44,527 bases of DNA from Octopus bimaculoides (taxonomy: Eukaryota), in contig NC_068986.1 of the NCBI RefSeq assembly GCF_001194135.2, positions 64,518,279-64,562,805 of the forward strand, given 5' to 3'. The notes under the pieces are model-generated. The model was not told the DNA's origin. It did no database searches and worked only from the letters and a program-made list of their open reading frames with translations. Every line of letters begins with the position of its first letter. Position 1 is the stretch's first letter. Below are positions 1 to 44,527 of the stretch, piece after piece. Made by a program: the position numbers and the translations under genes.

Positions 1-269
1 AATTTATATAATTATATATTTATATATTTGATCCTTTATATTGAACACTCAATATTTCATCTACATTCAATACTTTATTTCATGGTGCCATCCATTTTTA
101 TTTTATTTTATATTACATATTGTATATTATATTATATATTGTATATTCCATATTCTATATCCCACATTAGTTCTGCAGGAATATAAATAAAACATAAAAA
201 ACAGACAGTGTTGGAACTCTTTAAAACAAAATAATATATTCCTCTATACACAATCATACACCCCCCCTT

Positions 270-287
270 TTTGTATTTATTTTTACT

Positions 288-337
<50 letters not shown>

Positions 338-560
338 AACAGGTAGATAGACAGACATACAGATAAACTGAGAGACAATTAGCAGATAAACAGATTACAG
401 ATGAAGAGGTAAACAGATGCATACAGCGATACACAGAGAAAGAGAGAGTGTTTGACAAAAGATAGGTACACAGACAAATAGACATCAGCTAGCTTGCTGT
501 CTACATAGACAAATAGACAGACAGTCACATACATAGACACATAGGGACTAATATGAATAG
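270..560. repeat. (AT)n microsatellite followed by degenerate GACA/GATA simple repeat
   Basis: Direct reading: (AT)n at about 289-327, then AGAC/AGAT-rich tract. Explains the low-complexity ORFs 132..485 and 379..564. Confidence 0.85.
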
Positions 561-1026
561 ACAAGCAAATATTAACAGACCAGTGGGACCGGTGAATATT
601 TCACCCAAAAGCCTGAAAGCGTAGCCTGTGTTGTGTCTGTATGAAAAGATAGTCGATCATCTGCGACTCATTGAAAAGTGAAAGAAATTGGAATACGACA
701 ATTACCTAATGCACTTTATATATACACTTTATATACTTTATGCACAATTTTATAAACTTAATACACAGCACTCATAAAATAAATATTCACTCTCATTTTT
801 CCATTTTTCCTTAAAAAAAAACTTCCCTGTGCATATGATACCTCTCTTAGCTAAATTGCATATATCTGCCACGTAAATAAGCGTGATTATTTCACGGAAT
901 TGCACTTACGCGTACGCATAAAGTGATAATTAACATAAAATCTTAGTTCAATTAACAAAAAAATACACTTATCCAATCACTACCACCACCACCACCTCCA
1001 TAACCACCACCTTCATTTCTACCACC

Positions 1027-1695
1027 AACGGTAACTTGAATAGTGACAGATACATCCAATTCCTGAAGGACAATTTGATACCAGACTTGGATGAAGCTGA
1101 GATTTTTCAGCATGACGTAGCGTACAACACAACAGAGTGTGGCTGATGAAGGTGTTACCATATTAAAAGATTGGCCAGCTCAGATCCCTGACTTAAATAT
1201 CATCGATCAAATGCGGACAGAACTAAAGAGAAGAGTTCGTCAGAAGAATCCACGCAATCTTGAAAAGTTGTGGGATCTCACCCACAGAGAATGGCATCTC
1301 ATACCTGTGAAGATGGTGAGAGATTTGTTTGTATCTCTTCCCAGACGCATTGAAGCAATTATTCAAGCTAAGGGAAGCCACATGAAATATTAACAATGTA
1401 CAGTAACTTCTTGAAATGAACATTATGTAATACATTTTCATTATAGACTTTGTTGAATAGTTTATGTGAGGTGGCCGAAAATTTTTGTGCAGCCAGTTTT
1501 GATGGCTGTCTCGCATCTTTTCCTCTCATTCAGAATCCCTACTACAAAATATAATGATTAGGTATGGAAATGACTCCAACAGGGTCAATGTTCCATCTGT
1601 AAAAGAACGCAATGCGAAACATCCACTTAAAAGTTGGCAATTAGTAGACATTTACAATAGCTTAAAGTGGCTGAAGACTTTTGCACGGAACTGTA
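1027..1695 (+). mobile_element. Tc1-family DNA transposon, 5'-truncated remnant with intact right end (IR/DR-type long TIR)
   Basis: Translates NGNLNSDRYIQFLKDNLIPDLDEAEIFQHD, then after a frameshift WPAQIPDLNII...LPRRIEAIIQAKGSHMKY* (Tc1 DDE C-terminus). Inner repeat GTGGCCGAAAATTTTTGTGCAG at about 1471-1492 and outer GTGGCTGAAGACTTTTGCACGGAACTG ending at 1693, followed by TA. Confidence 0.9.
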
Positions 1696-2462
1696 GTTAT
1701 GTATCTTTTGTTGTTTCACTTTATTCTTCTACGAGATAGTTATAGCTAGACAGATAATGTTTCTGTGTCTAATGATGAGTTTTCATGTTTATGTAATTGT
1801 AAATAAACTGTTCTCATTGTATTATATATTCTTTATATACACCTTTATATATTCTCGTTTAGTATTCCTTTGCAGCTGATATAGCGTGGTAGAAAGATGC
1901 AGAGATGATCTGCAACTTCCACCCAGGTTCGATTCACGAATATAGCTTTCTACTTATTGTGCTGAGAACGATAAATAATTAATAACTTCGTAATTAAGAA
2001 TTGCCCTTTAATTGTACATATAGTATCACAGTTTAAGGAAGAGAAACTTCTCAATTCTAAGTGGAGGGTAGAAATCAAAGTTTTTCATTTGATGCATTGA
2101 TTCTGAGATAAGAAAACCCATTATTACCCTTTCTAATATATGTTTCGAAAAAAACTTAATACTTTGTGATAGATGCTGCAGGTTTACTGAAATAGGAGCA
2201 ATAAGCTTCTGTTCATTTCGTATAAGACAGCCGAGTGAGTTTCTATAGCCAATATATTTGGTTTAACCAGTTACTATCTAGGACTACAGGCTATAAGAAA
2301 GCCTCACCGAATCGGTTATTATTTCAGGATGTTATTATAACCATTTCATAACTATTACCTATAACGTCTTCCGTATGTATTAAATCTGTATTGAATCATT
2401 TCATTGTTATTCAACCATCATCTCGAACTTTTGTTCAAACAACCAATATTAATTCAAAATAA

Positions 2463-2672
2463 AGGAGGCGAGCTGGCAGAATCGTTAGCACGCTGGACGA
2501 AACGCTGGACCCACCGCTACGTTCTGAGTTCAAATTCCTCCGCGGTCGACTTTACTTTTCATCCTTTCGGGGTTGATAAACTAAGTACCAATGAAACACT
2601 GGGGTCGACACGATTGAGTAGCACCCCACCCCAAATGCCAGGCCTTGTACCTACAGTAGAAAGGACTATTAA
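2463..2672 (+). mobile_element. tRNA-derived SINE, family A
   Basis: GGCGAGCTGGCAGAATCGTTAGCA head, GTTCTGAGTTCAAATTCC box-B-like motif and CTTTCATCCTTTCGGGGT core, shared with at least seven other copies in the window. Confidence 0.85.
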
Positions 2673-2929
2673 TTCAAAATACCATTTCACCATTGTCCCT
2701 TGGCCTTCCTTTATAATATGACTCAAATGTCATTGTTAGAATTTTTAATACATTCAGGTTGGTTCAAACTCTTCTAGAGAATTGAATTGGAAAACATGCT
2801 CAGCGAATCAGTGAAGCCAAATAAGAAAACATCCTACTAATATGTAGTCGTAAATTAGGTTTAAATGTCAATCTTATGAACTTTTGCTTTTTTAAACAAC
2901 CGCTGTAACTTGATGGAGGATGTCAAAAC

Positions 2930-3013
2930 ATAGTCGCAGCGAGTCCGGGTTGGGTCACATGACCTTTAAGTTTAAAAGAGGCCCGGCCTGCCTGCACTTA
3001 CCTCATCATAGCT
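2930..3013. promoter_or_regulatory. GC-rich island with palindromic E-box GGTCACATGACC, TATA-like TTTAAAAG and a consensus minus-strand splice donor
   Basis: GGTCACATGACC at 2953-2964, TTTAAAAG at 2971-2978, reverse-strand GAG|gtaagt at 2996-3004. Motif evidence only. Confidence 0.25.
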
Positions 3014-4390
3014 ATATTTAACACATGAATACATATCTATATACTATATATCTATAGATGTATTATGTTTACTACTCCAATGAACTTCAACTATTCTTTG
3101 TGTAGAATTCAATAAACACTTATGTCTGTCTACTAAAACCGATTATATTTTTTGACTAGCAATTCACGGTTCGCAGTTTCAAATCCTCAGCATGCATTTT
3201 TGGTATGGTTCCCGGGTAGTAAATTATATTCTATAAACTTCAGCTTACCAAATAAAATCAATGGCTTAATCTGGAATAGATGGAACCATCTATTCCAGAT
3301 ATAGCAATTAGATTATGTTTAACTAGACATTGAAGGGTGCTTACTGCTACTCAGAGGTAGTTAGTTATAAAACAAGGAATGATTATGATTGAGATAATAG
3401 CAAAGTAGTCCTAAAATTGGATTCAGCGTAAGTCTTCTTTTGTGCTATCTACTTAATTTCACCGTATTTGAAATAGAATATAATCTAAAACCGGAAATTA
3501 GATTTTCTCGTTTCAAATGGAAATTGTTTTAGTCCAACTGTATAAAGTAAAAAATAAATCATTAGATTAAATGATATATAGGAGGTTCATTTGAAATTAT
3601 GCTCGGGCAGATAACAAAGTGATGAGTAATGAGATAGTTCATACAGTATACATCATACATGTCAGGCTTCTTTACAAATATAATGAGTTTCTTATTTCGA
3701 TAATAAATTCAAAAAATCACCGAGGTGGTCTACTTGTGGAAAAATCAAATCTAGGATAAAATACCTTCATTCTTTGATGAACGCATCTACTTGAAATTTC
3801 AGACATTTCACCATCCTATGGTACATCAACATATCTTACTTTATATCTCCATACCCCACGGATTCTTGTTCCATATAGTTTGTATGTATTTAACATAGAA
3901 TTCTACATGCAGTATGTATTACATATAGTCTGTACTGAAATTGCATGAATTCTGTGTAAATTTTGTGTACTTATTTGATGAACTATTGGCTCTTGCAGAC
4001 ATCCTCTTAAATTACTTTTAAATAGCAAATATTTACACATTATTGTTTACTTTCGAAATTGACAAATTATTTTCATTGAAACGTGCATACCATAAGAATT
4101 TAATTCTTAAATATTTCGGTTTTCTAAAGTGCTTAAATGACGATACTTCTGATTCAGTTAAAGATTCGAAATAAGTTTGCTACCTTAAGAAAAATAACAT
4201 AAATATATTATGTTTTTGATAAACATACCATTGTATTACTTCGTGAGCAAAAAACCCAACTGATTCATTCGGTGTCAGCGTGGGATCATACAACTGTGAA
4301 GAGATATGCGATTTTGTTGGTTTGTATTGTATATCCTCGATAGATTAAATTTTAACTCACAACCATAAAAACACGAACACACACATCATA

Positions 4391-4391
4391 A

Positions 4392-4430
<39 letters not shown>

Positions 4431-4540
4431 ATGAGTTGGCTACCAAGATGGCATGTCACATATTAAGCACACACTCGAATGTTCCGGAATGTGTTAAAGA
4501 TAAATGTACATATTATTTTGATCGTTATTGCTTCATGTGC

Positions 4541-4615
<75 letters not shown>

Positions 4616-4790
4616 CACACACACATGCACGCACGCACACACACACACACACGTNNNNNNNNNNNNNNNNNNNNNNNNNNNNNNNNNNNNNNNNNNNNNN
4701 NNNNATATATATATATATATATATATATATGCATATATACACACATACACATATACACGCACACAAATATACATACATATATAAAGGTTA
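4391..4790. repeat. Compound (GA)n, (CA)n, (TA)n microsatellites around a 50-N gap
   Basis: Direct reading. Accounts for the six overlapping ORFs at 4436-4845. Confidence 0.95.
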
Positions 4791-5764
4791 CTGGCACCTC
4801 ATTGTGTCCTTGTTTGAAAGGCTGATATCTCACTAATGCAGTCAAAAGGTTTTAACTGTAGTGATAGAGTTTACTCGCTGCAGCGGAATCCTTGCACAGT
4901 TGACGAGTGCTTCTTTAGTTTGCATTAATAAGATCGACTTCTCATAATGAAGTTTGGAAAGACAGAATGGTGTCCACTTAGCTGATATGCTCTAGATACA
5001 CTTAAGGAGATGAAATATTCAATGGTTATCCTTAATGGGATATGAGAAACTCTTTTCTGTATTATTAGCTTCAAATCGATAAAACAGTCTTAACACATTT
5101 AAACTTCCCTTTGATCGAGGTTTGGTAGTCCTATTAATAATGCAATCACTGGGGTTTTGCTCAAGAAGTAAATATGTGGGACTTCTTATCTTTTTCAAAC
5201 CCAGTTCATTGTAAACTAACAAAGCACAAACACACAACTATGAATTTTCACGCTAAAGCTATTTCCTCTCAAAGCTCTTCTAAGATAAAGTAGGTACTTA
5301 CTTATGAGATTAAATTTCACTGAGGAGGTCTATGAAGGCTCAAAACATGTCCAGAGCTGTCATCATATCCACCAAAGATCAGTCTCGCTCTCAATTGATT
5401 ATTTCCATATTATATTTTTTAATGCGATTTCAATTTGGAATTCTTTGCCTTGTCTTTCTTGTTAAGAATTGCCATCACTACTAATATTTTTGTTTCTCGT
5501 TACATCGATTAAAACCTATTTTTGTATTACTACATTAAGTCATCCACTCGTCACAACTATACAACATGCACTATTCAATGAAAACAAGAAAACTGAATAT
5601 ATATATATATATATCAGTCGTTAGAAAAGTGATCTCACGTGGCTAAGAGTTGTTTTGACTCTTGTCTTTAGCAATGCTTGTGCTGACTAGCACCCTCCAT
5701 CGCTTTAGTGACGACTATACTTGTTGCCTTTTTGTTGTAAATTGCAAATAGCCACCTTAATAAT

Positions 5765-5805
<41 letters not shown>

Positions 5806-6085
5806 GGAAATTAATATATGTTTTACCAAATAGGAAAACTATAATTGATGACAGTAAAATAAAATGTTATTCATGTACATTACTTATTTGATTTAATAGT
5901 CCTATAAAATATCGTAGATATTCATTATTTACATTATTTACATTTGACGGATATTTGACTTCATCTTGTTTGTTGACTTCATCTTGTTTGTTGACTTCAT
6001 CATGTGTCTTGGGGGAAATTTCGAACCTGGGTTTTCATTCCTAAGGTATCTTTCGATGTTATTATTATTATTATTATTATTAATA

Positions 6086-7830
6086 ATAAGCTCTGTGTGC
6101 CTTGGGTATGTGCTGTGGTTTGCTTTGATGCTCTTATGGTTACTGTATTGAAAGTGTTTTGCGTAGGATGTGTGCAGTGACCAGTAGTGCAATTTTCTGT
6201 ATGTTATGTATATTTGTAAGTCCTGGTGTTTTTGTTATGTATTTATCTGAATATTTTTTATCATACCTAATGCGCCTACTATGATAGGAATTGTTTCTGT
6301 TTTTACATTCGTGTTACCTCTATTTCCAGGTCTTTGTATTTTGAAAGTTTTTCCATTTCTTTTAGAGAAACGTTGNNNNNNNNNNTTTATTGTTTCTTGT
6401 CCATCGCCACATATTCTGCAGTTATTTTTTATGTTTCTTTTCATTATATGTTTTTGGTAATTTCTGGTGGGGAGGCTTTGGTCTTGTGCAGCAATTAAAA
6501 ATCCTTCAGTCTCTGCTTTGAGTCATGAGCTTCTCAACCATTTCTGAGATTTTTCTCTGTCTATTTCTTTTGCATTTAGTTTAGCCCAGTATTTACCATG
6601 TAGGGGCTTTTCTTGCCATCGTTTTATCATGGTCCGTTGCTGTTCTAGTTTTAGTTTGGAATTCATTTGTTTGGATTTCGTTCTTCTTCTTCTTCTTCTT
6701 CTTCTTCTTCTCCTTCTTCTTCTTCTTCTTCTTCTCCTTCTTCTTCTTCTTCTTCTTCTTCTTCTTCTTCTTCTTCTTCTTCTTCTTCTCCTCCTCCTCC
6801 TCCTCCTNNNNNNNNNNNNNNNNNNNNNNNNNNNNNNNNNNNNNNNNNNNNNNNNNNNNNNNNNNNNNNNNNNNNNNNNNNNNNNNNNNNNNNNNNNNNN
6901 NNNNNNNNNNNNNNNNNNNNNNNNNNNNNNNNNNNNNNNNNNNNNNNNNNNNNNNNNNNNNNNNNNNNNNNNNNNNNNNNNNNNNNNNNNNNNNNNNNNN
7001 NNNNNNNNNNNNNNNNNNNNNNNNNNNNNNNNNNNNNNNNNNNNNNNNNNNNNNNNNNNNNNNNNNNNNNNNNNNNNNNNNNNNNNNNNNNNNNNNNNNN
7101 NNNNNNNNNNNNNNNNNNNNNNNNNNNNNNNNNNNNNNNNNNNNNNNNNNNNNNNNNNNNNNNNNNNNNNNNNNNNNNNNNNNNNNNNNNNNNNNNNNNN
7201 NNNNNNNNNNNNNNNNNNNNNNNNNNNNNNNNNNNNNNNNNNNNNNNNNNNNNNNNNNNNNNNNNNNNNNNNNNNNNNNNNNNNNGTTATTTGTATTAGT
7301 TTTCCTTGCTTCTGAAGTAGGTATTTTGCAGTCCTATCGTGGTTATTTTATAATAGTTTTCCAGCTGTATAAGGCCTCTACCACCTTCTGTACGTTGTAT
7401 ATATAGCCTTTCTATGTCAGATTTTGGGTGGTGCATCTAAGATCCTGTCATTATTTTTCTTGTTTTGCTGTCTATTTTCGTTAGTTCATTTCATTGGCTT
7501 TATCTAGTGTAATGTTGCTACTCTTAACTAGTTTTCTTCTTTTCAGGGTTGCTTTGGCACATTTTTTCTAATCCAAATTTCATATCTATCACCGACCATA
7601 TTTCTTTCCAAAATTCTTCCACTTCTTCTGCTGTTGGTGAAGCAGTAATGTCTATTTTATTTTTGCTAAGCTCTTGGTAGAATTTTTTGTGGTTGGAGTT
7701 TGTTTTGTTTTGTTCAAAGAAACGTTGGCGTTTTTCATACCGGCGGATCCTTTGTGCTTTGGCAAGGATATCTTGCTTTAGTTTTTCTTTTACCCCAGGT
7801 AAATCTTTTTCTGTAATGTTGTATTTGCAC
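6086..7830 (-). mobile_element. R4/Dong-clade non-LTR retrotransposon (REL endonuclease type), truncated and internally deleted
   Basis: Minus-strand segments LKQDILAKAQRIRRYEKRQRFF, HHPKSDIERLYIQRTEGGRGL, WLRSS*LKAETEGFLIAAQDQSLPTRNY, CRICGDGQETI (zinc knuckle), KEMEKLSKYKDLE, TIPIIVGALGMIK and QKIALLVTAHILRK. Its 3' end abuts a (TAA)n tract. The RT core is absent, and it is interrupted by (CTT)n and two gaps. Confidence 0.85.
6682..6807. repeat. (CTT)n/(CTC)n microsatellite running into a gap
   Basis: Direct reading. Source of the poly-L and poly-S ORFs. Confidence 0.95.
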
Positions 7831-7864
7831 ATACCTTAGGAATGAAAGTTGGAAATTTCCCCAA

Positions 7865-7910
7865 GACACCTGATGAAGGCTGGAGAGTATATCAGCTGAA
7901 ACGTTGTGTT
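7865..7910 (+). ncRNA. Minimal type I hammerhead ribozyme (PLE-type)
   Basis: GACAC-CTGATGA-A-GGCTG(gagagtatat)CAGCT-GAAA-CGTT|GTGTT. Stem I GACAC/GTGTT, stem II closed by a G-U pair, palindromic AACGTT stem III, GUU cleavage triplet. Confidence 0.75.
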
Positions 7911-8079
7911 AGCAACAAACAAAATGAGGACAAATATCCGTCAAATGTAAATAATGTACATAATTCCTCATCTCTTAAATATATAACTGTATCGTAGATA
8001 TTAATGGAATTATATAATACAAGATTTTAGTTGCCTGCAACTCTCATAGGAAACCACGTTGTTGTTATTGATCATATCC

Positions 8080-8225
8080 GATCGAGCAGGCCTGCGGTAT
8101 TCTACCCGTGACTGTTACGTCTTTTTAAAAATTTACATAGGACTATATATCTAATACGCCAATTCCATTTCTAAAACTGTAGGATGTGATTTGAGTGAGA
8201 TTGACTGGTGTTTCCAGCAAATTTC
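8080..8225 (+). repeat. Old interspersed repeat family E, copy 1
   Basis: Shares GAGCAGACC-TATGATCAAAG-CATTCCAG...GGACTACATTATCC...GTGATTTGAG-like blocks with copies at 17.9, 22.7, 30.1, 31.3 and 33.1 kb. Confidence 0.55.
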
Positions 8226-9264
8226 GTGTTTCTCAAGCTTTTCATGTTTCGCGGACTTCAGGTTTCTGAGAGATCTGTCTACTCAGCAAGACAATTCTAG
8301 TAACTAACAACATACTCTTTTCCTCAGGGTTATCTCTGAATTGAGAGATATATGTAACTGAATATACAACTATATAAATAATATTATTGGTAAAAAGAGA
8401 TTTAATGACATAGTTGATACTGCTTTGTTGATATTATGTTCTAATTTCAGGTTTTAAGCATAGAACAGGTTCTAAAACGCATCTGAAAAGTTGTTCGTTT
8501 TTGCTCATCTGAATTTTGAAATTAAAAGTTTATCTTTGCCAATATTATTGTGAGTAATTATGAATTTTACTCTGTAACATCTTGATATTTTGAGAATAGT
8601 TCACATATCCTTTGTACTGACTTTGTGGATCCCCAGGGATTTGCAAAATGGAAACTGCTGGAATTGAAGTTTCCAGTATAGGTTTGAAATATCACAAAGT
8701 AGATAAGGCTGCTTCATCCACTTTTCTATATTTACACATTACGGATGTTCTAATATCATGCATAACGCACGCTAGTCAGTGAAATAAGTAACAACAAAAC
8801 GAACAAAAATAAAATAGGATGCAAACAAATCTTTTCCATCAAATTTCCATATAATAACACCCAAAATTCAATTAGATATTGCGATTACAGCTTATAGTAT
8901 TTCACGAAATACTAGCGCCCTCTACCTGAGCTATCTTAGAAGTGGCATACAATTACCGTTCCTTGTTTGTAATTCTTTTCCTGTAGTTGTTAGTAAACAT
9001 GCCTGACAGGAATGGTACGAACGATGTGCCTGGTTCTTGTCTTGTGATAAAACAAGCAGCTTACGCGTTCACCGATAGATTTCATCATGTTACTGCGTAG
9101 AATGATTTATGTTGGGTGGCATTTTTCTTTTTTTAAAAATTTTATTTGCTGTGTTATATTGACGATGTGGTGTGGTGCATTACTAATATTATTACCTTCG
9201 TCAGTGTACACAAACGTTTCTTTGTATATGGGCTGCACTTATGGCAAATAAATAATGTTGCATA

Positions 9265-9445
9265 CACATACATATACGTATACACACACACACACACACA
9301 CACACGCAAAGACACACATATATCCATATAAATATACATACAGACATACGAACATACATACATACATATACACAGACACACACACACGCACACACATACA
9401 CGCACAAATACACACACACACGCACGCACACACGCACACACGCAC

Positions 9446-9481
<36 letters not shown>

Positions 9482-9500
9482 ACACAAACATGCATTCGTA
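9265..9500. repeat. Degenerate (CA)n/(CACG)n microsatellite
   Basis: Direct reading. Confidence 0.9.
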
Positions 9501-9734
9501 TACACATCAAACAATACATTCATCATACAAAGCTTACAAGTTTCGTTCCTTCAAATGAACGTATGGTTATGGTTTTATTAATATTTTATGTAAGTTATTT
9601 TTCTAGGCTTTAGTTCCCCCTTTATATTTTAGTTTGCGATTTACGTGCTTTGTCACAGTATGTTTCTTATGCTTTAATTATTAGTATTTAATTTCTGTAA
9701 GTCGATTTAGTAGTGATTATTATTTATGTTTTAT

Positions 9735-9990
9735 TTCGTATTTTATGTCGTGTTCAAGATTTATACGTTTGTGATTTGTATCTCAGATCCAAGAATTTTG
9801 CTTCTATGTTCTCGAACAATGTTAGGTTATATTTTCTTAGGCGTTTGTTTCTGTTAGTATTAGTCATACTACCTCAGAATGTCGAAATTGCGTTGATCTC
9901 CGATAAGCATCAGACGAGGGAAGTTCCCCTGGATATATTTAAACATATATTTGTTTTCAACTTAATGAATCTGCTCGTTGTTACTGTTCT
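9735..9990 (-). pseudogene. Possible very decayed Penelope-like reverse transcriptase fragment
   Basis: Minus strand reads KRLRKYNLTLFENIEAKFLDLRYKSQTYKS, resembling the FLD...YK.Y.KPN block of PLE RTs. Weak, single motif. Confidence 0.25.
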
Positions 9991-10136
9991 GCTAAATTTG
10001 TTTTACTTCCTCACGATAGTACAGGTTCCTAGGTTAATTAATTCCTTGATAGAGAATTTTGTAGGGTTATAATTTTTTTTAGTGGGGTTTGGGTTGCCGT
10101 TGGGGGACATCCAAAAGTTGTTATACGGTTGATATG

Positions 10137-10275
<139 letters not shown>

Positions 10276-11689
10276 AAGATATGATAGAATATTTATATAT
10301 ATTTATATATATTAAATATATTATAATATAGGTGGCTATAGCATTTATAACCTAAAAGGTAAAATTGATAAATGAAGGTGCAAAATAGCACCTGCAATCG
10401 CTAGAAATGAGAGTCAAAAAATGTAGCTCGAACAGCCACACAAAAGCTCACACACACACGCACACACACACACACACACACGCACACAAACATATATATT
10501 TGTGTGTGTGTGCGTTTGTGGTGGGGATTGCACGTTGAAATATATAAAGTATGCGCGTGTTCGGTTGTTCATAAGTTTGCATCTACGAACATACGCATAC
10601 ATAAGTATCTAAACACAGTTTCAGACGTGTATTCATATATATATATATATATATAAAGGACACAGGTTTCGTGTGTCACATAGCTAGCTAGAGGCGATGG
10701 CTTCTTGGAGCTAATTCACGGCAGCTTTCGTCCTAATTTTGGGACTGCCATGTTGGCTTGGCGATAACTATTAATTTCCAGTACCGCTGCCGTAGTCTCC
10801 TTTAGAGAGACTTAGAAATATTAATANNNNNNNNNNNNNNNNNNNNNNNNNNNNNNNNNNNNNNNNNNNNNNNNNNNNNNNNNNNNNNNNNNNNNNNNNN
10901 NNNNNNNNNNNNNNNNNNNNNNNNNNNNNNNNNNNNNNNNNNNNNNNNNNNNNNNNNNNNNNNNNNNNNNNNNNNNNNNNNNNNNNNNNNNNNNNNNNNN
11001 NNNNNNNNNNNNNNNNNNNNNNNNNNNNNNNNNNNNNNNNNNNNNNNNNNNNNNNNNNNNNNNNNNNNNNNNNNNNNNNNNNNNNNNNNNNNNNNNNNNN
11101 NNNNNNNNNNNNNNNNNNNNNNNNNNNNNNNNNNNNNNNNNNNNNATATATATATATATATATATAATCTGAAACCATTTCGTGCCTAGCGGAAAAAATG
11201 TGTGTTCCTCAAATATATTCCTCTGAATCTAATGTTAGCTGTAGTTATAGCTCGCCGACGATTTTTTTTTATTTGCCAACGAAGACAAAGGCTTATTAGG
11301 ATGCTTATGAATAACTAATGCTTTAGAAATCCTTAGCAATGTTTCATAAACTGTTAAATCATATATTTTATTATATTCTCCTTCTCCTCTCACGTAAAGT
11401 AGATCAGTGTAGATAAACTGAAACACAGCTTTCATAAGATTTTATGGTGATTCTTTTCTTCTCTCAAGAGAGTGTTGTTTTTTCTTTTTCGCTTTTCTAC
11501 ATTTCTTTTTATAATTTTGTTCGCATCAATACTACCGCAATCCAACAACCGACTATGACAGATACATTCCTCAAGACGCTGGAAAACGCCCTTCTTGCGG
11601 ACCCATCAGAAGGCAATGTCCAGCCTCTCTCAGGGACATCATTCATAGCACTGCATTGTGGGCCTTTGGAAGGAGGAGGTAAATGACAC

Positions 11690-12095
11690 ATGACTGGTTG
11701 GAGTCAAATGTGAAATAATTCAATACCCTCGTGGAGGAAAAGCGTGCTGGCCTGCTCAAACATAAGCACCAACCCACCAGGGCAACGCTGCAAGCATTGA
11801 GATCAGCAAGGAACAGCACGCAGAAGACAGTGAGGTGGTGTGAAATTGCCTACTGATTACAACTATGTGCAGATATCGAACTGTCGTTTGATACAGGCAA
11901 CATTCGTGGAATGTATGAGGATATCAAGAAATCCATCGGCCCAACCCAGAGCAAGATAGCTCCACTCAAATCCAGAACATGGGAAATTATCAAGGACAAA
12001 ATAGAACAGCTGGAGAGATGGGTGGAACATTATTCCGAACTCTACACCAAAGAAAAAAACATCTCTGACAGTGCGCTAGATACCGTAGAGCAATG
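11690..12095 (+). mobile_element. RTE-clade LINE internal fragment (linker between APE and RT)
   Basis: NTLVEEKRAGLLKHKHQPTRATLQALRSARN...DTGNIRGMYEDIKKSIGPTQSKIAPLKSRTWEIIKDKIEQLERWVEHYSELY matches the RTE/BovB-like pre-RT region. Confidence 0.8.
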
Positions 12096-12635
12096 ATGTT
12101 GATAACTATACAGTCTCTTCGCAACGTTACGGAGTATGTGAGTGTATACATAACTCTATATGTTTTTACATGTGTATGTGTGTGTCTGTGCAAAATTAAT
12201 GAACATAATGTTAAATACAAAACATTTAAGTATATTTAATCTAATTAATTATTACTAATTTCAAAAAACAGTCCGAATTATATGTTAACATTCCTTCCAG
12301 AATAAACCTAGAGAGGCTATTGTAAATCAACAGCGTAAGATATAATTTTATTAACACCATGCCACTTGAAGACTGCATGATAATATACATTACAATGGAT
12401 ATACATAGACGTCTTTTTCAAATTGTCTTAGCCGGTATGTATAAAAAAGGCGAAAAGAAGCAACATGATAATACTTTAACCACAAAAATATAAATAAATC
12501 CTATAAAATAATGTTTAAAAGCAATAAAATAAAATAACACTGACTAAAATGTAGTACTGTGGCAGATATTATCACAGAGGATTTCTGCATTATAGCACTG
12601 TCAGATAGCGTCTTCTTAATCTCTAAATTATATAT

Positions 12636-13012
12636 TCTTTTATTTTTTTTTCAGTCAATTTGACTGCAGCCATGCTGGAGCACTACCTTTAGTCGAACAA
12701 ATCAACCCCAGAACTTATTCTTTGTAAGCCTAGTACTTATTCTATCGGTATCTTTTGCCGAACCGCTAAGTTATGGGGACATAAACACACCAACATCGGT
12801 TGTCAAGCGATGATGGGGGACAAACACAGACACACACATTTATACATATATGACGGGCTTCTTACAGTTTCTGTCTACCAAATCCACTCACAAAGTTTTG
12901 GTCAGCCCGAGGCTATAGCAGAAGACACTTGCCCAAAGTGCCACGCAGTAGGACTGAACTCGGAACCGTGTGGTTGGAAAGCAAGGTACTTACCACACAG
13001 CCACTCCTGCGT
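12636..13012 (-). mobile_element. tRNA-derived SINE, family B, near full length
   Basis: Reverse complement begins GCAGGAGTGGCTGTGTGGTAAG, carries a GTTCCGAGTTCAGTCC box-B-like motif and ends in a T/A-rich tail. Homologous to 35602-35982. Confidence 0.9.
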
Positions 13013-13589
13013 ATATGGTTAAAAGTTTTCCAAAGTATATATTGTATTAAAGTTTCCCCGCTATATTTGACAATGTACAACTTTGAAAAGTGATTACAAT
13101 AAAAAGTGTTGTTAAAAACATGACAATATGTGAATGTATCCAAAATGTATCCAAAATTTTCAAAGATATTTAAGTGAAAGCCAGCTGAGGTGAAGGCCAG
13201 CTGAGGTGAAGGCCAGCGGAAGAATTATAACCAGGGTTTGTGAGATTGGGTTACGCATTGAAGATTACGTAACTTTTCAGGACTACTTGCTACTATTTTT
13301 TTAATGCAATTTGGGTTATTTGCTCATTTAAACTTTTAGCTTTTAAAGAGATGACTTCAAATGAATATCTGATTTAAGTAAGTTAGAACCCAGCTGCAAC
13401 CAATCCTTATAAAAAAGAATCTTCACTCGCAAGCGAGTATTACCTGGTACTTTGTACTATGCTTTCGCATATTTTTTCAGTGGCCTATGTAGCCACGAGT
13501 AGATACAGACAGTCTCTCGGCCTTGCCATTCCTTACGCAATCTAACATCATGGATGTAACGGTTGGAGGGTGAGGGGTGCACCAATCAT

Positions 13590-13702
13590 TAGGCTAGCAC
13601 TTACTCTCAGTTGGGTAGACTGGAACAACATAAAATGAAGCAGATCCAAGACTTCACGATCGAGAGCCCAACACAGTAACCACTAGACCACGCACTTCCA
13701 CA
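13590..13702 (-). mobile_element. Degenerate tRNA-derived SINE head
   Basis: Reverse complement GGAAGTGCGTGGTCTAGTGGTTA...CTCTCGATCGTGAAGTC...GTTGTTCCAGTCTACCCAACTG resembles SINE families C and D. Confidence 0.55.
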
Positions 13703-13802
13703 GACACATACACACAAAATCACACGCGTGCGCGCACACACACAAATATTCATTTACATTATTTACATTTGACAGATATTTGTTCTCATCTTGTTTGTTT
13801 TT

Positions 13803-13848
13803 AACACAACGTTTCGGCTGATATACCCTCCAGCCTTCATCAGGTGTC
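13803..13848 (-). ncRNA. Minimal type I hammerhead ribozyme (PLE-type), intact core
   Basis: Reverse complement GACAC-CTGATGA-A-GGCTG(gagggtatat)CAGCC-GAAA-CGTT|GTGTT with a fully Watson-Crick 5-bp stem II. Confidence 0.82.
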
Positions 13849-13898
13849 TTGGGGAAATCTCGAACCTGGGTTCTCATTCCTAAGGTGTTTTTCGATGT

Positions 13899-13937
<39 letters not shown>

Positions 13938-13955
13938 TATTATTATTATTATAAT

Positions 13956-14012
<57 letters not shown>

Positions 14013-14050
14013 TATTATTATTATAATTATAATAATAATAATAATAATAA
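13899..14050. repeat. (AAT)n/(ATT)n microsatellite with a duplicated interruption
   Basis: Direct reading. The interruption ATTATTATTATAATTATAAT occurs twice. Source of the poly-I ORFs. Confidence 0.95.
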
Positions 14051-14099
14051 CTTCGAAAAATACCTTAGGAATGAGAACCCAGATTCGAAATTTCCCCAA

Positions 14100-14145
14100 A
14101 ACACCTGATGAAGGCTGGAGGGTATATCAGTCGAAACGTTGTGTT
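14100..14145 (+). ncRNA. Minimal type I hammerhead ribozyme (PLE-type), intact core
   Basis: AACAC-CTGATGA(14105-14111)-A-GGCTG(gagggtatat)CAGTC-GAAA(14133-14136)-CGTT|GTGTT. Predicted cleavage after 14140. Confidence 0.82.
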
Positions 14146-14486
14146 AACAACAAACATGATGAGAACAAACAACCGTCAAATGTAAATAATGTAAACGATA
14201 TACATAATTTCTCATCTCTTAAATATAGAACTGTAAATATTATTTTGGTCGACTCAATCCAAAACAAGAAATCAAACTAGTACTCTGATTATAACGATAA
14301 TAGCACTGAGAAGATGCTACGATTCTCACTGAGCTCTCGCTTTTTATTCAATCACATCTCGTGGCACTATGTTGTTGTACAGGCACACACAAAAAAACAC
14401 AACACAGTTAAATATAATGTAAAATCATATTTACCGTTCAGTCCTCGTTTGACCATCACTGAAATGAAATAAAAAAATCAATTTAG

Positions 14487-14527
<41 letters not shown>

Positions 14528-14851
14528 NNNNNNNNNNNNNNNNNNNNNNNNNNNNNNNNNNNNNNNNNNNNNNNNNNNNNNNNNNNNNNNNNNNNNNNNN
14601 NNNNNNNNNNNNNNNNNNNNNNNNNNNNNNNNNNNNNNNNNNNNNNNNNNNNNNNNNNNNNNNNNNNNNNNNNNNNNNNNNNNNNNNNNNNNNNNNNNNN
14701 NNNNNNNNNNNNNNNNNNNNNNNNNNNNNNNNNNNNNNNNNTATATATATATATATGTTTCATATCATTTCAACCTGTTTATACACATGTAATTTAAGGA
14801 CAACTATTAATGTTGTCTGTTATTTACTGTCTGCTATGAATTAATCATATC

Positions 14852-14933
14852 TGACCCTGAAGAGATACAATATTCCATATTTTATAACATACAGGAGTGA
14901 GTCGGGATATTGCATCGAAATGTTCATCGGTCA
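14852..14933 (+). ncRNA. Type I hammerhead ribozyme of a second family with a long stem II
   Basis: TGACC-CTGAAGA(14857-14863)-GATACAATATTCC(27-nt loop)GGGATATTGCATC-GAAA(14917-14920)-TGTTCATC|GGTCA. Stem II pairs 12 of 13, stem I TGACC/GGTCA, stem III AUG/CAU with a 2-nt loop, AUC triplet. Confidence 0.72.
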
Positions 14934-15549
14934 TTAAAAAAGTCTTTGCAATGGATCGCGTTATAGCTCTTATTTAAATTGATATGCACACAAAATTGTA
15001 TGATTAACAACCTTTCATATGAGAATTTTGCTACGTTGATAACAGGTACAATATTTTAATTAAATTTTTGGTAGAGATCTATAAACNNNNNNNNNNNNNN
15101 NNNNNNNNNNNNNNNNNNNNNNNNNNNNNNNNNNNNNNNNNNNNNNNNNNNNNNNNNNNNNNNNNNNNNNNNNNNNNNNNNNNNNNNNNNNNNNNNNNNN
15201 NNNNNNNNNNNNNNNNNNNNNNNNNNNNNNNNNNNNNNNNNNNNNNNNNNNNNNNNNNNNNNNNNNNNNNNNNNNNNNNNNNNNNNNNNNNNNNNNNNNN
15301 NNNNNNNNNNNNNNNNNNNNNNNNNNNNNNNNNNNNNNNNNNNNNNNNNNNNNNNNNNNNNNNNNNNNNNNNNNNNNNNNNNNNNNNNNNNNNNNNNNNN
15401 NNNNNNNNNNNNNNNNNNNNNNNNNNNNNNNNNNNNNNNNNNNNNNNNNNNNNNNNNNNNNNNNNNNNNNNNNNACAATTTGTAAATTGTAAAACATAAC
15501 TGTGAACACTAATACACGATTGTAAGTAAAACGTGAAAATCAGACAAAG

Positions 15550-15609
<60 letters not shown>

Positions 15610-16504
15610 GCTTCACAAAGTTTATAAAAATTTATAGAAATTCGAAAAAATAAAAGTTGTTCTGAAAGACATGGCAGTATCAGAGAATGTGACAAAATAC
15701 TTTGTAATATTTTGGTAGGTGTCTACTCTCCGAGTTCAAATCTTGCCCAGCTAAACTCAACTTTTCTTCATTGCAGGCGCGACAAGATGAACCCCTGTCA
15801 AGTACTCCATATTCTTGACTGTATCCCTCTTCGAATTTTCAGCTTTATGCCTATATCAAAATTGCTATTAATGTTAATATTAACTTCTAAGTAGGTAAAA
15901 AGCTTGAATATTTGGTGGGGTGTATAATCTAGTATATCGACTCCAACGCTTTATTTCATAAACGCTGGAAGCATGAAGGACAACGCTAAAGAAACGGTAG
16001 CGTAACAGAGTAAATAAATATGTAAATATGTTACAATATATCTCACAACATTGAAATTGCGTTTCAATATTTTGATAATGCCTGTCATAAACTAGGAAGT
16101 TGGTTTGTTTACGTTCCTGTAAACTAGCCGTTCGGCAATTACGAAGCGGTAGATTCAGTACCTGATTCAAAATGAGTATTAGGGGCAATTTGATCAACTA
16201 AAGCCATCATGGCTTTACCCCACCATGATCACAGTCCAGTGACTGAAACACACATGACACAAGTGAATGATCGATCGATAGAAAGTAGAACTGAGCATAT
16301 ATGGTTGGAGTTACATGTATTCAATAACAGTTTGACTTATCTCCACTCGACTTAAAGTTTCGGGGACACGTAAGACATGTCCAACTCATCGGATGCAGGG
16401 AGACAGAATGGGGGGGGGGTGAAATCAAGTATTGAATCTAGGAGTTTCTACTAACATAGCTAGAAACTTCCTGACATTAATAATAAGCATTTTGCTAGAA
16501 CCTA

Positions 16505-17480
16505 TGCAGGGTGGGTCAGTTTTTGTTGAAGACACCACCTTCAAGAGCTCTAACTTTCTTCTATCTTCATTTTTTTAACCTTACTTTTCAAATATATAAT
16601 CTGAGATTGATTCGGCAAACGAAAAGCTGTAATCGTTGCCTTAAAGCGTAGCTTAGCGATACAGAGATAATTCGATTCCTGAAAGTTGCCCGATCCTTTG
16701 TTGTCAAAGTTCGAAAGGAGCTGGAAGCTGCTGATGGGGAGCCAACATCAGCAGCTAAACGTAAAACGCATGCACAAGTCCTCATACCATCAAAACTCAT
16801 AACTTTGTACAAAATGTTCCGGAAAAAGAAATCGATAAAAATCCGATAAGTCTATCAAAACCATTGCAAAAGACCGCAAGGTTTGGGAATGCACCATCAG
16901 AAGAATTGTGTAACAGTCATACATGCTAAGTTCCAAGCAATTGTGATGGTTCGGTGAATCATTAACAATGAGGTAGGTTTGTGAACTTTTTAACAAAGCT
17001 TAAGAGTTAATACTGCTGTCTACACAGAGGTGTTGGAAAAAGTTGTGAGGCACTGGATAGACAGAGTACGTAACGGAACACACTATATTTTCCAACAAGA
17101 CACTGCGCCGTCTCATGAGGATAGGACAACCCTAGCGTGGATGCGTGCCTATATCTGTGATCATGTTCTCCTAGACACAAAGCCTCCTAGCTCATCAGAC
17201 CTCAATCCACTGGATTATTACGTACGGGACTTAGCTGAGGGAGAGAGAGGTCAATCAACATCCTCATAGCACCATAGACTCTCTCAAGTCCGCCATACTC
17301 AGCACTATGTCCAAAATTGTTAAAGATTACCTGATTGAGGTATGTCAACACTTTCGACCCCACATTAAAGCAGCCATTGATGCTAATGGTAGATTCATTA
17401 AATATGTGTAATAAAAGGATTTTCAAGATTATTTGTACTAATTTGTTTTCAAATAGAGCTTTTCTGTGCACAGCTTTTTT
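16505..17480 (+). mobile_element. DD37D (maT-type) Tc1/mariner transposon, decayed with internal deletion
   Basis: N-terminal KAVIVALKA*LSDTEIIRFLKVARSFVVKVRKELEAADG and C-terminal LRVNTAVYTEVLEKVVRHWIDRVRNGTHYIFQQD...PPSSSDLNPLDYY, with 37 residues counted between the last two catalytic Asp. Boundaries approximate. Confidence 0.82.
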
Positions 17481-17894
17481 TAAATGTATACACATGACCG
17501 CAAAAAAAAAAAAAAAAAAAAAAACTGACGCAGTCTGTAGATATGATAATTGCTACTGCTATTGAGTTCAAACTCCTATGCTAAAAGTGTTCTTTCAAAT
17601 TTTCGCACGGAAATAACTGCTAATCAATGACATTACAGACAAGAGAAGAAACAACAGAGAAGAAGGGGTTGGAGAGTAAATGTGCATTTAATCTAAATTA
17701 TGGGTATATAATACAAAAGGCAATGAAAAAACTTACTACTGTAATGAGATTTATTGTTAAACAAAAATCATGACATCCTGTATGTTATATTCCACCTGAC
17801 ATAACGTTAAAGATAAAACAATTGAAAACCAGACTATATAACATGTCTGAATTAGACATGCATCTCTTTCAGTTGTATCACTTCAGGTTACTCC

Positions 17895-17990
17895 TAACTG
17901 AGCACATCTATGATCAGAAGCATTCCACTCGCGACTATGCTTCTTCTTTTCCTAGTGTACCGAGAACTATATAATGCCTTTCGGTTTTTA
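17895..17990 (+). repeat. Old interspersed repeat family E, copy 2
   Basis: GAGCACATCTATGATCAGAAGCATTCCA block. Confidence 0.5.
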
Positions 17991-18314
17991 GATGGCATTG
18001 TCTTATTTTGGGAATATTAAGTATGTATATGTGTGTCTATGTCTATGTCTATGTCTATGTGTGCGTGTATATGTGAATGTATACATGTATGATTGGGTTT
18101 TGTGTGTGTATATATATATATGTACGCATGTACATGTCTGTATGTATACGTACGTAAATGGTCACGCATATGGGTTTATTTATATATGTATGCATGCATG
18201 TATGTATGTATTTATGTATGTATTTGAATATAAGTATATATCTTTATATCCATGTATGAGAATGTAATGTATGTGTGTGTGTGTGTGTGTGTGTGAGTGC
18301 GTTTGTGAGTGTGT

Positions 18315-18625
18315 GATGGCGAGTGGCTTAGCGGTTAGGGTATTCGGCTTACGATCACAAGGTTATGAGATCAATTCTTGGCGACGTGTGGTGTCCTTGA
18401 GCAAGACACTCTATTTCCCGTTGTTCCAGTCCAGTCAGCTGGCAAAAATGAGTAGTACCTGTATTTCAAAGGGCCAGCCTTGTCACGCTGAATCTCACTG
18501 AGAACTTCATAAAGGGTAGACGTGTTTGTGGAGTTCTCAGCTACTTGCACGTTAATTTCACGAGCAGACAGTGCCGTTGGTTGGATCAACTTGTACCATC
18601 GTCGTCCTAAGCGACAGTGTTCCAG
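18315..18625 (+). mobile_element. tRNA-derived SINE, family C
   Basis: GGCGAGTGGCTTAGCGGTTAGGG head, GTGTCCTTGAGCAAGACAC core, GCACGTTAATTTCACGAGCAG body. Reverse homologue at 23640-23880. Confidence 0.85.
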
Positions 18626-18629
18626 TCTA

Positions 18630-18746
<117 letters not shown>

Positions 18747-18750
18747 CATA

Positions 18751-19200
18751 CAATACCGTGCCAAAGTCTTCGGTCACTTCAAACTATTTTAAATTTCTAC
18801 TAATTGCCAATTTATCAGTGGATGTTTCGCATTGCATTTTTTACAGATGAAACATTGGTCCTGTTGGAGTCATTTCCATACCTAATCATTATATTTTGTA
18901 GTAGGCGTTCTGAAAGAGAGAAAAAGATGCCAGAAGACCACCAAAATTGGCCGTGCAAAAGTTTTCGGCCACCTCACATAAACTAATCAAGCTAAAGTGT
19001 TTTAAAACAAAGAAATGTCTATAATGAAAAATTATTGCATAATGTTCATTTCAAGAAGTTACTGTACATTGTTAATATTTCATGTGGCTTCCCTTAGCTT
19101 GAATAATTGCTTCAATGCGTCTGGAAGAGACGCGTACAGATCCTTCACCATCTTCACAGGTATGAGATGCCATTCTCTGTGGGTGAATTCCTACAACTCT
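18751..19200 (-). mobile_element. Second Tc1 right-end remnant, same family as 1027-1695
   Basis: Reverse complement aligns with about 1280-1695 (HREWHLIPVKMV...AKGSHMKY*, inner and outer repeats). TA at 18749-18750. Confidence 0.9.
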
Positions 19201-19576
19201 TCGTTCGTATTTTGATATGTGCACATAATTCTTCGTATTTGTTTGTATTTGTACAATAGGAGTTGTTTCCCCCTGGTCTATGTATTAATTTGTTTCTTTA
19301 TTTCAAAATTCTGTACAATTTCGTGTGGCTTCGATGTATTCTCATCCAAGATGGTGGCGAGTACCAACGTCCTATGTGGTAGGCTTGATAATTGCTGAGA
19401 ATTCTCGCATGAAACCAATGGTAGCCTTGTTAACCAACAAATAATATATTTCACGTTACTCTGTTCACCAGCAAAGATGAGTTATCCTACGACAGACCAG
19501 CGTCCCATCCAGTGGAGGGGATGATATATACACCATAGAATCCAGGAATGTATATGAATCGGATGTTTTTGAAATA

Positions 19577-19627
<51 letters not shown>

Positions 19628-20444
19628 TTACTTCCAAACAATTTATAATAGAATGCTAGTTAGATACTAGGATCAATTATTCGCATGATGCATCGTAGCT
19701 GTGAAAGGAATTGTAATGGAAGAACGCCGTCTTAATCAAAACGTTAAAAAAATTACAAATATTTCCTAGATTGCAGTCAACGTAAGAGTTTTGTATTTTG
19801 TGTTCGACCGTTACTAGTTTATTATTCTTTCTCCTCTGTAAAGCATTTTTCCTGAGGATGATGCTGACGTAAAGTCAGATGGGAGTGATGATAGTGTTGG
19901 TTTAGATGTCAGTGGTATTTCTTAGTAGTCGAGTGGTTAAGTGGTAACTGTGGAATGTTTCTTTCTATCCCTTCATCCTCGCATGTATCGACTTACAGGG
20001 CTTACTAGCTAGGGATTTACGAGATTAACAACTGCAAAAACTGCAACAATAAAAGCGGCGATGGCAGCAACAACAACAGCTGTAACAATAACAGCAGCAG
20101 TAACTACAACAACAATAATGATAAGTTGACAAAGGCGAAATATACTTGGTGATAGAAAGTTAGATAAGGAAATAGGAAGATGTGAAGGAATGGTAGATAA
20201 AGAGTAGAAATAGCATTAATTGTGGGGGAAGAAGGAAAAATAACAAAATAACAATAATGGATAAAATAATGATTTTGAATTTGTCATAGGGACAAAGTGA
20301 GCGTACGGCATTCCAATACACGAATAAGGTTACATATTTATATGTATGAATATACAACCATTCTGTAAATGACAGTACAAGGTGCACTACATAAGGTGAT
20401 GCCTATTCACAAACACACACACATTTACACACACAGGTGTGTGG

Positions 20445-20776
20445 CTAGAGCAGGTGTGTGCTCAGTGGTTAGAGTATCGGGCTCACAATCATGAGGTAGT
20501 GAGCCCGATTCCTGGACTGGTCTGTGTGTTGTGTTCTTGAGCAAGATACTTTATTTCACATTGCTCAAGTTCACTCAGCTGTAGAAATGAATTGCGATGT
20601 CACTAGTGCCAAGCTGTATTGGCCTTTGCCTTTCCCTTGGACAACATTAGTGACATGGAGAGGGGTATGGATGGGCGACTGCTAATCTTCCATAAACAAT
20701 CTCGCCCTGACTTGTGCCTAGGAGGGTAACTTTATAAGTGCAATTCCATGGTTATTCATGACCCAAATGGGTCTTT
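20445..20776 (+). mobile_element. tRNA-derived SINE, family D, near full length
   Basis: GCTCAGTGGTTAGAGTATCGGGCTCACAATCATGAGGTAGTGAGCCCGATTCC tRNA-like head with GTGTTCTTGAGCAAGA core. Confidence 0.85.
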
Positions 20777-20777
20777 T

Positions 20778-20920
20778 CTGAGTTCAAATTCCGCCGAGGT
20801 CGATTTTGCCTTTCATGCTTTCGGGGTCGATAAATTAAGTAACAGTTGCGTACTGGGGTCGATCTAATCAACTGGCCACCTCCCCCAAAATTTCGGGCCT
20901 TGTGCTTACAGTAGAAAAAA
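20778..20920 (+). mobile_element. SINE family A, 3' portion, directly abutting SINE D
   Basis: GAGTTCAAATTCCGCCGAGGTCG...GGCCTTGTGCTTACAGTAGAAAA. Confidence 0.85.
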
Positions 20921-21271
20921 ATATATATTCATATATACTTCAAAGGAAAGATAATCACTCATTCATGCGCTTGAATAAACACATATATTCACACATCCAT
21001 GTTGAAGGAGCCCTCTCAGTCAGTGCGATTGGCTCAGGTCGAACTCTTGTCGGTTCCCAGCGAAAACCAGTGCACTATACAATAGCTGCCGCGATACAGA
21101 CTAGTTTCTTGCTGCCTTATAGTCATCTCAGGTACCTTGGAGTCAACGGACATAACTGTATAATACCGTACACTTTGATTAATGTATATATGAATGTACG
21201 TATCTACTTACACACAGAGACACACTCACACACACGCACACACACACAATATATATGTAATGTGTGTGTGT

Positions 21272-21332
21272 ATACCTGGAACCATGGGGTTGGGAAGCAA
21301 GCTTCTTACCACACAGCCACTCCAGCGTCTAT
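21272..21332 (-). mobile_element. SINE family B head fragment
   Basis: GGAACCATGGGGTTGGGAAGCAAGCTTCTTACCACACAGCCACTCC matches the end of 12636-13012. Confidence 0.7.
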
Positions 21333-22402
21333 CTATATATTCAAATAATACTAATAAGACAAAGAAATTTTTTTAACGCATCGTTACAACCGTTTCTGCA
21401 CCAACTCTGCTTGCAACACCAGTTTACGCAAAAATTCGTAGTGAAAATTTACGTAATGTTTTCGGTTTTAGACTTCAGAGAAGCAATTCATCACACTTGC
21501 ATCAACGGTGTACTGTCATACTGTGCGTTATATATATATATATATATATATATATAGCGCACAGNNNNNNNNNNNNNNNNNNNNNNNNNNNNNNNNNNNN
21601 NNATATATATATATATATATATATATAATATGCGCCTGTGTATAATGTGTGTGGTAAAGAGAAAAAGAGAGAGGAGCGATGTGAGAAGAAAGATGTGAAA
21701 GTTGCAACTCTCGATGGCTCTGTTGATGAAAACCATAACTCTTAAACAGCTCAATACATCTATTCGCAAATAAGAGTAACTCTGTGGTTGCCCTTTACTG
21801 AAACAGAATGGGCTTCGTAAGTCTTATCTAGGTTGTATTATATAAAAATGTAGATGTGCTTGTATATGATAGGCTTGGGAGTTCATCTAAAATAATTTTA
21901 GTTATGAAATACCCTAAATTGAATAGTTTCATATCGTTATTCTTTAGCCACAGCTTTGTAAGAGTATATGGGACTATATTATCCTGTGTGCTCTTTATTA
22001 AGAAATGGCTGGCTATCGCTTTCTTGCAAGTCAAGCTATACCATACGGGCTTGTTCATTCATACAGCTCAGTCATTGGCACACCTATGCCACTGTTTGCA
22101 TGATGCCACTTATTAAATAGTCATTCCTTTCACACTTAGACAAAACATATTTGTTCTACATTCACTTAAAGTCTGTAAACCTGTTCTGATATAAAATTCT
22201 TTGAACTGCGACCTTTACTATCATTAAAAACGGGTGAAGAGTGGTAGAAATGGTAGTAGATCGCGCTGAATGAACTTCTCAGGACAAACCTAATGCTCGG
22301 GCCAACTTTGTATTTCATCCATAAAAGTCAATAAAATAAGTAGCAGCACTGTATAAGTGTCTTCTACTTTACACATCCCTGATATTGTTGCTGCTGTTAA
22401 AG

Positions 22403-22615
22403 CTGCGAAGTGGTCGAATCGTTAGCACACTGAATAAAATGCTTAGCGGCGTTTTGTTCGCGTTCACGTTCTGAGTACAAATTCAGCCGAGGTCGACTTT
22501 GTATTTCATCCTTTCGGAGTCGATAAAATAAGTACCAGTCAAGTAGTGAGGTCGACTTCCCATCCCCTCAAAAACTCCTTGCTATATACCAGAATTTGAA
22601 ACCATTGTTGTGGCT
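22403..22615 (+). mobile_element. SINE family A
   Basis: GAATCGTTAGCAC...GTTCTGAGTACAAATTCAGCCGAGGTCGACTTTG...GTCGATAAAATAAGTACC. Confidence 0.8.
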
Positions 22616-22644
22616 ATTGTTGATGTACTTTGGTCTCTACAGAG

Positions 22645-22900
22645 TCCTGAATGAATAGACCTATGTAGACCTATCATCAAAAGTGTTCCAGCCGTGATCC
22701 ACCACCGTCATGTTTTCAGGTTCAATAAAGTAGGATTACATTATCCGTAACTTGGCGGTTCAACAAAAGAGACCCAAGAATATGTTAAGTACCAGGCTTT
22801 AAAAAATTAAATACCGGGATCAATATATTCGACTAAAAACTCTTCAAGGTGGTGCCACAGTCTAACAACTGAAACAAGTCAAAGGTAAAAGATAAAAAAT
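22645..22900 (+). repeat. Repeat family E copy 3 followed by a SINE B 3' tail
   Basis: AGACCTATCATCAAAAGTGTTCCAGCCGTGA...GGATTACATTATCC, then AGTACCAGGCTTT...ACTGAAACAAGTCAAAGGTAAAAG. Confidence 0.55.
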
Positions 22901-23639
22901 AAAAGAGCCAAAAGGTGTCTTCAGGTATTTTGGGTAATATATTGATTTATAAAATAAGAGCAACTAAGTATATTGTGTGCTGTGAAAAAAGCAAACGAAG
23001 TTACAACACGTAGAAAAAGATGTAGCTGATTCTGTCCATTAGTTTGTCTGCAATCGTTACTCTTGAGGTTCAATATGAAACTACTTATTTTTTAGGCACA
23101 GGAGCCGAGGTCTGAGAGGGTTAAAATGCAAACAACAAATTTTAAGGTAACCTTTGAATTAGAAGTGGGAAGGTACGTAATCGGAAATGCTAAACTGTTC
23201 AAGAAAATTAAAAAAATATGTATGTATATATGTGTGTGTGTGTGTGCGTGTTTGTGTGTACCGTTGCTATTACGTTAAACTGTTTTATGTCCAAATGCGT
23301 TTTTTTTATATTCTTAATTTTGTTTGCAATAGCCGGTTCTTTTGGTCTGACTATCGTATCTCCAGCTGCTTCAGACGCCAAGATATGAAAATTGTCAAGT
23401 GTAGTACAACGGTTTAGTATTTTTCAAAAGTGTAGTAAGTCCCACACATGACAGTTTTTGCAAAAATATTTCTGACTGAAAATATACATGCATGGAGTTA
23501 CGATTTTATGGACCCAACAACGTATTATTGTTTAGCTGAAACTGTTACTAATGTAAAAAGAAATGGAATGGTGAAACTATTTTTTCGGTTTCTGAAAAAG
23601 CAATGTTTTGGACTTACGACACTTTGCATAATAGCAACG

Positions 23640-23880
23640 ATATATATAACTGATGCAGCTGGCACACCGTCAGTTATGACGACAAGGGTTCCAGTTGAGC
23701 CGATCAACGGAACAGCCTGCTCGTGAAATTAACGTTCAAGTGGCTGAGCACTCCAGAGACACGTGTACCCTTAACATAGTTCTCAGGGAGAATGTGACCA
23801 GGCCGGCCCTTTGAATTATAGGCACTACCCATTTTTGCTAGCTGAGTGGACTGGAGTAAAGTGAAATAAAATGTCTCGGC
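23640..23880 (-). mobile_element. SINE family C body (head lost at gap)
   Basis: Reverse complement of the body of 18315-18625. Confidence 0.8.
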
Positions 23881-24005
23881 TATCCTATAGTGTATATANN
23901 NNNNNNNNNNNNNNNNNNNNNNNNNNNNNNNNNNNNNNNNNNNNNNNNNNNNNNNNNNNNNNNNNNNNNNNNNNNNNNNNNNNNNNNNNNNNNNNNNNNN
24001 NNNNN

Positions 24006-24041
<36 letters not shown>

Positions 24042-24269
24042 TGTATATATGTGTGTTTATGTGTATGTAATTGTAAACGGGTGGAAACGTTCGTTTGAAC
24101 TTGCAATACTTGCAGTTTCTAGCCTTCCTGACCCATTTCGGTCCGATAAAGATTAAGCGCAAGTCAAGTCTCTGGTTTTTCGGAACCACAAGCAGTCAGT
24201 TGACTCGTTGTTGGGGTGGCCGGGGTATCATACATGGCTGCAGCAATGAAATCTCACCACTTTCATAGT

Positions 24270-24684
24270 TCTCTAGTCCGTGAGGATAAAGAAGTTGTGG
24301 TGTAGGAGGGAGCATTCGTGATTCTACGATTGCCCATATGACAGAGGGATATTACATTTTTTTCCCTGAGTTTGGTGAAAAAACATTGTTCATAACGTTT
24401 GCAGACCATCCGAGACCAGTAAGTTTGATACCATCAGTGTTTCATTGAAATTGTTGCAGCTCAACATATATAAGAAACACATGAGCAGGGAGAAAGATTT
24501 CAGGGAAAGGGGGGGCATTATGGGGAGGAAAAAATGGGATTAATAGTTAGTGTGGGGACAAGGAATCGGACGCACCAAGAGTTATGGGAAGTGGAAGTAC
24601 AAGAAGGTCGGGATGATTGGCGGATTAGCGGAGGTACAAGACCAGCCAGTTCCAAGGAACAGAAACCATTATAGTAACAATAGT

Positions 24685-24746
<62 letters not shown>

Positions 24747-25010
24747 GAGATAGCACACTTCTAGGCTAGAGTTTCTAGCGTGTCCGTTAATGATTAAATA
24801 GCAATTAGACGAATGACTCTTTTCTGACCTTTAAGAATTGAAAAGTAGTCCTAGTTATGCCTAAAATGTGCTTTCGCCTGGAGGGGTACTCGCTGATAGT
24901 GAAATCAAGCATTTTGGAGCGATTGTGAGGAATCTGAGTGTCATTCATGATGTGGTGTAGTGGGTTTTTTTCTTGATGTGAGAGAAACAGGATTGACATA
25001 ACCCCTACTG
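24270..25010 (-). mobile_element. Decayed L2/CR1/Jockey-group LINE 3' region, interrupted by (AG)n at about 24683-24750
   Basis: ORF 24805..24999 (SILFLSH...HHIMNDTQIPHNRSKMLDFTISE...RKHILGI) resembles the post-RT K.LG...L.W..HI block, and RTREL*K resembles the terminal RT..LWN motif. Confidence 0.4.
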
Positions 25011-26036
25011 AAGTATTCTCGCAAGGTTTCTGTTTAAGGGATTAATGTAGGCTTGGCGCATGGTTCAAGGCTAAGTATGGGTAATACATCGCTAAGTAAG
25101 GTTAGGGAAGAATATAGAGTCACACATCGAGTTAAAGCTTATTTCATTATATTAAGCAATGATTATATGAACTTTTGACATTCAAAACGTTGAAATAATT
25201 CACCTAAAATTTTACGTGAAAGATTTATATTTGCAGTTTAACACACTGCTGTTCAATTTTAAAATAATTACAATGTTTTTACAATCCTTTTGCAATAGGA
25301 AGAGCATGACCACATGTTAGCATTGAATAATAAACACTTAAATTTTATTGATGGCAACAAGAATATTAGAAGTTTCAGCAACGCTTTGAGATTGTTTTGC
25401 CAAGTAGAACAGATTTCTTTCTTCTGTATAATTCTTCTTTATTGGAGGGGGAGTATGTCGGTTGAATTGATAAAATTCATTACTAAAACATGGTACTTAT
25501 ATGAATTGTAGCGGGATTTGAACTGCTGTCAAGTTCATAAACTTTTCTCATACTATTGTACAAGTCGTTCTAGGTATTATAAAAAAAATCAGAACAAAAG
25601 AAGCTATTCCTCTTACTCCTCCCTTTAACTAATTCGTCCTACATTTCCCACTTCGCATACGCAGCAGCCTAAGTGGTTTGAATTGGATTGGAGGAGTAAA
25701 GAATTTTGATTTACTAGAGACTAAACCAGATGACACTGAAATACAGCTGACTAAAGTTTCCGTTTTGAGACTAGCACTCCTTGTAATTTTATTAAAGTGG
25801 CTGTACTGGAATCATCAGTCGCTTCACACACACACATACACACACACTTACGTATACACATACACTGCATAAATATAAGACACAAACGCATTCACATGAA
25901 TACACAAACACAATCCTAACACAGAACACAGCCACATACATATTACACATACACATTAAACAGACAGATACAAGGAGAAGTGGAAGTAGATAAAGAATTA
26001 TAGAGGGAGAGACGAATAAAGAAATGATTAAGCTAT

Positions 26037-26070
<34 letters not shown>

Positions 26071-26524
26071 CACCCACAAATCCCATTGACAGAACTCTAC
26101 AAACGTAAACATACATTTTTCTGGTTGTTTGCTCATGTATACGATTATACATACATTCGTGTAATAAAGTTCAAGAATCGAGTTCTTATTACAGGTTCAA
26201 TTTCAGTAGACGGAGAATTCTTTTTGGCTAACTGAATAAGGCATGGCAGTCTGCAACTAACTATTTATTCTTTATACAAAAGCACCAGNNNNNNNNNNCC
26301 CGGTAATTTTCCAGTGCCAATATTTTAATCTGCTTAATCAGTAGATTATTTCAGTACAAAAACAATGTTCTTCAAAAATCGTTCTAGGATCTGGCATGTA
26401 CTTGTTGGACTATATTTTGCTGAAGAGGTGTGATAGGACTAAAATCTGTCCGGTCAATGTGTGCTGTCAGTAGATAATATTGACCCATTTCCGACAAAGA
26501 AAGCTAATTAATTAATTAATTAAT

Positions 26525-26690
26525 TAAACAATTAGAAACATAAGCATAATAAAAATTGTTTCCAAGAAATGGGAAGCAAAGTAAGCACATCTGATTTACC
26601 AATTCCTTCTCAGAGGCTTTCTTTTCTGTTTTTCTAACACTCAGTGTATGGAATTAGCAGAGCAATTTTTTAAAATCCATTTGACCATAC
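26525..26690 (+). repeat. Interspersed repeat, direct homologue of 30915-31075
   Basis: Shared GGGAAGCAAA-TAAG-ACATC-GATTTA-CAATTCCTTCTCAGA...CTCAGTGTATGGAATTA...CCATTTGACCATA. Confidence 0.7.
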
Positions 26691-27423
26691 GTCCAATAGA
26701 GAACGCCCTGAGATGACTATAGGTCTTTTTGTATTGACCGAAAATTTGTTTTTCATCGACAGTAATAAGCCGTTGCGAGTTCAAATACATCTGAAACATA
26801 TTTGAACTTGTCTTATGTTTGCTTATTCTCCATCACTGTTTCGCACACTTACCAACGATTTTGTTTCAGCCTGGCGGTCAATTTCTACTATCGGTGGATA
26901 ATGTTAACGGATTTTAATAAAGCAAGGTTTACATCCTAGTCAATTCAGAGATGCGTCTCTAGGTATCTGCTGCTAAACAGAACTAACGAGTTCGAAATGC
27001 ATACAGCAGTCCAGTAGAGGGCACTCTGAGCTGACTATGACTTTTTAACACCATTTTGTCTTAAACGAAGAATAGTTTATTTTTGTGAAAGCTGTTATAG
27101 GTTCAAATATTTCTCAAACATATTTAAACAGTTCTTATATATATATATATACAAATGTCTAGAGCGGCTTTTGACAGCTTTATAAGCTAGATTAAAAATG
27201 AAGAGAAACATGTCAAAATTGCTCCTTTTCTATGCTTGGCATTCCGTCGTGATATGTCTGAGAACAGGTAAAATTTATTCAGTTGCAAAAACAATAAACA
27301 AAAGTTGTAGAGGAACGAATTAATCTACCAAACAAACACAGACACACTCACACACACATGTATGTATGTATGTATGTATGTATGTATGTATGTATGTATG
27401 TATGTATGTACGTATGTATGTTC

Positions 27424-29111
27424 AATGCACTTTTCCTGTAATTGTCTGATAGTAAAGATACAGGGGCACAGTGGATTGTATCTTTACTATCAGATAATTT
27501 CAGGAAACATTGAACGGAATCTTGCCCTGTACCATTGCTTTGTTGATTTGAGCAAAGCATTTGATAACTGTTAATCGAAATGCTCCGTGGCTAAGGAAAA
27601 TAAGTTGCCCAGAAAAGTTTGTGGACATGATCAGGGCTTTGCATCATGATATGAAAGCTAGAGTTTATCTTGGTGTAGGCTCTCTGAATCTTTTGCCGTG
27701 GAAAATGGGGTAAAGCAAGGAGACTTGACGCATCCACCCCCTTTGCAATGTACTTTTCTGTTGTACTGTCACACGGTTTCCAAAACTCCGAGGAGGGTAT
27801 TTACATAAAATATCGTACAACAGGGAATGTTTTTAATCTGACCTGACTGAAATTCAAAACGAAAGTTTTTACTTTAGTCATTAGGGAACATTTATACCCT
27901 GACAATTGCGATCTGGTCAGTCATTCTGAAACAGGTCTGCAATCTTTTGTATCTGCATTTGACCCAGCTTGTGATGATTTGGGCTTGACCATCAACTTGA
28001 AAAAAAAAACCGTTGTAATGTATCAACCTGCATGTGATGCTGTTTGCAACCCCACTAAAATTTTTGTTAAAGATAAGCTACTTGAGGTTGTTGATTCTTT
28101 CATCTACCTTGGAAGCTCTGTACAAAATTATGAAGATCTGAACACAGAAACACATCTGCGAATTCAAAAGGCAGCATTTGGTGGTTTGGAGTCATGCGTT
28201 TGGCGTGAACGACATATAAATAACAACATAAAATTGGCCCTTTACAAATCATTTGTCTTACCATCCCTGATGTATTCTTCTGAAACATTGGCATGTTATG
28301 AAAGACATTTCAAATTGTTAGAACAATTCCACCAAAATGCCTTCATCGCATTTTAAACATTAAATGGAGTTCTTTTACTCCAAACACAGATGTCCTTGCG
28401 TCTGCAGGTATCACTTCAATTAAAGCAATGATTTTGAAAGACCAAATGAGATTGTGTGGCCATATTGTTCGAATGGTGGATGAACACACACCCAAACAAC
28501 TGATTTATGGTGAGCTTGCAGAGGGGAAGCGCGATCGGTGTAAACCTAAAAAGAGGTTTAAGGACGGCATAAGGACTGCTATGAAATCACTTGGAATGGA
28601 TCCAGAGGAGATAGAAACCCTTATTTCGGATCTAGCTGGATGGCGAACAAAAGTGTGGACTGGAGAGAAAGCGTCTGAAGAGGCTAGGATAAGAGTTAAA
28701 GAAGGGAGATTTAAAGAAGAATGTTACGATCGAGAAGATGAATCACAATGACCTATTTCTGGGTACAGTTTGTGACAGACTATGCCTTTCTTTTCCTGAG
28801 CTCAAATCTCATTTGCGGACCCATGAAAAACGAACCTCCACTAGCTATTCTGCTTATATTTCTGTGCACACTTTTCAATGTCATCTATGTCATAAGGTCT
28901 GAACATCTAACGGAAGCCTCAAAAGACATTTTAAGACCCACAAAGATCAGAACTTAACTGCGGCTCTTGGTGGTCCAAATCAGATATGCAATCTATGCGG
29001 GTGTTTTTTCAAAACATTGTCTGGTTCAAAAAGCCACAACAAACATCATGATGGTTCTAAGCTATAGGTACTGGAGGCGGTCAGACTCTGCATAAGGAAT
29101 AGACAACCTCC
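27424..29111 (+). mobile_element. RTE-clade LINE, 5'-truncated 3' half: RT, RTE C-terminal domain, three C2H2 zinc fingers and 3' UTR, flanked by (TATG)n
   Basis: RGTVDCIFTIR, HCFVDLSKAFD, ENGVKQGD, DFGLTINLKK, FIYLGS, RLCGHIVRMVDEHTPKQLIYGEL..GKR...KPKKRFKD, then C2H2 motifs at 28771-29049. Many stops and frameshifts. Confidence 0.92.
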
Positions 29112-29658
29112 ATGTATGTATGTATGTATGTATGTATGTATGTATGTATGTATGTATGTCATTATTTATTTTTATTGCAAAATTTCTTGCCAATAGAGAA
29201 AGAGCCGATTCCTAACCAAGACCCAAGCCTTCTTCATCAGAATTTCAATGACAACAAGGTATTTTTTCATGTATTTATGCATGTGTGCAGTATTTGGAGT
29301 CAGTGCTTGTGTAGACTTGAATGTTTCATTTTATGTATGTATTGTCATGCATATAGTTGCATGTCTAGACATGCATACATATATTTAAATGATAAACTTC
29401 TGGAAAGTTTTATAGATTTTTACAGTTCCAGTGATGACTTGGATCTATAGTCTTCGAGTCAACTTTCTCCTTTCTGGTTTTGAGTAGCTTAATTTCTCAA
29501 GATTGGTACTTTCTTTCTCGCTGATCTTCAACCTTTATGCTAACAGCTGTTGAGCAGCTGATTTCCACAACTATGTATGTATGTATGTATGTATGTATAT
29601 GTGTGTGTGTGCGAGCGTGCGTGAAAGGATGTATGTTTTGTGTATGTGTGTTTTCATT

Positions 29659-29795
29659 CTGCCGAGGATGACTTTGCCTTTCATCCTTTCGGAGTCGATA
29701 AAATAAGTACCAGTCTAGCACTGGGGTCGATGTAATGGACTTATCCCCTCCCTCGAACATGCTGGCCTTGTGCCAACATTTGAAATCAATATTAT
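29659..29795 (+). mobile_element. SINE family A, 3' portion
   Basis: CTGCCGAGGATGACTTTGCCTTTCATCCTTTCGGAGTCGATAAAATAAGTACC... Confidence 0.8.
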
Positions 29796-30061
29796 TATTC
29801 ATTTTGCTCATTATGTACAAGTACGTATGTTGTCATCGTTATTTTATTTTATTCAGTTTTAGAAAAATCAAAGTTTGTCTTTGACAATTCCAGAGTTGCT
29901 TTAATAGACTAAGCAATTTTCGGTAGTTATGTGCCAACAGTTTTCTCCAACAGGTCTACATAATTGTGAATGGTATTCCTTAAATAACATTTTTCTGTTG
30001 TTAGATCTCTATGTAATGTAGTGTACAAGTGTTGCCGTACATACAACTATACAGTCATTGC

Positions 30062-30235
30062 TTAGCCTAATCGAGCAGAAATATGTTCAAAGACGTATCA
30101 TCTATGGCCCTCCCATATTTTCTCAGACACTTTGTCTAGGATTACATTATTGAATGTGTATTTTCTTTCTTAAAGAGGATACGTACGGCGTGATTTGAGA
30201 GATTTTTCTGCTGCATGTAACAGCTGAAGTGGCTT
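30062..30235 (+). repeat. Old interspersed repeat family E, copy 4
   Basis: GAGCAGAAATATGTTCAAAG...GGATTACATTATTGAATGTG...GTGATTTGAGAG. Confidence 0.55.
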
Positions 30236-30914
30236 ATATAGAGGTTCCTTCATTGTTTCGTTTACTGCCCAGTGAACAAATTCGCTATATTAGTTATTGT
30301 TGTTTAATCCCATATCAGGTCAGATTGTGGGAAAACATTGCGATATTTTACGCTCCTCGCCTCTATGGCAGCAGAATAATATCAAATAGATTAATTTACA
30401 TTGCAGTAGAGTAACGTTAAATACGTTTTGAATAATCGCTACATTAAAAACAGCGCTGCCAAATAGAAAAGAATAAATTGAAGAATGCAACCATATAATG
30501 AACAAATGGTTCGAAACTGAGAAAAAGAAATGAGAAGAATGAAGCGATGGCGTTCAAGTCTTAAACACGCAGTTGGTATGATGAATCTTATGAAGACAAA
30601 AGGAACCGCTATATCCGTTGGGGTCCCACCCTAAAAGTATCTGTTCCAAAACAGCATCCATTACCTTTATTGTTTTTTTTTTCAATTATTTCTTTTATTC
30701 TGTTTAGTAATGTTCTTTTCATTCTCCTTACATCTTTCCTTCCCATATTTCAAACAAGATTGATATGCCTCCCTCTAAGATAAAACTGATTTTCACCTAA
30801 ATACAACTAAGGAATTCGAAGTGGTTTCTAAATGAGAATTCCCCAAATACTTTATAAATAATTGTCAGAATCGCAAGCAACGTAATCATAATAAGTAAAT
30901 AAACGAATAAACAA

Positions 30915-31075
30915 ACAAGTAGAAACATAAACAAAAAGAAAATGATTTACAAGATGTGGGAAGCAAAATAAGTACATCAGATTTAGCAATTCCTTCTCAG
31001 AAGTTTTCATTTCTAATTTTTCAAAACTCAGTGTATGGAATTAACAGAATAGTGTTTGTTCCCCATTTGACCATA
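30915..31075 (+). repeat. Interspersed repeat, direct homologue of 26525-26690
   Basis: Same shared blocks as 26525-26690. Confidence 0.7.
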
Positions 31076-31134
31076 TTTTAGTCTTAAAATTCTGTGTAAA
31101 CACCTTTGATGTATTATGCGATTATAAACTGCCT

Positions 31135-31215
31135 CAGTACTTGGATGATTCTTTATTTTATCGATCCTAGGAAGATGAAAGGCAAAACTACCCTCTGCGA
31201 GATTTGGACTCACTA
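31135..31215 (-). mobile_element. SINE family A fragment
   Basis: TTTATTTTATCGATCCTAGGAAGATGAAAGGCAAAAC is the reverse of the family A core. Confidence 0.65.
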
Positions 31216-31299
31216 TGTAAAGTGATGTAATTAATGACCAAATTTTGATTACGCTTGAAATGTAATTGGACTATGAATTGTTGCTTAGCCTCTAATTAA

Positions 31300-31460
31300 C
31301 CCTGATAGAGCATATTTATGATCAAGGACATTCCAGCCACGACAATGCGTCTTTGATTTCAGATATTATGTATGTAAGCTAACATTATCCATTGTTTTAC
31401 CTTTTTTCTAAAATTGTTGGGTGGGATTTAGGGAAGATTTGGTGGGGTGGGTTTCTTTGG
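31300..31460 (+). repeat. Old interspersed repeat family E, copy 5
   Basis: GAGCATATTTATGATCAAGGACATTCCAGCC...CATTATCCATTG...GGGATTTAGGGAAGATTTGG. Confidence 0.6.
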
Positions 31461-32382
31461 CAAGCCGATGAGTGAGGCTATTGGATACACATTATAAAAG
31501 AACACAACACTTTCACTTATCATAAAAGCTGCAAAGCAAATGTATAATCCAGGTTTTAGTAGCGTTGAGGACGCTAGAGCATCGCCGGTGAATTAATCCC
31601 TAAAATGTAGTTCTTGCCAACAGAATCTAAGTGTAGTGTAAGAAGGGACTAACTGATATTACCAAAGAAACAACAGAATACAAGAAACATTTATGAACGC
31701 TCAGTATTTGAACAAGTGTTCCAAAGTCACATACATTTTTGAAAATTATGCTAAATTTTGAGTATCGATTGTTTAATTAACTCTATCAGTACAAGAATTT
31801 ATGTAAATCAGAAAAATACCTATAAACATAACATTCAGTTTTCCAAATAAGTGAGTTATATACCTCATTGGAAGTATAACCGGAAGAATTCATCTTCACG
31901 TAGTACAAGTAGAGCAATTGTGTGTGGTGGGTTTATCCTACTATAATCTACAAGCAGGAAAGAATTGGAATTCATTAGTTAATGAAACACTCCTCAATTA
32001 CAATTCTTTCGCTATTTATATCGGCAAGTTGGAAGTTCTGATACCAGCACTCAATCGACTAGATTTGTTGTCCTTCTCATTATTTTCAACGCGATTCCCT
32101 CAACCAGCAAACTTTAAAGCTGGATATTATTTCACACACGAATGAAATAAATAAATTCAAACATTAAGTTTTTGTGTTTTCGTATTGCAAGTGTGTTATA
32201 AAAATCTGTATACAAGATGCCAGTCTCTTACAGGACACATTTTCACACGATTTGGTGTTTGTCCTCCATAGCTAGATGAACTCAAGTAGGATTAAGTGTT
32301 CTGTCCAGAACTACGAAACACTTGTTTGACGGATTTAAATATAGATCATATAAATTGTTGAATCAATACTGTATCCACATAA

Positions 32383-32580
32383 AGGCGGCGAGCTGACAGA
32401 AACGTTAGCACACAGGGCGAAATGTCTTTACGTTCTGAATTCAAATTCCGCCGAGGTCGACTTTGCCTCTCATCCCTTCGGGGTCGATAAAATAAGTACC
32501 AGTTGCGTACTGGGGATTGATCTAATCGACTGGCCCCTCCCCCCAAATTTCGGGCTTTGTGCCTAGAGTAGAAAAGAATA
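32383..32580 (+). mobile_element. SINE family A, full length
   Basis: AAGGCGGCGAGCTGACAGAAACGTTAGCA...GTGCCTAGAGTAGAAAAGAATA. Confidence 0.9.
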
Positions 32581-33059
32581 CTGTATCCACTTGGTAATTT
32601 CACTGCAATGTATGAGTAGCCATGTTAACGTCAAAAAGAGGAAGAACCGAAAACACTCTACTGCTGGCCAACACCATTAGAGAACAACATATACGAGGAA
32701 ATACCTACAAAAACAAATCAAAACCAGTTCATCAACTCAGCAAGTTCATACCTGCTCGATCTCACTCGACACCAGGGAACCATACATTTATTAAAGCATT
32801 CACAAGCATAGCCGCAGTACGATGACTGAAATAAGTAAAAGAGTAAAAGTTTGAGGTTTGGAACACAGGTTCTTAGGAATACCTCTACTAAGTATTTGCG
32901 AGGTCGGCCATCATTAATATTTTCAAATTCTTCTACTTTACTTTGTAAATACGGGGGAATTTAAACAAGAAATCAGAGGCAAATCGAACGGCATAAAAAT
33001 CTGGACAATAGGGAGTTTATATGATATTGTGGTTGTTATGGTTTTATTATTGTTGTCTA

Positions 33060-33170
33060 GCACCAGGTCCATTCTCCCTTAGCAGACTTATGATCAAAGG
33101 CGTTCCAAATGTGATCTTGCCGTCTTTTCTTTCAGAAAGTGCACAACTTTATCCAATATGCTCTCCCTTC
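33060..33170 (+). repeat. Old interspersed repeat family E, copy 6
   Basis: TAGCAGACTTATGATCAAAGGCGTTCCA...CGTCTTTT...TTTATCCAATATG. Confidence 0.55.
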
Positions 33171-33369
33171 CCCTGATAGTGGTGAGAGTAAAGAAGAACA
33201 GATGCTATCCTTAAACTGGAGACCTGACCAGAATGTTTGTGACCGAATGAGCTCCACTTCAAATACTCAAGGACTACGTAGTAAAGCTTAAAATAGTCAA
33301 CAGATTAAGTCTGACATCCAAATACTCAGAATGCAAAGAGCTAGTAGAAATACTTCGAAGTATTTCGTT

Positions 33370-33510
33370 CGACACTCTAAAAGTCCTACCAATCGACTGC
33401 CCAATCCTGAAAGGGAGAAAGGCGAAGTTGACTTAGGCAGGGATTGAATTCTGAGCGTAAGCAGCCGGAACAAATGCTGCAGGGCTTTAACTATTCTACT
33501 AATTCACTGC
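33370..33510 (-). mobile_element. Degenerate SINE family A
   Basis: GAAAGGGAGAAAGGCGAAGTTGACTTAGGCAGGGATTGAATTCTGAGCG is the reverse of the family A core. Confidence 0.6.
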
Positions 33511-33529
33511 TGGTAAATTTGATGAGACT

Positions 33530-33860
33530 TTGATTGTACAGCCTGACGTGGAAAGCGGCCAGCACTATGACGGCATGACAAAGGTTGGAGGCCAAAAGAA
33601 TTCACAGTGGATTTGCAGCGGCATTCACGAGGCTCACAAATCTGAAAGAAAAGCCGATGCAAAAACAGTCGCTATTAAGCTGACCGCATTGAGCCAGGCT
33701 CCGCTGTTGGGCTGCATCTCTGCTCACTGCTGTCGGGGCGGAGATGGCTATCTGCAAGTGCGAGTCCCGTGAGTCAAAGTGGCTGTATCTCCCTCACCAT
33801 CCTCCGAGGCAACGCCTTTTCCATTTTGTCTGCCTGGACCATGAGGCGGTCTGAATTACA
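33530..33860. other. Unique GC-rich non-repetitive island without a convincing ORF (candidate conserved noncoding element)
   Basis: Visibly higher GC and CpG than the flanks, with no match to the other repeats in the window. AP-1-like TGAGTCA at 33770-33776. Confidence 0.35.
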
Positions 33861-34659
33861 GGAAATTGTACGTTCCACTTCTTAATGTAAAGTTACTCCA
33901 TACAAATTGCTCTCATCGCCATATAGTCTTACACCTTCTTACAATGCTTCTGGATGAAAATGACACAATTATTATAAAAATATTTTACTATATTCCAAGG
34001 AAGAGCAAAACAAATAAGACAAATTTGACTGCACTGCTAGTTTTAGCAAGTCGAGTGACTATATGAAGATTCCCTCGATGGATCGAGCTTTTGTCTGTTT
34101 GCCTATGTGTCTGTGTATGGTATCATAAATGGTCTGTATTTGAGAATGCTTCTTGCAAGTGGTACAAACTGGATCTTTGTAGCTAGTGGTTACCCGTCCC
34201 ACATGACAACCGTGGGCAACGTATTTATGTGCGTATATCTGTGTAGTTCTGAATTTAAATCAAACATTCCTCTTATTTTCTGTCATTTTATGCTGTGGTA
34301 ACGACTCTAGAGGAGTAGGAAGTGGGAGAAAGAGAGAAAGGGAGAGAGGTAGGGAGAGAAATGGAGACATTTAAGGAGAAAGTGAGAGAGAGAGAGAAAG
34401 AGATTGAGGAAACAAAGAAGGAATGAATAGTGAGAAAAAATACAAAACAAAGAACAAAATGGTGTGTATTCGCGTGAAAGTGCAAAAATGTTCGTGTATA
34501 TGTGTATGTGTGTATAAGAGCGTACTTATGTTGTGAATTAAGCGGGGAAAAACTCTTCCCTTTGAAGTAAAGTTAAGGAATTTCGCTGGAATTTTTTGCG
34601 TCAAATGTAAAGTATCAACAGTCTAGTTCTTTAGGTTTTTGTATTGTAATTCCACGTTT

Positions 34660-34794
34660 CACATATATTTATACATACATACATACATACATACATGCAT
34701 ACATACATTCATACATACGTACATATTTATGCACTTACACACACGCATACATACACACGTATCTCTGTATATAAAAATATATATATATAATATG

Positions 34795-34891
<97 letters not shown>

Positions 34892-34892
34892 G

Positions 34893-34925
<33 letters not shown>

Positions 34926-35080
34926 TATACATATATATATAGATATATATACACACACATATATATTGTATATATATAAATGCATATATATATATATATA
35001 TACGCACACACATATATATTATATGTATGTAAACACAAGCACATACACATATACATACACATTATACACGGATACACAAA
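34660..35080. repeat. Compound (TACA)n/(CA)n/(TA)n microsatellite field
   Basis: Direct reading. Confidence 0.95.
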
Positions 35081-35601
35081 ACTCTTCTATAATAATTCTA
35101 CCCAACAATTTTCAGCACCCAACATTGCCAAATGTCTTGAAGAATTATTGTTATTGGTAAAATGTTACTTGTGTCTTAGTTGGCTGTGTAATGGGTGGTG
35201 AAGCATTGTTTTATATACTTTTACATACACATGTATTAAACCGCAAGACGTAACGCTGACAGATGTCTATATAATGCCCCCCCCCCCGCCACACACACTA
35301 ACGCACACACACATATCTGCGTGTGTTTGTGTATGTATGTATGTATGTATGTATGTGTGTGTGCAAGTATGTGTGCGTATCAGAAAATGTTGGCTGCGCA
35401 GTTATACGTTTAAATATGTTGTTTAATAATTGAAGTAGAAATCTAATTTGATATCTTAAAATAAAAATTGTGCTATTGTCCATTATATTCAAGTATTTAA
35501 ATGGCAACACATTTTTATAGTTCTGTTTTTACTATATGGAGCAATTTGTGAGGATTCGTTTATCCCGCGTGATTTGCATTTCCTTTAGCATTTAAATGAT
35601 A

Positions 35602-35982
35602 TCTTTTATTTTTTACTTCTTTCAGTTTATTAGAATGCGACCATGCTGGGGCACCGACTTGAAGAGTTTTTAGTCGAACGAATTGACTCCAGTTCTTTTT
35701 TCTTTTAGGCTGGTACTTATTGTATCGGACTCTTTTGTCGAATTGCTAAATTACGAGTGTATAAACTAATCAAGACAATTGTTAAGCTGTGGCGGGGGAC
35801 AAACACACGCATGCGCGCGATAGGCTTCTTTTAGCTTCCATTTAACAAGTTCACTCACAAGGCTTTTGTCAGCTGGAGGTTATATTAGAAGACACTTGCC
35901 TTAAGTGCCACGCAATGGAAATGAACCCGGAACCATTTGGTTGGGAAGCAAACTTGTTACCACACAACCATGCCTGTGTCTA
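35602..35982 (-). mobile_element. SINE family B
   Basis: Colinear with 12636-13012. Confidence 0.85.
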
Positions 35983-37129
35983 TGTAATGTTTTTAGTTTT
36001 GTTTTGAATGCTTTTAATGATTGTTGTTTTCTATGAATATATTTGAACACATAGACACATCCTTATATATATGCATATACAGTTGGTATATATAAACTGC
36101 TAAATACCAATGGTATGCAAATTGGTAGCTCCAGCCCTCTATTGCTATCAGAGAATTAATGCTGTCTCATTTCGTTTTCTTGAAATACCCAATACTCTGT
36201 TACCCTTAGTTACTAACAGTTATCTGTAAGTTTTAGTTCTCTTTGTCCAGCTTAGAGAAAGTTTTCAGTTAGCTGAGAATTTTTGTGTACGCCACCCTGT
36301 ACATCTCACCTTGACTTATTTAATATTCGGACATACCAATGGTTCACTTAAGTCATTATATTTTTTTAATTGAGCATATCACACAAACCTCAAATCCTCG
36401 AACTACCCTTGATATGAGTTTAATAAGTCTAAAAAATGTCTACAGTTACCTCTTTACCTGCAATGAACACATTTACCTTATGTAAATTCATTTAGGGAAA
36501 AGTAATTAATTCTCTAATATTATCTCCCTTTTCTTTGAGAGTTGCTTGCAACTGCCGTTAGGTTTTAGTTTTGTTTCTCCAACTAAGAGGGATTTTTCAG
36601 TTAATTAACAATATTTTGCCTCGTCATTCATTAAACCACCCAATCTTTTTTTAAAATCCACTCCAGTGATTCAAGTAAGTAATTTCGCTTAGCTAATTAT
36701 ATTTCTTAATTACTATAAATAGTGGCTGCATGTTTATAGGATCCAGTTTCTTATTGAAAATTATGGTGTGCACATGAAACTTTTGACCCTAAAATCTAAA
36801 GTAATTTAATTTCGTAGTTACAGATTTTATACTTTGACAAAAATTAGAGTTAAGGAATGGGCACTGCGACCAAAAGACTTTGATTCGGCAGGTCTGCTCG
36901 AAAATGACTGAGTTGGAATAAACAACAACAGCAACAATAACTCGTATTTTTTGATTCGAAAACCTGACTAGGTCAACTTTACTTTCCGCCTTCCAGCCTC
37001 TAAGGCCTGGCCTGCGGTTGATATAATCGATTTAACTTGCTCTTACCATATTTGAGGTATCCCACCCGTGAAAAAAGTCATAATTATAATTAGCGCTACC
37101 AAAGTAGCGTTAATTATACAGCTGAATTA

Positions 37130-37324
37130 AATTATGTGTGTGTGTGTGTGTATGTGTGTTTGTGTGTGCGTGTGTGTTTGTGAGTGTGTGTGAGTGAGTG
37201 TGTGTAAGAGAGAGAGAGAAAGAGAGAGAAGGAAAGAGGGAGAGTGAGAGAGTGCGAGATAGAAAGAGAAAGAGAGAGATAGAAAGAGAAAGAGAGAGAG
37301 AGAGAAAGTGAGAGAGAGAGAGAG

Positions 37325-37376
<52 letters not shown>
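37130..37376. repeat. (GT)n followed by (GA)n microsatellites
   Basis: Direct reading. Confidence 0.95.
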
Positions 37377-37378
<2 letters not shown>

Positions 37379-37879
37379 GCCAATGTCATAAATGCATTCG
37401 TAACATATTAAACGTACCCTTTCATACTGATCTCTTACGTTCATCACATGCCTGTCTGCATGAACTGCGATGTTGTTTTAGTCTAATTGTAGCTTTGATA
37501 TCTGTATTATAATGGAGAAAGCTGCTTATTAATTAGGTATGTAACAGTTACTAAAAGTATGGAAATTATTTTATAAATTCGTGTTCCAAGAAATTTCCTA
37601 TAATTTCGAATTCTGAACTTTATTGAATTTTTGAACTCCAATTTTTCACAAATTTAAATATTCGTTGCATTCACTGCGGAGTATTCAATTTTCATTTGCA
37701 AAGTCTCTCACTTTCTATTTTAATGTTTCCATTTCAAGCTTTAATTAGCTATTTGGAAAACCGACAGTTTATTCTATTAATATATATGTAATGTAAAGAC
37801 ATTATTTATTGAATGAAAATTTTTTACATATGCCGGAATAATTTTTGTTGTTATGGCTGCTTTGAACGATATAAGCCTT

Positions 37880-39070
37880 ACAATAATAACTATCCGCACC
37901 GATTTTGGCCATTTTCTTTTTTAACTTAAAAACCATGGGAGGAGCCTTTTCGGTAAAAAAAAGTAAATATTTTCAGAGGAAAAGGTAAACAACTCAAGGG
38001 AAGTTTCGCTGTTGTTTCTAGCACAACCCAAACCACCCTCCGTTTTCACTCTGACATGTATTGATTTGTTTTCAATATTTCCTTCCCATTAAACACATTT
38101 TATGGGATGATGATGTCGAAGTAACACACACGTGGTCCATTGGTGGAATATAAGCAACAAAAAAATAACTGTAATCTAAATTNNNNNNNNNNATATTTTC
38201 TAAGAGAAAAGTATGCTATTAAAATGTATCATCGTTTACGTAACTCTTTTTTATTCACCGTGGATAAATGCCAGCAATAACTTTCTCAGGGTCTCCAATA
38301 TTTTAATTTCTGAACAGAAACAATCAAGGGCAGGGAGTAGGGTTTCAAAAGATTCATAATTTCTCAAATTTTCTTTTTTGCATATAAATGTATTTATGGG
38401 GGAAAATATTGAAAAACATCAATACATGCGAGAGTGATAACAAAACGAGGAGGGTTGTTTTTGGATTGCTAGAAACAATAGCCAGATCTCTAAATCATTC
38501 TGAAAATATTAACAATTTAAAAAAAAAATTACCGAAAAGGCTTCTCTCATGGTTTTGAAGTGCAAAAAGATTGGCTAAAATAGGTCCGGAGTGGGATGAC
38601 GAAGTAGAGAGGGCGGTGTTGTAAAAAAATTTTCAAAACATTTTTCATATGAAAATGCCTCAACCCCACCATTTCGAAGGCTATGGTTTAAAAATATGGG
38701 GGAAATCCCTGTCAAAACAGAGTAGTTGTAACTTATTTGGCCTTCCTGATCCAAAACTCCGTTTTACCGAAACTCCTCTCCCCACCCCTCGGAAAAAATT
38801 TTCGCCGCAAATTTCTTCATAATTATAATCTATGCGGCTTGAAAGGTATTTGTATAAACTTTCATTAAACGATACTCATTTCTTGGAAGTTATGAGGGGA
38901 AAAAGTCGGATCACGTGAATTTTCCCAAACTCCTCTCTCCGCTCCCTTCGGAAATATTCTTTCCCATAAATCTCTATATACGCTGAAGCCACAACATCTA
39001 AGCGGTATTTGTAGAAAATTTCGTTAAAAAGTATCCATTTTCTGGATGTTATGAGGCAACAAAGTCGGGG
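37880..39070. mobile_element. Degenerate non-autonomous DNA-transposon-like structure: about 220-bp imperfect inverted repeats plus two about 150-bp direct subrepeats
   Basis: 37880-38105 is an imperfect reverse complement of 38378-38590 (AAAACCATG-GAG-AGCCTTTTCGGTAA and CATGTATTGAT-TTTTCAATATTT blocks). 38773-38925 resembles 38930-39070. Confidence 0.6.
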
Positions 39071-39608
39071 GCATATACATCTGTAGTTATGCCTTTTTAT
39101 TTCTATTCATTCATTGTTTGCAATGTTCTCTGTCTCCTCCTCTCTCTCTTTTTCTTACACTCACTGCAAAGCTTACAGATGGGCTGCTTAATTAAAATCT
39201 TTATGCTGCTTTGAAAGAAAGGTAAATCTTGACAAATTGCCTCTTCCTCCGTAGTTGGACTGCCTTGATGCTTGTTTAAAAAAGAGAGAATATGATTGTG
39301 ATAAAATAATGAAATAAGCAAGTGAGCACTATTATACAAAGAAAAAATTAGACGTAAAATAATATAAAAATTATTAGAACTGGGAATCAAATGTGAAAAA
39401 ATTATCAAGTGGCTAGCAGAAAGCCGCCTGAAGGTGGTCTTTCTGCTAGTATTTTTAATTGTCCTTTCGTTAAAGTGTTTATTTTATTGCGACACTTGTG
39501 TTCCATTTATGTATTCATATATAGTTCACTATAGGAAGCATGTTCCGGTACTTGTGTAGCTTTCTGTATGCATAATATTGGCTTCTTCTGTAGCAGCACA
39601 CACATACG

Positions 39609-39678
<70 letters not shown>

Positions 39679-40479
39679 GCACGCACATGCACACGCACAT
39701 GCACACACACACATACATATGTATTTATGTGTATATAATATCGCATGAAACAGTGTTGAATAAAAAAAATTTCTGTACAGTCATATTTCACACGTACGTG
39801 TGTTTCGGATGTGATAAGACCGTTAGCTGCGGAGATTGTCCTACGAGACAATTCTCCTCCTAGACATGAATGAAAACGGTTGTTTTGGTAGTTGGAGTTG
39901 TAAATTAGGTCACTGAATCGTAGGATATATGCGTTTCTGCGTGGCATCGCTTTGTAAGTTATTAAAATCAGTGTTTTCACACCTCAAATGAGAACGAAAC
40001 TATTCTTATTAAACATCATACAGAATATTTGTTGATATGAGTGTTGTTTAATTAAGCTAGAATTAAAAAGGAAAATATTGTTGCATGAAGCAGCGTTGGA
40101 TATAAATTATCAGTGTAAATGTATTTGGCCGTTATGAGATCTTAAATCTGTGGAAATACTTCTGGAAATATGCATATCAGCAAACATTCTGAATGCTGTT
40201 TTAATAAGAATAATTTTGTTCTTATTTAGGCTCTGAATGACATATTTGGTTCCAGTAACACCATTTCCAACCCCAAAATATGTTTTAACGGGATTAGGTA
40301 GAGAATTTTCTCCTGGAACTATCTACGCAGCTAAAGGTTCTATTACGTTCCAATACACCCAAACATATCAAATATGACTACACTCACAGACACACACATA
40401 CACACACACACGCACGCATGCACACTCACACACACACACACGCATGCACACTCACACACACGCGCACATGCACGCATGT

Positions 40480-40519
<40 letters not shown>

Positions 40520-40598
40520 ACAAAGTTTAAGGCTTTAGAAAATCCGTACATACATGTTTAAACGACTTGAAAAATATGGTAATTTTATCAATCAACCA

Positions 40599-40662
<64 letters not shown>

Positions 40663-40786
40663 GTCTGTCTGTCTGTCTGCACACACATACACATAAATAT
40701 ACACACTTGATTAATATAACATAGTGAGCAGTAATTTTCTATATCAAAATGTTTAAGTTTAAAACAGAGAAATTGTTTTTGCTCAC

Positions 40787-40860
40787 CTGTGCACCACAAA
40801 CTCAAACACATTGAGATTCCCAGATACAGAATATTTCATCAGGCTGGATTCAATTTCTTT
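40787..40860 (-). CDS. Candidate isolated 74-nt coding exon of an unidentified gene (KEIESSLMKYSVSGNLNVFEFVVH)
   Basis: ttttctttttaatttgaag| acceptor, open phase-0 frame, CAG|gtgagc donor. No homology recognised and no partner exon established. Confidence 0.3.
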
Positions 40861-41397
40861 CTTCAAATTAAAAAGAAAATATTTGTTTTTATTTATATGT
40901 TCCTGTCCAAATTTCTATTTCTTCTGTGCTTTTTCTTCCCCTGCCCTGTTTCTGCAAACATTCGAGTTATGCCAGCAACGTAGTTCAGATCTTATGAGAA
41001 AATTTTTTTCAATTTTCTCAGAGACTGACACAGCATGATGACGTCTTAACAAGTAGCAGGATATCTATCATCTGATATTATCCATCGTCCTTTTCTGTTT
41101 TTAACAACGGATTCGACGGAAGAAATTGATTAAATAGATATATTGTCTGATAGTGTTTTACCTCATTGACTTAGTTACTCTAAAGTCAACCCAGCTATCA
41201 TCTCCACATCTACTTATCATAGTTAACGTCATTCAAACATTTGTCTCCGTTTTTTTATTTTTCTTTCTCGCTAAATGACAAAATAAATGAAGGTCTGCGA
41301 GATAAAAATCAGTTAGAAAACAAACAGAGGAAACAATGGTTCATAACATGCATACATACATACATGCATACACTTATAGATACAGACATATTTATAT

Positions 41398-41437
<40 letters not shown>

Positions 41438-41939
41438 TGTATGTATGTATGTATGAAGAGGTTCACTGAATAATTAAAAAAGTGCATGTTAATATTTGTA
41501 GGTTCCCACGCATACACAAACGCAAATGTATATATAATGTGTATGCATATAATCAAGACTTATCTTCCATTTGTTTACATTCATTAGAGTATGTATTATT
41601 TCCTCATCGCAGCATGCACCAGCACAGAAATATTGTGTGGGCACGATTACATGCACACACAAACACGCACACATATATTTTGGTCCGGTTGATACACCAA
41701 CAATTGGTCTTGTGAATAATTGCTATATATTGCGTGATAAAGAAGAAAATCTCGTTAATTAAAAAAACGGAGGAGGTGGAGAGTCAATGAAACGTCAAGA
41801 GTCCTCGCATTGCAACATAGTGTAAATATTCCATATTATTTTCCCGTTTGTGTAATTCACCTAATACCGACTGCCTTTTGCGATTATCTCGCTTAGATGT
41901 ATTCATACCGTAGCGCGTAGATTCAAGTGCGTATCAATC

Positions 41940-42410
<471 letters not shown>

Positions 42411-42584
42411 TCTTTCTCTCAACACTTTACCGTCTCTACAATAAATAAATAAAATAAAAACGGTGATTTGGAAACTAGATGATGTGGTCGTAGAAAGAAT
42501 TTTTGATAAAAAGGTCAGGGTAGTCACGGCCGAAGCACCTTTCGCCGTAATGCTACTTGATCATGGTTGACCTGGGAATAAGCA

Positions 42585-42725
42585 GCAATAACAACAATAA
42601 TAATAACAATAACAATAATAACAAGCACGAGGACGACGACAACAACGACGACAAAGCTGATGACAACGATGACAAAGCTGCTAACGACAACAACAACAAC
42701 GACGATGACAACAACAACAACAACC
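42585..42725. repeat. (AAC/AAT/GAC)n trinucleotide repeat
   Basis: Direct reading. Gives the poly-N/D ORF 42557..42784. Confidence 0.9.
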
Positions 42726-42839
42726 TTGCAGACAATATAGCACGTACGTTTATTGGGATATTTTACCAGTTTTACTTACCATAATTTGTCAATGGAAATG
42801 TGACGATGCTATTATCTCAGGTTAATGGATAAAAATGAG

Positions 42840-43130
42840 CTTTTAAGGGTTGTAATCGAACGAATCGACCCCAATACACTTTGATTCTTCTTATTTTTTG
42901 TTTGTTTTTGCCTTTCGACTTTCAGGGTCGATAAATTAAGTACCAGTTGAGTACTGGGGTCGAGGTGATCGACTGTCCCCTTCCCCACAAAATCCAGGCT
43001 TTGTGCCTATAATAGAAAGAATTGTTTTAAAGCCTGACACTTACTCTTTGGGTCTATTTTGTCGATCTGCTAAGTACGTAAACAAACCAACAACGGTTGT
43101 CAATCAGCAGTGATGGACAAACATAAAGAC
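42840..43130. mobile_element. Nested SINEs: family A (+, about 42910-43025) inside family B (-)
   Basis: Family B text AATCGAACGAATCGACCCCA stops at about 42890 and resumes at about 43040 (TTTGTCGATCTGCTAAG...CGGTTGTCAA), with a family A 3' half between. Confidence 0.65.
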
Positions 43131-44322
43131 GACCAAGATGCTCTCATGAAATATGGCCAAATGAGGTTTATTTTTCAACAAAGTACCCCATGCGGCCCGC
43201 ACTCTTCTTCCATTGGTATTGCAGTGCTTTGATTCCATTAATGAAGAAGCTTTTACCCTGCTGGTCAAAAAGTCAACAGACATGACGTCATCTTCACTAC
43301 AATACTGGTTCCCAGCCCAGTTTTTTTTTCCGTGTTGGGGAAAGATAATAGTCAGATGGGGCCAAATCAGAAGAATAGGGAATTTGGTCAACCAGTTCAA
43401 AGCCACGGTCACACACAAGAGCCATTCAAAGCGACGACTTATATGCTCGAGTATTATCCTGATGAAATAAGACCACTTTTATCAGTTTTACTGGGCGTTT
43501 GGTCTTGGTAGCCTTTCGTAACAGCTTCTGCAAGTTGGCATAGTACTCTCAATACATTTTGCATTCCATAAAACTGAGGTCATCACCTTCCTGCAGATGA
43601 AACGACCTTGGTCTCTTTTGGAGCAGGTGAGATGGGGTATTTCCACTACATGGATTGTTTCTTTGTCTCTGGCTCGCAGTGATGTACTCAACACTTATCT
43701 TGGGTTAGGAAACGTTCAAGGAAACCGGCTGGATCTGCTTCAAATAATATCAGATCAGCTTGGTGCACTTTTGATCAGATGTCAGAAGACTGGCACTAAA
43801 CGAGCAGTTGCCTCTGTCATGCCAAATTCATTGTGCAAAATATTCTTAACTCTCTCACGAGATATGCTAATAACATTGGCTATTTAACTGGTAGTCAATC
43901 ACCTGCCATGGATCACATTGTGGTGAACACGATCAATGTTTTCTTTGGCGATGGCAGTTACAGGACGATCAGATTTTGGGTCATCTTTACAACTCTACCT
44001 TCCTCACCTAAATTCAGCAGCCTACTTTTGCATTGTTGATAACGCTGGAGCTTCATCTCCTAATGTAGCAGCCTTGCCTGCATGAATGTCTTTGGGGCTT
44101 GGTGGCGAAACCTTTTTTCTGCAGGTACTTGATAACACCACGATACCAAATTTTGTTCATTTTCAAGAGAAGTCGCTACGAGTTAGTTTTAAAGTCTTTG
44201 AACAGTCAGGTGTCAGCTTACCAGGTAAGAAACAATGTAGTTATTAATAACTGTTGAAATTAATGCATGCAAGATTTCACTCCTTCACAGTCAACCTATG
44301 AACTTTTCAGCCTACCCACGTA
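43130..44322 (-). mobile_element. DD34D mariner transposon, near full length, one TIR retained
   Basis: TIR (reverse) TACGTGGGTAGGCTGAAAAGTTCATAGGTTGAC at 44290-44322 ending in TA. The opposite TIR is replaced by SINE B sequence at about 43130. Confidence 0.92.
43168..44160 (-). pseudogene. Mariner transposase pseudogene
   Basis: MNKIWYRGVIKYLQKKG...TARLVP..LTSDQK...FLERFLTQDK...SAGKVMTSVLW...VLFHQDN-(34 aa)-PYSSDLAPSDYY...YFVEK*. Multiple stops and frameshifts. Confidence 0.92.
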
Positions 44323-44394
44323 CATACATACATGCATACATACATACATACATACATGCATACATACATGCATACATACATGCATACATATGTG

Positions 44395-44523
44395 TGCGTG
44401 CGTGCGTATGGTGTGTGCGTGCGTATGGTGTGTGCGTGCGTATGGTGTGTGCGTGCGTATGGTGTGTGCGTGCGTATGGTGTGTGCGTACGTATGGTGTG
44501 TGCGTGCGTATGGTGTGTGCGTG
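44395..44523. repeat. 17-bp minisatellite (GGTGTGTGCGTGCGTAT), about 7 copies, preceded by (TACA/TGCA)n
   Basis: Direct reading. Confidence 0.9.
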
Positions 44524-44527
44524 TTGG

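What the first reader, a model, noticed from the sequence alone, without database searches (positions are those of the whole stretch)
5910..8002. Second independent copy of the fold-back design, bounded by a perfect 13-bp target-site duplication
Seen: TATCGTAGATATT at 5910-5922 and 7990-8002 brackets a left arm (minus), a TAA tract, 1.7 kb of cargo and a right arm (plus). Both copies in the window start at ATATT|CATT on the left, end at AA(T/G)AACTG on the right, and have a shorter left arm. Inference: the inverted arrangement is the inserted unit, not an assembly artefact. It has a fixed 3' end, a reproducible 5' inversion point and a preference for ATATT-containing targets, consistent with GIY-YIG-type target-primed insertion.
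Basis: partly seen in the sequence, partly recalled or inferred. Interest (0 to 1): 0.72.

Follow-up and report, generated by a model that had tools for sequence, protein, structure and literature searches.

The report
Penelope-type insert with inverted hammerhead arms
This is an old insertion of a small, non-autonomous Penelope-like retroelement: two head-to-head terminal repeats that carry a minimal hammerhead ribozyme, enclosing a dead LINE fragment and flanked by a 13-bp target duplication; the architecture is already described for this class, so it is a clean but ordinary example.

Summary
TATCGTAGATATT occurs exactly twice in the window, at 5910-5922 and 7990-8002, immediately outside two inverted arms (5923-6060 minus, 7831-7989 plus). 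A second insert (13751-14233) has the same arms, a different 7-8 bp duplication and different flanks. Three of the four arms carry a complete minimal type-I hammerhead with every hallmark published for Penelope-like element (PLE) pseudo-LTRs. In both inserts the left arm stops 25-36 nt short of the right arm; this matches the published PLE "tail", explained by two alternative reverse-transcription start sites. Head-to-head arms, short duplications of variable length and cleavage after ATT also match published PLE behaviour, including a protein that cuts and extends both DNA strands. However, no RT or GIY-YIG gene is present, so these are non-autonomous copies, and the "5' inversion point" is really a second 3' end. 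The 1.7-kb cargo is a decayed, RT-deleted, R2/R4 (Dong)-like LINE with its own (TAA)n tail, either captured by the PLE event or nested later. Both assembly gaps lie inside this LINE; its pieces stay colinear across them, but gap lengths and frame are unknowable here. This is a new member of a known kind, of low-to-moderate interest.

The parts
5910..5922 (.). Left copy of the 13-bp target-site duplication TATCGTAGATATT. The top-strand cut lies after ...ATATT.
5923..6060 (-). Left arm (pLTR-like module, minus sense, 138 nt). Its outer end stops at ...GTAAATAATG, so it has no tail, and its hammerhead is destroyed.
   Evidence: alignment of the four arms
5955..6008 (-). 18-bp unit TTGACTTCATCTTGTTTG repeated three times. 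It replaces helix II to helix I of the hammerhead: a deletion between two GATGA(A/G)G words, followed by a triplication.
6061..6089 (-). TATTAT(TAA)7 tract on the minus strand. It is the 3' tail or target repeat of the LINE fragment and lies directly upstream of the left arm.
   Evidence: the relatives L001 and L002 end in (TAA)n
6090..7830 (-). Cargo: a decayed R2/R4 (Dong)-like LINE remnant. It has the 3' UTR, C-terminal CCHC/PD..D region, post-RT and pre-RT pieces. About 0.94 kb of RT domain is deleted, and it carries stops and frameshifts.
6376..6385 (.). 10-N assembly gap inside the LINE. The relative has 344 bp where the window has 62 bp.
6680..6807 (.). (TTC)n/(TCC)n microsatellite abutting the large gap.
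6808..7285 (.). 478-N assembly gap inside the LINE. The LINE is colinear on both sides, and the relative has about 180 bp here.
7831..7989 (+). Right arm (plus sense, 159 nt). It is 5'-truncated at ATACCTTAGG, has an intact hammerhead and carries the tail.
7865..7910 (+). Minimal type-I hammerhead: helix I GACAC/GUGUU, core CUGAUGA, an extra A, helix II GGCUGG/UCAGCU, GAA, palindromic ACGU. The predicted cleavage is after U7905.
7965..7989 (+). 25-nt 'tail' present on the right arm only (TCCTCATCTCTTAAATATATAACTG).
7990..8002 (.). Right copy of the 13-bp target-site duplication.
13744..13750 (.). Other insert: left copy of the 7-bp duplication AAATATT.
13751..13899 (-). Other insert: left arm (minus sense, no tail). 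Its intact hammerhead is at 13803-13848.
13900..14048 (+). Other insert: central (AAT)n tract with two TTATTATTATTAT-AATTAT patches. It carries no cargo.
14049..14233 (+). Other insert: right arm (plus sense). Its hammerhead is at 14100-14145 and its 36-nt tail at 14198-14233.
14235..14241 (.). Other insert: right copy of AAATATT. Base 14234 (T) is either an extra base or a mismatched eighth TSD position.

Best explanation
Both fold-back units are old insertions of a short, non-autonomous Penelope-like element. In effect each arm is a solo pseudo-LTR module of about 150-190 nt: an (AAT)n-rich 5' side, a minimal hammerhead ribozyme, an A/C-rich spacer, and two alternative 3' termini 25-36 nt apart.

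Proposed mechanism:
1. A PLE RT/GIY-YIG protein encoded elsewhere in the genome (inferred, not seen) bound arm RNA.
2. It made a staggered double cut in AT-rich DNA, 13 bp apart here and 7-8 bp apart at the other locus. The top strand was cut after 5'-ATT (seen in the sequence).
3. Each freed 3'-OH primed reverse transcription of an arm RNA, one from the distal start (leaving the tail) and one from the internal start (no tail). This step is inferred from PMC11167929.
4. The two cDNAs grew towards each other. One stopped early: the right arm here, truncated at ATACC. The other ran on into whatever lay 5' of the arm on its template.
5. They were joined head-to-head, and fill-in of the stagger produced the duplication.

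In this copy the longer cDNA carried (TAA)n plus 1.7 kb of a dead Dong-like LINE. The most likely reason is that the template was a co-transcript of a LINE sitting in a (TAA)n tract with an arm downstream of it, or a template switch within (TAA)n. The cargo would then be captured sequence, not the element's own gene. No host function is indicated; this is selfish DNA.
For: Independent insertions:
- Exact TSDs lie at alignment-defined arm ends in two loci with unrelated flanks.

Hammerhead:
- A complete minimal hammerhead is present in 3 of 4 arms. The pattern gives 3 matches against 0.26 expected.
- All 33 helix cells pair, and all three variable pairs change only to G-U or A-U.
- The same paper reports dual min-HHRs on opposite strands 100-700 bp apart.

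Insert architecture:
- A one-sided extension of 25 and 36 nt matches the published 30-40 bp PLE tail (PMC8557442) and the 31-bp tail of Pen2a_Av, which also has an inverted pLTR and a 9-bp TSD (PMC3846280).
- The PAc protein cuts and extends both strands, prefers 5'-ATT-3', and has two RT start sites that define the tail (PMC11167929).
- TSD lengths of 13 and 7-8 bp fit the variable TSDs reported for PLEs (0, 8, 9 and 10 bp).
- Unrelated sequence captured between pLTRs and surrounded by TSDs is documented.

Cargo as captured sequence:
- Only the right arm is 5'-truncated, as expected for the 'inverted 5'-truncated copy'.
- The LINE lacks (TAA)n at its 5' side, whereas a 5'-truncated relative inserted by its own machinery has (TAA)n on both sides (L001).
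Against: - No RT or GIY-YIG ORF lies between the arms or elsewhere in the 44.5-kb window, so no autonomous partner was seen.
- Rfam hammerhead models give no hit even at E<=10. This is plausible for a motif without helix III, but it is still a negative result.
- Only two inserts and three intact ribozymes are available, with no compensatory double changes.
- Ribozyme activity is untested.
- No further copies could be retrieved from any collection and no reads were available. The end-point, TSD and target statistics therefore rest on n=2.
- The two arms sit on different contigs of the scaffold.
Confidence: 0.8

Rival explanations
1. The arms have the same PLE-type origin, but the cargo is a later nested event. 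A fold-back like the one at 13751-14233 was hit in its central (TAA)n tract by a (TAA)n-specific Dong/R4-like LINE. The insertion deleted the rest of the tract and 11 nt of the right arm.
For: - The cargo LINE and its relatives end in (TAA)n, and L001 is flanked by (TAA)n on both sides.
- The RT of relative L002 is closest to R2 proteins.
- Dong sits in TAA repeats (PMC3774820).
- The cargo-free insert has a 149-bp (AAT)n centre that would be an ideal target.
Against: - No (TAA)n remains at the LINE's 5' junction. The LINE abuts ATACCTTAGG directly, and homology runs to within about 9 nt of it.
- An extra target deletion reaching into the arm must therefore be assumed.
- The truncated right arm is what the PLE model already predicts.
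Confidence: 0.3
2. The inversion arose from one template by hairpin self-priming or template switching on a single (possibly antisense) PLE RNA, as proposed for A. vaga. It did not arise from independent priming at both cut strands.
For: - PMC3846280 argues for self-priming from palindromes at inverted junctions.
- Two alignment columns are shared by the two arms of one insert and none across inserts (pattern xxyy 2, xyxy 0, xyyx 0). This fits one source per insert.
Against: - There is no palindrome at the inner junction of either insert. Instead there is an asymmetric (AAT)n tract in one and 1.7 kb of LINE in the other.
- Both outer ends are bona fide 3' termini at the two known start positions.
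- In vitro, the PLE protein extends both strands.
Confidence: 0.15
3. The unit was mobilised by the LINE machinery (R2/R4-type): a LINE read-through transcript carrying a downstream arm (3' transduction), with a twin-priming-type 5' inversion.
For: - The LINE and the left arm are in the same sense and contiguous: LINE-(TAA)n-arm on the minus strand.
Against: - The cargo-free insert ends at the same two arm positions without any LINE.
- Twin priming would invert upstream LINE sequence, not add a second arm with a different 3' terminus.
- Relatives of this LINE end in, and are flanked by, (TAA)n rather than unique AT-rich DNA with 7-13 bp TSDs.
Confidence: 0.05
4. The unit is a DNA transposon or MITE (fold-back type) with terminal inverted repeats, moved by a transposase.
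For: - It has inverted termini and flanking direct duplications.
Against: - The TSD length differs between the two copies (13 vs 7-8 bp).
- The termini are unequal: one arm has a 25-36 nt extension.
- The arms contain a strand-specific hammerhead.
- The inner ends are ragged, with 5'-truncation.
- The transposase remnants in the window are unrelated Tc1/mariner pieces located elsewhere.
Confidence: 0.03
5. The arrangement is an assembly or scaffolding artefact, or a chance repeat.
For: - Two gaps (488 N) separate the arms, and the arms lie on different contigs.
Against: - The 13-bp match sits exactly at both arm ends (background 4e-5).
- The LINE is colinear and on the same strand across both gaps.
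- The arms differ by 16% plus indels, so they are not one sequence assembled twice.
- A second locus without internal gaps shows the same design.
Confidence: 0.02

Closest known systems
Endonuclease-positive Penelope-like elements (e.g. Pen2a_Av of Adineta vaga, PMC3846280; PAc/Poseidon of Anolis, PMC11167929; general structure in PMC8557442)
   Same: - A head-to-head inverted pLTR completes the insert.
- A 30-40 bp tail is present at one end only.
- TSDs are short and of variable length.
- The target is AT-rich, with the cut after ATT.
- The hammerhead sits in the pLTR a few tens of nucleotides upstream of the RT start sites.
   Different: - There is no RT/GIY-YIG ORF and no direct upstream pLTR.
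- The body is either nothing but (AAT)n or a foreign LINE fragment.
- The arms are only 150-190 nt.
- A 13-bp TSD is longer than the 8-10 bp examples read here.
PLE-mediated capture of unrelated sequence (NRPS gene and non-coding sequences between Pen3a pLTRs with an 8-bp TSD, A. vaga; PMC3846280)
   Same: - Foreign DNA lies between pLTR-type repeats.
- The whole unit is bounded by one TSD.
- The paper invokes AT-rich trinucleotide repeats ((AAT)n) and template jumps.
   Different: - The captured piece here is a decayed site-specific LINE, not a host gene.
- Capture is not proven here: no empty site and no sibling copies were found.
Dispersed minimal hammerheads of metazoan PLEs (Cervera and de la Pena 2014, PMC4209133)
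   Same: - The core is CUGAUGA...GAA.
[quoted passage not shown]
- The G10.1-C11.1 pair is present.
- Positions 15.2-16.2 are palindromic with no helix III, which implies dimer-only activity.
- Helix I is 5 bp.
- Dual motifs occur on opposite strands 100-700 bp apart.
   Different: - Helix II here is 6 bp, against 7-8 bp in the Schistosoma families.
- Activity is untested.
- The host organism is unidentified.
Non-LTR retrozymes (tandem hammerhead repeats; bioRxiv 10.64898/2026.07.22.740005 proposes that they derive from PLE pLTRs)
   Same: - They are short, non-coding, hammerhead-bearing units related to PLE pLTRs and non-autonomous.
   Different: - Retrozymes are head-to-tail tandem arrays giving circular RNAs.
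- Here the copies are head-to-head pairs, and no tandem direct copy is present in the window.
L1 twin-priming inversions (from general knowledge: Ostertag and Kazazian 2001)
   Same: - Both 3'-OH ends of a staggered break are used as primers.
- The result is an inverted 5' part inside one TSD.
   Different: - Twin priming copies adjacent parts of one RNA, so the two segments are not repeats of each other.
- Here both segments are the same 3' module, started at two specific sites.
Dong / R4-clade (TAA)n-specific LINEs (applies to the cargo only; PMC3774820)
   Same: - The cargo and its relatives have a (TAA)n 3' end.
- The relative's RT is closest to R2 proteins.
- A CX2C...H...C knuckle and a PD-X14-D motif lie after the RT (seen by eye).
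   Different: - The cargo lacks (TAA)n on its 5' side, has lost its RT domain, and is interrupted by stops.
- Clade assignment was not tested by phylogeny.

Membership tests
Penelope-like element (EN+ PLE) | A single ORF with a telomerase-related RT and a GIY-YIG endonuclease | tested here: not met
   No such ORF lies between the arms. The whole cargo is colinear with an R2-like LINE. None was seen among window ORFs or stop-free segments. The copies can therefore only be non-autonomous derivatives.
Penelope-like element (EN+ PLE) | An autonomous partner in the same genome with a matching pLTR, hammerhead and tail | not testable with these tools
Penelope-like element (EN+ PLE) | Pseudo-LTR carrying a hammerhead motif | tested here: met
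   the features are compared with PMC4209133.
Penelope-like element (EN+ PLE) | A 30-40 bp 'tail' at only one end of the insertion unit | tested here: met
   Tails of 25 nt (7965-7989) and 36 nt (14198-14233) are on the right arms only. The 25-nt tail is slightly below the quoted range.
Penelope-like element (EN+ PLE) | An adjacent inverted, 5'-truncated copy (head-to-head) inside one TSD | tested here: met
   Both inserts show this. Here the right arm is truncated at ATACC, and at the other locus the left arm is truncated at AAC.
Penelope-like element (EN+ PLE) | A short TSD of variable length, and an AT-rich target cut after ATT | tested here: met
   The TSDs are 13 bp and 7-8 bp. Both top-strand cuts lie after ATATT. 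ATATT occurs at 0.004 per base in the window. This rests on n=2 only.
PLE-type minimal hammerhead ribozyme | Conserved core C3-A9 and G12-A14, with an H17 cleavage site | tested here: met
   CUGAUGA ... GAA ... U17 is invariant in the three intact arms.
PLE-type minimal hammerhead ribozyme | [quoted passage not shown] | tested here: met
   The extra A is at alignment column 17. The pair is G-C in two arms and G-U in the third. ACGU follows GAA directly. The criteria come from PMC4209133.
PLE-type minimal hammerhead ribozyme | A match to curated Rfam hammerhead models | tested here: not met
   There was no hit at gathering score or at E<=10. The Rfam models include a helix III that this motif lacks.
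PLE-type minimal hammerhead ribozyme | Self-cleavage (as a dimer) | not testable with these tools
   Only a cofold was run, and it does not model the catalytic core.
Non-LTR retrozyme | Head-to-tail tandem copies of the hammerhead unit | tested here: not met
   Only four arms are in the window, arranged as two inverted pairs.
TIR DNA transposon / MITE | A fixed TSD length and equivalent terminal inverted repeats | tested here: not met
   The TSDs are 13 vs 7-8 bp, and the termini are unequal through a one-sided tail.
R2/R4 (Dong)-like LINE (cargo) | An R2-type RT, and (TAA)n at both flanks | tested here: inconclusive
   The RT of relative L002 is closest to R2 proteins (E 3e-17, against 1e-8 for L1). 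The relatives have (TAA)n ends. The cargo itself has lost its RT and has (TAA)n only at its 3' side. No phylogeny was done.

The most novel reading that the evidence does not exclude
The LINE fragment is not a later intruder but part of the retrotransposed unit. On this reading, PLE machinery picked up a (TAA)n-specific R4/Dong-like LINE, either through a shared (TAA)n microsatellite (co-transcription or a template switch inside the repeat) or as a standing composite 'LINE 3' end + pLTR' non-autonomous family. A further possibility is that the dimer-only hammerhead holds two template RNAs together. That would let a dimeric PLE protein prime on both cut strands at once, which would explain why head-to-head pairs are the default product.
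Probability: 0.3. Interest if true: 0.5.

Novelty: new member of a known kind. Interest (0 to 1): 0.27.

Why it matters
These are two well-preserved natural products of the peculiar Penelope-like insertion pathway. Each shows two 3' termini one 'tail' apart, both strands used as primers, a cut after ATT, and a staggered break of variable width. All of this matches what was recently measured in vitro for a single lizard element, so the copies add independent genomic support from an unrelated, invertebrate-like genome.

There is also a practical point. Such head-to-head hammerhead modules break short-read assemblies and are easily mis-annotated as fold-back DNA transposons or artefacts.

The only open question of some interest is whether PLEs capture and spread pieces of a site-specific LINE through a shared microsatellite.

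Tried and rejected
Steps that gave nothing:
- Rfam at gathering score and at E<=10 on the arms: no hammerhead hit, only noise.
- Two metagenome scans, one with the hammerhead pattern and one with the conserved arm 23-mer: no matches.
- A protein-word search with the spurious ORF that runs along the arm: nothing.
- An exact look-up of the 102-aa cargo ORF: not on record.
- Pfam on the cargo pieces: only sub-threshold zf-RVT.
- Pfam on neighbouring ORFs: one weak DDE_3 hit.
- A protein search with the second LINE remnant, run in the hope of naming the organism: only unnamed ENA hits.
- tRNA scan: none.
- A PDB sequence search with the LINE C-terminal domain: noise only.

Ideas rejected:
- That the arm is the LINE's own 3' UTR. 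The relatives end at (TAA)n with unrelated DNA beyond.
- That left arms and right arms are two separate subfamilies. No shared left/right site patterns were found.
- That the top inverted repeats are real. They are runs of N and (TA)n.

Also, the divergence between the two arms of an insert (9% and 16%) against perfect TSDs is not significant either way (P about 0.1-0.5). It cannot decide between one template RNA and two.
Full report
**Observation**

The 13-mer TATCGTAGATATT is present exactly twice in the 44.5-kb window, at 5910-5922 and 7990-8002, and not on the other strand. It abuts the outer ends of two inverted arms, whose limits I set independently by aligning all four arm copies in the window.
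- Left arm: 5923-6060, minus sense.
- Right arm: 7831-7989, plus sense.
- Between them: a 29-nt tract (6061-6089) that reads TATTAT(TAA)7 on the minus strand, then 1741 nominal bases of cargo (6090-7830), of which 488 are N.

For random position pairs in this microsatellite-rich window, a flank match of at least 13 bp occurs at 4e-5 and of at least 7 bp at 4.5e-4.

The other insert has the same arms: 13751-13899 minus and 14049-14233 plus. It has a 149-bp (AAT)n centre and no cargo. Its duplication is a different one, AAATATT (13744-13750 and 14235-14241), with one extra or mismatched base at 14234. Its flanks are unrelated and unique.

Both left junctions read ATATT|CATT. Both left arms are shorter.

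**Gaps**

Reads could not be used, so I tested continuity by homology. Translated comparison of the cargo with a fuller relative from an ENA contig (L002) gives a colinear, same-strand map across both gaps:

| Window | L002 | Note |
|---|---|---|
| 7760-7593 | 2977-3146 | |
| 7564-7302 | 4083-4553 | |
| 478-N gap plus (TTC)n | 4553-4733 | about 180 bp in the relative |
| 6619-6436 | 4733-4916 | |
| 10-N gap | 4916-5260 | 344 bp in the relative, 62 bp here |
| 6374-6161 | 5260-5481 | then (TAA)n in both |

The three contigs therefore belong together, and the TSD supports this independently. About 280 bp is missing or hidden at the small gap. The large gap is probably an unresolved microsatellite. 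No frame is open on either side, because of stops and frameshifts. The length of 2067 bp is nominal.

**What the arms are**

Three of the four arms contain AACAC-CUGAUGA-A-GGCUGG(N8)UCAGYY-GAA-ACGU-U|GUGUU.
- The fixed-letter part of this pattern has 3 matches in the window against 0.26 expected.
- All 33 helix cells pair. The three variable pairs change only to G-U or A-U, and there are no double compensations (n=3).

This is the minimal type-I hammerhead that Cervera and de la Pena described for the pseudo-LTRs of metazoan Penelope-like elements. [quoted passage not shown] They also note dual motifs on opposite strands 100-700 bp apart (PMC4209133).

Rfam's hammerhead models do not detect it, even at E<=10. 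I take this as a limit of models that include helix III, but it remains a negative result.

The left arm of the present insert has lost the ribozyme. The stretch between two GATGA(A/G)G words is deleted, and an 18-bp unit is triplicated (5955-6008).

**The outer ends**

In their own sense both arms point outward with their 3' ends, so the arrangement is head-to-head.
- The left arms stop at ...GTAAAT(AAT)G.
- The right arms continue for 25 nt (7965-7989) and 36 nt (14198-14233), to ...CTCATCTCTTAAATATAKAACTG.

This is the published PLE 'tail', a 30-40 bp extension often present at only one end of the insertion unit, next to an inverted 5'-truncated copy (PMC8557442). Pen2a_Av of Adineta vaga is a direct example, with an inverted pLTR, a 31-bp tail and a 9-bp TSD (PMC3846280).

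The tail has since been explained biochemically. The Anolis PLE protein cuts and extends both DNA strands, prefers 5'-ATT-3' in AT-rich DNA, and starts reverse transcription at two adjacent internal sites whose spacing is the tail (PMC11167929).

The variable 5' ends are the inner ones: the right arm here is truncated at ATACC, and the left arm of the other insert at AAC.

**The cargo**

On the minus strand the cargo is a dead non-LTR element.
- It keeps a pre-RT segment, a post-RT segment (HPKSDIERLY..EGGRGL), a CX2C..ETI knuckle, a C-terminal ..IPIIVGALG.. region, a short 3' UTR and (TAA)n.
- It has stops and frameshifts, and about 0.94 kb of RT is deleted.
- The RT of relative L002 is closest to R2 proteins in the PDB (3e-17, against about 1e-8 for L1 ORF2).
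- Both relatives end in (TAA)n.
- The 5'-truncated relative L001 is flanked by (TAA)9 and (AAT)32. This is the behaviour of the R4-lineage element Dong, which sits in TAA repeats (PMC3774820).

The (TAA)n next to the left arm is therefore the LINE's tail or target repeat, and the arm is not part of the LINE.

**How the cargo got there**

Two readings remain.

*Capture (my preference, roughly 0.5-0.55).* The template for the longer cDNA was LINE-(TAA)n-arm RNA. It arose either as a co-transcript from a locus where an arm had landed in the AT-rich repeat behind a Dong-like LINE, or by a template switch inside (TAA)n.
- This needs no extra event.
- It explains why only the right arm is 5'-truncated.
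- It explains why the LINE has no (TAA)n at its 5' side.
- It has precedent: unrelated sequences between pLTRs inside one TSD, with (AAT)n-associated template jumps invoked (PMC3846280).

*Nesting (about 0.3).* A (TAA)n-specific LINE later hit the central tract of a fold-back like the cargo-free insert, deleting the rest of the tract and 11 nt of the arm.

The window alone cannot decide between them.

**Age and templates**

The arms of one insert differ by 9% (the other insert) and by 16% plus indels (this insert). These are old insertions, and a polymorphic empty site is unlikely. Perfect TSDs are compatible with that age (P about 0.1-0.5). Site patterns give two columns shared within an insert and none shared across inserts. 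This is too little to say whether one or two template RNAs were used.

**Rivals**

- *TIR DNA transposon:* excluded by unequal termini, ragged inner ends and different TSD lengths.
- *Mobilisation by the LINE (3' transduction plus twin priming):* fails because the LINE-free insert ends at the same two arm positions.
- *Assembly artefact:* excluded by the TSD, by LINE colinearity across the gaps, and by a second locus with no gap between its arms.
- *Hairpin self-priming on one RNA (PMC3846280):* remains a possible variant of the mechanism, but neither inner junction is palindromic.

**Membership and novelty**

The defining PLE gene (RT plus GIY-YIG) is absent from the insert and from the window. 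I therefore file these as non-autonomous, pLTR-only derivatives that work like PLE insertions, not as PLEs proper. All accessory hallmarks that could be tested are met. They are not retrozymes in the strict sense, since there are no tandem direct copies.

The source organism could not be identified. The window is 36% GC and rich in transposable elements and microsatellites.

The design, the tail, the inverted copy, the ATT cut and the capture of foreign DNA are all in the literature. This is a new member of a known kind. Its modest value is as independent genomic corroboration of the two-start-site, two-strand model. The one open point is whether PLEs mobilise pieces of a site-specific LINE via a shared microsatellite.

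Noticed in passing
window 10927-11166 / 14502-14741, 14492-14640 / 23899-24047, 14513-14756: The longest 'inverted repeats' returned by the repeat finder are runs of N and (TA)n matched to each other. They are artefacts. The assembly gaps at 10827-11145, 14528-14741 and 23899-24005 all sit inside (TA)n microsatellites.
   Followed up: yes
window 27847-28748 (+): A second, unrelated LINE remnant: the C-terminal part of an RT plus the downstream domain. Its homologues carry RVT_1, but it has no Pfam hit itself.
   Followed up: partly
window 1121-1390 (+), 16994-17266 (+), 43107-43478 (-): Tc1/mariner-type transposase remnants, judged by eye. The one at 16994-17266 gives a weak DDE_3 hit (E 0.0045, below the cut-off).
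   Followed up: partly
window 2519-2676, 20776-20931, 22463-22556, 29656-29802, 32427-32580, 42906-43022: A SINE-like family of about 150 bp with at least six copies at 73-89% identity. ARAGORN finds no tRNA-like head.
   Followed up: no
window 1262-1704 and 18740-19202: A 460-bp inverted pair at 85% identity, 17 kb apart. These are probably two copies of another repeat family in opposite orientation.
   Followed up: no
window 5955-6008: An 18-bp unit repeated three times replaces the hammerhead of the left arm. The breakpoints lie in two GATGA(A/G)G words, which suggests slippage or a template switch between short direct repeats.
   Followed up: partly
L001 5938-6979: A 0.9-kb, 5'-truncated relative of the cargo LINE sits between (TAA)9 and (AAT)32 in an unrelated ENA contig. 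This is a clean example of (TAA)n-specific insertion by this LINE group.
   Followed up: partly
L002 1928-2992: The N-terminal ORF of the fuller LINE relative contains long asparagine-rich (AAT/AAC-coded) runs and has no Pfam hit. No AP-endonuclease domain was seen upstream of the RT, consistent with an R2/R4-type element.
   Followed up: no
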